In this document: positions 1 through 64,000 of the stretch, one piece after another
How the letters are laid out: each line of letters begins with the position of its first letter
Numbering within the stretch: position 1 is the first letter of the stretch
NCBI GenBank assembly: GCA_024704765.1
Contig: JAKMXF010000111.1
Coordinates: forward strand, 1,318,619-1,382,618
Direction: 5' to 3'
DNA from: Oopsacas minuta
Taxonomy: Eukaryota; Animalia; Porifera
Length of the DNA: 64,000 nt
The notes under the pieces: generated by a model
The model's input: only the letters and a program-made list of their open reading frames with translations
Database searches by the model: none
What the model was told of the DNA's origin: nothing
Made by a program: the position numbers and the translations under genes

Positions 1-988
1 ATGTGATGTTATGTTTAAGAGAAGATCCTTAGAGTCTCATATACAGGAAAACTAAGCCAAACACCATATACTTAGAATAAGAACACTTGAGAGTAGAATT
101 ATTACTTTAGAGAGTCAAAACTATAAACACAAAGATGAGGAAAACAATCAAAAGAAATAAACAAAATTGTTGAAAAACAAAGAGATCATTGAATCAGAGG
201 ATTTCAGTCAGTACAAGTTAGTTCTGAATTGGAGAATATTAATAGACAATTTCAGAGGTACATTATTGGTGTATGGACTTACATTCACTATTCCTTGTTG
301 TGGAATAAAATTCTTAACTAAATGCCTCGTAAAAAAAACACACTGATATTAGCAGTTGTTGTCTGGCCTGTCAGAATGAAAGAAGCGTTTTCATACAATT
401 TCTGGAGTATTGTTATAGATCAAGAAAATGATAAATTATGTGAGAAACAAGAGGGTAATTATAAATGTATTATTAACAAGGAAATAACGCCAGCATCTAC
501 AAGCAGGCCATTCGAAGCTAGTATGCTCATTGCTAGATATAAACTAGCATGTCTCTATGAATATATTAAAGACGGAGTATTGAATGTTAAGGTATATACT
601 CAGAAATAATCTTCAGTTTGTATTTTGGCTAACCCTCTCCCCAGGATGTACCTGGTGTGATAGAGTTTCTGGGAGATATACTCCCAAACAACTCTTAAAT
701 AAATATAAATATTTATACCTAATCTAATGATTCTAAGTTGGTTATGACGTCATAACGTAAGACAAATAAAGCAGGAAATAGTACTGCATGCATCTATAAC
801 ATTACAATATATAAGTGGAATTTGATTAATGCGAACTCCAAATTGTACATTACACGATTCTCATTGATAGACATTGAAGGAGACTGAACATTTGTAGATG
901 ATATCAGTATTGTATTAATCTTGTGTTATTGTATTAGTATAACGAGAGCCTACTACACACCCTATATAAGATGGTTACATAAACATAC

Positions 989-1385
989 CTTTAGTCTGCT
1001 CAGGAGCTAACCACTGCACAGCAGTAGCATTAGTAACCTTATACTCAATGTTGATCTTTAATTCATCCTTACCAACAATCATATCACTAAATAAAGTTAT
1101 TGATAGAGAAGTTCCAAGGACAGAGGATGCTCCTATCTCCCATTTCAATTTGCGGTTACTAACACAATCGCATACCTCAATTACTTGTATGTTATGAATA
1201 TCAAGTATCAGTAGAGGAGAGGGTACTCCACTAGAACATATGTTAAAGTGTAGCTCAGCTGTAGCAGATATTATCTTAGAACTAAAGTCAAAATCTGCTT
1301 CCCACACAAGATGAGACAATCTGTAATCTTTTGTGTTAGCACAAGACAGAGGATCAGTAGGAAATATAGTTTCTGTTGTAGCCAT
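989..1385 (-). CDS. LTA4H: Leukotriene A4 hydrolase / M1 aminopeptidase, exon 1 only (later exons not found in 1-988; presumably left of the window)
   Basis: ORF 975..1385 begins MATTETIFPTDPLSCAN and ends ..ATAVQWLAPEQTKG, matching the LTA4H N-terminus (D..S.AN; ALQWL.PEQT.GK). Donor AAAG|GTATGT after 989. Confidence 0.88.
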
Positions 1386-1756
1386 AATTATAATTAGGAT
1401 AACTATATATCACAACTACACTATCTACTATAAAGTATATATGACATAGTTACATAATTTGAGAACTACAGTAATCAGGACCGTACACAGGGGCTGGGGG
1501 GGGTTGGCTCGAACGAACCGTAAATATAGGAAGATTTCGGGCTGGCGTCACTAGCCTAGTTTGTCAATTTTGGTGTTGTCAGTATTGTTTCGATGGTAAT
1601 TGAGATTTCAACGTTTAGCTGATTTGGTTTAACCCGACCACATCAAAATCCGTGCCGGTGGGGCCTATGATTTATATTGTTCATGCACCCATGAGTTCTG
1701 ATTATTAAGTTTCACATTGTCAAAAGATAAATATAAAATTAAGTAAATGAATAAAA

Positions 1757-1923
1757 CAGTCAACTCCAGTTATATCGAAGTTCGAGGACCGCGATAATTC
1801 CTTCGATATGACCTGATATAATGTATGTTATTTTGCTGGTTTGGGAACATATTTGCACTATTTCAGACTTCTATGTAAGCGGGAATTTCGAAAATGCTTG
1901 TTCGATATAATGGAAGTTGATTG
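1757..1923. mobile_element. Tc1/mariner (pogo-like) MITE, ~167 bp
   Basis: Imperfect 23-bp TIRs CAGTCAACTCCAGTTATATCGAA / TTCGATATAATGGAAGTTGATTG; TA follows the right end. Confidence 0.55.
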
Positions 1924-2095
1924 TATAATTGTATATTTGATTGATAGGAAGTCAAGTCCGAGTTATTACATGGCAATATTAATTAACATCTGGTAGAGAG
2001 CAGGGACGAGAAAATACTATAAATAATATAAACGATAAGGAAAAACAAATACTTCTAGAAATACATAATTAACTAGAATATATTCATAAGTGAAT

Positions 2096-7113
<5,018 letters not shown>

Positions 7114-7877
7114 ATTGATGTGTAGCTAAAATTGTAATTACATGTAATGAAAATAATTCAAACTAAACTATCACTGATCTTTTGTATCTCATAAAATCAA
7201 ATCCATTGAATGAACTGAAATGATTGACAGTTTTGGTTAATTGTGTACTGCGCATTACATTATCTGCTAAACTGACCCCAGGACTGCTCCAAAATTTTTG
7301 ATTGTACCATGACTACCATCTAAATCTATGGTCTATCAGTCATGTGTTTTCGGTATTTTCATGGCGTTTCGTCCAGCTAAGTGACAGGTTACAAACTGAG
7401 AACTAAACTAAACTGGTGGTTCAATAACTAAATTAATTAAGAGTCAACGTGGCAAAGGAAATTTATACTTAAATGAAGAAAATATAGACATATTAATGTG
7501 TTTTCTGAGTATAGAACTGGCGGACGTAGAAAGAATACTAAGACTCCAGTGCAAGATATATACGTGGGCAGTGAGCTGTTAATCCGTTACAACTAGCAAT
7601 TTTGCAAATTTTGAATAATCAAAAGGTGTCGGAACTCTATTGGGATTGTGTAAAACTGAGTACCAAAATTTCGATGGTCACCTATAGACAATAATCTGTA
7701 TTAATTGATAGATATAGTGGATTTCGCCATGTCACAATTATCTCTTAAGTATCCAGATTGATATAATAAACGACGAATTTGTTCTCATACAGTATCTGAG
7801 ATCATTGACAGAATATGATCTCCAAATAAATAGCAATCAAAGCATTTGATAATAACGATACGGAGCTCATATAATTG

Positions 7878-8831
7878 TTACTTCTTCCTCTTCTTCTGAT
7901 TGTCAGGCTTAGTGCTAATAACTGTTGTCTTCTTTGGAGGAATTATCGAGAAGGAACAAGTTAGATTTTCCGTAACTGACATTACCCCACCAGCATTATC
8001 AAACAGATTACAGTAGTTAGGTGCACTGAATAAAGTAACCATTTTCCTTCTTTGAAAGAAAGCGTATCCATCTTCAACCACCTGATGAGCTCTACAAATC
8101 AAACTAACTCCCATCTTCTCCAGGAACTCAGTAACAACATCTCCCCCAAATGTGTAGGACACTCCCCTATCATTCTCTCCCCACCCAGTTATATCTTCAT
8201 CTGGATCAGACCATAACAGATCACAAATGAATCCGGATTCAGGGATGTCAAGAGGTCTCTCTATAGCTCGTATCTGGTCTAGAGAATGTAGCTCTGGAGA
8301 TAAACCTCCATGCATGCAAAGCACTGTATCTCCGACTATAGCTGAGATAGGAAGACAGTCAAAAACATCACAGAATGTCTTCCATAGCTTTATATTGTAT
8401 CTTCTCTTGCACTCATCATAGAATCCATAGATCTTAGAAATGGACCCACACTCATGATTACCTCTTAACAAGAATATATTCTCAGGGTATAGAGATTTGT
8501 ATGATAACAATAGACAGATGGTTTCTAATGAGAATTTACCGCGATCTACGTAATCACCGAGAAATAGGTAATTCGTATTAGGAGGATAGCCACACTTATC
8601 GAAGAATGCTAGCAGAGATTCAAACTGTCCATGTATATCACCAACAATAACAAGAGGGAGAGCTAGCTCAAGGAGCATTGGCTGCGTGAGGAATAGTTCT
8701 CGCGATAATAGACATAGTTTGCGAATATCAGGTAGACTTAGCTCGATCTGTTGGTCAGGGGCAGATTTGAATTCTAACAACTGATCGATTATGTTTTGAA
8801 CGTCTAGTCTCTCTCCATTCTCAGCATCCAT
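7878..8831 (-). CDS. PPP1C: Serine/threonine protein phosphatase PP1 catalytic subunit, divergent, intronless
   Basis: 317 aa. [60 protein letters not shown], and [19 protein letters not shown] typical of PP1. Confidence 0.95.
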
Positions 8832-10164
8832 AACGGAAATTTAAATGATACAAACATTTATTCGTTTTATGAGCAGAAAGCATTTCCGTTTTATATAAAA
8901 CTGGAGGAATTCACTAAATCAATGAAAATTCAGCCAATCAAATAATTGTAAATTAAAAGATGTATTCTCTATAGACTATACAGTTTACATTATGTTTATA
9001 CAAAACTGATTCCGCGGTAAGCGCAGTCCTCATACTAAAGAACTAGTCCTAAAATCATAAGCTTACAATTGGCTCTATAGTCCGAATTGAGCCAAAATGC
9101 TAAAAAAGCAAATTTGAGAAGGAGGTTGTTGCAAAAGTTACAACTTAAGGAGTCATGTAAAAGAACAGCCTTCCCTATTTCACGGAATGGAACGGACAAG
9201 TTCACTTGAGGAAATTAAAATATATTCATTGTTACACAAGAGACCTTAGTGGTAATCAATTTGTAGCCATTGTACAAAAATACCGCCAGCTCAATGATGG
9301 CTCTTAGAAGATTCATGATTAGGAGAGGATGAGGAAAGTTGTTCAGGGGAGGTATTACAAAATATAATAGAAATAGCTAGAAATTTGACAAATTGATTAC
9401 AATTATACATACAAATGCGTGACAACCGTTGTTCATTCAAGAATATACCTACTGTGAGTTTAAAGGGCAAACGACAAATGTAAATTCCTCAATTAAAACT
9501 TGCCCTATCCGTTTCGCAAAGTAGGGTAATAGGGAAACCTAAAATTGTAAAATAACAACAAATTATTTACGCCATATAAGGTAATATACTTATTGGACAA
9601 GGTGTGTTTACTTTTTATATGCATTACTGAGATATTTTGATATATAGTTGGTAATATTATCTGTAACAAATATTGAATTCTTAATAATTACCATATAGGT
9701 AGAGTAGGTAATGTAGCGAGCATTCTGTGTGTAGATTTGTCTTCAGATTCAACATACTTACATGTTGTCTATTAATTAAATAATACAACTTGGACATAAA
9801 TCAAACAAAACATGAATCACTAATTAAGTTCGTATTATTATACATATAACATGTCGAATAATCACTTTATAGCGATGAGATGTTCATGAATCTTGATGAA
9901 CCCTTGGATATTTATTATCCGGAATAAGAGGATTATCTGCTGGAAACTCACCAGTGTCTGTATAGTAAATTCATAACCCAGTTGTTGTTACGCCCCTCAA
10001 TTAGGACGATTACTAAAGACGACCTACTTTTCTAGAGTTATTATTATATCCTATTTTGCAACTATTCGAGGTAATACAAATAATCTTAGAACAACGATAA
10101 ATTAATGAAATTATTGTAAGTGTATCCTGAAGCTATGAAGTTATGTGTTATTTCATCATAAAAA

Positions 10165-11019
10165 TTATTTCTTAACTTCAAACTTGTGAGCATACTCTGC
10201 ATGAGTTTTCACACCAATCTCTACTGCATCCAAGAACGCATTCCTAACTCCATTTCTCTCCAAAGAATGCAACCCCTTTATAGTTATACCACCAGGAGAA
10301 CATACATTGTCTTTTAATTTTGACACGTGAGTATCTTGATATTCTAATATATTTTTACCAGCAGCTATCAGTGTCTGAGCAGCAAGCTTAATAACCACGT
10401 CCTTCTTAAGTCCAGCCTCTAGTCCTCCATCAGCTAATGCTTCTGCTACAAGAAACATATACGCTATGCCACATCCACACACAGAGCTTACAGTATCTAT
10501 ATGTTTCTCCTCCACAGGGAGACACGTGCCAACAGAGTTCATCAAACCTTGTATAAGACTAGATTCAATCGGAAGTACATTTACTCCTACTGCCATAGCA
10601 CTAGCACATGCTAATACACCTGATCCAGTGTTGAGAGCTAGACGGATAACACGTGTACCTTCAGGTAGAATATAACTATAGCTAGATAGTGTTACACAGG
10701 CAGCAAGAGATACTACAAGATGACGGGAAGCATTCCAGTTAGGAATAGATTCTACAACTGACTGTACGAGATGTGGTTTAACAGCTACAAATACAATATT
10801 ACACGCCTCAACTAGATCATTGGTTTTCAGTGTCATCTCTATTCCGTGTTTATCTCTTATTCTAGCAGCTGTAGACTCTGTTAGACAGGAACCCATTATT
10901 TGGTCTGGTCTCACAGATTTAGTTCTAAGCCAGCCGGAGACCAGAGGAACTACGATGTTACCATAGCCAATAAATCCAATTCGTGTGTGTTTTGGAAGGA
11001 GACTAACCTGTTCTGCCAT
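10165..11019 (-). CDS. PYCR: Pyrroline-5-carboxylate reductase-like, intronless
   Basis: 284 aa. Rossmann IGFIGYGNI, VFVAVKPH, ALADGG...GL, LKDNVCSPGGITI. Confidence 0.88.
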   Translation of the reverse strand: MAEQVSLLPKHTRIGFIGYGNIVVPLVSGWLRTKSVRPDQIMGSCLTESTAARIRDKHGIEMTLKTNDLVEACNIVFVAVKPHLVQSVVESIPNWNASRHLVVSLAACVTLSSYSYILPEGTRVIRLALNTGSGVLACASAMAVGVNVLPIESSLIQGLMNSVGTCLPVEEKHIDTVSSVCGCGIAYMFLVAEALADGGLEAGLKKDVVIKLAAQTLIAAGKNILEYQDTHVSKLKDNVCSPGGITIKGLHSLERNGVRNAFLDAVEIGVKTHAEYAHKFEVKK

Positions 11020-11247
11020 ATTCGCACTGAATAAACAAAATGAATGTAATTAATAAACATCATTACAGGAAATAGTTAGAAATTTAAGAAACATCAGCTA
11101 CACTGGTGAATGGGAGCATGGGGCAGGTAGGATAAATATAGTATTAAATAAAGGGCGTCATTATAGATATTAAATATATAAAATATGGCAATTGGAATTA
11201 ACGAATAAATAATGCAAAATAAATAATAAAGTGAATATTTGCAGTTA

Positions 11248-14200
11248 TCATAGCTTAAGAGCATTGAGTAAGAGAGTTTCAAGAGAGAATGTGAGTGTCT
11301 TTTTTTTAGGATCATGCTTTACCTTAAATATATCAGTCAACATTTTAACACGACACACTATAGCTATAAAATCTTGAATAGAAATCTTCTCTTGACTAGA
11401 AAATCTGTTTATAACAACCTCGAGACATTCTGTACTCAAGTCATAGCCTAGCTCTTGAAGAGCCAAGGATAGCTATATATGAAATTAGTTTATAAAATAT
11501 GTTTGTTAATTCCAAACGGATTTAACATGTCAACGAGCATTTCTTCCATCCAAGCGAGGGGGTGAACTTATTCTCTCCATATAATGAAATAACAAAATGA
11601 CTCACTTGATGTCTGCTAATAGTATCACTACGATTCTCAACTACACTAGTGAACACTCTCTTCCATTTACAGATATACTCAATTAGCATAGTACATTGCT
11701 CGTAGTTGAGAGAACCTGCTCTATCTTTATCTACCAGCTGAATAAGAGCTCTACAGGTCTCCCTCTCCAGCACATTCTTCTCAAGATTTCTACTAAGCGA
11801 AGCAATTATAACATCCAACAGTTCATCAGCATCAACCCTACCATCACTACCAGCAATGCTGAGAAACATCTAATACATAGAAATAGTATAGGAGAATAAT
11901 GCAATTAAATAAATAGATATAGCAATAACCATACTTGTTCTCCTCGCTTCAATCTTTTACTAGATACAGATTGTCTTGTACTGTTAAGATTCAGATCCTC
12001 TACAGCGTTAATACTAGTGTCTACTACTTCTGATATCACATCTCTGTTTGGGTATATGATAGATTTCTCTGTGAATATTCGTAGCAAGAATGTACCTTCT
12101 GAGCCAGGTTTGAATATACATGGAATCACTACGTATTTGCCTGCAGGTAAGTCGAAGCGACCTGTCCAGAGAAAGCATATAACAAATCAGAATGGTATTA
12201 TCTTCAAATATAACCAATTTGGATACTTGGTCCAGAGTTCAAGCTAAGGAATTCAATTACAAACCTGAAACCTCTCTCAAGTTCGTGAAGCTTCCACTAT
12301 TACCAACTGAGCGATTATAATCAGTAAATTTCTTGGTTAGAGGAGTATCAGGCTGTTTGTAGATTGAGAATCCAATTGAATTGCTCTGAAATCCCAAACA
12401 TTTCTGAGCTCTACAATCTTTCTGCATCAGCGCAATAATCACAGAGCACTTGCCGTCTGCATTAGCGTCCTCCCTGAGCTCTATGCTGATCTGTGGATTG
12501 TTGCAGAAAGTCGGAAAGTTCAAACAACCACCTGCAGTTCCCTATACAACATACAGTATTGTTATACTCACAATATAGATTACGTCTAATAAAAAGGACA
12601 GTAGTAATGGAGATTAGAAATACGTAGCTCTAATACATTACAAGTAAGCAAGATTGCATGAGAGAGAGGATATTTGTACAAATTACAAGGGAATTACATA
12701 ATAGAGCCAAATAACTTGAAGAAGAATACTTACTTTCTGTTTAGACCAAGAGCCAGAGAAAGTTGCCAGATTCCAGCTCTCAATACTCTCATTCTCATCC
12801 AGATCATCTATGGAGGAATGACATATTTCCATCTCAGTGAATTGATCTCTGAAATCTTCAAAAGACATCCAAAACTCTCCATCATCAGCGAAGACTAATT
12901 CTAATTCGTTTCTTTCCTAAAAGAACCAAATATCTATAATGTATACTATTAAAACGCAATAAATTTGTATGTGTGTATACTGTATATACAGAGTTAGCTC
13001 ATTTTCAACTCGCTTTATAGCAATATTTGTATATTAGCAACCTATTTCATGTCCGGAGTGTAGATTTTGTCAAGTTTTGTTCTCTTATTAAGAAAAGTTT
13101 GAGAACCAAAAGTTGCTAATAAGCAAACACCACTGAATTTGTTTGTATGTCCAGTATTGATTGAAGAAACTGGAAGACCCACAGGGCTGATTGTTGACAT
13201 ACATAGATATTTTAGGCCTGGCTCGGAAAAAGTTCGAGTCTTGTTGAAAGAAAAGTCACACCTATGACAAAATTATGACGCAATTATCACCTTTTTAATT
13301 TTCGAAAATCACATTATTAGACGCTGCACAGCTTAGGCACCCGTTAAGAAGAACTTGTTCCAGCTCCACATGGTTTCGATATAGTATGCATGCAGGTGGG
13401 CGGTTCATCATCATTATCTCATTATTTTATGAAGTTCTGATAGCACAAAGTGGCTAATTCAAGGAAAAGTTTAATGACTATAGTTCGAAAATGTTAATTG
13501 AGTGTGCCAATGTTAATACGGGCTACTACTCACCCGTTTGTTAGTAGATATGGTGTGTGTAGATGAATTTCACTGAGATATAGTGAAGTAATGGCAAAAA
13601 TTCCAATGAATGACAATATTCCTGCTGCAAGTAACTTGATGAGGGCAGTGGACCTGAAACAAGTTTCCAACTAACTGTGGCCTAATATATACATGGTAGA
13701 ATATTGAAATATTAATCACAAGTAGCCCTCAATATGCCAAATGTCCTGAGTCGTGATTTTGATGAAATGCAAACTCATCATGGAATTATCATATCATCAT
13801 TATTATATACAAGTGAAGTTTCACAAATTTCGAAATTTGAGTGCTGCTTAGTGGCACGACAAGCACTGTAGGACAGCTGTTCTATACTTAAGCTAATTCC
13901 GAGACACGAAATGTAGAGCATACAGCCGTCGCTCAGCTAACAAGTGAGCGAAGAGCACTACTGAATTATGATAATAAATATTTGAATACCTCATCAGAAA
14001 TACATCTCCATTGTGGACTGTTATCAGACCAATCACCTTTCCATTCCCTCTCATTCCCCCAGGGGTTCCTCACACGCACCATCTCTAACATACCTTGTTT
14101 AGGTATATGTACACTCCTAGCATCAGTCACAGTATAGGCATGTCCAGCAATAAGACCGTTATCCAGCTTAACCTCTCCAGAGGATTTATCCTGTGGGATG

Positions 14201-15046
14201 ATAGAGCAAGAGATTAGATCTGATCTTAACACAGACTTGTAAAGGAGAGAGAACAAATCTTTTGATCTTATAGTCATGTCCACAATCTCTTTAATCCCAC
14301 CTGTGAAATCTTCCATTGCTTCTGAAGTTCTACCTCCCTGTGAATCAAATATAAAAATAAAATATACATTTTCTAGCTTCATAATATATTAACTAATGCT
14401 GTGTGTAAAATTACAAAAATATCAAGTCGATAATAATAATAGTTTGAATGATTCTTATTTAATTAACGTAGGCAAACCTTTAAAGCTTCATAAGAGCCGT
14501 GCAGCTTAGCATAAGCTTTCTCCAGCAGAGCAGGCCACAGTTCATTTTTCTCTGGAGAGTGTGCAAACACCAGTTTGCCTTTATAAGTAGGAAGGTAGTC
14601 ATCTATCACCACATCTATCCACTCACCGAAATGCCATAATCTGAAGTGAAATATACCAGCATATTGCTTCTCGAAGCTCTGGTCGTTAGGAACAACCTAA
14701 AGAATGTATAAATATATCAAATCCCTGTCCTAAGACAGCAGAGTATGAAGCTTACCACTCGTAGGAGAGATTGATTTTGAGCTAGAGATGCCATGGCAGA
14801 GAGTAGCCAGCAATCTCCTAACATTCCTTGAGTGACGTCAAACCTACTTGCTCCATCCACCATTAGTTTTGGGTCTGGAGCAAAATCTGGAGGTCTACAC
14901 CATACAAACTTAACTGGAGACTTTTGACTATAAAATACAGATTGTGCTTCTGGTGGGAAGTAGGGGTCTGTGAACAGTTTATTCTCTGAATTAAGCTGTC
15001 TTCTCAGACTAATAAAGTCTTGAGAAGATAATTTAGCTCCCAGCAT
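11248..15046 (-). CDS. CAPN: Classical calpain (CysPc + C2-like domain III + penta-EF-hand), 8 exons
   Basis: Exons 15046-14756, 14696-14478, 14337-13990, 12916-12734, 12541-12265, 12161-11935, 11869-11606, 11472-11248, all GT..AG and in phase. Catalytic triad [10 protein letters not shown] / GHAY / RNPWG; [42 protein letters not shown]; EF-hand region at the C-terminus. Confidence 0.93.
12933..13961 (+). mobile_element. Non-autonomous Helitron-like element (possibly composite) filling calpain intron 3
   Basis: 5' A|TCTATAATGTATACTATTAAAACGCAAT; 3' hairpin TCGCTCA..TGAGCGA followed by CTAC|T. Internal segments 13137-13317 and ~13720-13850 resemble the reverse complement of 47600-47990. Confidence 0.5.
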
Positions 15047-15057
15047 CTGAATAAATA

Positions 15058-15232
15058 CAGTAGACTCCGCTTAATAGACCATCGGTTAATCGGGTAAAGG
15101 AGCCAGAAACAGAACCATACATATAGTGTTAATATATTTGAGTTAATCGGACCAACACCTTTACTCCGTTTAATCTGGTCATATAGCTTGGTCCAGGGGT
15201 CCCGGTGTGAACCTATTAAGCGGAGTTTACTG
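15058..15232. mobile_element. pogo-like MITE, 175 bp, TA TSD, 11 bp upstream of the calpain ATG
   Basis: TA|CAGTAGACTCCGCTTAATAG ... CTATTAAGCGGAGTTTACTG|TA (19/20 TIR match). Confidence 0.85.
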
Positions 15233-15724
15233 TATGTATATACAAGTCAAGTTATAGAATTATTTTACAAAGTAAAGGTATCTCTTCATCTGGGTGCTCC
15301 GAGTACCCATGGTGCGTGATTTCTGAGATATAGATATGAGAGTGCGGGGGATTATGTAAAGCTAGATGAAGCCCTGTGGTACACCTCTAGCCTGGGCTGC
15401 CCATAATACACACGCATAACCACAAGCAGATCTAGTACTATATCCCCGGGAACGTTTGTGGGAGAAATAAAATATAAATAAACGAAACGCTCCTCAAATT
15501 TAGTTCGCACATCATTCTAATTGTCATTTTCTTATATGAGACATATACCAACTGTTTGGCAAATAATCAATGAATTTCCCTTATAGACTACTCTAATAGT
15601 AGGGTAAGAGTAATCTTGAATGAAGAAATTAATCAAGTAAAAGCTTGTCGTCTTCACATGCAAATAATTATTACCTAACAACTAACCAATAAGAAAACAA
15701 TACAAAATCTATTATCATCGAATA

Positions 15725-16253
15725 CAGGTAAACCTCTGAGATGTGACATCATCAGGAGAATAATTTTCTACCGTATCTCAGAGATTGCCCTTATATACGC
15801 TTAATATACTTTTTAGGGGCGAAATATCAGATGTTAACAATAATAAGTATTACAGATAGTAATTAAAAACCGATTAACAGAGGACCAAGTTTTCGCTTTG
15901 ATATTCCATGTATATACCCTCTATAATCTATATGGACAGCCTTCAGAAGGACTCCTCTAGTTTCCTAAACATCTATAATTATTTGGAATATAAAATTTTG
16001 AGGTTTAACTGCCTATTAATTATTTTATGAACAGTATGACTGTGGGATTTATTCATAATATCAGATGATTGACACATCTCTGAGGTAATTTTGCATGAAA
16101 ATTTCAATCCGGAGTTCATTTAATTGCTTATCTCGGAGGTGTCCTATCTCAGAGGTTCAAGAAGTACTATTTGTATAAGAAATCAATCGGTGGAACGTGA
16201 TTGTGGAGTATCTCAGAGAGTTCTCGGAGGTGCCGGATTGGGAGGTTTACTTG
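15725..16253. mobile_element. pogo-like MITE, ~530 bp
   Basis: TA|CAGGTAAACCTC ... GAGGTTTACTTG|TA, with repeated internal TCTGAGAT/ATCTCAGA motifs. Confidence 0.55.
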
Positions 16254-16284
16254 TAGAATAATATTTCCTAAAAAATAAATATAA

Positions 16285-18066
16285 TTACAAACGTGAAGGA
16301 ACAGGAAATTGCTCTAATAAAGTTTTAATACAAAATAACGATTCGATTAGAACTTCACTGAACCTATCAGCTGTCACTGTATCCGGACATGAATTATAAG
16401 AACTGACTATAAAGTGAATATCAGATTTCTGCGGATTGTAGCACACGCCATATCCATCTTGTACTAACGGAGCATAACCTGGATATTGATAATACTTATT
16501 AGGCAATTGACTGGTGGAAAGTTGGAAGTGTTTGTTACGAATATAACCCAGGTTTGAGAATAATTTCGGAGACATATTGTGTTGTTTGGATAGCATTTCT
16601 AGACCAAACAAATGTCTGTCAATTCCCTGTCCATTCCAAGCTTCAATTGAGTACTTGTTGTGTGCTATATAAAACTTCTTCAACAGACCCAGTAGCTTAT
16701 CACTCATTACATCTCCGTTAAAATACAAATGTCTAACCAATTCATCAGATTCAATTGATGTAGATCGTATAGTGTCTGTTCGTCCCTCATAGAATTTCGT
16801 AGTTGTGACACTTTCATAGCAAGCTGTTGACACACCATGTAGCTTAAAGAATGTCAGCTGTATTGCCAGCTGGATATTACTGTCAGGACTAAGTTTAAGT
16901 GATTTTGGTAAATTCTTACCAAAACCTGAAAATGTGAATATCTTAACACTCAGTTTCTTAGACAGTTGAATCAGTCGGTATTTAGCATCTGTGATATAGC
17001 TGGCTACTATAGGAGAAATCTCCCATTTCAATTCTTCTAAGAATGGAAGTTGCTCTAAGGATACAGGTATGTCAGATACAGGGGTAGTGTAGCTGTAAGT
17101 GTGAGCTGCTTGCGTCATAGCTGCAGACCCATCAGTAGCAGTGTGCTCCATGCTAGAAGAAGAGAATCCATCAGAAGTTACTACTTTCTGATATCTGATA
17201 TCATGCCAACGGTTGTAATAGCGGAAATTCTCACTCAAATCCCCAATCATTGTTTGTATGAAGAATGATTCATAGCTTTCAATACCAGGTTCATCCAACT
17301 CAATAGCTAGCATACTCTCCTCTATAACATCGAGTGAATGCTTATTAACGGATGACGTCATCATTTCCTGTCTAGCTACACACCAGCTGTATCTATCGAG
17401 TGAAGTTAACACCCCTACAGGTACCTGTTCCTCCTCAGGCATACTAATAATACTATAGAGCAGGTGCTTAATCAGATAAGGCTGCAGAACTCTCTTTAAC
17501 TCTCCTTCTCCGGTATAAATAGGAAGTTTAAAGTAACGGCCTCTGTGAATAACGAGTACATGATTAGTATCAGGAGAATATCTCAAAGAGTCTATCTCTA
17601 CACCTGGTATTCTGTATGTACCAGCTAGTTTGTTATACTGAGACATACATAGCGGAGAATCTCCAATGATGTCTTGAGGTAAATTATTATTCCGTACTAA
17701 ATCGAAAAACTTGCCAGTAGCATATAAATATTTACTCAAATAATCTATCCAGTGAGATACATTCGTAAACTGTTGTTTGCTACGCACACAGACTGGAGTA
17801 GAATAGATAGGTAACGGCCCTCTGAATTTGAGGTAGGCAGTCTCCAACCACCATTCTGTTAACCAGTTATCTGTACTAGCTGCTCGGTCTAATAACAGTC
17901 CCTGTAGATATATGCCTTCTTTATTCAGGAATTCTTGTGCTAAATCAGCTGTTTGAGAGTATTCCTCAAGAGTTAGTAAAGGACGGACAGAATTGAGGAA
18001 TTTATTTATAGTTTGATGTAGCTTAGGGACAGGTAGTCTGGGAAGGCTATTAGTGTTAGATGTCAT
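16285..18066 (-). CDS. CRAT: Carnitine O-acetyltransferase-like (choline/carnitine acyltransferase family), intronless, with PTS1
   Basis: 593 aa from the ATG at 18066. LPRLPVP.L, NWLTEWW..AYL..R.PLP, NRWHD, catalytic EH...DG, YES....F..GRTDTIRS, GIDRHL.GL, LSTSQ, GYGVCYN. The C-terminus SRL* is a canonical PTS1. Confidence 0.92.
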   Translation of the reverse strand: MTSNTNSLPRLPVPKLHQTINKFLNSVRPLLTLEEYSQTADLAQEFLNKEGIYLQGLLLDRAASTDNWLTEWWLETAYLKFRGPLPIYSTPVCVRSKQQFTNVSHWIDYLSKYLYATGKFFDLVRNNNLPQDIIGDSPLCMSQYNKLAGTYRIPGVEIDSLRYSPDTNHVLVIHRGRYFKLPIYTGEGELKRVLQPYLIKHLLYSIISMPEEEQVPVGVLTSLDRYSWCVARQEMMTSSVNKHSLDVIEESMLAIELDEPGIESYESFFIQTMIGDLSENFRYYNRWHDIRYQKVVTSDGFSSSSMEHTATDGSAAMTQAAHTYSYTTPVSDIPVSLEQLPFLEELKWEISPIVASYITDAKYRLIQLSKKLSVKIFTFSGFGKNLPKSLKLSPDSNIQLAIQLTFFKLHGVSTACYESVTTTKFYEGRTDTIRSTSIESDELVRHLYFNGDVMSDKLLGLLKKFYIAHNKYSIEAWNGQGIDRHLFGLEMLSKQHNMSPKLFSNLGYIRNKHFQLSTSQLPNKYYQYPGYAPLVQDGYGVCYNPQKSDIHFIVSSYNSCPDTVTADRFSEVLIESLFCIKTLLEQFPVPSRL

Positions 18067-18399
18067 CAAAGAGCTATTTATGAAAGTGCATAGTTACCAA
18101 TCCTTATAATAATTTCCTGGGATTTTCGGTAGATTCCTTGGATTTATAGTTTTATATTTATCAAGATCAATTTTAGGTATTATTGAAAAAAGGGACTTCC
18201 CTAATTCAAGGAACGGAACAGACAAGTTTTCCTTGAAGAAATTTCAAATTTGTCACTTGACACATATCTGACCTTGAAAATCATAGAGTGTAGAACACCA
18301 GTTGTCAAGCATTCGTTATGACATTTCACGTTGATTGTAATCAACAATATTAAAGTAATTCCGCCTATAAACTTTCCCTCTCTAACCATCACTTGGCTA

Positions 18400-18840
18400 G
18401 AGGGAAGTAGTTATCCAGCCGACAGGTTCATATATAGGACCGTAGGAGCCGGTGCGGCGCTCGCCGCACCAATATTTCAGAATTTCTATTATTATTAATG
18501 CAATGGTCATGTGATGAATTCCGCGCCAATACAATGTACCTCGCCGTTCCAATAATTTTTTGCTTCCGACGTCCCTGACATAATATTCGCGATTAAAATG
18601 ACGAAGTTGTTCATATGGTATTACTGGATAGTATTTTATTGATCTCTCTACAAATTTGAGAAAAATGATTACCACCAAAGTGAAAGTCAAAACAAAGCAT
18701 AACAAATGCTTAACAATGGTCATGACACAATATTCTATGATTTACAAGGCCAAATGTGCAACACACAACAAATCAAATTCGAAATTTCTTCAAGAAAACT
18801 TGTCCATTCAATTCCGTGATTTAGTGGCGCCAAAAAATAA
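18400..18840. repeat. Dispersed repeat, copy A (related to 29370-29920)
   Basis: Shares CGCACC.AT..TT..CCGACGTCCCTGA and GTGAAAGTCAAAACAAA..ACAAGGCCAAA(A)TGTGCAAC..GAAATTTCTTCAA..AACTTGTC with the 29.4-29.9 kb region. Confidence 0.55.
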
Positions 18841-19718
18841 GACATAAATTAATTAAATATTTCCTGTATTCATTGTGAAATTCTGGGATATTCCAGGATC
18901 CCTGAAGTATGAAAATAATTTCATAGACCAAGCGAGATGTTTGAAAAAATCGGAGATCTGCATCTCATCATCAAAAATGTACAGTGAAGAAGCAACCAAT
19001 GGCGTGAGATTTCCATTAAAGCCATGAACGCGAGGCTCACGGGTAACGCCCCTCCCTGTGTCCCGCTTTTTACAATACAAAAACAAATGAGGTTGTCAAA
19101 CTTTACAGTTTACACCAATCCCCTAGGTACCGCTACTTAATGTTTAAACGGCTCCTAGCTAGCTCGGGGTAGGATCAGGTCCAATTTTTAAAACCCGGCC
19201 GACCCGAACCCGAACTTCCTCACTTTTCTGAACCCGAAGTGTATATATGTGTAGATAATAACTCAAAATCCTCTAGACCAGTGGCTCTCGACCCATTATC
19301 AATTAAATCCCTTACGACCCACCAACGGGGTCTTTCTGGATATGATGCGGTTGTTGTGCAAGCGCCTCAGGTCGTGAAGCAACCAAGCAAGCGAAGCGGC
19401 TAGAAATATTAAAATGTCTAATTAAATTACAAACACTCCACCAGAACTAATTTTATGTATTTATGCATAATTATACACCCTACAACCTGATTGGGATAAA
19501 ATACAGAGGTGTCAAAGGTGTGAAAATATACACATTAGAAAAATTCCAAATGGCAGATGCAGAACTAGATATCACTACGAGTATAAATGCTAAATTTGGT
19601 GTCTTAATCTCTAAAGTGTGTGAACAGCTGAGCGAAAACATATATACGTATTTGTAGATAAGAATATAACAAAATATTCGCAATTCTGAAAATGTTGAAG
19701 AATATTATTATTAGTTGG

Positions 19719-19921
19719 CACAGTAAAATATTGGGAAAAATGAATAAGACCGAATTATATTCTGAGAAGATGAGCATTTGAGTACACTCGTTCGGATAAC
19801 TGGGGTGGTATTTGATTGGACTATCGTTGGATCTGTATCAGACTTTTATTCCAGTCTTGGAAAAATAAAATTTTCACACTGTAAATTCGGTCTTATTCAG
19901 TCAACCCAAAATATTTAATGC
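19719..19921. mobile_element. MITE-like element with long imperfect TIRs
   Basis: TGAATAAGACCGAATT (19741-19756) is the exact reverse complement of 19884-19899; the flanking AATATT(TT)GGG is also inverted. Confidence 0.45.
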
Positions 19922-20487
19922 TTATTACCTTGAGCTGGAGCAGGGAAATAACTAAATGGCGTAGAACTCGGATAGTAAGAACTAAATTGGTTTTCCTAAG
20001 GGCGTGCGTCTTATACGAGTTCTACAGCAATCAGATACTACGTATTGTCAAAACATTTGATAATGCCTTGAATCCAAAGGGGGTAGTAATCAAAGTATCA
20101 TATTTGTATACAAATGCGCGTCATAGCCTCGTAGGGAGGGAGTGTATAATTCCATGAATTGTGTGTAATTGAAAGAAATACAAGCTCCAATTTCTCCTAG
20201 TTAGATACTAGATAGACAAGTAAATGTATAGGAAATTGATAAAATATCAAAACCATAGCCAATGCCAAACTAAAGAATGTTTTAATCCAAAAAATCTAAA
20301 ATTAGAACCTGTACCGACAATCTTAACCTATTTTTATGTCATTTTTCCTTAACACAATTACCTTTCACTTTAGATAAGATAAACTCTACAATCCTGGTAA
20401 ATAATAATTATCTATAAAGTAAACAAAATGGTAAACAATATAACTATTTCACTAATTAGTACAAATTATAAAGAATTCTTCAGTCAG

Positions 20488-21619
20488 TTAGAAGAATTGG
20501 AGACAATTTGTATCCTTCTGACACACAACTACAATGTGTCCTGTGTTGTCTAGTGCTATTCCACATGGGTAACTGAACTCCCCGATACCCTGACCTTCTT
20601 TCCCAAACTTGTGTATTTGTTCCCCTTCCTGATTGAATACGTACACACAATGATTACTGTAGTCACTCATAATGATGTTATAGTCTCTGTCTATTTCGAA
20701 ACAGTGTGGATTGTTTGTTTGTTTGCCATCACCTCTAGTTATCAGTCTGTTGATTAGAACGTGATCTGAATTGAACACAAACATACACGGATCACTATAA
20801 TCTAGCACTTCCATCAAAGACATCTAGACCGCATGGATAGTAGAACTGAGCTTCTCCATTCCCTTTCCTGCCAACACTCTTGATTAGTTTCCCTTCTAGC
20901 TCGTACTTATTAATATAATGACTATTGTATTGTGTAACAAACACTTTATTATGAGTTATACAGATTCCTACTGGATTGTTCATCTTCTCACTGAACATGA
21001 AGAGATAGTCTCCGTTACTGCTAAATACTTGTATACGATGGTTGTTACAATCCGCTAGGTAAATGTTTCCAGTTTGGTAATGTACTGCTATACCTCTGGG
21101 ACAGTTCAGTTCTCCTAGAGCTTTCTTGTTTGAATTATTACAGCAGTAAGCAGTAGGCAGCTGTTTAGCCTTGTAGTTAGGTATAACAGGCTTCACTTGA
21201 GGAGGGAAGGTGCGAGTGGGAGGTTTGTTAGTCTGACCGTTAAGCTTAATACTCCCTAGCTGTTCTATGTCAGTCTCGAATTGATTGTTCCATTCAAATG
21301 CAATACTACTGTCTGTATCAGCTGATAGTTCCTCGATTTGTTTATTTAATAGTGATTCTATTCCTCGATGAGTGGCTTTAAGTTTATTAGAAGTCAGAGT
21401 GTCTGTAATAAACGATTTTGATTTATCCAAAGCTTCCAATAACTCCTGCATTTCCTGAGTTTTGGTATTATAGTCTTTCTCGATTTCATCAATACGAGAG
21501 AGGAGGATACTCTCTCTGAGTTGTAGAGCTTCATGTGACTTCTTGAAGCAGTCTCTAATCTTCCTTCTACTCTCTTTTACTTGTTCGATAAAGTTTATTT
21601 TCACTTCTACACTAGCCAT
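20488..21619 (-). pseudogene. Coiled-coil + NHL-repeat beta-propeller gene (TRIM/NHL-like, no RING or B-box), frameshifted by an internal deletion
   Basis: ORF 21619-20795 has a coiled coil then NHL repeats (PRGIAVH..IYLAD..NHRIQVF; PVGICI..VFVTQ). It breaks after F.YPCGLDV; the NHL repeats resume in another frame (VLDYSDPCMFVF..IIMSDYSNHCVYVF..F.YPCGIALD..LQFF*) and end at 20488. Confidence 0.75.
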
Positions 21620-23156
21620 TTCTTTGTCTGTCAAATTTGATAATTCTGAATAATATCTACAAATATTAAAGGATTTTATGCGACCAGAATTGAGGTCCCA
21701 TTAAGGATTAGGATAAAATTTAATGTCGTTATTGTTAGTGACATTAAGTCTTCCAGAAAAATTTTGGGCCCGTTGTTGAGAAATGAGAACCACTGCTCTA
21801 GGCTTCTTGTGAGTTCAATATGCTATATGAGTTAAGAATTCTGTTATAGATAAATAATTTCAACAATTAGAATGATAGGATGATAGTACTGTAATTCAGT
21901 GTATGTTCGAAATGATCAAAATCGAACCCAAACCGGGATTCCAACTCTGAGCTTAGCTTTCAATATATAGAATATTGGAGGATTTCCTCAGAAACAAATA
22001 GTAAATTTAATACTCGTAATACGATTGCATAATTTATACTTTGATGATTTTGAGGATTGGGAGAGCATCGTCTATCAATTTTAAAAGATGGATCGGAATC
22101 TGATGTAATATTTTCTAAATAGATTCTGACCCCTTTCTAATATACAGCACCACATTGTCAGATAAAATTGAATTGCATATATTAAATCAACTAGAAACAC
22201 TCAATTCAAAATAACCAATGGCCAAATTGTGTATTGAATCCGTTCAAACGTTTCGTAACGCAATTTCCCTAAATTTTGACCCCCTCTCCCCCTGTGTCAC
22301 GCTTTTTCAACGTATGGTAATACAAAAAGACTGGGCCTGTCACACTTCGCATATCACCCCTCTTCTTGTAGTTTTACCGTTTGAACAGTCATTAATTACT
22401 AATATGAAGATATGTGCAGCAGGTCTGGAAATGCTTTTTGAAAATATTTTCTTTGTTCTACAAACCACGAAAATGAAAAACAATCATTCGTAGCCTTAGA
22501 TGGGTACCCTGAGATCTGTTATGTAATTCTCTAAGCCAGGACCCTTGACCAAGAAAATATTTTACACCAAAAATATTCGGGATTTGTAGACGTTCATTCG
22601 CGAATTTATCTATCACTGGAAAATGGGCCCCAAAATTTGTCCCTTCTGACCATTTTTCATTCTGGCCCTGGGAACAAAATTTTCGTGAAAGATCATCAAT
22701 ACAACTAAATCTATTAGCGAATGATGTAAACTGTAAATAAGCTATTTGAATCTGGTTTAACGAAGTTGCGCTGTGCGGTATTTTGAACATGTCGCATTTG
22801 CTTGCAACATTGCATGATAATAGAAACGTGTTCCATTTGCTTAAAATAGCATTGCATGAAATAACTACTACTTCATAGTTTTAAGCAAAAATGTTGGATG
22901 AAAGAAGTCTTATGCCAATTTGTTGCTTACAAATATCTTTGTGTTTCCTTGTTTCAAGCAACAATGCTGCAAGGACAGTCATGTGCAACCAATAGCATTT
23001 TGTATGGTGGCTCAATGTTTCCATTATTCATAGTTTCAATAAAGTAAAAGAATACTACTATGCCTGCAATATTGCAAGTTCTACATCATTTTGCATGTCA
23101 TTATCAACCCACTTGCCATAAATAGAAAATTAAACACAGATTCAAATCGTGATAAA

Positions 23157-24010
23157 ATGACCTCAAATTACAGAACATGTTTCCCAGTGCCCTGCTATTT
23201 TCTTACAACTAGCTTATCATTCATTGTATTAGGGCCTGGTTTTGGGTTCCAATCACAAGGTGCAAATGATTTGAAGAGTTCAAATCTCCTAGATGACTAC
23301 CAATTCGCTGCATTTTCAGGAATCTACTTTCTCACAGCTGCAATTAGTGGACTATTTGCTATGCCACTAATGTAACTGATTGGAAGAAGGAATGATATAC
23401 TTATAGCAGCAGTCCTATCAAGAACCGGTTATGTGTTATGCTAGGAGTAACAAGTATACCAGAAGTACTTATCTTGGTAAGGGCAGTCAATGGTTTTGGT
23501 TGTGGCATATCCATCCCCGTTTCAGTAATATACTTAAGTGAACTAGCACACAATAAAACCAGAGGAACTCATTTGAGCCTTAGTCGCTCCGGCATACTTA
23601 TCGGCATTATAGTTATGTGGCTCTAGCCTGAACTATGACACGCTCTCATTAATAGACGCTGGTTTATCAATAATGCAAAGTTTTATTATTGTTTGTGCCA
23701 TACACTCACACATACTTGCTGAGTAGGAACCTCAAGGATAGTGCATTGAGAACAATGAGGCGGCTACGAGCCAAAGATTATGACTCAGTAAAAGAAGTAC
23801 AAGAATGCATGATATGAATCATAGTTCAGAGTACTTATCTGGATAAATTAGTTCATTTGCTAAAACCCTGGAACCTGAAAGCATTTTTCTTAGTTAGCAC
23901 AATATTTTTCACTGAGCAAACTTCAGGCATTAATCTATTCGCAAACTATAACTCTGAAAATTTACAAAGTAGCGGGGCTGCAAAATTACTTGGGTTAGTT
24001 GTTCAGTGTT
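23157..24010 (+). pseudogene. MFS sugar transporter (GLUT8/Tret1-like) pseudogene, 3' truncated
   Basis: Fragments LGPGFGFQS, GLFAMPLM*LIGRR, RAVNGFGCG...VIYLSELA....RG and EQTSGIN, separated by several in-frame stops and frameshifts. Confidence 0.72.
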
Positions 24011-25465
24011 TTCCCAAAGAGTGTTACGCGCGTCAATTAACGCGCTTTCCTAGCTGAAAGACGCGTTTGGAATATCTAACCAGTTCTATAGCGGGGCAAT
24101 TTTTGTCCATATTCGTTCAGTTCCATAGAAACGAACCTTTATAAGCGAAGAGTGGGGAATGGAGGACACTTTATAGTAGTAATACCTAAGTTGACTAATT
24201 CATTGAAAAATCGTCAAGAATAATTCTTTCCCAATGTATACATTATTCTTTTTGAAGAGTTGATTAATTAATGGGTTTATACAATTCATAATGATATTGA
24301 ATAATATATGTCAGTGTCGCGAATTCTGAACCACTAGGTGGCTAGAGAAACTGTTCGTAATATAGAGAATTCATATTTATCAACTCGACTTAATACAAAT
24401 CCTATTTATGCATTAAAATTGGGGCCAGAAGGTTATTAATTCAAAATGAATTATTCATTTTTAACCTATTGATAATGAATTATTCATTATTCATGAATTA
24501 GTCAACTTAGAGCAATACCTTACACCATTATTTTAACCTCTGGGAATTTTGCAATAAAGTTCATTTAAATATCTATTTTTGTGCTAATTTTATAAATTAA
24601 TCATAAACATCCTATGATCACACAGTCTACGTATAAGATACGTAGTTTGTGTGATGATATGTATTTGTCGACAGTAAATTAGATACAAATAGTTTTTGAA
24701 CATTTTAGAATTTTTCAAAAGTTGTATAACCTTTATGATCTGTTCGGATTAGCAAGGGTCTACTGTATAGTGGTGAGGTCGGACATAGAATTTTCGCAAA
24801 ATTATCAGTATATCCATTAATTATCAGTATATAAGATATATACAATAAATTGATATAGTGTATCCAAATTTGGCTAAATAATTTCCCGCAAGGTATCCCA
24901 AGAGGCTTTGTCCGTTACTTAGTGTGGATGAAGTATTTATTATTTACTCACTGCGATTGTAAATATTTATTTCTCAAAGGTACGAGGCTGGCTTTTCAGG
25001 GTTGATATTATCACTATACCGAATTCATAGTAGATAACACGATTGCAATCCAATCAGTGTTAGCATCGCTATACTAAAATTCAAACTCTACAGTGTTTAT
25101 CCCTGTTGTTTTGATTGTAGCGATGTTACGTATTATTGTGGGTGTAGTTTCACTACAAGCAGAGAAAGTTATGTTTGTCTTGCTGCTGACACCACAATCC
25201 CTCAGGCACATAAAGAAGAGTTAGACTTTCATAAGACTGAGAGAAAGGTGTGCACTTTTTTCTGTGATTCATCCTGAATATGGAAACCCAAAGACTCAAA
25301 AGAAGAACATTTGTTCACATAATTATAGGTGGAAGTAAATTTATGTAAATATTAAGGTGATTGTTTATCATTGTCATAATTATAATGTATGCTTATTTGT
25401 ATATAATATATATTTTCTTATATTTACACAAGTTGAATATAATTCAGATAAACGTATTTACCCAA

Positions 25466-27064
25466 ATGTATAGGATTGCAATCCTAAAAAGAGAACTCAG
25501 ATGGTTATCAAATGAATTGATATGTCTGAATACATTGGCTTTAGTTTGTATCTCGAGTCTACTCTCTATCAGCATTCAACTAAAAGCAGCCACAATTATT
25601 CTATCACGTGCATCAGAAACTGATATAAGTGAATAGGTTAGTGCATTATTCATTGCACAGACAATAATTTCGGTTACCGGAATTCCAATTATTCAAGGCA
25701 TATCAGCTGGTGTGAGTGCAGTGTGTTCTCAAGCATACGGTGCGAAGAATTATAAATTAGTGGGAACCTATTTCATGAGAGCACTGGTTATCGCTTCACT
25801 GACCTGTTTCCCGTTATGGAGTATATGGGTGAGCGTGACTCCTCTTGTCTACTATGCCACAGGGGATCAGACGGTAGCAGAAGGAGCTGGCCGTTACACA
25901 ATGTTATTTTGTTTTGCGTACCCAACTTTTACTTTAGGAAATTTCGCGAGTGCTTTTTTACAATCTCAAAAGATTGTCTTTGCAGTTTTGTGGATTTTGG
26001 TAGTAGGTTGTGTAATAAATATATCGTTTCAATACATATTTATAGTCATCTTGCAGCAAGGAACATCTGGTGTGCCTCTGGCATACCTTATTAGCATGAT
26101 TTTAGTCACATTATTCCTGTTTGCATATATCAGAATATCTAAAATACATCTCAATTTCAGTGGATTGTCCTTCACAATGTTCTCTGATTGGTTACACTTC
26201 TTGAGGTATGGTGCTGTAAGTGTACTGCAGGTACTAATTGATCGTTCTATTATGAGGATTGTACCTATTGTGGTTATTGGTGTCATTCTAAAAGATACAC
26301 AGCAATTAGCTTTGGCAGGGATTCTGAACGCAGTTTGGTATGTAACGTCAGCTGTGACAGTTGGTTATGGAATCAGCGCTTCAGTTAGAATTGCTAATCT
26401 CCTTGGAGAGAGTAATCTCAATGGAGCGAAGAAATCCACTGTGCTAGTAGTTGTGTTTATCTTTGTCTTACAGTGTTGTTTGAGAATGTCAGTATTTTCT
26501 CTTGCTAGTCCTCTTTCTTATCTCTTCACATCTGTTGAAGGAATGAGGGAGCAGATTGAATTTGGAGTTAAGATTGTTGGACTTTGTGTTTCCTTGGATA
26601 CATTCTCAGCTATAAGAGGTATAGCAACTGCATGTGGCCTACAATTCTATGCACTTCTCATTCAGTTTACATTTCTTATAATTATTTCTGCTCCTCTTGG
26701 TGTTGTGTTAACTTTTTATGTTTCTTGGAGAGCTGTTGCATTAATTTTGATACCTTCAATTGGATATTTTATATCTTCAATATTCTTACTTATACTTTTG
26801 TATTGTTATAGTTGGGATAATATTCAAAACAAAGTTTCATTAGATTCTCGTCTTCAAAATCCAAATCTTAATGAAAGGCAATTATTAGTTTCTGATGATG
26901 ATCCACCACTTCCATCGAGTTCACAAGACTCTAATGGAGGTACTCCCTATCCATTCCCTCCTCTCTCTAACCTTCATAATATTTTTCGAATTCTACGTTT
27001 TCTGATATTGCTTATAATTGGGATCATCATATTCGTGCTGGTATGCTCATATGTGTTCCAATAG
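25466..27064 (+). CDS. MATE/SLC47-type multidrug and toxin extrusion transporter, intronless, one in-frame TAG at 25634-25636 (possible null allele or pseudogene)
   Basis: ORFs 25361..25636 and 25712..27064 are in the same frame. Across the stop: ..SETDISE*VSALFIAQTIISVTG..SQAYGAKNY..G...RALVI; also FLQSQ..V, GISASVRIANLLG, GIATACG and a C-terminal extra TM helix. Confidence 0.8.
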
Positions 27065-27578
27065 TTCTAAACATACAACATCTTAATGTTGAACCTAATA
27101 CAGCAAACTACAATTTACGTATGATTCGATCTGTTCCTGGCTAAATGACTACTCTGATTTCCATGAAATCATAATTATGCTTTTGGTTTAATCAATTCTC
27201 TGTATCTGTTGTTAGAATTCCTCTATTCATCCATTTATGTGGACCAATGCTCTTATTAATTAGATATCTATATTTTTAAAACCCAATTGAGAATATTGAT
27301 CAATCAAAGTGAGCACACAGTTCAACCTGTGCTGACTACTATAGTGATTAATTAAAATCTCAATTCAAAGTGGGAGAATGGGATTTCCATAGCTGTCTTC
27401 ATTCAGAAATTTTCAAGGGGAGTGAACTCCCCTTGAACAATTACTATAAAATACTATCTTACAGGCGCTCCCCTACTTTAATTTTGAGCACTATACCCCC
27501 TGTCTAGCCTGCGTTAAAATGAAGACTCTATGCATAGGTTTAGTATGTGTATAAGACGTGGACTAAGTTCTACTGTAT

Positions 27579-27605
27579 TATTGAGCCTATTGAGCCTATT
27601 GAGCC
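27579..27605. repeat. 9-bp tandem repeat (TATTGAGCC)x3
   Basis: Three exact copies read directly from the sequence. Confidence 0.8.
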
Positions 27606-29369
27606 AATTTTTTGTGGGGTAAGCCCCCAAGAATGAAGACTCCCCCAGGTAGTCACTCGATATACTTGCTTGCTTTGGGTCTCTCTGGCCGGACCGGGTC
27701 TAATCCGATGCTAAAGCCCTGCTAACAGTACTGAGGTAAGGGCTTGGTAGACAGGTTATCCGATTCTCGAGACTGCTAAACTAGTACAAGCATGCTTAGT
27801 AGGGTAAATTAAAAATAAGTGCTATATATGGGCAGCGCGTAATAAAGGCTTGGTGAGGCTAAGCCTCCCCAAATATATTCTTTTACTTCTAACTATGTGG
27901 TTTGGAAATGTAATCGCATATATGGCGAAAAAATAACCCATTACTACAATGGTTACTCCCGAACCAGTTATGTCATGAACAGTGGCAGATCCGCAGATCT
28001 ATGGGGGGTGGATATACCACTAGGATATTTATGAATGATATGGAATCATAGTTCAGTTGAATCGAAAAATTATCTCAATACAACAATGAAATACTTGCTC
28101 TAATAGCAAACAAATAGAGTTACCATTGTTCTGTTTTTGTTTTGTGTGCAAATTTAGTAATGTCCAGTTTTATATGGTTTGTCTAGTGTTGTTTTGATGT
28201 CTAGTTTCTTCACGTAGTAAACACTTGACTCTGTTTACATCATTTTGGCGCGATTCATTTTGGTTGCTTCACAACATCTAGCACGTTAATAAATAAACAA
28301 ATATATTGATAATATAATTATTACTTTTGCATAGTATACAACTATCGACATAAACCCATTGAGTGGGCTGTCCAGCTTTTTCTAAGTATCGTCCAGGGAA
28401 CTTCAGTATTTTTTCGGAAAACAGGAACATGTACAGGTTTGGTAAAACTCTTCTGGTCACCTTACCTCAATCTATATTATTAAATCTCAATTGTTGTTTG
28501 TTTGTTTATTTGTACGTTGTCAAAGAAAGGATTTACGGTATGCAATTTTGAAATTGTCGCATAACTGTACTTATCGTATTCATCAAGGAAGTAAACAGAA
28601 TTCAATAAAATATATCGAACATGCTGAATCCGATCTTCCAATGAATTATCCGTTTCGTGCATTCAATTATCCGAATCAGGTATTCAATGATCCGTTCATT
28701 TTGTAGGTGTGATCTGTGTGGAACAAATCAGTGTGGATTACGCATTATAGACATTTTCAATTCAATGTGAGACTAAGAGACCTTTATTATCTTCGATTTC
28801 AAAATCGTGTGATAGGCAATGGGTCACACGATGGACCAAAGTGTCACACAATGGGTCATGGGTTACGGATACGATGGGTCATGACTCATGAGGCACCTGT
28901 CACGCTATATTTGGTCCACCGCTATAAATGGTCCGGCTGGACCATATATGGCAGCCACAGATACGGATGGTCCCCCCTCTGTTTATTATATAAAATTGCT
29001 CATCACGCTGTTTATTGCAGGCTTTGCAAGGGTTACCAAGGCCAAATGGGTAACTGTACAAAATTCACTCAGTTAGCTAGTCACTAGATCAGGCATTTGG
29101 ACTCGAGTTCAGAATTACAAATATGTAATTTATAGTAGGGATTTACACTAATCAATGGAAAAATCTCCCCAGTTACAGTACAAATTGATTGGAAAATCAT
29201 TAATTCCTACAATAGGAAGATTGATTAGTAAATAATTGGAGAAAATATCCCTTTTAACACCCTGATCAAGCTATAAACACCCAGTTTACAACCTGGAGCT
29301 AGCCTGGCATCCGGACAACACAACCAGAAGAAGCTCCATTTACCACTTTAGAGAACTAATTCTTTCCTT

Positions 29370-29920
29370 CTTCATTATTAGAATTATCCCGGGGTACTTT
29401 AACTACAGGGGGACCATCCATGGCGCAATCTACAGGGCTGTAGGGGCAAGTCCGGCGGCTCACCGCACCGATAATTATTTGCTGCCGACGTCCCTGATAT
29501 ATGGTTCGGCCGGACCGGCTTTGAGGCACCAAATATGGCATGACAGGAGAAGCATTTTTCTTGAATTACTTAATGAACAGGCGTTCATTGCTGTTAATGT
29601 GTGTATCAGGGGGCTAACGAATGAATTAATACATCTCGCATAATATCAAATCATCATCACCAGCGAATGAACTAATTCTCGAACTATTCGCATGCGAGTG
29701 TGCACCTATCCGCTACTCGCATGCGAATAACCATATCGCATACAATAGTCACCTCGCATGCGAATAGTCGCATACTCGCACTACCAACGTGAAAGTCAAA
29801 ACAAATACTTGGCAATCGTCAGATGCAATTTTCTGTGATTAACAAGGCCAAAATGTGCAACAAACAACAAATTTGAAATTTCTTCAAAACTTGTCAGTTC
29901 CGTTCCGTAAATTAGGGAAG
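29370..29920. repeat. Dispersed repeat, copy B, with an embedded palindrome cluster
   Basis: Homologous to 18400-18840. Palindrome TCGCATGCGA at 29688, 29717 and 29754, typical of subterminal repeats of DNA-transposon derivatives. Confidence 0.55.
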
Positions 29921-30232
29921 CCCGATTTGTAACCATATGCATTCCTAACAGGTAATATAATTTCCTATTATTCAAATCCCTAATAGATAATGTTCGGAGA
30001 AACAATATTCACAGGGAACACTAATCGCTTGTGACACCGGTTAACCGCCCTTATTGAAACAAGTTTACCGTCCCGTTAATTAATTCGGTTAACTAACCGA
30101 CCCCTGGTTCAGGTTTTGCACGAATATAGTAAGTGAGGCTTAGCAAATAAATTTGGCGGTGTCCGCTTCCCCCTCTGTTGGGGAGGATGTTTTATATTGT
30201 ACTACAATACTAGCTAAATTATTTATCTATTT

Positions 30233-30703
30233 ATGGCTCACAAATGTGGTACCATTGTAAAGACAGCAACTAGCCTTTGGTTCCAGAAGACAATAACACT
30301 GGCACCTAAAAAACGCGGTATACATGTCATTACTGACGAAATTACTCAAATTCCAGAAATCAAAAACTTTTCAATTGGAATCGCTCATATTATGATCAAA
30401 CATACTTCTGCTAGTTTATCACTGAATGAGTGCTGGGATAGTGATGTTAAGAAAGATATGGAAACCATACTGAATCGTATTGTCCCAGAAAATGCGGTTT
30501 ACGAGCACACGATTGAGGGACCTGATGATATGCCAGCACATGGTAAGACGAGCTTGATGGGAGCTAGTGTAACCATACCGATAACTGACGGAGCTTTAAA
30601 TTTGGGCACTTGGCAGGGAATTTGGTTGAATGAGCATCGTAACCACGCTGGTAGTAGGAACTTAGTTGTCACTTTACAAGGAGTTGGAAGGGAAATAATT
30701 TGA
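30233..30703 (+). CDS. yjbQ: UPF0047 / YjbQ family protein, intronless
   Basis: 156 aa. HTSASL.LNE..D.DV..D, YEHT.EGPDDMPAH.K.SL.G.S..IP...G.L.LGTWQGI.L.EHR. Confidence 0.9.
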   Translation: MAHKCGTIVKTATSLWFQKTITLAPKKRGIHVITDEITQIPEIKNFSIGIAHIMIKHTSASLSLNECWDSDVKKDMETILNRIVPENAVYEHTIEGPDDMPAHGKTSLMGASVTIPITDGALNLGTWQGIWLNEHRNHAGSRNLVVTLQGVGREII

Positions 30704-31205
30704 TTATTTCATTTTTGTATTGATTATAAATAATTAAATAATTATTCGATGTTTTCTTAAATAACTTTATTATTACTCTACTGGCTGTTCATTCGTTATC
30801 ATCGCTGCCTGATTTCAATGGACGATGTGCTAGAGCATAACTGCTGATCCACTCAATGGTAAATACTGTCACATACTAAATGATCCCTATAGGAGCTGGA
30901 CACATAGGACACTGTGAGATCTAACCATTCTCGGCTTTTGTCGTTCTGTCTTGCCCCTTCGAGCCTCCATAATTCAGTGTTAGCCTACAAAGATAATTTA
31001 CATTGACAATCTTCGAACTGGAATTTGGGAATTGGGATTCAATACCCCTAACTAGCTCTATTTAGACTTTTCACAATTTGATACGCTCAAACTGAACAGT
31101 TGTACCGATTTTATCACTGTGTGTGGTATTCTATCATGATTACTTAAATCAGATATTTCCATATTTCAATTACTTATTCATTTAGAATAATTCATTAATT
31201 AGTTG

Positions 31206-32147
31206 ATGTACGGTAATATTGCTCCAATCTTGTCAGGTCTCGTGACCCTTGTCGCGATGCTGGCTTTGATCGCCGCCGCAGCTTCGGAACATTGGTTTTT
31301 AGTACATGTGTGTGACCCTTATGACTTCACCTTGTCGAGTATAACTCCAGGGTCTTCCAATCCCTCCTGTACTCCGGATGAGACAGAGATCGAGACCCCT
31401 ACCTACCCACATACCAACAGCCTGTGTGGAATGACAGAGAGACATGCTGGGTTCATTAGAATCGGATTATTCTCCGGATATTCTAACTTTGACCCTGCTG
31501 TCCTCGGATTTCGCAAGGAGTCGTTCCTCCTATGGAACTACTTCCAGCCTTACTCTACTCAGTCTGCTAATAGAGACTTCATACGTCGAAACATGTTTTT
31601 TGGTGGAATATTCTCCTTGCTAGTAATCTCCATCCTGCTCTGCCTACCAGCTATTTTCTTCTCGGTCCTGAATTCCTATCAGGTTGTCACCACCTGGTGG
31701 AGAGGTCCAGCTTCTATTTATATCCTCAACTTGGTAGTCTCATTCTTCGGTCTTTTGGCATTTGGACTAGCTATTGATTTGTATTACGAGGATCTACGCT
31801 ATGCTAATATCGTGGATTATAACATCAATATATACACAAAGACATTTCCTTATGCCAGTTTCTATTGTAACATCGTTGGAGCTCTACTGCCATTTGTTTC
31901 AGTTGGTTTGGCTAGATTTGAAGCGTGGCGAGAGAGACAGAAAAAAACAACTGAGAAGATTCCCATCGCACTCGCTCCTCCTCCCATGATGCCAGTCCCG
32001 ATGCCCCTCTTACCTCCAGAGTCAGACCTGATGCTAGAACCTCCCGAGATGCCCCCAGAGTTCGACACCCAAGAGCTTACCATCCCCATGAAGCAGTCTG
32101 AGGCTAGTCTCTTTGGTTCTGAAGTGGACGATGAAATGCATTTTTAG
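31206..32147 (+). CDS. Four-TM PMP22/claudin-superfamily protein, clarin-like, with a Pro-rich tail; intronless
   Basis: TM1 followed by SEHWF; loop motif IGLFSG; TM2-TM3 linker LN......W.GP.SIY.LN resembling clarin (YN....P.ET..GP.GLY); TM4; tail PPPMMPVPMPLLPP. ATG at 31206 (the track start is TTG). Confidence 0.6.
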   Translation: MYGNIAPILSGLVTLVAMLALIAAAASEHWFLVHVCDPYDFTLSSITPGSSNPSCTPDETEIETPTYPHTNSLCGMTERHAGFIRIGLFSGYSNFDPAVLGFRKESFLLWNYFQPYSTQSANRDFIRRNMFFGGIFSLLVISILLCLPAIFFSVLNSYQVVTTWWRGPASIYILNLVVSFFGLLAFGLAIDLYYEDLRYANIVDYNINIYTKTFPYASFYCNIVGALLPFVSVGLARFEAWRERQKKTTEKIPIALAPPPMMPVPMPLLPPESDLMLEPPEMPPEFDTQELTIPMKQSEASLFGSEVDDEMHF

Positions 32148-32707
32148 GCCTTACTGACTGATTAGACATAAGTCTCTTATTTCTATTATTAGTACTCAAC
32201 CTTACTCACTTATACTTTATTTTTATAATTTATACTTATTTATTATATTCTTGTTTTATGAATAATTAAACATTTTATCTTATTCTAGCATCTGGGTATA
32301 TTTAATCCTTCTTCTATTCGCATATTAGGAGGGGTCTGACTAAATTACAACTTTATCAGGAATTAAGTAACGTTCTTGCATTTCTCCCTCAAATTTTGTG
32401 TTTCCCCCTCAGAATCCTTTATGCCTCCTTCATCTTAATTTTGGATATTTCAGAGATTATTATCTTATGAATTCCTTTCAGGTGCATAACTGACATTGAG
32501 GGATAGGAGGACATTGTCACTCACTTTTCGCCATTTGCCTCATGACCTCATCTCCCCAATATAATGAAATCAGGATTTTAACGAGGCAACTATTTATCCT
32601 TGCCTCTCGTTCCGAGATTCCTTATATATGTCAGTATGTCACTTGACTGTAAATCTCATTATTCACAACAAAGTTTATTAATAAATTACTCCAATTCACA
32701 TCTAGCA

Positions 32708-34899
32708 ATGCTAGGATTACCTCGAATCACTACAAGCTATATATTTACAATCCCAAACAAACCGAACAGAATCCCTACCTCCATATTTAGAAAATGTTGT
32801 AGACCAAAATTTAACGCTGTAACCAAGAGAACACTAGCAACAATCAAACCATCTCCAATCAATATTCCAAAGAGCTCTAATCGAGGCGGTATGTCTACAG
32901 GTGCTAAAGGAATGTCTGCAGTAGCAGTGTTAGGAGCGATAGGAATGGGAGGGTATTATCTTTATACAAAGGATGATAAAGATAGGTTTAATAATATTTG
33001 GAATAAATTAAATTCTTTGATATCTAAAGTTAACGTTGTGGAAGATAATAATAAATTAAGCGTTAATATTCCTAAAACAAAGGAAGAGACACCAAGTACA
33101 CAAATTAAAGTTGTAAAATCTGATAAGATTAAAGTAAAGGAAAATACCGAAAAACCAACACATTTGTCACAGGTATTGTATTTTGGCTAATTATAATTAT
33201 CCGCTTGTTTAATTGCGGAAATAGGAAAATATGTTACTCTTAGTTTATATTATTTCTCTTCAAGGACAGAAGAAAAGAGAATGATACTACAGATTTAACG
33301 GGGGTGATTGATAAACAATCACCTCCCTCCGTATTGGGAGATAAAGAACCTGAGAAAATACCTGAACTAGACAAAGAAAAGGCTGTAGAGTTAGTAGCAA
33401 TAGAAAATAAGAAAGTAGCAGAACAGGAAATAGAACAGGTTATACCAACTGTGAAAGAAGATACTATTAAAACCACCCAAGAACCTTATGATACTAGCAG
33501 TCTGTTGGGGAAGATACCCGAAATATCTAAGCAAGCACGTGCAGCAGCTAAGCCTGAGGAGACAGCTGATTCTGAATATCCTTTTGTTCAGAAAAATATT
33601 GAAAAAGATTCCACAAACATTGAAAAACTCAAGTCTAAAGCTCTCACTTCTTTTCAGCATTTCAAAGATGGAAAAGATAAACTAATTGGGAATATTCAAT
33701 CTCAAACATTGGAGAGACAGAGACTCCTAGAAAACCCAGATAATTCCTTAAGTAAGGAGTCATTAGAATCTCTAGAATCTGTACAGTCTGAATTACAGAC
33801 AGATTACAACACAGCTAAGTTATATGCATTAAATGTTATGAAAGAACTTAGAGAGATTGAGGATGGAACAGCTGCTGAGTATGAGAATAAAATATCATCA
33901 GTTGATCTCATGCTCTCTAATCAGCTGATGAAACTAAAATCAGATAATCTAGTCTCTACAGAGAGTTCTGATAGCTTGAAAATACTAAAGTTAACTGCAG
34001 AGATAGAATCTCTTAGGAACAAACTCTCCCAAATGAAAATAGAGAGTTTAGAAAAGCAGGATGAGGTTGAGAAGAGGTATAATGAATCCCTAAATTCATT
34101 GGAGGGTGAGACTAAGAAACTAATGTATCAACTGATAGAAACACACCATGACCACATGGCTACACATCTTACAGAGCACACGGATGATCTTAACAAACAT
34201 TGGGAGAAGTTTATAGAGGAATGGACAATCGCAGAATCTCAGAAATACCAGAAAGAGAAATCTATAATTCTATCTCGGTTGAAAGGTATTTCTGCTGGTA
34301 TTGATAGATCTGAGGAGTTTGTTACAGAAATGAAACAATTCCATTTAGTACTAAGCTTAGTCAATGAGCTCAGAGAGTTTATTGATAAAAAAGAACATTC
34401 TAATCCTCATAAAATATTCGTAAAGCAGAGAATAGACAAACTATGTGAACACCTGCACGGACAACCTGATCTAATAGCACTATTGAGACAGATACCATCA
34501 GGAGTGTTAGCACATGGCCTCGTTTCCAGGCCATGCATATTGGAAAGATTCAGAGGCATAGAACGATCATGCTCACGTCTGGCTTATGTGGATGATGAGG
34601 AGAAATTGTTTTCTTATGTCAAAAGCTATTTCAGATCTCTTGTAACTCTGACTAGAGATTCTAGTGTGGATAACCTACAGTCCGTGCAATCTAACTCAGC
34701 AATGATTAGGTCTGCATACGCGTGTGTTCAGAAAGGAGACTTATATACTGCTACTGTGCTCATGAATAATCTCAGAGGAGCTGCTAGGAGTGAGGCGTCT
34801 AACTGGGTTAGAGACACGGTCTCTTATTTGGAGACCGAGCAGGTCATATGTATACTCTACTGGCATTTAGTTGCTAGTATTGTGGCGGCTACTAAATGA
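32708..34899 (+). CDS. IMMT: MICOS subunit MIC60 / mitofilin, 2 exons (~699 aa)
   Basis: Exon 1 32708-33172 (basic presequence plus a TM ending GGYYLY); 92-bp intron CAG|GTATTG..TTCAAG|; exon 2 33265-34899 in frame, coiled coil and C-terminal mitofilin domain (GDLYTA...NNLRGAARSEASNWV). Confidence 0.85.
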
Positions 34900-35032
34900 C
34901 GTCACTAATTGTTTATATTATGAGTTTATAAGCAATAATACTTCGATCAATTGTATAATACAATTTATATAAACACATACTTGATAAGACAGGTATTTAT
35001 TCTTCAGCTCTATAGTTAGTATTTCCGTGATA

Positions 35033-38000
35033 ATGCCTATTAAGAGAAAGCCTGGAGGAGGGCGTAAACCCAAAGTGAAACTCCTACCAGCTCAGGTGCT
35101 GCCGATTGGACAGCTGCTGACTGACCTTACCAAGAGGGGCTGGAGCTTGGGAGCAAAGGTGGGGATGGGAGGGTGTGGAGAGATATTCTTAGCAGGTAAT
35201 AAAAACAAATCAGTTTTAGGGATATATATATATATATTATTATTATATATTTAATCTCGTTTCTAGCTCCTTCAGGGAAACCTATTACTCCAGATCAAGC
35301 CTCTCATGTTATTAAAATTGTAAGACTTAACTAAACCAGAGTTGCACACGGGCTTCGGGCCGGCCAGGAAATACTCCCATTGTGATCAGCATTAAGCTGC
35401 TTAGCACAATTCCGCAGTCTCAAGATACTGTTTTGAATCGTCACCAGTTACCAATTGAGAATACTTAGGAGTAAATCGAACCATAGTTTCCCTGGGAAAT
35501 TTTGTTTGCGGGCTTTTTGCGGGTCGATTAATTCAATCGCGGACCGCGGTTGTAAATTTCGGCCCACGTGCAACTGAGCTGAACTGATTTAAGTTTCATA
35601 CTTATCTGCATAAGAATGCAACAACATTATTTCTCATAGGAACCTCATGCTAATGGTCCTCTCTTCTCTGAGCTCGCTTTCTATCACCGAGCTGCCAAAG
35701 CAGAAATGAGTTAGTTATATTACGAAATTTTATAATCAACTACAGTCCATTCTCTCTGATCCGAACAGCACTGTTCCAATTGCAAAATAAAATTTTCAGA
35801 TTAGTGAAATGCATTAAAATACGGATATGGACGAATGGCTACATATTGTACGATGAGTAAATTCTAGTACTACATGAAAATCATTCATGAACAATTCTGA
35901 TAATTACCTACTGGTTTAAAGTGATATGTGTATATATATAATCTACTGAATTTGATTATAAGTAAGCCAGAATAACATAAACAAGTAAGATACAACATCA
36001 TAGTGAGTGTATCCTATGATTATCTCTTGATTCGTCCCTAAACTTAATCTGTGTGCAATCCCTTGGAGGAATTCCATTGGCGATCGGTGAAGGTAACTAA
36101 GAACAAGATGGTCCGTCTTCATTAGCCGAATTCTTTGTTCGTTTAGTGGCTTAGCACTGTTAAAAATTTAGCTTGCTTTACCTCAACCATTCCTTGTCTC
36201 GTCTGATTACGTTAATCCATTTCCATATAGTAGGATGTGGTAACCAATGGTAGCATTATAGGCTCTGTGGCATGTTCTACAGCATTGGCTATACGAGGCA
36301 TCGTGATCTCAATGGGAAATAGAGGTGCATGTATTGTATATACTTGAGCAAAAAAGTTGAGGTGCTGTTTTGAAAGCTCCATCTGCTAGCCAAATATTGG
36401 ATGTTGTTAGCAGGTCACAGTTTTTCTGGGTCCCAAATATTAGAAATCTTGTTAGTTCAGGTCTGGAACCATATAATAGAAAGTTTTCCTCTTTAGCGGT
36501 TATCATGAACTCCTGAGGAATGGTAAGATCATGAAGACTTTCTGTTTGAACAGGAGCTATATCTAGTACCTGCCTTTCTCTACGAATGGTACGCTTCATA
36601 CTATCAAGTTTTGGTAGTTTTACAGCCGTTGAAGCAATAATTATTTCTAATTCGTCTCCAAGAATGTGATGTTTTGTGTTTGACGAGCTTTACGTTCCAT
36701 TCTATCCTTATTTGTATTGACAGCCAATATGTCTGGACTATGAAGGTGCTCTCAGCTACGAATTACAATTTCATTAATTTTAGTATGGAGCCTTGCTTTA
36801 CATAGTCTGGTTTTCTCGCATTACCAGTGTGTAACATATAACTCTCTGTTTATTATAGATGGAAGGCGGTTTCATGCTTCAGCCAATTATTATATGTTTA
36901 TGGTCTGTATACACAGAAATCAACTCATCACTAAATTTCAGATTGTACCATAGACCAAGGATGGAGTTGGTTAACCGATTTATGGTAACGGTTAACATTG
37001 GCTATCTATCAGCGGTTAACTAGTTAACCGACGTTACCATTGGTCAATAAAACAGAAGATTTCAATTGAAACACTTGTATAATTGGCATTTATATCAACT
37101 TATATCAATCTCAAAATAGGATTTTTCTATTTTTAAACTAAGAAAGATGCTTGTTCGATAGAATTAGGAGAAGAAATATATATTCATGAAATAATTGTAC
37201 TTTTTCCAGGGCTGGACACTTATATCATCATTTTTCACCAATCAATATCCCAGAAATGCAAAATATCCTAAATAGCCAATCCCAAAATTTAATAGCAGTT
37301 AGCTGATAATGACGGCGGTTAACGGAATCCAGCCCTGCATATACATTGAATGTTATGTATCTCTTATTCTTATTCTATAATATATTTCAATTGTATAGTT
37401 AAGAATTGGCAGCTTAGATATAAAGAAGCTACTTATGTGGGAGTACCTGCTTATATAGCAGAGGGATGGCATGAACTGAATGGGGATAGATGGAGGTTTA
37501 TGGTGATGGAGAGGTTTGGAGAAGATCTGGAGATGATATTCACTAAGCATGGAAGAATTTTCTCTCTACCTACAGTTTGTACTGTGGCCATTAGTCTGGT
37601 TAGATTAATTATTGGTTTATTTTAAATAGTAGATATCTTTAATACCTACGAAGAGGTCAAAGGGAGATGGTTTATTGACTGTCCGACCACGTAAATCTAG
37701 CTATCCGATTAACATGAAATTTGCGAATATGTATGTATACATCTGCTGTCTGATTTGTATCTGGAGACTATATTTCAGCCAATATAAATGATAGATGGCT
37801 GAAATTTGAATCACAGGTACCCCACAATATGCCAAATGTCATGACGTCATCATTACTATACAAAAATTTCGAGAAGTTTTAGAATTTCTTAATACACGAG
37901 GTACGAAGTGCCGAGATTACTAACCAAAAGCAACGCAAGTGCTCCAGTATTACCACAGAAGGCTATTAAATGGAATTTGGATGTGCTATGGATAATAAAA

Positions 38001-41000
38001 AAATTAACCTCGAGGCACGTAGTGCCGAAATATCCCGTCTCATAGCGACCCAAAAGCACTAAAAATGTAGCTGTTTCATACTTATGATAAAACGTGCGAC
38101 ACAGCTCAAGGATGCTTCCGCCCGTCGCGCAGCGACCTAGCAAGAGAAGCGCCTAGTACTTAATTATATTCAATTATAGTTAAACAGTTTGGAATATCTT
38201 CACAACAACGAATATGTACATGCTGATATCAAGGGTGCTAACCTACTCGTTGGAAGAACTAAGTCTAAGAGACATGAGGTAGGCCAATTTGATCACAATT
38301 TTATTCACCTCTATACACAAATACCTTACTTGATTATAATTAATTACTACAGGTGTATTTGGTTGACTACGGACTGGCGTATAGATATTTAGCTGATGGA
38401 AAGCATAGAGAGTATCAAGAAGATCCCAGATGTGCTCATGACGGTACCATTGAGTTTACAAGTAGAGATGCACATAAAGGAGTTCGTAAGTCTTACTTTT
38501 GTTCATATGTATTGTATAATTGTATATTTATCTCTACACATATAGTGAGGAGCCCTGGAATATTCCACTCCCAAGAAATTCTTCCGTACTGTAATTATTA
38601 TCAGCAGTTTCATTTCACATCCACTGTACCGCTGTATGTACGTATGTATTGTAAGGTACTTGATGCCCTCATAAAATGATATTAATTCACTAGCGTATAC
38701 AAAGCTGCGCCATGTAATGCCCCGGTGGTGCTAGTGCACTTCACTAGATGTGCTCCAGTAGTCCACCAAGGCTGGCTACGTCATTGTATTGACTTTAATT
38801 TAAGGAAATCCTGGGGAAATGAATTGTTTGGTAGAATTTGGATTTTTTCGAAGAGAACAAGAAACTTCTAACTCAGCGAACCCTGACGTTTATCCTCTTG
38901 ATCTTAGTAAATTCTGGGACTAGGCCACTAGGAGATGCTAAATTCGGAATAAATATTTGCTTAATTAGTCAATAGATTTATGTAATTTACCAGCGATTAT
39001 TATCATAATTGTTTCACAGAAGTCTCTGAACAATCAGCACATTCCAAAGTTTATACTTTGGGCGGGAACAGCTCCAGCAACCGTCACGCAGTGGTTGAAT
39101 TGCTTTAGATGGTCTGTGACTCAAAAAATAGAGAAACGACACTAGTATCTTTATTTTAAATTCTCCGGTTAATTGTGAACCCTGCTTAATGGGACAAATT
39201 GCCTTGAACCGATTTGGCTCCATTAAGCCGAGTTGACTGTGGTTGTGTTTTGGTACACATACTTAATTGCTGAGGTTTAACGCATCATTCCGGGCCAAAA
39301 CATTGTTATAGCACCCAAGGAATTTGCTGAAGCTTGTGCTTGACCCTTAAATTATAATTATATAATTGTAAATTATGAGATGAAAAAGGTTATTTGGAAT
39401 ATACATATATAGGTAGTAACATTCGCCTAGATACGCAAGCATGATAAGGGCATGCAAATATATCTACGTTTACAAAACCATATACCATACCAGTAATTAT
39501 AATTACCACAAAGGTCTGAATACGAGAGGCAGATTGTCAGAAGGTGACAATATTACTTTCACAGTGATATCTATATCATAGCCATCTTGAAGAGATACTT
39601 GAAATTTCTTAAGTAGCTTTGCTGTAATGATCTTTATCTCAGACATGGCGAAATTCTGTCCAATACAATTCCTAGAACCAGCAGAAAATGGAATGAATGC
39701 ATACGGATGATGTTTCTCTATATTTTCACCATTGAATCTTGATGGGTCAAATTTATCGGGATCAGGCCAGTGTTTAGCATTTTTGTGGATCAGGGAAGGT
39801 GAGATATCTAAGCTCACATTAGCAGGAATCTTATGACCATCAATTGTAAATGGTTTGTTTAGCATTTTCGAAATAAACATTACTGGAGGATAGAGTCTCA
39901 TCGTCTCTTTTATGAAACAAGTTAGATAAGTAAATTTAGCGATATCTTTCCATTCTATCTCATCTCTTCCTCCCATCACACTTAATACTTCTTCTCTACA
40001 CTTCTCTTGTAGTTCTGGGTATTTAGCTAGGTGGTAGAACACGAATGAACTTGCTGCTCCAGTCGTATCGTGACCAGCAAATACAAACGTATTGAGTTCA
40101 TCAATGATTTCTTTTTGAGTTAAACCGTTCCCTTCCTCATCTCGTGACCTCGTGAGAAGATCCAGCATATCGTAGTCTGATTTATCTGATTCTTCTCTGG
40201 GGTTCTCTTCTCTCTCTTGAATGAGTGACACGATATACTGTTTGGTCATTTTAGCTCCTCTAGCGAATTCTTTTCCCACATTTTTTCTGTAAAATATAAT
40301 GTCAAACATGCTAAAAAATGAACTAAATCTTTCCTCCATTCCTTGTCTGATCTTCTCTAGTCCCTCAACATACGTCATCTCCCTGCTGTTTGTATCTATA
40401 TTGAGCTGTAGATCTGAACCTTTAGAGCATATACAATTGAGGATAACTTCTAGTGTCATGTTATGGATAAGTGGAACAAACTCTATTGGATCTTTCCCAT
40501 TGCTATCTCGATTGATGACTTCTATCATCCTATCACTGGACTTATTCATTATCTTGACGAAGTTTATTAAACTTTGATAATAGAATGTCGGAGTTAATAA
40601 TTTCCTGTTCCTCTTCCAAATTGCTCCTTCACTGAAAACCAATCCATTTCCCAACCAGGGTGTCACCATGTAAACAAATGTTTTATCCTTTGATTCTACC
40701 TGATTGAATATCTGCTGTGCTACCTCTGGTCCTGTTACCATAATACTGAAAATTGAACCATATATCATTCTACCAAATCTGGGATAATCCTTTATTGTGT
40801 TTTCCAATTTTGCGAGATATTTTCTATCAATTCTTGCGACTTTCATTCCGAAAATCGGATGATCTAGTTTAGGTCCTGGTAGCCTCCATCTTATATAACT
40901 ATATCGTGTCACGAAGCGGAATAACTTGGCGAGTAAGTATAACCCGTAACTCAGAAGTAGAATCCAGCACAGTGAGTACAAGCTTGTCTGATCATATAAA

Positions 41001-44000
41001 TATTTTGTTACAGTATTTAGCATTTTCTACTATTTAATACTATTTGAATGATTTCACAAAGTTTTATTTCACATAAATGCTATTGCAAGACAACTAATGG
41101 ATATTTATATTGAAATATAGTTACTAATTATATTTGGGTGTAAAGCTTATTATTTAATTTGATATCTTATATCTTACATCAAGTTATAATGGAAAGTAGC
41201 AAATCAAATTAAAGGACAGCCACAGTGGAACTTTACCCTCTACGGCCGTCGAAATTTTTAGTAAAATATATTGCTTTGAGCATGCACCTAGTACTATATT
41301 TAATAGCTCACTACATGGTGGATAATCATTGAAATACTTTACGGTACCTCATCTCTAATACTAAGTATATAATTTTTGAAAAGCATGCTGTGATGTAGAA
41401 ACCCAAACGATGAATGCATATGCATATTGTAAATTGAACCTCTGAGCAACAGTTTACTCTGATTCCGAAAATCTTAGTTAGATTATATTTGAGTTTTCCA
41501 CCTTCATTGTTATACTTACTTGCTATTCGGCTAAGGTTGTAGTTATACATTTTACCGTAGACTAGTATAAAGTTCATTATTTACGTAGCAAACATTCACT
41601 AAGTTCATTCGAGTAGTAGCTTGCAGTTACTAATTAGTAATTACTTAATTAACTAACCTATATTTAGGATATCAGAATGTATATCTATGCTACGTCAATA
41701 ATGAACTAGACACTATGGTAAAATTAGTAACATATTCACAATTAATATCCTGCGTTACATCATGTACCAGATTTGATGGGATATAAAAGGTAGTAACGAA
41801 TCAGAAATCATTCAAATAGTATTAAATAGTAGAAAATGCTAAATACTGTAGCAGAATATTTATATGATCAGACAAGCTTGTACTCACTGTGCTGGATTCT
41901 ACTTCTGAGTTACGGGTTATACTTACTCGCCAAGTTATTCCGCTTCGTGACACGATATAGTTATATAAGATGGAGGCTACCAGGACCTAAACTAGATCAT
42001 CCGATTTTCGGAATGAAATACATAAAAATTGATAAAAAATCTCTCACAAATTTGGAAAACACAATAAAGGATTATCCCAGATTTGGTAGAATGATATATG
42101 GTTCAATTTTCAGTATTATGGTAACAGGACCAGAGGTAGCACAGCAGATATTCAATCAGGTAGAATCAAAGAAAAGTACATTCAATTATATGATGACACC
42201 CTGGTTGGGAAATGGATTGGTTCTCAGTGAAGGAGCAATTTGGAAGAGGAACAGGAAATTATTAACTCCGACATTCTATTATCAAAGTTTAATAAACTTC
42301 GTCAAGATAATGAACAAGTCCAGTGATAGGATGATAGAAGTCATCAATCGAGATAGCAATGGGAAAGATCCAATAGAGTTTGTTCCACTTATCCATAACA
42401 TGACACTAGAAGTTATCCTCAATTGTATATGCTCTAAAGGTTCAGATCTACAGCTCAATATAGATACAAACAGCAGGGAGATGACGTATGTTGAGGGACT
42501 AGAGAAGATCAGACAAGGAATGGAGGAAAGATTTAGTTCATTTTTTAGCATTTTTGACATTATATTTTACAGAAAAAATGTGGGAAAAGAATTCGCTAGA
42601 GGAGCTAAAATGACCAAACAGTATATCGTGTCACTCATTCAAGAGAGAGAAGAGAACCCCAGAGAAGAATCAGATAAATCAGACTACGATATGCTGGATC
42701 TTCTCACGAGGTCACGAGATGAGGAAGGGAACGGTTTAACTCAAAAAGAAATCATTGATGAACTCAATACGTTTGTATTTGCTGGTCACGATACGACTGG
42801 AGCAGCAAGTTCATTCGTGTTCTACCACCTAGCTAAATACCCAGAACTACAAGAGAAGTGTAGAGAAGAAGTATTAAGTGTGATGGGAGGAAGAGATGAG
42901 ATAGAATGGAAAGATATCGCTAAATTTACTTATCTAACTTGTTTCATAAAAGAGACGATGAGACTCTATCCTCCAGGAATCCTTGTTTCGAAAATGCTGA
43001 ACAAACCATTTACGATTGATGGTTATAAGATTCCTGCTAATGTGAGCTTTGATAACTGGATTTACTTTATCCATAGAAATGCTAAACACTGGCCTGATCC
43101 CGATAAATTCGACCCATCAAGATTCAATGATGAAAATATAGAGAAACATCATCCGTATGCATTCATTCCATTTTCTGCTGGTTCTAGGAATTGTATTGGA
43201 CAGAATTTCGCCATGTCTGAGATAAAGATCATTACAGCAAGGCTAATTAAGAACTTTCAAGTATCACTCCAAGATGGCTATGATATAGATTACAAGGTGA
43301 CTATAGTATTGTCACCTTCTGACAATCTGCCTCTCGTATTCAGGCCTTTGTAGAAGTAACTGTATTACATAAATATAGTATGGTATTAATGTAAGTATGT
43401 GCAGTGAACTCAAATTCTAACGTAGTGCTCAGACTCAAGAATTAAAGGAAGATTTTTGGATTTTAGCTTTTATGATAATAAACGGGTTATTCTATTAATC
43501 GGGATTCACCTTACTTTAGAATTCTATTAATAAACAATATGTAAAAGCCCTCAATTATTTCTCACCTGTCTGTAATCCGAGTCCAAACTGAAAAACCGAA
43601 CCAGCGTCTCAGTGAATAGTGTTCCCGCGAATTGTTTTAACTCGAACATGATTCCTTAGAGAATAATGTTACCCCACATATACCTAGTGAATAATGGAAT
43701 ACGCTGAATCCAATTATTCAATTATTATATCAAAGTATTGCGAATATTTAGTATTGCTTCGGTGTATTTTTAAAGTAAACAAATTTCAAAACAGTCTCAG
43801 AAACTTGGTTCAAGTGTTTTACTGGGTTAATCGAGTACGCTGATTTCAAATTTAGCACTTTTAAGTTACTCCACATGTAAGGAATTATTGTTCCTTTAAA
43901 AGTAGTACTAGGCACGAAGTGCGTTCGTCATTTTTCAGCCTCATATAGGGCCGGTACTCAAACACGGGACAGGCCAAAATGCCTCGAATTTATTAGAATA

Positions 44001-47000
44001 TATCCTTCCAACAGTTGAAATGTTATCTACTTACTCAATTATGAAATTCCAACATAGAACCTAGAAATTGGTTTACTTACTCACAAATATGTTACTAGGC
44101 AAATCTTATGTTGGATATCTATCATGTACTAATACTTTTGAATTATAAGTACACATTCTCGAAAAGTGTGCAGTAAGGCCATTATGTGAAATGAGCAACC
44201 AATTTCTATTCAATTAAATGGACAATACAATTGCCCATTTCACTCATTGAGCAATTTGTTTGCAAAATGCATGAAATGAGCAATTTCATGATTTGCGTGT
44301 AACATAAATACAGATTAATTGCGTTTAAATAGCAAAGAATATGCAGCCTTCGTGTTTATTGTCAATTGATGTATATTAGTTATCATCAAAGATCATTTGT
44401 CTATCGGGATTTAGCATATTGGGGTTTTTGTCGTTTGGGTATTGTAATTTAATGGACAAAATCACCCGATTTCAACTGTATTATTATTTCCAACATGGGA
44501 TTTCTTAGTAACATCAAATAACTTAACTTTTTCATTTGTGAAAGTATTTCTACATTCTATCTTGGAATTCATCATTGAGTAACTGCTAGAATGACATAAT
44601 ACATTCGAGGCATTAACAGTGCAAAAAGGTTTGATTGTTCATCCTCTAAAGTCCTAGTGGTAACGTTATGGGAACACTTTTCCTTAGTAACTATGGAGGA
44701 ACACTAGCATACTATTCACTAGAGGGAACCATACTCGCTAGGTATATGTTCGGGGTACATTAGTCTCTAGGGAATCATGTTCGAGCGAACATAATTCAAG
44801 GCATTATTCACTGTGACGCCGTTTCGGTTTTTAGATTGGACTCGGTCTATAGACAGGTTAGAAATATTTGAGGGCTTTCACATTTTGTTTATTAATATAA
44901 TTATATAATACAGTGGATCCCGATTAATAGAATAACCCGTTTATTATAAAAATTTACAATCCAAAACTCTTTCCTTTAATTCTTGTACTATAAAACTCGA
45001 GACCTGAGCACTTCGTTAGAAAGAGAGCTGACTGTACGTACTTACACATATACTATCTAATATATTTATGTTATAGAATTACTTCTATAAAGGCCTGAAT
45101 ACGATGCGCAGATTGTCAGAAGGTGACAATACTACTTTCACAGTGATATCTATATCATAGCCATCTTGAAGAGATACTTGAAAGTTCTTAATTAACTTTG
45201 CTGTAATGATCTTTATCTCAGACATGGCGAAATTCTGTCCAATACAATTCCTAGAACCAGCAGAAAATGGAATGAATGCATACGGATGATGTTTCTCTAT
45301 ATTTTCACCATTGAATCTTGATGGGTCAAATTTATCGGGATCAGGCCAGTGTTTAGCATTTTTGTGGATCAGGGAAGGTGAGATATCTAAGCTCACATTA
45401 GCAGGAATCTTATGACCATCAATTGTAAATGGTTTGTTTAGCATTTTCGAAATAAACATTACTGGAGGATAGAGTCTCATCGTCTCTTTTATGAAACAAG
45501 TTAGATAAGTAAATTTAGCGATATCTTTCCATTCTATCTCATCTCTTCCTCCCATCACACTTAATACTTCTTCTCTACACTTCTCTTGTAGTTCTGGGTA
45601 TTTAGCTAGGTGGTAGAACACGAATGAACTTGCTGCTCCAGTCGTATCGTGACCAGCAAATACAAACGTATTGAGTTCATCAATGATTTCTTTTTGAGTT
45701 AAACCGTTCCCTTCCTCATCTCGTGACCTCGTGAGAAGATCCAGCATATCGTAGTCTGATTTATCTGATTCTTCTCTGGGGTTCTCTTCTCTCTCTTGAA
45801 TGAGTGACACGATATACTGTTTGGTCATTTTAGCTCCTCTAGCGAATTCTTTTCCCACATTTTTTCTGTAAAATATAATGTCAAAAATGCTAAAAAATGA
45901 ACTAAATCTTTCCTCCATTCCTTGTCTGATCTTCTCTAGTCCCTCAACATACGTCATCTCCCTGCTGTTTGTATCTATATTGAGCTGTAGATCTGAGCCT
46001 TTAGAGCATATACAATTGAGGATAACTTCTAGTGTCATGTTATGGATAAGTGGAACAAACTCTATTGGATCTTTCCCATTGCTATCTCGATTGATGACTT
46101 CTATCATCCTATCACTGGACTTATTCATTATCTTGACGAAGTTTATTAAACTTTGATAATAGAATGTCGGAGTTAATAATTTCCTGTTCCTCTTCCAAAT
46201 TGTTCCTTCACTGAAAACCAATCCATTTCCCAACCAGGGTGTCATCATATAAACAAATGTTTTATTCTTTGATTCTACCTGATTGAATATCTGCTGTGCT
46301 ACCTCTGGTCCTGTTACCATAATACTGAAAATTGGACCATAAATCATTCTACAAAATCTGGGATAATCCTTTATTGTGTTTTCCAATTTTGCGAGAGATT
46401 TTCTATCAATTCTTGCGACTTTCATTCCGAAAATTGGATGATCTAGTTTAGGTCCTGGTAGCCTCCATCTTATATAACTATATCGTGTCATGAAGCGGAA
46501 TAACTTGGCGAGTAAGTATAACCCGTAACTCAGAAGTAGAATCCAGCACAGTGACTCATACCATTTATCAAGTTAAATGTAAAATAGCAAATCAAATTTA
46601 GAATAGCTACAGTGGAACCTTTGCAATGATTCTGAAAAGCATACATAGGTTTGGACATTGGTCCCTCATTAACCCTCAGAGGGCAGAATTTAGGATTTTC
46701 CTTAAATAAGCTTGCGTCATCTTCACACCTCGAACATTTTTATTGGAAATTTAGGTCCAAACCTATGCAATGTATGTTAGCGTATTTGTGGAACTTTCAG
46801 TCATTTCGATCTCTTTGATTCCTCAAAACTCAGTGCTATTAGAGGCAGGGACGGATTGTCATGAAATAACCAAGGCTGCAGCGATTGTGTAGAGCCTGCA
46901 GTTATTCAGTATAGTATATGTTAATTGGTTACATAGTTAGTACTTATAATCGTAGATTCTCAGTGTAACGTTATTGCTAAATACTTCACGTTAATTACAG

Positions 47001-50000
47001 TGATATTATTAAACTACATATATTGGTATTTCATAACAGGATCATGGGGTGTGGAGGCCGCTGGGCACCAGCAGAGGTCCCCTCCAACCGCAATAGATCG
47101 CTGTTGTTCATATCTACCGATGCCAAAAGAAGTTTGAGATAGCAGGGACATTTTTGCGAAAAGCTATCTCCCTCTTCTTTTCATTTTTGGTCTTCGTTTT
47201 GGCGCTCCGCTACTACAACGTCGAGTATCCATGATAAACTAATTACGGTGCATGGTGATTGATATGGAAATACAGTGGAACCTGATTAACAACCACCTCT
47301 ATATAGCGGCCACGTGTACATAACAGCCACTTTTGGTCAGTTTGAATAAATATTAAATTATTTCTACATAGGTCATGGCTCATGGGTTATTATTATTAGT
47401 TACTGTATCGTACATTAATGGGTTTTCTCACCCCTTCACTCCTTTTTACATACATATTTTTGTTTAACTCCACTAATTAATTACGTATATGTTGAGTCGC
47501 CTATTAATTAAACAGTTAAATTTTATAGTGTTATTGGTCGCTACCCGACATTGAATAGCCTTCTGTGGTGATACTGGAAAGTTATGTCGCTTTTGGTTAG
47601 TAATCACGGCACTTCTTAATTCTTGCCACTGGTATTAAGAAATTCTGAAAATTTTTAAATTTGGATAATTTAGATTTTTTGTACAGTCATGATGACGTAA
47701 TAATCCCATCATGAGTATGTATTTGGTCAGAATCATGACGTCAGGAGTTTCTCACTTTGAGGGGTATCTGTGCATTCAAATTTCGAACTTCGATCATGTA
47801 TATTGGCTGAGCAGTGGATAATAATGTGATTTTTCAAAAATACAAAGGTGACAATGACGTCATAATTTCGTCATGTGTGTGAATTTTCGTCCAAGATATC
47901 CGAGCCAGGCCAAAAAATACCACTGTGTGCCAAAAATCAACCCTGGGGGTCTTCCAGGTTCTTCAATCAATTCTGGACATACAAACATATATACAGATTA
48001 ATTGCGTTTTATAGTATAGATCAGTGGTTCTCAACCTGGGGTCCGCAGCCCTAAAATGTTTTCGTTATGTTTATTGGCAGGGGTCCGCGGACCCCATAAA
48101 ATGGACCCAAAAGGTCCGCGGAAGAAAAAAGGTTGAGAACCAGTGGTATAGATGATAGATTATTTCCATTAATTGGAATCATGATACATTCTTGTGTTAC
48201 AATGATTAATAAAATCAAGTGAATTTTGATATGTCAATTTGATTCAATTCATTTGCGTAAAAGAAGAATTTTCATTCCATTACTTAACATGAGAGCCACT
48301 CCATAAGCGGAATATAATGTTATTGTCATTCTTAAACCAATTGAATTACTAATTAGTAATTACTTAATTAACTAACCTAAATTTAGGATATCAGAATGTA
48401 TATCTATGCTACGTCAATAATGAACTAGACACTATGGTAAAATTAGTAACATATTCACAATTAATATCCTGCGTTACATCATGTACCAGATTTGATGGGA
48501 TATAAAAGGTAGTAACGAATCAGAAATCATTCAAATAGTATTAAATAGTAGAAAATGCTAAATACTGTAGCAGAATATTTATATGATCAGACAAGCTTGT
48601 ACTCACTGTGCTGGATTCTACTTCTGAGTTACGGGTTATACTTACTCGCCAAGTTATTCCGCTTCGTGACACGATATAGTTATATAAGATGGAGGCTACC
48701 AGGACCTAAACTAGATCATCCGATTTTCGGAATGAAAGTCGCAAGAATTGATAGAAAATCTCTCGCAAAATTGGAAAACACAATAAAGGATTATCCCAGA
48801 TTTGGTAGAATGATTTATGGTCCAATTTTCAGTATTATGGTAACAGGACCAGAGGTAGCACAGCAGATATTCAATCAGGTAGAATCAAAGAATAAAACAT
48901 TTGTTTACATGATGACACCCTGGTTGGGAAATGGATTGGTTTTCAGTGAAGGAACAATTTGGAAGAGGAACAGGAAATTATTAACTCCGACATTCTATTA
49001 TCAAAGTTTAATAAACTTCGTCAAGATAATGAACAAGTCCAGTGATAGGATGATAGAAGTCATCAATCGAGATAGCAATGGGAAAGATCCAATAGAGTTT
49101 GTTCCACTTATCCATAACATGACACTAGAAGTTATCCTCAATTGTATATGCTCTAAAGGTTCAGATCTACAGCTCAATATAGATACAAACAGCAGGGAGA
49201 TGACGTATGTTGAGGGACTAGAGAAGATCAGACAAGGAATGGAGGAAAGATTTAGTTCATTTTTTAGCATTTTTGACATTATATTTTACAGAAAAAATGT
49301 GGGAAAAGAATTCGCTAGAGGAGCTAAAATGACCAAACAGTATATCGTGTCACTCATTCAAGAGAGAGAAGAGAACCCCAGAGAAGAATCAAATAAATCA
49401 GACTACGATATGCTGGATCTTCTCACGAGGTCACGAGATGAAGAAGGGAACGGTTTAACTCAAAAAGAAATCATTGATGAACTCAATACGTTTGTATTTG
49501 CTGGTCACGATACGACTGGAGCAGCAAGTTCATTCGTGTTCTACCACCTAGCTAAATACCCAGAACTACAAGAGAAGTGTAGAGAAGAAGTATTAAGTGT
49601 GATGGGAGGAAGAGATGAGATAGAATGGAAAGATATCGCTAAATTTACTTATCTAACTTGTTTCATAAAAGAGACGATGAGACTCTATCCTCCAGTAATG
49701 TTTATTTCGAAAATGCTAAACAAACCATTTACAATTGATGGTCATAAGATTCCTGCTAATGTGAGCTTAGATATCTCGATTGGCCTAATCCACAGAAATG
49801 CTAGTCACTGGCCTGATCCCGATAAATTCGACCCATCAAGATTCAAGGATGAAAATATAGAGAAACATCATCCGTATGCATTCATTCCATTTTCTGCTGG
49901 TTCCAGGAATTGTATTGGACAGAATTTCGCCATGTCTGAGATAAAGATCATTACAGCAAGGCTACTTAAGAAATTTCAAGTATCTCTTCAAGATGGCTAT

Positions 50001-53000
50001 GATATAGATATCACTGTGAAAGTAGTATTGTCACCTTCTGACAATCTGCCTCTATTATTCAGCCCTTTGTAAAATTTCAATTATTTTGACTAATCTATGT
50101 GGTGTTTATCATAAAAGAGGGTTAGTTGCCCTTGTTTCACCTGTGTATTCATGTGAATTATCACAGCTATATATTATTATGCTATGTTACGTATTTATTT
50201 CCTATATTTCTTCATTCGACATATTATTGCATTAATCAGGATCATATAAATTATATAATATCCTCATTGACAGCGTTTTCTAGGACACTCTTGAGAGTCT
50301 AAGTCTGAGTCTGAGTGTTTTGACGCGATATCAAGTTGTTGATTGGGATATTTCTGGAATTAGCTAAGAATATTGCTTCAATCTGTAGTAAACATAAATA
50401 CAATTAGTGGGTTTACTCTAGCGTCATTGCAATTGTATGCTCAAAGATCCGGGATACGAAATTTCCGGAACAAAAAATCGGTTACCAAAGGTCTGGATAC
50501 AAAGAAAATGCAAAGTTAATTACATTCAATTGATATACAGTAGACTCTCGTTAATACATACACCAGGGGCTGCCGAAATTCGTACACCTTATCCTGAGTA
50601 ATTTACATTGAAAATGCATCGAAGGGGACTGATAAAGTGTACAATGTTTGTACTCCTTATCCGGAGTTCCGCCTTAACCATGTTCGTATTAACGAGACTC
50701 TACTGTACAATGCTGTCGGCACAGATTGTACTTGCAACTTAACATTGTTACTTCAAATCGCCAAGTTTATCTTAAAAGAATACGTACGCAAAGTGGCAAA
50801 AACCTTTAAATGTGTATTTACGAATTGCGCGAATACAGTCTCGTTAATACGAACACGATTAAGGAGTACAAATTTGTACACCTTATCAGTCCCCTTCGAT
50901 GCCTTTTCAATGTAAATTACTTCGGATGATGAGTACGAATTTTTTGGTAGTCCCCTGGTGTACGTATTAACGAGAGTCTATTGTATGCTGCGAGGCAAGG
51001 TAATGAGCAAAATATCTAAAAGTACAATTTTGCCGACAACATTCTATATCAATTGAATATATTCAACCTTGTACTATTAATAATGGGATACGGACACTTC
51101 ACTACATTGTTAGTGTGGCTTTCTAAAGATGCCATATCACTCATGGCATGATTTACCAGTTGTATTTATTACACATTAAAGCTTCGAGAATGAGACTCTT
51201 ACGAAGCATGCATTGCTTGCTTGTCCTACGCGGCTGCGATAACCATTCATGTCCACCTAGGCGCTACCATGCCATGAGTGACGCGACGCAAAAGCTTCTC
51301 ACTATGCTACAGTACAGTACAAATAATACACATAATATAATCAGCAATTAGAAGCAATATTCTTAATCTCTTCCAGTTGGACTAATGCATACTACACAAT
51401 TCGTACAGATGCATTTCCCCCTTTGTAATTATGTTATGTTGTTTCATGCTTCCAGCGCGCCGCGGGGTGAACAATAGTGCAATTTTAATGTATTTCTTTT
51501 GGATTATTTTGCCTCTCTGTTTCTTGTACTCTTTCATGCGTCAAGTCTCAAAAATTCCCGATTTCGAATGGAATTTTAATTGGTCAAAGTGATTAAATAT
51601 TGTTATTTGTTGGGTTGTTATACTTACATTATTGATATTTGTTGTCACTAGACTACATAGACTAATTCCATGAACGTGAAGAATTAGAATTTCATCTTCA
51701 AAGAATATAATGGTTTTCTGATTGAATCGGCATTTTGGGGGGAAAAAACCCGATTCTATTGGGTTGGTCTATTATTACATCCTCTGATACAATATTCACT
51801 TAGGGCCATCTCGCAGAGGAGACTTGGAAATTCTCGGATATGTACTGGTTCAGTGGGCGTGTGGAGTTCTACCCTGGGAGAGTAAGATTACTAATAAAGA
51901 AGTCGTAGCACAGGAGAAAGAGAAGTGAGTAATCTAGCATATTTAATAGTTTCTATTACTTTGAGAGAATTACCTAATGAGATTTCTTTAATTTGAATTT
52001 GCGAACACTTATATCCCTATTTGTTAGGTTTATGAAGAGTCCAGAATTACATCTAAAAAAACTTTTCCCCTCTGGAGGTACTCCATCTTGCTTGCTAGGA
52101 TATTTCTTACAAATATCAAAGCTCGGATATCTACAACAGCCTGATTATGACAAGCTAAGAAACTTATTTTTGAAAGAACTCACAAACCTTAAGATTAACC
52201 CTAGGTCTACATCACATCTAGATTGGCTGCAATCAGCTACACCTGCTAAGCGTAAGAGTCAGTCTGGGCTTATAGAGATGTCTCCTATAGGGAAATCTGC
52301 AGGTATGTAGTACATAATTTCTTTGAGTAACAGGATGCTGGTTAGAAAACTGCTGTTTGCCGATGAAGTATGGGGTTGGCATTTTAACTGCGTAACGTAA
52401 TCGTGGACCATCTCCACACAAGTTCTATATAAAATGACCTACAGCGAGTAATATAGCCTTATAATCACGCATGCTATTGATTTATTGCTTTTCCTTTCAA
52501 ATGATTACCTCTACTACTTACGTACTAGCGCCCTCTCCTGAGAATACGTCCCGAGTGTTGCACTGATTGGCACAAGGTTCGCCACGACACACCCTGCCCT
52601 GATACTAAAAATTAAAAGAATAAGATTGATGTAATTATAATTGACAATGAGAATAAATGACCGATAAGATCATGATAACTCAATAAGCTATTTGCATAAC
52701 TAATTACTAACAATTAGTTGTGCTAGCTCTCAGTAGAGATTACTAATACATTGTACTAAGCTAAAGGTTTGTAATAGAGATCGGGTTGTAGCTATCACTG
52801 TGTCTGGTTCTGACACTCAGGGGGTTTGTCTGGAGTTCTCCCTGGAACAAAATCCGGGTCATTGTCGGAATTGTACTCCCCCTCTCCTTCCCCTGACTCT
52901 ACACTCTCTTCCTGATCCGACTCAACCTGATCTATCTCCCCAGTGAAGTATAGAACTGCTCGAGAGATAACTTTCTCTTTTATTATCTCTCCCAGTGTGA

Positions 53001-55553
53001 AGTCTGCTTCAAGTTCGTTCCTAGAATCATCAGACATATCTTCCAGGAAATCCTTTACGACCGGGGGAGTGAAGAACATAAAGAAGCTATCCTGAGGTTC
53101 CACCCTTGTGACGTACTTGGGTGAGGCAACCTTCTTGTCCTTCGTTCTACGTCTGATATGTCTCCGCGTCACGTTTTTGCCTTTGTTCCAATGTATCTCG
53201 CAACCTTTGCAGTTAACAATCTCAGGGCCTGTAAAACCGAACGGTTCTTCCGGGTCTACTTCACATTTCACATTGTACTGCTTAGTGAGAACTTTGTCAG
53301 TAAAGTATTCGTTATCTGCGAAGTAAAACTCAATTGTGAAGTCTAATCCGTCATGGTTGGGATAAATCATCTTGATATCTTGTAGTGATGCGAGGATAGC
53401 TATGTCATGAGTGAAAATATTAGTCTCTAACATGTCTACGTTCTGAAGAACTGTCAACCAAAAGTTAGGTATCCCTCTTGTATCCTCCTCTTTGCTGGCC
53501 TCTGCCCCCTTTTCATCTCCGATAGAGAGCTCCTTCACGCCTTCACTAATCGTCCCTGATTCTGTCTCCATATTCCCTCCTTTCCCTTCTTCAGGGATAG
53601 CTTCCAATTCCTCCGTCTCATCAGCACCAAACTCTTTGTCTTCGTCCGAGGGCTCCATCACCCCTAGTACCACAGCTGACCGCCTCTGAAATACCTCATC
53701 GAATTTGCTCCTGTACTCATTCTCTAGGGTACAAATCTTACGCATGAACTCTGCTTCCAACTGGAAGTACTCCAGCTGGTACTTCCTCAGAGCTCGTACC
53801 CTAGCCTTCACGGAGTCAGGAAGAGACTCTAGATACCCGGAGCTACAGCCTAGCATTGAGGCCATTTTAGCTTGTAAAGAAGCAAGGAATTTGGGATCCT
53901 TGAGTAACCCATCTGTAACAGCTTGTGGGTCTAATATATTGGTGATTGTATCTGTGTCTTGTGTAGGTGTTACAGGAGCTGCAGGTTGAGCTGTAGCCTC
54001 TGCTTCTGAGGTTGTAGAGTCAGGACACTGGTTGTCGTTCTCAGACATCTTATAGGGTATAGCTGAGGTTAGCAATGTTGTAATAACCATTCATGAATAG
54101 CAGAAATGTACTAGTATAGTACTAGCATAGTATAGTACTAGCATAGTACTAGTATAGTACTAGTATTTTATTGACGGCTTCGTTAATTCAAAAATATGAA
54201 AATTAGAATTTACTTTGTCAAATATTTCGTGCTGAATTAATTTATGATTATAAATAAAATGTTAAAAAATAGGTAAGTAGTTGGATAATAATTTTGTTTA
54301 CATAAGTTATGTAAACAGCTACACTTTTCGAATAAATTAATAATTCAGCATTGCTATTATTTGAGCATTCAAAATAATATTTACATCATCAAATTCGAGC
54401 TGAAAACAGCTAGAATTTGGCTGTTTTAAAATACAAAATAAATATCGGAAGGTACATTTAAGCGCTATGTTTCTATAATAATTTTTACAGAATATTTTTC
54501 AAGAATGTCTCTCAAATTTATGTAATATAATTGGAAGGCAAGTAGAAATATGAATTTTTTAATAGCTGTTAACAGCAACAATTTTTCGTGGGTTGTTAAC
54601 AGCTAAGCTGTTTCATCCCTGTACACAACACGTATCTATTGATACAGGTTATCATCACTTGTCATACTATACATAGATATGCCGCGAAGAGTAAGTAAAA
54701 GAGTAACAAAGAGATCTTCCGACTCACAAACATCTGAAGAGTCTACTCCAAAGAAAACTAAAGTAACTCCCTCTCCAAGACGTAGGAAAGCAGTATCTAA
54801 GAAAATCACGAGATTGTCTCCTCGTATTAACAAACTATCAACTTCTCCTAGCAAGACTCTACTGGAAAAGAGGAGAGCGGTCAGTTACTGATTCTAACAG
54901 AAAATATTTGTTCTTTGAATACAACTATGTTACTTGACAATTTCAATAATTTGTGTTAAGGAAAACTATTTTGGATAATTATTATTCCAAATATGCAACC
55001 ATTTTTCATTAAATAACCTAAAAGTAGGTTAAATCCTACACACATGTCTACCTAGGCTAGAGAGGAACATCTGGAAACACCTAGCCCACTGAGCAAGAGA
55101 ACACCACCTAATGATGATTTGGATATATCATTAGACTATATAACACCCAAGAAGAGGAATAAGTATGAAAAACTGAATGACGTATTTAATTTCAGATATG
55201 AAGACAAAGTTGTTGTACCATCCTCTCCTATACTACCCTCTCTACCTGTCTTTAAAAAGTTTTCTCCCAGCCCATCCCTCCCACTACCGTTAGGACAACC
55301 TACTGATGCAATGCGAGCAGTGGCTACAAACGCCGAGCTGAGGAGAGGAAGAGGAAGAAATAAGAAGAAACATATAGTACAAGTACCAGATGATGATGAT
55401 GATGATGATGAGTTAGAAATTATTTCTATTGTTAAAACACCTAAAGCAAAGACTGCTAAGAGAAAAACAACCAGTAATGACCCTCTATCTAACCCTACAT
55501 CTGAGATGATTAAAGTTATGCACAGTCAGGGTATAGGCAGGAGGAAGAAATAA
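35033..55553 (+). CDS. VRK1: VRK1/NHK-1-like (vaccinia-related) kinase, 10 exons, ~604 aa, long basic C-terminal tail
   Basis: Exons 35033-35195, 35267-35319, 35640-35709, 37399-37598, 38180-38278, 38353-38485, 51804-51924, 52028-52302, 54677-54879, 55056-55553 total 1815 nt and stay in frame with GT..AG ends. [13 protein letters not shown]|[61 protein letters not shown]. Exons 9-10 are inferred from splice phase only. Confidence 0.88.
35337..35578. mobile_element. hAT-type MITE remnant in VRK1 intron 2
   Basis: AGTTGCACACGGGC ... GCCCACGTGCAACT (12/14 inverted match); no intact TSD. Confidence 0.45.
36150..36880 (-). mobile_element. Degenerate FLYWCH-MULE (Mutator) transposase remnant with internal deletion, in VRK1 intron 3
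   Basis: [13 protein letters not shown] (FLYWCH-like) near 36790-36830; ORF 36309..36599 with [24 protein letters not shown] (MULE first Asp); then directly a C-terminal-like segment ([14 protein letters not shown]). Confidence 0.65.
36956..37337. mobile_element. hAT-like MITE with GGTTAACCG subterminal repeats
   Basis: CAAGGGATGGAGTTGGTTAACCG ... CGGTTAACGGAATCCAGCCCTG imperfect TIRs. Confidence 0.45.
37636..38156 (+). mobile_element. Non-autonomous Helitron-like element filling VRK1 intron 4
   Basis: 5' A|TC; 3' hairpin GTCGC-GCA-GCGAC then CTAG|T at 38153-38157. 37880-37970 resembles the reverse complement of 47550-47650. Confidence 0.55.
39503..41023 (-). CDS. Cytochrome P450, clan 4 (copy 1), intronless, nested antisense in VRK1 intron 6
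   Basis: 506 aa. N-terminal TM anchor, PGP hinge, [13 protein letters not shown]-helix [13 protein letters not shown] (ExxR), FDPSRF, heme motif [10 protein letters not shown]. Confidence 0.95.
   Translation of the reverse strand: MLNTVTKYLYDQTSLYSLCWILLLSYGLYLLAKLFRFVTRYSYIRWRLPGPKLDHPIFGMKVARIDRKYLAKLENTIKDYPRFGRMIYGSIFSIMVTGPEVAQQIFNQVESKDKTFVYMVTPWLGNGLVFSEGAIWKRNRKLLTPTFYYQSLINFVKIMNKSSDRMIEVINRDSNGKDPIEFVPLIHNMTLEVILNCICSKGSDLQLNIDTNSREMTYVEGLEKIRQGMEERFSSFFSMFDIIFYRKNVGKEFARGAKMTKQYIVSLIQEREENPREESDKSDYDMLDLLTRSRDEEGNGLTQKEIIDELNTFVFAGHDTTGAASSFVFYHLAKYPELQEKCREEVLSVMGGRDEIEWKDIAKFTYLTCFIKETMRLYPPVMFISKMLNKPFTIDGHKIPANVSLDISPSLIHKNAKHWPDPDKFDPSRFNGENIEKHHPYAFIPFSAGSRNCIGQNFAMSEIKIITAKLLKKFQVSLQDGYDIDITVKVILSPSDNLPLVFRPLW
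41627..41835 (+). promoter_or_regulatory. 209-bp upstream block of P450 copy 2 with TATA box
   Basis: TATAAAA at 41782-41788, 47 nt before the ATG. The block matches 48346-48554 except for one base that I could find. Confidence 0.55.
41836..43353 (+). CDS. Cytochrome P450, clan 4 (copy 2), intronless, nested sense in VRK1 intron 6
   Basis: 505 aa, same motifs as copy 1; most divergent copy in the substrate-contact segments. Confidence 0.95.
   Translation: MLNTVAEYLYDQTSLYSLCWILLLSYGLYLLAKLFRFVTRYSYIRWRLPGPKLDHPIFGMKYIKIDKKSLTNLENTIKDYPRFGRMIYGSIFSIMVTGPEVAQQIFNQVESKKSTFNYMMTPWLGNGLVLSEGAIWKRNRKLLTPTFYYQSLINFVKIMNKSSDRMIEVINRDSNGKDPIEFVPLIHNMTLEVILNCICSKGSDLQLNIDTNSREMTYVEGLEKIRQGMEERFSSFFSIFDIIFYRKNVGKEFARGAKMTKQYIVSLIQEREENPREESDKSDYDMLDLLTRSRDEEGNGLTQKEIIDELNTFVFAGHDTTGAASSFVFYHLAKYPELQEKCREEVLSVMGGRDEIEWKDIAKFTYLTCFIKETMRLYPPGILVSKMLNKPFTIDGYKIPANVSFDNWIYFIHRNAKHWPDPDKFDPSRFNDENIEKHHPYAFIPFSAGSRNCIGQNFAMSEIKIITARLIKNFQVSLQDGYDIDYKVTIVLSPSDNLPLVFRPL
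43908..44338 (-). mobile_element. Non-autonomous Helitron-like element between P450 copies 2 and 3
   Basis: Minus strand: 5' TCTTTGCTATTTAAACGCAATTAATCTGT (shared with the 48020 element); 3' hairpin GCAC-TTC-GTGC then CTAG|T. Confidence 0.55.
45085..46491 (-). CDS. Cytochrome P450, clan 4 (copy 3), 5'-deleted; 468-aa ORF from a novel ATG and lacking the membrane anchor (or a pseudogene)
   Basis: Homology to copy 1 stops at 46554 (codons 1-16 lost). An in-frame TAA lies upstream, and the first in-frame ATG is at the Val38 codon (GTG>ATG). All catalytic motifs are intact. Confidence 0.75.
   Translation of the reverse strand: MTRYSYIRWRLPGPKLDHPIFGMKVARIDRKSLAKLENTIKDYPRFCRMIYGPIFSIMVTGPEVAQQIFNQVESKNKTFVYMMTPWLGNGLVFSEGTIWKRNRKLLTPTFYYQSLINFVKIMNKSSDRMIEVINRDSNGKDPIEFVPLIHNMTLEVILNCICSKGSDLQLNIDTNSREMTYVEGLEKIRQGMEERFSSFFSIFDIIFYRKNVGKEFARGAKMTKQYIVSLIQEREENPREESDKSDYDMLDLLTRSRDEEGNGLTQKEIIDELNTFVFAGHDTTGAASSFVFYHLAKYPELQEKCREEVLSVMGGRDEIEWKDIAKFTYLTCFIKETMRLYPPVMFISKMLNKPFTIDGHKIPANVSLDISPSLIHKNAKHWPDPDKFDPSRFNGENIEKHHPYAFIPFSAGSRNCIGQNFAMSEIKIITAKLIKNFQVSLQDGYDIDITVKVVLSPSDNLRIVFRPL
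47525..48020 (-). mobile_element. Non-autonomous Helitron-like element between P450 copies 3 and 4
   Basis: Minus strand: A|TCTATACTATAAAACGCAATTAATCTGT ... hairpin GTCG-GGTAG-CGAC then CTAT. Internal similarity to the elements at 12933 and 37636. Confidence 0.55.
48022..48145. mobile_element. hAT (Charlie-like) MITE, 124 bp, perfect 8-bp TSD
   Basis: TIRs CAGTGGTTCTCAACCT / AGGTTGAGAACCAGTG (15/16); TSD GTATAGAT at 48014-48021 and 48146-48153. Confidence 0.9.
48346..48554 (+). promoter_or_regulatory. 209-bp upstream block of P450 copy 4 with TATA box
   Basis: Near-identical to 41627-41835. Confidence 0.55.
48555..50072 (+). CDS. Cytochrome P450, clan 4 (copy 4), intronless, nested sense in VRK1 intron 6
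   Basis: 505 aa, same motifs as copies 1-3. Confidence 0.95.
   Translation: MLNTVAEYLYDQTSLYSLCWILLLSYGLYLLAKLFRFVTRYSYIRWRLPGPKLDHPIFGMKVARIDRKSLAKLENTIKDYPRFGRMIYGPIFSIMVTGPEVAQQIFNQVESKNKTFVYMMTPWLGNGLVFSEGTIWKRNRKLLTPTFYYQSLINFVKIMNKSSDRMIEVINRDSNGKDPIEFVPLIHNMTLEVILNCICSKGSDLQLNIDTNSREMTYVEGLEKIRQGMEERFSSFFSIFDIIFYRKNVGKEFARGAKMTKQYIVSLIQEREENPREESNKSDYDMLDLLTRSRDEEGNGLTQKEIIDELNTFVFAGHDTTGAASSFVFYHLAKYPELQEKCREEVLSVMGGRDEIEWKDIAKFTYLTCFIKETMRLYPPVMFISKMLNKPFTIDGHKIPANVSLDISIGLIHRNASHWPDPDKFDPSRFKDENIEKHHPYAFIPFSAGSRNCIGQNFAMSEIKIITARLLKKFQVSLQDGYDIDITVKVVLSPSDNLPLLFSPL
50538..50705. mobile_element. pogo-like MITE, 168 bp, TA TSD
   Basis: TA|CAGTAGACTCTCGTTAATAC ... GTATTAACGAGACTCTACTG|TA (19/20). 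Confidence 0.85.
50836..50983. mobile_element. Second, inverted and slightly deleted copy of the same MITE
   Basis: Internal sequence is the reverse complement of 50538-50705 (e.g. ATCAGTCCCCTTCGATGC..TTTTCAATGTAAATTACT); TA at both ends. Confidence 0.8.
51137..51281. repeat. 14-bp perfect inverted repeat around ~117 bp
   Basis: TCACTCATGGCATG (51137) / CATGCCATGAGTGA (51268); probably a small MITE. Confidence 0.5.
52795..54048 (-). CDS. NAP1L1: Nucleosome assembly protein 1 (NAP1L-like), intronless, nested antisense in VRK1 intron 8
   Basis: 417 aa from the ATG at 54048. [84 protein letters not shown], acidic tail, PEC. Confidence 0.93.
   Translation of the reverse strand: MSENDNQCPDSTTSEAEATAQPAAPVTPTQDTDTITNILDPQAVTDGLLKDPKFLASLQAKMASMLGCSSGYLESLPDSVKARVRALRKYQLEYFQLEAEFMRKICTLENEYRSKFDEVFQRRSAVVLGVMEPSDEDKEFGADETEELEAIPEEGKGGNMETESGTISEGVKELSIGDEKGAEASKEEDTRGIPNFWLTVLQNVDMLETNIFTHDIAILASLQDIKMIYPNHDGLDFTIEFYFADNEYFTDKVLTKQYNVKCEVDPEEPFGFTGPEIVNCKGCEIHWNKGKNVTRRHIRRRTKDKKVASPKYVTRVEPQDSFFMFFTPPVVKDFLEDMSDDSRNELEADFTLGEIIKEKVISRAVLYFTGEIDQVESDQEESVESGEGEGEYNSDNDPDFVPGRTPDKPPECQNQTQ
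54108..54166. repeat. Imperfect TAG(T/C)ATAGTAC tandem repeat 60 bp upstream of the NAP1 ATG
   Basis: gtac-tagtatagtac-tagcatagtatagtac-tagcatagtac-tagtatagtac-tagtat. Confidence 0.75.
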
Positions 55554-56478
55554 TTATGTCTGCGACAAATCACTTAGCTATTTATCAAAAGCTTAGGGTT
55601 ACTCATTCTCTTATTGTAGTGAAAATCTGCTAACACGCCTGTTTGTACGATTAAATAAGATAAATTTAGTGAATGTTTATTCTCTCACACAATAAGTATA
55701 TTGTGATACTATTGTTTGAACAAATAACAAACTCTGCAGATTATTTACTTATATTTAATTTTGGGAACAAAGATATGCAAACCGTTTGAGATAAGGGTTA
55801 TAAGGAGGAACCTAGGGGCTGTAGAGCATACTTTGGACCCCGACATCTCAAATAGATGTTACTTTCCCGAGAAGGTAGAGAGTATGATAGATAGAATAAT
55901 AAAAATATATTTCTTAAATAGATCAATCAACCAATACATAAACCGATTATGAAATTTAGAATAATCTTACATTACAGAAGTAGAATATCAATCATTATTA
56001 GAATATGCTTGTTCTGAAACTGTAATACAGTAGCAAATAATACTATTTCTTTCGGTAGAAACACTACTAGACACTTACTAGTGAATAATGTAGTATTGTT
56101 GCCTCCATAGCTTGCTTATAGCCATAGAGCTAATACAAATTAATGTGTAAACTCACTAGACTGGTCCAGGTTTTGTGGAGTTTAGAGCCTCTGCCTGCTC
56201 TGCAGAGTGCCGACTAATACAATATTTGATAAGATTTAAATTATACAATTAATTAATTAATTATGAGGTAATTAAATGCATATGAGTAATGAGGTTGCTA
56301 ACTATTTATAAATTCATAATTGGAGTAATAGAACTATAAAAAAAAAGGCAACTCAAAACAGGATCTTTGTTAGATACGGAATCTCGCATAGGAATGTGAA
56401 CTATACATGTATATTGAGTATGTCAGGAGTGTGGATTACCTCTCAAGTATAATCTGTTGTATCTGTGAGCTTGATAGA

Positions 56479-59400
56479 CTAGTAACGCACCCCAGGAGGA
56501 AGTGGGTGAGGAACAGGCTGCTTGTTCTGCATTATTTGTCTAACTTCTTTAGATGCCTCACTGATGGAGGCAGTGGTTACTGACACTGTGTCTGGAGATA
56601 CCCTTGCTCTGGAAACAGTCAGAGCATCAGGCTGAGCCTGTGGCATAAAGAGGGTTCCACTGAATGGAGAGTCAAAATTGGTGGGAAAGAGAGGGGCAGG
56701 TGGAGCCATTGAAGATTTAGGGCCTGTCGTGTTCATGATATCTACGTAACGAGAACGGGTATTGAAACTCATGATACCCTGCGGTTCGGTAGGAGGGAGG
56801 GTCCCGGGAATGCTGAGAGGTGCTAGGTCAATGTCTTTGGGTGGGGAAATAGGAGCAGCTGATTCTTGTTCCCCTCCAATCTTATCTATCCACATACCTT
56901 TGTCGTAGTCGTAGAAGAACCGATCTGACTTAGTTGGCAGTCTCATCTGATTTTTGTTAAGAGATTTGGATCGAAACCTCCCTACAATATTCCCTACCCA
57001 TGAGCTGCCCCCTGTCTGACCTCCGTTATCAGCACTACCTGTAAAGGGGCGGTTTATCGAGTCAGATGGACTCTGAGGGGTGCTAATGATACCAGGAGGT
57101 AGAGGACTGGAATCAAGAGAGGGGATATCAAAGTCTACTTCTTCATCTGTGTTATGTCCCCCTCCTCCCATCAAGCTCTCATCTCCAGCAGACTTGTAAC
57201 TCTCAGTAGTAGCTTCATCATCCTCAACAACTCCAAATCCCTCTCTAAACATACTAGCCTCTGGTGTAGAGAATGCTACAGCATCAGGTAACACATTAAC
57301 CTGAGACTGTGTAGCCTGAGGATGAGCATATGCTGGTCCTGAGACAGGATTCACTCCGAATTGGCGGTTAGGTATAATGCTCAGCTGTTTGCTGTCTGGG
57401 TATGGAGACATGAGAGATGGGGTGGGTGTGAGGAGCGGGATGGAAGGTGTGGGTACATATATACCACCTCCCTGCTGTTGCTCTATGTAGGAAGATATCA
57501 TAGATATCCATCTCGGGTAATGAGGAGGATCGTGTAGAGGGGTAGAGGGTAGTTGTATAAGAGACCCGTGTAGCAGATCGGATAGAGAGAGCAGGTGTGA
57601 GAGGAATCCTATTGAATAGGAGTATGGCTGTTTCTGAACAGAAGCAAATATAGCCTCACAATAAGAGAAAGCCTTTTGCAGGAGTCCAGCCTCTGCGTAG
57701 AGGACAGCTATTCGGTATTTAAAGGGCTGAAAGCCTTGTAGAGAGAATTCTGAGTTGGAGAGGGAGCGAGCATATTCGTACACTTCTGTCTTGTGCAGCT
57801 CTTCAGGACCTACACACCTGGAGCCGAGATGGAAACCAGATCCCTCTACTCCCAGCAGAGAGTACTTGCTCTCTTTATCTCCCCACCCACCCAGGGGGTA
57901 TCCTTGTAACAGTCTTACAAGATGTGCTGCATTGGTGTGCGAGCACTCAGCAAGATTGTCAGCTAGAGAGGAGATAGATGTTTCAGAGGCTGGTAGATTC
58001 CTGTGAGATATCAGCATGGCTAGATGTTGCTTCCAGTTGTGGCCTTCTCTCAGATAGAAGGCGTGTACTCCGTGTGGACGCTTCCCCACCACAGCACTGT
58101 AGTAACACTGCAGAGGGTCAGAAGCATGCAGAGAGTATGTGAACCTATCCTGTACAGAAGCTCTGGTATGTTCGTCTAAAGTCTGAGCTAACAACAGTGC
58201 ATGTGTCCATAGCTTCTGCTCAGTACAGAATTCTACTGCTTCTTTGATCCGTCTCTGTAGTACCAGCTGTCTTAACTTCTCTCCCACCTCTCTGCTCTCC
58301 AGCTGATTCTGTCCTTCTATCTGTCGTGTGTTGAAGGAACCTCCCTGAGTCAGCAGCTCTACCACATCTGACGTCACTAGCACTCCATTCTGAGCACACA
58401 GTCGTGACAAATACTCCCACATGAGGGCATTGTCTGTGTCGCCTATCGTCTGGGAAGCAGTCACGTGTTCCTTGGTGAAGCGTACTACTTCTGACTTTAC
58501 GGAGAGCGAGTTTAGAGGACCTGGGAAGGAATCGTGCTTTGCTAAGAGAGGCAACTGACACACTTCATGTAGCTTGCGTATCTTAACTCCGCTGACAGAG
58601 TTGTATGGAGTGAGTAGCAGAGCTCCGTTACTGCTGAATGTAGCCTTGACGTGAGGATAGTCGAATAGAAGAGGTGTGTTACGCTGTGTTTCTAGGTCAG
58701 GCACTGGTGTAGAGCTCTGATTAACGTACCCAAACGAGATATGTTGAGCAGATAGCTTTTCCAACAAGAAAGAAGATTCTAGAGGATGCTGTGGTTCTTG
58801 CTGTAATTGTTCTTGATGCTGTTCTTCAGCTCCAGCGCTATAGATAGATCCTATCTCAGTAGTATCATCAGCTAGACTCGGAGCATAACTACCCATTCTA
58901 CTACCTGGATGACTCATGTATGGGTACATATGTGGATTCATTGGATAGTAAGGAAATGGGTAAGGAGGGTAACCAGGAGGTACTATCTGTTGGTCCTCCC
59001 CAGCTTCCCCATTAGGAACATAAGGGGGATAGAACATGTACGGATACTGGTATTGATAAGGGTTGTAGTAAGGGAAGTATCCCTGAGGAGGGTAACCAAC
59101 TGTAGGGTCTTCTTCCTTCGGGGCGGGACCAGGAGCAGGCCATCTTTGCATAGGAGGGTAGCCGTAAGGAGGATAAGGGTACTCTGGATTAGCTGGCATG
59201 GTGAGGTTAGGATCAGTGTATGGTTTGGGAGGTTGAGGTAGGTATCTGTGGGTATGTGTGTCTGGTACTGGAGGCAGCTCCCTGTGCCTCTGCTCAGAGG
59301 TGTAGACTGCTGCATCAGGTAGTGTGTTGGTAACAGGAGGAGGGGATGTCTTAGGAGGGTCAGAGGTAGAGACAGGAAGATCTGTTGTTATTTGAGGAGG

Positions 59401-61029
59401 TTTGGGAACAGCAGAGAACGGCCTGCTAGCTCGGCTGCGTCTGGCTGGTTCAGATGTCCTAGAACTAGGTCTAGACACATGTTGTGGAGCTAGAGATGTG
59501 TAGGAAGAGGTACGAGTTACATGGTGAGTACCTCCACTAGAATTCTGTCTATCCTGATCACTACCAGTACCTGTATCACCCGTGTCAGGAATATTAGATA
59601 CGTGACGCTTAGAACTGCTCTTGATCTTCTTGCGCTGCTTGGAGGGAGGAGCAGGTGTGAATCTTGGCTCCAGAGCAGATCTACATCGAGGCAGGCCATC
59701 GTCTGACGCACCTATACTCAGCTCTGATCTAGATACTCTACCGTTAGAATACATCTGTTGTACTTCTAAGTCATTCCTGTCCATTACTGGGAGAGGAGCT
59801 GGCATGTTCTTGGAAGGAGGGTTAAGTGGGTGGAACATGGAGCTAGAAGGAGCAGGTTTTACAAAAGCAGAGTTAGATGGTGTAGGGAACCTCTTCATAG
59901 TCATATTGTATTTCTGCTCCGTTAGCAGTGTATTTAGTTGTGGACTGATATCTCTTTGCTGCTGGTTAGCACGTGTTGAAAGAGGGTTAGATTGGGTGTG
60001 TAGAAGTGAGTAATGTTGTTGAGTAGATGTAACAACTGGTGGTAGATTGGAATGTTCTAGCGCGTATGTGTTAGCTTTTGTGCTAGCATTATAAGATTCA
60101 ATTTCTAATTGTGAGTTAGTAGGTATTATAACCTGACTACCGTGTGTGCTCGTGGAATGTTGCTGAACTTCAGACGGATAATGTGGTGTATAGTTTTGTT
60201 CATGTGTGTTGTAGTTATGTTGATATGAACTTTGTTTATCTCTTGTCAGGTTTGAGTTATGTGTGTGTTGGAGAGAAGGATCAGCTGATCTATTCTCCAC
60301 AGCTTCTCCGCCAGAGTATGCTGGCTCATTACAAATTGTTTCGTGGGAGTGGGATAGATCTACTTGTCCTATGTGGGAGGGTGGGAGTCTTGTTCCAGTA
60401 TCAGGAGAGAGGGTGGGGATAGAGGCGGGGAGTAGTCCAGGCGTCTTAATTCCAGAAGAACTTGAGCTATTAGGAGTATTCGAAGATGATGTATTTCCAG
60501 CTAATTTTATCCCTGTTACTCTCTCCTTCAACTCTTCACTCTTGAAGGAGTAATCAAGGTTAATTAGATCTGTAGCTGTATCAGAGAGTATAGAGGTTTC
60601 TTGCTCTCGCTTAGCTTCCAGCAAATATTCCTGTTCAATCGGGTCACACCCCTCTAGTTCCACCCCGGTGTTATGTCCGTCGGAGACAGGAGGAAGGTAA
60701 TCTCCATTCTGGGATTTAGACTCATTGGGTGGATAGGAGGTCCAGGGATGTGTGATAGGAGGCAATCTAGCAGGGTGTGCATGGGGGGGTAAGAACGGTA
60801 GAGAATTCGTTGGGGGGATTTTTGGAGGATCCAGTAACTTGACTCTAGTTACAGGGATAGATGAAGTTGAATGGGAGGGAGGAATATTTGGGTTATCAGA
60901 ATCGCTGAAGAGGAATGAGGCAGATTGTAAGGCATCTGCTCCACCACTATCGTTTGCTGTAAAGCTGTTAGCAATTGAGTTATCAAAATCACTATTGAAG
61001 AAGTTTACTTCATTATCTTGGCTATTCAT
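56479..61029 (-). CDS. SEC16: SEC16 (ER exit-site scaffold), single 4.55-kb exon, 1516 aa
   Basis: Disordered N-terminus and Pro/Tyr-rich region; central conserved domain ([64 protein letters not shown]...AF.YCEAI); C-terminal MRLP....FFYD.DKGMWID and SRYVDIMN. Confidence 0.9.
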   Translation of the reverse strand: MNSQDNEVNFFNSDFDNSIANSFTANDSGGADALQSASFLFSDSDNPNIPPSHSTSSIPVTRVKLLDPPKIPPTNSLPFLPPHAHPARLPPITHPWTSYPPNESKSQNGDYLPPVSDGHNTGVELEGCDPIEQEYLLEAKREQETSILSDTATDLINLDYSFKSEELKERVTGIKLAGNTSSSNTPNSSSSSGIKTPGLLPASIPTLSPDTGTRLPPSHIGQVDLSHSHETICNEPAYSGGEAVENRSADPSLQHTHNSNLTRDKQSSYQHNYNTHEQNYTPHYPSEVQQHSTSTHGSQVIIPTNSQLEIESYNASTKANTYALEHSNLPPVVTSTQQHYSLLHTQSNPLSTRANQQQRDISPQLNTLLTEQKYNMTMKRFPTPSNSAFVKPAPSSSMFHPLNPPSKNMPAPLPVMDRNDLEVQQMYSNGRVSRSELSIGASDDGLPRCRSALEPRFTPAPPSKQRKKIKSSSKRHVSNIPDTGDTGTGSDQDRQNSSGGTHHVTRTSSYTSLAPQHVSRPSSRTSEPARRSRASRPFSAVPKPPQITTDLPVSTSDPPKTSPPPVTNTLPDAAVYTSEQRHRELPPVPDTHTHRYLPQPPKPYTDPNLTMPANPEYPYPPYGYPPMQRWPAPGPAPKEEDPTVGYPPQGYFPYYNPYQYQYPYMFYPPYVPNGEAGEDQQIVPPGYPPYPFPYYPMNPHMYPYMSHPGSRMGSYAPSLADDTTEIGSIYSAGAEEQHQEQLQQEPQHPLESSFLLEKLSAQHISFGYVNQSSTPVPDLETQRNTPLLFDYPHVKATFSSNGALLLTPYNSVSGVKIRKLHEVCQLPLLAKHDSFPGPLNSLSVKSEVVRFTKEHVTASQTIGDTDNALMWEYLSRLCAQNGVLVTSDVVELLTQGGSFNTRQIEGQNQLESREVGEKLRQLVLQRRIKEAVEFCTEQKLWTHALLLAQTLDEHTRASVQDRFTYSLHASDPLQCYYSAVVGKRPHGVHAFYLREGHNWKQHLAMLISHRNLPASETSISSLADNLAECSHTNAAHLVRLLQGYPLGGWGDKESKYSLLGVEGSGFHLGSRCVGPEELHKTEVYEYARSLSNSEFSLQGFQPFKYRIAVLYAEAGLLQKAFSYCEAIFASVQKQPYSYSIGFLSHLLSLSDLLHGSLIQLPSTPLHDPPHYPRWISMISSYIEQQQGGGIYVPTPSIPLLTPTPSLMSPYPDSKQLSIIPNRQFGVNPVSGPAYAHPQATQSQVNVLPDAVAFSTPEASMFREGFGVVEDDEATTESYKSAGDESLMGGGGHNTDEEVDFDIPSLDSSPLPPGIISTPQSPSDSINRPFTGSADNGGQTGGSSWVGNIVGRFRSKSLNKNQMRLPTKSDRFFYDYDKGMWIDKIGGEQESAAPISPPKDIDLAPLSIPGTLPPTEPQGIMSFNTRSRYVDIMNTTGPKSSMAPPAPLFPTNFDSPFSGTLFMPQAQPDALTVSRARVSPDTVSVTTASISEASKEVRQIMQNKQPVPHPLPPGVRY

Positions 61030-61204
61030 CCTTCTGAATTCTGATACATTATCTAGTTACTGTCCAATGTAAGCAGATTATATAAAGTCTACCAACGATA
61101 GTATTATGATGCTATAACCACTATATATCAATACTGATACGGATTACCAATTTTATGTAAGGACATGGAAGTTACGTAACGCGTATGTTAACTTAATGGA
61201 TTGT

Positions 61205-61391
61205 ACAGAATACTGCGCTTAATCAGGTCACTTAATAGAGCACTAGTTAATCAGGTCACTTGACTAGGAACAAAACTATAAGAATAGCGTAAATTATCTT
61301 CATTTACCTTGGTTAATCGGGTCAACAACTTTATTTCGATGGCTAAAATGGCCTCCTGGTCCCTAAGTGACCCTTAAGCGCGAGCCTACTA
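61205..61391. mobile_element. pogo-like MITE related to the 15058 family
   Basis: TA|CAGAATACTGCGCTTAA ... TTAAGCGCGAGCCTACTA; internal GGTTAATCGGGT; TTAATCAGGTCACTT occurs twice. Confidence 0.45.
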
Positions 61392-61905
61392 TTCAAGAAA
61401 ACCAGAATTTTATTACTATATACGTAGTACTATTAGGCCAGATGGTAATTAGACACGACTGACAAATGCTAATTACTTGCATAATCTCAGATGTTATGGA
61501 CATCTGGATATATAGAAGTATATGTATAGTGTAGATGACTGATACTGTCGACGAGATTCTTACGAAGCAATTTAGATATTGGAGGAATGGTCATTTCTCG
61601 AATTATGGAAATTCGCAATTTCTAGCTCTTGGCGTATACTTAGGCTCTAATATCTCGTCAGCAGAATTGGGCTTCAAAATAACATCATGCATGAAGAATG
61701 AGAATTATTCTCAATTTTATAATGATAAAATATCTACTGAAGGGAAAAATACATCGCTAATTCAGGGGTAAAATCAAACTGTGACTGTATGTTAATTTAA
61801 ATGGAATAGGTTATGCCTACAAAATACAACTAAGTGAAATTCTGCAAAGTACTCGTGTCCAAATTTAACTGAATAGAAATACCTATCGAAGTGATGTAGT
61901 TAGAA

Positions 61906-64000
61906 TTAAAATAGTCCGAATATTTCTCCAGTCTCTGAGTCCAGATCTATATCAATGAAAGCTGGCCTCGTAGGCAATCCTGGCATTGTCATGATAGGCC
62001 CTAACAGAGGAAACAGGAATCCTGCTCCAGCACTGGGACGGATATCCCTGATAGGAACAACAAACCCACAAGGTGCTCCTTTGAGAGAAGGATCGTGTGA
62101 GAGAGATAAATGAGTTTTAGCCATACAGACAGGTAGTTTATCCATTCCGTCTCTAGTCAGTCCATCAATAATAGATTGTACTTCCGGTGATACCTCTATG
62201 TCAGCAGCTCCGTATATCTTAGTAGCTATCATCCTTATCTTATCCTTAATACTCATTTCTAACGGGTATAAGAATTTAAAGCTACGAGGTTGCTGTACTG
62301 CTTGCATGACTGCCTCTGCTAGGTCTTTCCCTCCCTTGCTGCCCTCTGCCCAGTGGTTAGACACAACAGCTGTGAATGCTCCAGCCTTTATAGCCTGATC
62401 ACGCGCTATTTCTAGTTCTGCATCTGTATCTGTTGAAAATCGGTTAATACATACTACCACAGGTATTCCAAAAAGTTTAGCATTCTCAATCTGTTTACAC
62501 AGGTTAGAGCAGCCAGTTTCTACTAGAGGTAGATTCTCTTCTTTGTACACGGAATCTAGAGGTTTCCCTGATATCACGGCAGGACCTCCTCCATGCATTT
62601 TTAGTGCACGTACAGACGCTACCATTACCACACAGTCAGGTGACAAACCGCTGTATCGACACTTTATATCACAGAACTTCTCCATACCTATGTCTGCCCC
62701 GAATCCCGCCTCAGTAACCACGAACCCCTGCTCCCCCACCAGCTTCAATGCTATCAGGTCAGCCAGCACCGATGAGTTACCGTGAGCAATGTTAGCAAAA
62801 GGACCACAATGCACCAATACTGGTGTTCCCTCCATAGTCTGCATGAGGTTAGGATTGAGAGCATCCTTGAGCAAGACTGCCATAGCTCCTCTCATTCCTA
62901 TATCATCAGCTGTTACAGGCTGTCCTGCAGTACTGTATGCTACTACCATACGACCCAGTTTGTCCTTAAGGTCTGACAAGTTCTTAGACAGACTTAATAC
63001 AGCCATTATCTCGCTAGCTACACTGATATCCATCTGTGTTTGTCTTGTGTGTCCTTTCTCCGTGGGACTCTCTCCCACAGTCATTTGTCTCAAGAACCTA
63101 TCACTAATGTCAACTACTCGGTGCCATATTATTCTATCCTTGTCAATATCTAATCTACTGAACTTCCTCTTCTCTTCAGGAGTTAGCAGGAGAGGATCTC
63201 TCTCCTCTATTCCCAGTCTAACCAGCCGTCTCACTTGTGAATCACTGAACCGTTTGGCATTCTGTTTGTCAGTAGTCAGACGCTCAAACAGAGCTTCATC
63301 ACTCTGAGTAGACTCGTGGAAGTACCTGACATCAACAGCTGCTGCTAACAGATTATTGGCAGCTGTCACAGCATGTATGTCACCTGTCAGATGGAGATTG
63401 AATGTCTCCATGGGTATTACTTGAGAGTATCCTCCTCCAGCTGCCCCGCCCTTTATCCCAAATGTAGGCCCTTGAGAAGGTTGTCTGATACAAGCTATGC
63501 AGTTCCTACGCATCCCTGCTCCCAGCGCTTGACTGAGTCCTATTGTAGTAGTACTCTTACCCTCTCCCAGAGGAGTAGGGGTGATAGCTGTTATCAGTAC
63601 ATAGGATCCTGTAGGAGAATACAGCGTAAGATTAACATACATTATAATCGCGAGGAATTGAAATGGAGTACTCATTTAGCATTCTTGAATTGTGCATATA
63701 TTAGTATGAATATTCGTATAAGTAGGTAAGGTAGTATGTACAATTACATACTGCATACAAAGAATATAACATTCTAGTATGAATCTATTCACCAATTCCA
63801 CTAACGTGCTCCTGTAGTGTGCATTATAATTTATGCCTATTTCTACTACACCCAGGAGACGATTATTCAATGATACTACCCTTAGATATAACTCCTGTAA
63901 TTTGTTATCTCACTAGATACACTACAGTTACTGTAGATTGAGTTACGTAATTACACAATTTACCGTTGGGTCGTTCCTTGATCCTGTCCAGTACCGAGAG
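61906..64000 (-). CDS. MTHFD1: Formyltetrahydrofolate synthetase domain of C1-THF synthase (MTHFD1/MTHFD1L type), last two exons; the gene starts right of the window
   Basis: Exon 64000-63964 ([13 protein letters not shown]|GTAAAT), intron 63963-63609, exon 63608-61906 ([84 protein letters not shown]). MTHFD1 and MTHFD1L cannot be distinguished from this part. Confidence 0.92.

Follow-up and report, generated by a model that had tools for sequence, protein, structure and literature searches.

In the glass sponge Oopsacas minuta, four adjacent intronless P450 genes of the CYP4 clan are arranged as two head-to-head pairs (Table 1; coordinates refer to the window, i.e. the whole stretch of 64,000 nucleotides that was analysed). 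Their coding sequences form a mosaic of long, nearly uniform segments and short variable ones. The locus thus raises the question of what gene conversion does among such copies: does it merely keep them alike, or does it also reshuffle the segments that set substrate specificity, as proposed in a sequence-only reading which saw here a combinatorial P450 diversifier? The best explanation, to which we assign a probability of about 0.7, is an old inverted array homogenised by conversion, in which a few tracts of copy 2 were not overwritten and were probably kept by selection.

The encoded proteins match Pfam PF00067 over residues 49-484 (E=2.1e-100; 337 bits, cut-off 22.8). The Cys-ligand loop F-x-x-G-x-R-x-C-x-G (F446, G449, R451, C453, G455) and the K-helix ExxR (E373, R376) are invariant across the alignment, and the I-helix motif (A/G)G-x-(D/E)-T-T reads A316-G317-H318-D319-T320-T321. 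The structural model has the P450 fold, its best Foldseek matches being to CYP4B1 (TM 0.85-0.91). The nearest solved structure is that of rabbit CYP4B1 (PDB 5T6Q, 6C93; E=5e-83 over residues 40-504, 33-37 % identity), with which the sponge proteins share this fold, the Cys-ligand loop and ExxR. In most CYP4 enzymes an I-helix Glu is ester-linked to the heme 5-methyl group. Every copy, like the sponge relatives, has Ala at the corresponding position 316 (E310 in CYP4B1), and in place of a heme-linking Glu the sponge enzymes thus carry the residue of the engineered E310A mutant. Named CYP4 proteins of vertebrates and invertebrates are 28-38 % identical, and the single named match that reaches 40 % is an O. 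minuta paralogue labelled “CYP4B1-like”. The nomenclature rule for a CYP family is more than 40 % identity to its members. Membership in the CYP4 family in the strict sense was rejected on account of the identity below 40 % to named CYP4 proteins and of the Ala that replaces the I-helix Glu; the comparisons support a clan-4 affinity only.

Table 1. Features of the P450 array, with positions in the window.
Feature	Position	Strand	Remarks
P450 copy 1 (c1)	39503..41023	-	intact ORF, 506 aa, beta-type blocks; from ORF list and translation
P450 copy 2 (c2)	41836..43353	+	intact ORF, 505 aa, sole alpha-type copy
P450 copy 3 (c3)	45085..46554	-	homology from codon 17; longest ORF 45085-46491, ATG at codon 38
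P450 copy 4 (c4)	48555..50072	+	intact ORF, 505 aa, beta-type blocks
Copy 2 5' flank	41627..41835	+	99.5 % identical to copy 4 5' flank, 48346-48554
Copy 2 3' flank	43354..43693	+	inverted homologue is copy 3 3' flank, 44732-45084
Longest stretch identical in all four copies	42724..42976	+	copy 2 coordinates; CDS nt 889-1141
Copy 1-copy 3 conversion tract, copy 1 side	39617..40417	-	CDS nt 607-1407
Copy 1-copy 3 conversion tract, copy 3 side	45196..45996	-	
Tract T1	42019..42051	+	codons 62-72; loop before helix A and start of helix A
Tract T2	42174..42223	+	codons 113-130; B-B' loop, B' helix, B'-C loop (SRS1)
Tract T3	42977..43074	+	codons 381-413; SRS5/beta1-4, beta2, beta1-3
Tract T4	43266..43303	+	codons 477-490; end of beta3-3 through beta4 hairpin (SRS6)

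Every copy has its own unique flanks and spacers, and the similarity between copies ends at or near the borders of the coding sequence. Over 1548 nt, copy 1 shows 98 % identity to copy 4 and 96 % to copy 2. Along most of the coding sequence, identity among the copies is 99-100 %, synonymous sites included, whereas the non-coding flanks are about 15 % diverged. Upstream of the shared 5' flank, the similarity of copies 2 and 4 drops to 62 %. The 3' flanks of copies 2 and 3, the divergence of which provides the age yardstick for the duplication, are 84.7 % identical over 333 nt, with indels, starting directly from the stop codon; the upstream piece shared by copies 1 and 3 is 87 % identical. Since a flank divergence of some 15 % begins immediately at the stop codon, the duplication of copies 2 and 3 is not recent. 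A deletion of about 190 nt has removed the start codon, codons 1-16 and a piece of the upstream sequence from copy 3, as judged from positions 41178-41234 at copy 1, which match 46567-46621 beyond the break. This deletion is absent from the sequence-only reading.

The differences between copies are clustered, random placement matching the observed largest gap or gap variance at p<=1e-4. Between copies 2 and 4 there are 33 residue differences, exactly the count given earlier, with D280N as the sole one in residues 135-380 and none in residues 1-61. The five variable blocks (62-72, 113-117, 381-384, 405-411 and 486-490) all read as had been claimed, and residues 405-411 exist in three versions among the copies. 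Singleton or doubleton differences persist in the core at CDS nt 480, 606, 717, 838 and 888. All three two-by-two groupings of the copies are likewise present at the residues where they had been noticed: copies 1+2 against 3+4 at residues 90 and 134, 1+3 against 2+4 at residues 414, 432 and 469, and 1+4 against 2+3 at residues 471 and 473; residue 409 is a further site of the 1+3 against 2+4 type. At the nucleotide level the 14 informative sites again comprise all three groupings, with 1+2 against 3+4 (0011) at nt 261-400, 1+3 against 2+4 (0101) at nt 480-1406 and 1+4 against 2+3 (0110) at nt 354, 1411 and 1419, and they are ordered along the gene (p=0.02).

The conversion signal was measured with our own permutation version of the Sawyer/GENECONV logic. 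The sum of squared lengths of concordant fragments (SSCF) gives p=1e-4, and the longest concordant fragment, shared by copies 1 and 3, covers 28 consecutive polymorphic sites, or 801 nt with one mismatch (p=2e-4). In every copy pair the core (codons 135-380) has a dS of only 0.007-0.021. Regions that include the membrane anchor and the F-G region evolve fast in relatives yet do not vary across the array, so that constraint by itself is not enough to account for the uniform core. The fragment test, the long tract, the low core dS set against the diverged flank and the incompatible but ordered sites bear out the proposal that gene conversion homogenises the coding sequences, and interlocus conversion among the four P450 genes is well supported. 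The marks of concerted evolution are found together here: a converted region more alike than its homologous flanks, significant shared fragments and phylogenetic incongruence. With regard to GC-biased conversion, the P450 genes have a GC3 of 0.34-0.36, no higher than that of the neighbouring genes.

What departs from this uniformity is concentrated in copy 2. The 36 nucleotide sites at which this copy stands alone are all contained in four tracts of 33-98 nt (T1 to T4) that together occupy 15 % of the coding sequence, and in the four main blocks copy 2 has one state and copies 1, 3 and 4 have the other. In T1 the 8 private sites all lie in nonsynonymous codons, with 8-9 nonsynonymous substitutions and zero synonymous ones. 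The tracts were placed on an AF2 model built from a 100-sequence alignment (mean pLDDT 89.8), for which an earlier model from 14 sequences (mean pLDDT 62, low exactly in the blocks) was set aside. The model has helix A at residues 67-77, B' at 117-124, helix C from 133, ExxR at 373-376, beta1-4 at 383-387, beta1-3 at 404-408 and the beta4 strands at 486-488 and 492-494.

With SRS limits that we set ourselves from the secondary structure of the model and from motif offsets in CYP3A4/CYP2B numbering, and with block limits picked after the amino-acid differences had been seen, SRS1 (the B-B'/B'-C region), SRS5 and SRS6 (the beta4 hairpin) together hold 12 of the 24 residues that only copy 2 carries, where 4.6 are expected (circular-shift p=0.015). 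The remaining half is spread over the pre-A loop, helix A, beta2-2 and beta1-3, and SRS2, SRS3 and SRS4 show zero variation among copies. The idea that the variable blocks sit at substrate-contact elements is thus borne out in part, since half of the private residues lie outside the classical SRSs; with four tracts only, their co-location with SRSs is suggestive rather than strong. The SRS assignment also draws on a modelling paper on CYP4F2, which names as pocket elements the pre-A loop, the B' helix, the I helix and the C-terminal loop. The variable positions of the array are also the fast positions of the family in other species (circular-shift p=0.002).

Between copies 2 and 4, dS is 0.20 and dN 0.27 in the blocks, compared with 0.027 and 0.011 outside, and synonymous differences are over-represented in the blocks (p=0.0013). 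In the blocks omega is 1.3, not significantly above 1 (p=0.38), against 0.4 outside, and the contrast in N:S between blocks and rest is weak (p=0.096). Because their dS of about 0.2 is near the divergence of the flanks, the copy 2 tracts look like unconverted remnants. The most plausible course of events is that an old, inverted, four-member array has been evolving in concert via interlocus (ectopic) gene conversion, non-reciprocal copying in both direct and inverted orientation having repeatedly overwritten the coding sequences. Four tracts of copy 2 would have escaped overwriting and thus kept flank-level divergence at synonymous and nonsynonymous sites alike. Selection against conversions that erase a second substrate specificity is the most likely reason for their survival, possibly aided by heteroduplex rejection across mismatched patches. 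Both the maintenance of the tracts by selection and their effect on substrate preference are inferred. On this view there would be two kinds of enzyme, an alpha type from copy 2 and a beta type from copies 1 and 4 together with the N-terminally truncated copy 3.

Could the same picture arise without conversion? Much of the near-identical core might be an artefact of assembly and polishing, caused by de Bruijn repeat collapse, read self-correction or a majority base imposed by Pilon on multi-mapped reads. The published hybrid pipeline, if it is the one behind this assembly (Canu self-correction, a SPAdes hybrid assembly using k up to 99, Pilon), run on DNA from different individuals, could indeed remove some low-level core differences, and a 150-nt read does not span the 740 nt of the core. 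However, singleton and doubleton differences survive in the core, flanks and spacers are unique to each copy, a deletion marks copy 3 alone, and a divergence of 15-20 % is not collapsible, so that low-level differences are the most that can have been lost. Moreover, proteins of a related species, from another assembly, show a similar mosaic pattern. To this explanation we give only a small probability. The 90 % protein cluster contains only the four annotated models and an unrelated Logan fragment of 42 aa, without independent assemblies of the copies. Conversion would also be dispensable if the copies were recent duplicates and the contact loops of copy 2 had then changed through episodes of positive selection or through clustered multi-nucleotide mutation. 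Such a course would account for the dominance of nonsynonymous changes in the blocks, T1 in particular, and for the fact that the blocks are fast-evolving in relatives and in pseudogene outgroups as well. Nevertheless, copies 2 and 3 cannot be recent duplicates in view of their flank divergence, the tracts contain purely synonymous private changes (codons 116, 388, 393, 477 and 478), the Sawyer-type test reaches significance, and the incompatible partitions follow a spatial order. In addition, comparison with the pseudogene outgroups shows that the alpha and beta types each carry derived states, and therefore neither type is simply a recent import. Such a history is very improbable.

Alternatively, short-patch conversion might have brought the copy 2 tracts in from a diverged source beyond the four genes, be it a pseudogene or a paralogue missing from the assembly. 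Degraded pseudogene pieces belonging to this subfamily do exist on contig C68 (91 % nucleotide identity over CDS nt 1-661) and at C111:982557-983537 (78 % identity), and the C68 fragment has the state of copy 2 at about 10 of 15 copy 2-private sites in T1 and T2. Such sharing is, however, equally expected if copy 2 keeps ancestral states. Both fragments have many private differences inside the tracts, so that neither is a recent donor, and the assembly holds no other paralogue above 40 % amino-acid identity beyond the array and these two loci; we consider this source of the tracts quite improbable. There remains the combinatorial diversifier, in which conversion shuffles specificity cassettes among copies into new P450 combinations. 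It draws on the three site groupings, on the three versions of residues 405-411 and on a protein of a related species, P0009, which is an exact three-segment mosaic (P0003 + P0004 + P0003) with the SRS6 version of the other protein. Among the four copies, however, no recombinant block combination occurs: the four main blocks have two states and are completely linked, and the incompatible groupings are confined to single sites or small patches outside them, most of the 0101 sites deriving from the one copy 1-copy 3 tract. The net effect is a loss of diversity (three beta copies) rather than a gain, and P0009 may itself be a haplotig or assembly chimera. Reshuffling within the array is thus unlikely, and a dedicated diversification machinery is not indicated.

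Homogenisation with retained tracts, our preferred reading, has its closest precedent in the primate CYP2D cluster (CYP2D6/2D7/2D8), in which gene conversion runs across the genes while the SRSs are exempt (Yasukochi and Satta 2015, PMC4419802). In both cases neighbouring P450 paralogues are homogenised, SRS segments are paralogue-specific, and SRS and non-SRS trees disagree. The sponge genes differ in being intronless, of the CYP4 clan and inverted, whereas the CYP2D genes are in direct orientation. The escapes concern only SRS1, SRS5 and SRS6 plus two non-SRS segments, and the contrast is sharper, with a core that is 99-100 % identical and one copy standing against three. In the palindromes of the human Y chromosome, arm-to-arm conversion keeps inverted repeats near-identical while the spacer is retained, and the head-to-head and tail-to-tail layout of the sponge array similarly permits conversion without deletion. 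Unlike in these palindromes, identity is confined to the coding sequence, with diverged flanks, and conversion also joins the direct-repeat pairs (copies 1 and 3, copies 2 and 4). Templated diversification, the kind of system that the proposed diversifier would resemble, is known from pseudogene conversion at chicken immunoglobulin genes and from antigenic-variation cassettes. Short-tract conversion could in principle make mosaics in the sponge too, where pseudogene relatives exist, but there is neither an expressed acceptor with a silent donor library nor a multitude of combinations, only two linked block sets, and the direction observed is homogenisation.

The array reveals no new mechanism, the same logic having been described for the primate CYP2D genes, and conversion that spares SRSs is a pattern already known from mammalian P450 clusters. 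It is nonetheless a very clean natural case of homogenising conversion versus retained specificity-determining segments in a detoxification-type enzyme family. The host belongs to an early-branching animal lineage and its genome is compact, and since the genes have no introns the tracts are easily read. The alpha and beta types also offer a ready-made chimera design, an identical scaffold with four short differing segments, suited to mapping the specificity of an enzyme of the CYP4 clan without the covalent heme link.

Relatives at 64-69 % identity occur in other species. On a longer time scale, this hexactinellid P450 subfamily might swap short substrate-contact cassettes, such that new combinations of SRS1, SRS5 and SRS6 arise over evolutionary time and are selected upon; we regard this as doubtful. 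The mosaic P0009 and the three versions of residues 405-411 are possible traces of such swapping. P0009 is the only clear block swap seen, at the protein level, and its genomic origin may be the same genome, a haplotig or an assembly chimera. Within O. minuta itself, a second P450 pair displays the same pattern as the array.

The four cytochrome P450 reading frames occupy 39.5 to 50.1 kb of the window, in an assembly of 61.46 Mb in 365 contigs; the published Oopsacas minuta genome has 36 % G+C and 365 scaffolds (PMC10280926), and the closest named protein relative comes from this glass sponge. All four are single-exon ORFs, arranged as two head-to-head pairs with a tail-to-tail junction, and their neighbours are unremarkable eukaryotic genes (NAP, Sec16, FTHFS, mitofilin and carnitine acyltransferase). 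The Pfam profile PF00067 hits copy 2 with E=2e-100, and the closest solved structure is rabbit CYP4B1 (sequence E=5e-83; fold TM 0.85-0.91). Strict CYP4 membership was rejected since identity to named CYP4 proteins is just 28-38 %, which indicates clan-4 affinity instead. Codon 316 (42781-42783 in copy 2) encodes alanine in each of the four copies, as it does in the sponge relatives. Its CYP4B1 counterpart is the I-helix glutamate E310, which forms the covalent ester link to heme, and the array alanine is thereby the natural counterpart of E310A, the engineered mutant crystallised as 6C93.

The sequence-only reading had counted 33 residue differences between copies 2 and 4, and this number holds, with one difference (D280N) in residues 135-380 and none in residues 1-61. 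Its five variable blocks were recovered as described, and the three possible two-by-two groupings of the copies do occur at the residues it named (90 and 134; 414, 432 and 469; 471 and 473), with residue 409 in addition. Of 1464 nucleotide sites that can be compared, 76 are variable, 36 of them private to copy 2 and 14 informative for a two-by-two grouping. Random placement never matched the clustering of the variable sites (p<=1e-4), and the order of the informative sites along the gene is non-random (p=0.02).

Coordinates of the P450 array and of related features. ORFs are in window positions, tracts and groupings in CDS nucleotides, structural elements in residues; grouping codes list copies 1, 2, 3 and 4 in that order (0011, copies 1+2 versus 3+4); G000 is the assembly holding the array, C68 and C111 are its contigs.
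Feature	Position	Strand	Source or remark
Copy 1 P450 ORF	39503-41023	-	ORF list
Copy 2 P450 ORF	41836-43353	+	ORF list
Copy 3 P450 ORF	45085-46491	-	ORF list
Copy 4 P450 ORF	48555-50072	+	ORF list
Copy 2 tract 1	184-216		
Copy 2 tract 2	339-388		
Copy 2 tract 3	1142-1239		
Copy 2 tract 4	1431-1468		
Grouping 0011	261-400		
Grouping 0101	480-1406		
Grouping 0110	354, 1411, 1419		
Helix A	67-77		AF2 model
Helix B	99-108		AF2 model
B' helix	117-124		AF2 model
Helix C	133-147		AF2 model
Helix I	303-334		AF2 model
Helix K	365-377 (ExxR 373-376)		AF2 model
beta1-4	383-387		AF2 model
beta1-3	404-408		AF2 model
beta4 hairpin	486-494		AF2 model
Pseudogene relative (L015/L018)	G000:C68:~21900-24540		91 % nt identity to parts of the CDS
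Pseudogene relative (L005)	G000:C111:982557-983537		78 % nt identity to parts of the CDS

That gene conversion acts among the copies, as had been proposed, is upheld by several lines of evidence. Similarity between copies stops near the borders of the CDS except in two places: the 5' flanks of copies 2 and 4 are 99.5 % identical over 209 nt and then fall to 62 %, and the 3' flanks of copies 2 and 3 are homologous for about 340 nt, with 84.7 % identity and indels beginning right after the stop codon. In codons 135-380, dS (Nei-Gojobori) is 0.007-0.021 for all six pairs, and set against the diverged 3' flank of copies 2 and 3 this makes the coding sequences much younger than the founding duplication. 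Constraint as the cause of the core uniformity is excluded by the identity at synonymous sites; the membrane anchor and the F-G region evolve fast among relatives, yet are uniform in the array. A permutation test of Sawyer type on the polymorphic sites gave p=1e-4 for the sum of squared concordant-fragment lengths (SSCF); the longest such fragment, 28 sites shared by copies 1 and 3 over CDS nt 607-1407 with one mismatch, has p=2e-4.

Two pseudogenes related to the array, both degraded members of its P450 subfamily that contain stops and rearranged segments, served as outgroups for polarising the site states. Derived states are common to copies 1+3, 3+4, 2+4, 1+2 and 2+3 at different places, which requires several exchanges with various partners, in direct as well as inverted orientation.

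The 36 sites private to copy 2 all fall within four tracts making up 15 % of the CDS. Between copies 2 and 4 the blocks have dS 0.20 and dN 0.27, as against 0.027 and 0.011 in the remainder; synonymous differences are over-represented in the blocks (p=0.0013), and some changes found only in copy 2, at codons 116, 388, 393, 477 and 478 within the tracts, are purely synonymous. Block dS is in line with the divergence of the 3' flanks of copies 2 and 3. On the simplest view, conversion has left these tracts untouched, so that they preserve the original divergence of an alpha type (copy 2) from a beta type (copies 1, 3 and 4). Judged by the outgroups and relatives, each type has derived changes: those of the beta type take up most of tract 1 and also occur at residues 117 and 130 and at H397, those of copy 2 at residues 405-411 and 486-490. 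Both pseudogenes are also more diverged in the block regions than elsewhere. Omega reaches 1.3 in the blocks, not a significant excess over 1 (p=0.38); in the remainder it is 0.4, well below, though the contrast between the two is weak (p=0.096).

Could such uniformity be made by the assembly? If the assembly is the published one, it combined Canu-corrected PacBio and Illumina reads, from different individuals, in SPAdes, followed by scaffolding, gap filling and Pilon polishing, and a pipeline of this type can erase rare differences within long near-identical repeats. The core retains five isolated differences between copies, the flanks are unique to each copy, and a divergence of 15-20 % could not have been collapsed. 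The qualitative result therefore stands, while the exact degree of core identity is provisional at the read level.

The position of the blocks was judged on an AF2 model built from a 100-sequence alignment (mean pLDDT 89.8), which replaced a poor 14-sequence model and from which we set the ranges of the substrate recognition sites (SRSs). In this model, block 113-120 and residue 130 belong to SRS1 (the B-B'/B'-C region) and block 486-491 to SRS6 (beta4 strand and turn), while block 381-384 is placed 8-11 residues past the ExxR glutamate, which we take to be the site of the SRS5 contacts in CYP3A4 and CYP2B. Block 62-72 is predicted to form the loop before helix A and the first turns of that helix; in a CYP4F2 model based on CYP4B1, the loop preceding helix A is counted in the outer binding pocket. 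The claim that the variable blocks sit at substrate-contact sites appears true of SRS1, SRS5 and SRS6, and not of residue 397 and block 405-411, modelled in beta2-2 and beta1-3 outside the classical SRSs. By these ranges, SRSs hold 12 of the 24 residues found only in copy 2, where 4.6 are expected (circular-shift p=0.015), and 14 of all 44 variable residues (8.5 expected, p=0.13); SRS2, SRS3 and SRS4 do not vary among the copies. Nine relatives from other assemblies are themselves most variable at the positions that vary in the array, a set that beats every circular shift (p=0.002).

A shuffling device, if at work, should yield copies with mixed versions of the blocks. The combinatorial diversifier advanced by the sequence-only reading does not survive this comparison: each main block is two-state, copy 2 alone has one of the states at all four, and the incompatible groupings are confined to isolated sites (90, 134, 471 and 473) or to the tract shared by copies 1 and 3. 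What conversion has visibly produced in the array is uniformity, three of the copies being of the beta type. Only a relative's protein sequences (ENA assemblies), putatively of one genome, give a real hint of shuffling: P0003 and P0004 share an identical run of 185 residues, followed by six differences in the SRS6 hairpin, and P0009, which appears to lie on the same contig as P0004, is an exact three-segment P0003-P0004-P0003 mosaic with zero private changes.

A tandem P450 pair on another contig (G000:C11:622614-626593, L006/L007; 496 aa, with 40 % identity to copy 2) replicates the pattern of the array in the same genome. Its CDSs differ at 27 of 1491 nt, its flanks are 83 % identical upstream and 94 % downstream, and three of its 12 amino-acid differences concern codons 119-124 in the B' region. 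Homogenised P450 clusters that spare the SRSs are of a kind already known, to which the sponge array adds another case. Primate CYP2D paralogues are extensively homogenised by conversion while their SRSs stay paralogue-specific (Yasukochi and Satta 2015, PMC4419802), and rapid SRS evolution is already documented for CYP4 and CYP2 genes; compared with CYP2D, the pattern is sharper in the array, whose genes are intronless and arranged as inverted repeats.

In copy 3, homology begins only at codon 17 because, compared with copy 1, a deletion has removed about 190 nt including the start codon (CDS nt 1-48 and about 150 nt upstream; 5' end, 46492-46621). The longest ORF begins at codon 38, where V38M yields an ATG just past the membrane anchor, and a stop closes the frame upstream of it. 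The remaining 468 codons are intact and still in conversion, as the tract shared with copy 1 attests.

A 92-codon antisense ORF is found inside the core of every copy (40299-40577, 42282-42560, 45878-46156 and 49001-49279); it is probably a mere by-product of the identical core sequence rather than a gene. Two inverted segments, 78-83 % similar, lie downstream of copy 1 (37775-37972) and in the spacer between copies 3 and 4 (47549-47810), possibly as a dispersed repeat, and some 450 nt a short way downstream of copy 4 (50535-50986) are self-complementary (71 %). The deposited gene models of copies 1-3 (P0001, P0122 and P0123; 411-412 aa) begin at Met95 and so drop the membrane anchor, the PGP hinge and block 62-72; copy 4 alone is annotated at full length (505 aa).
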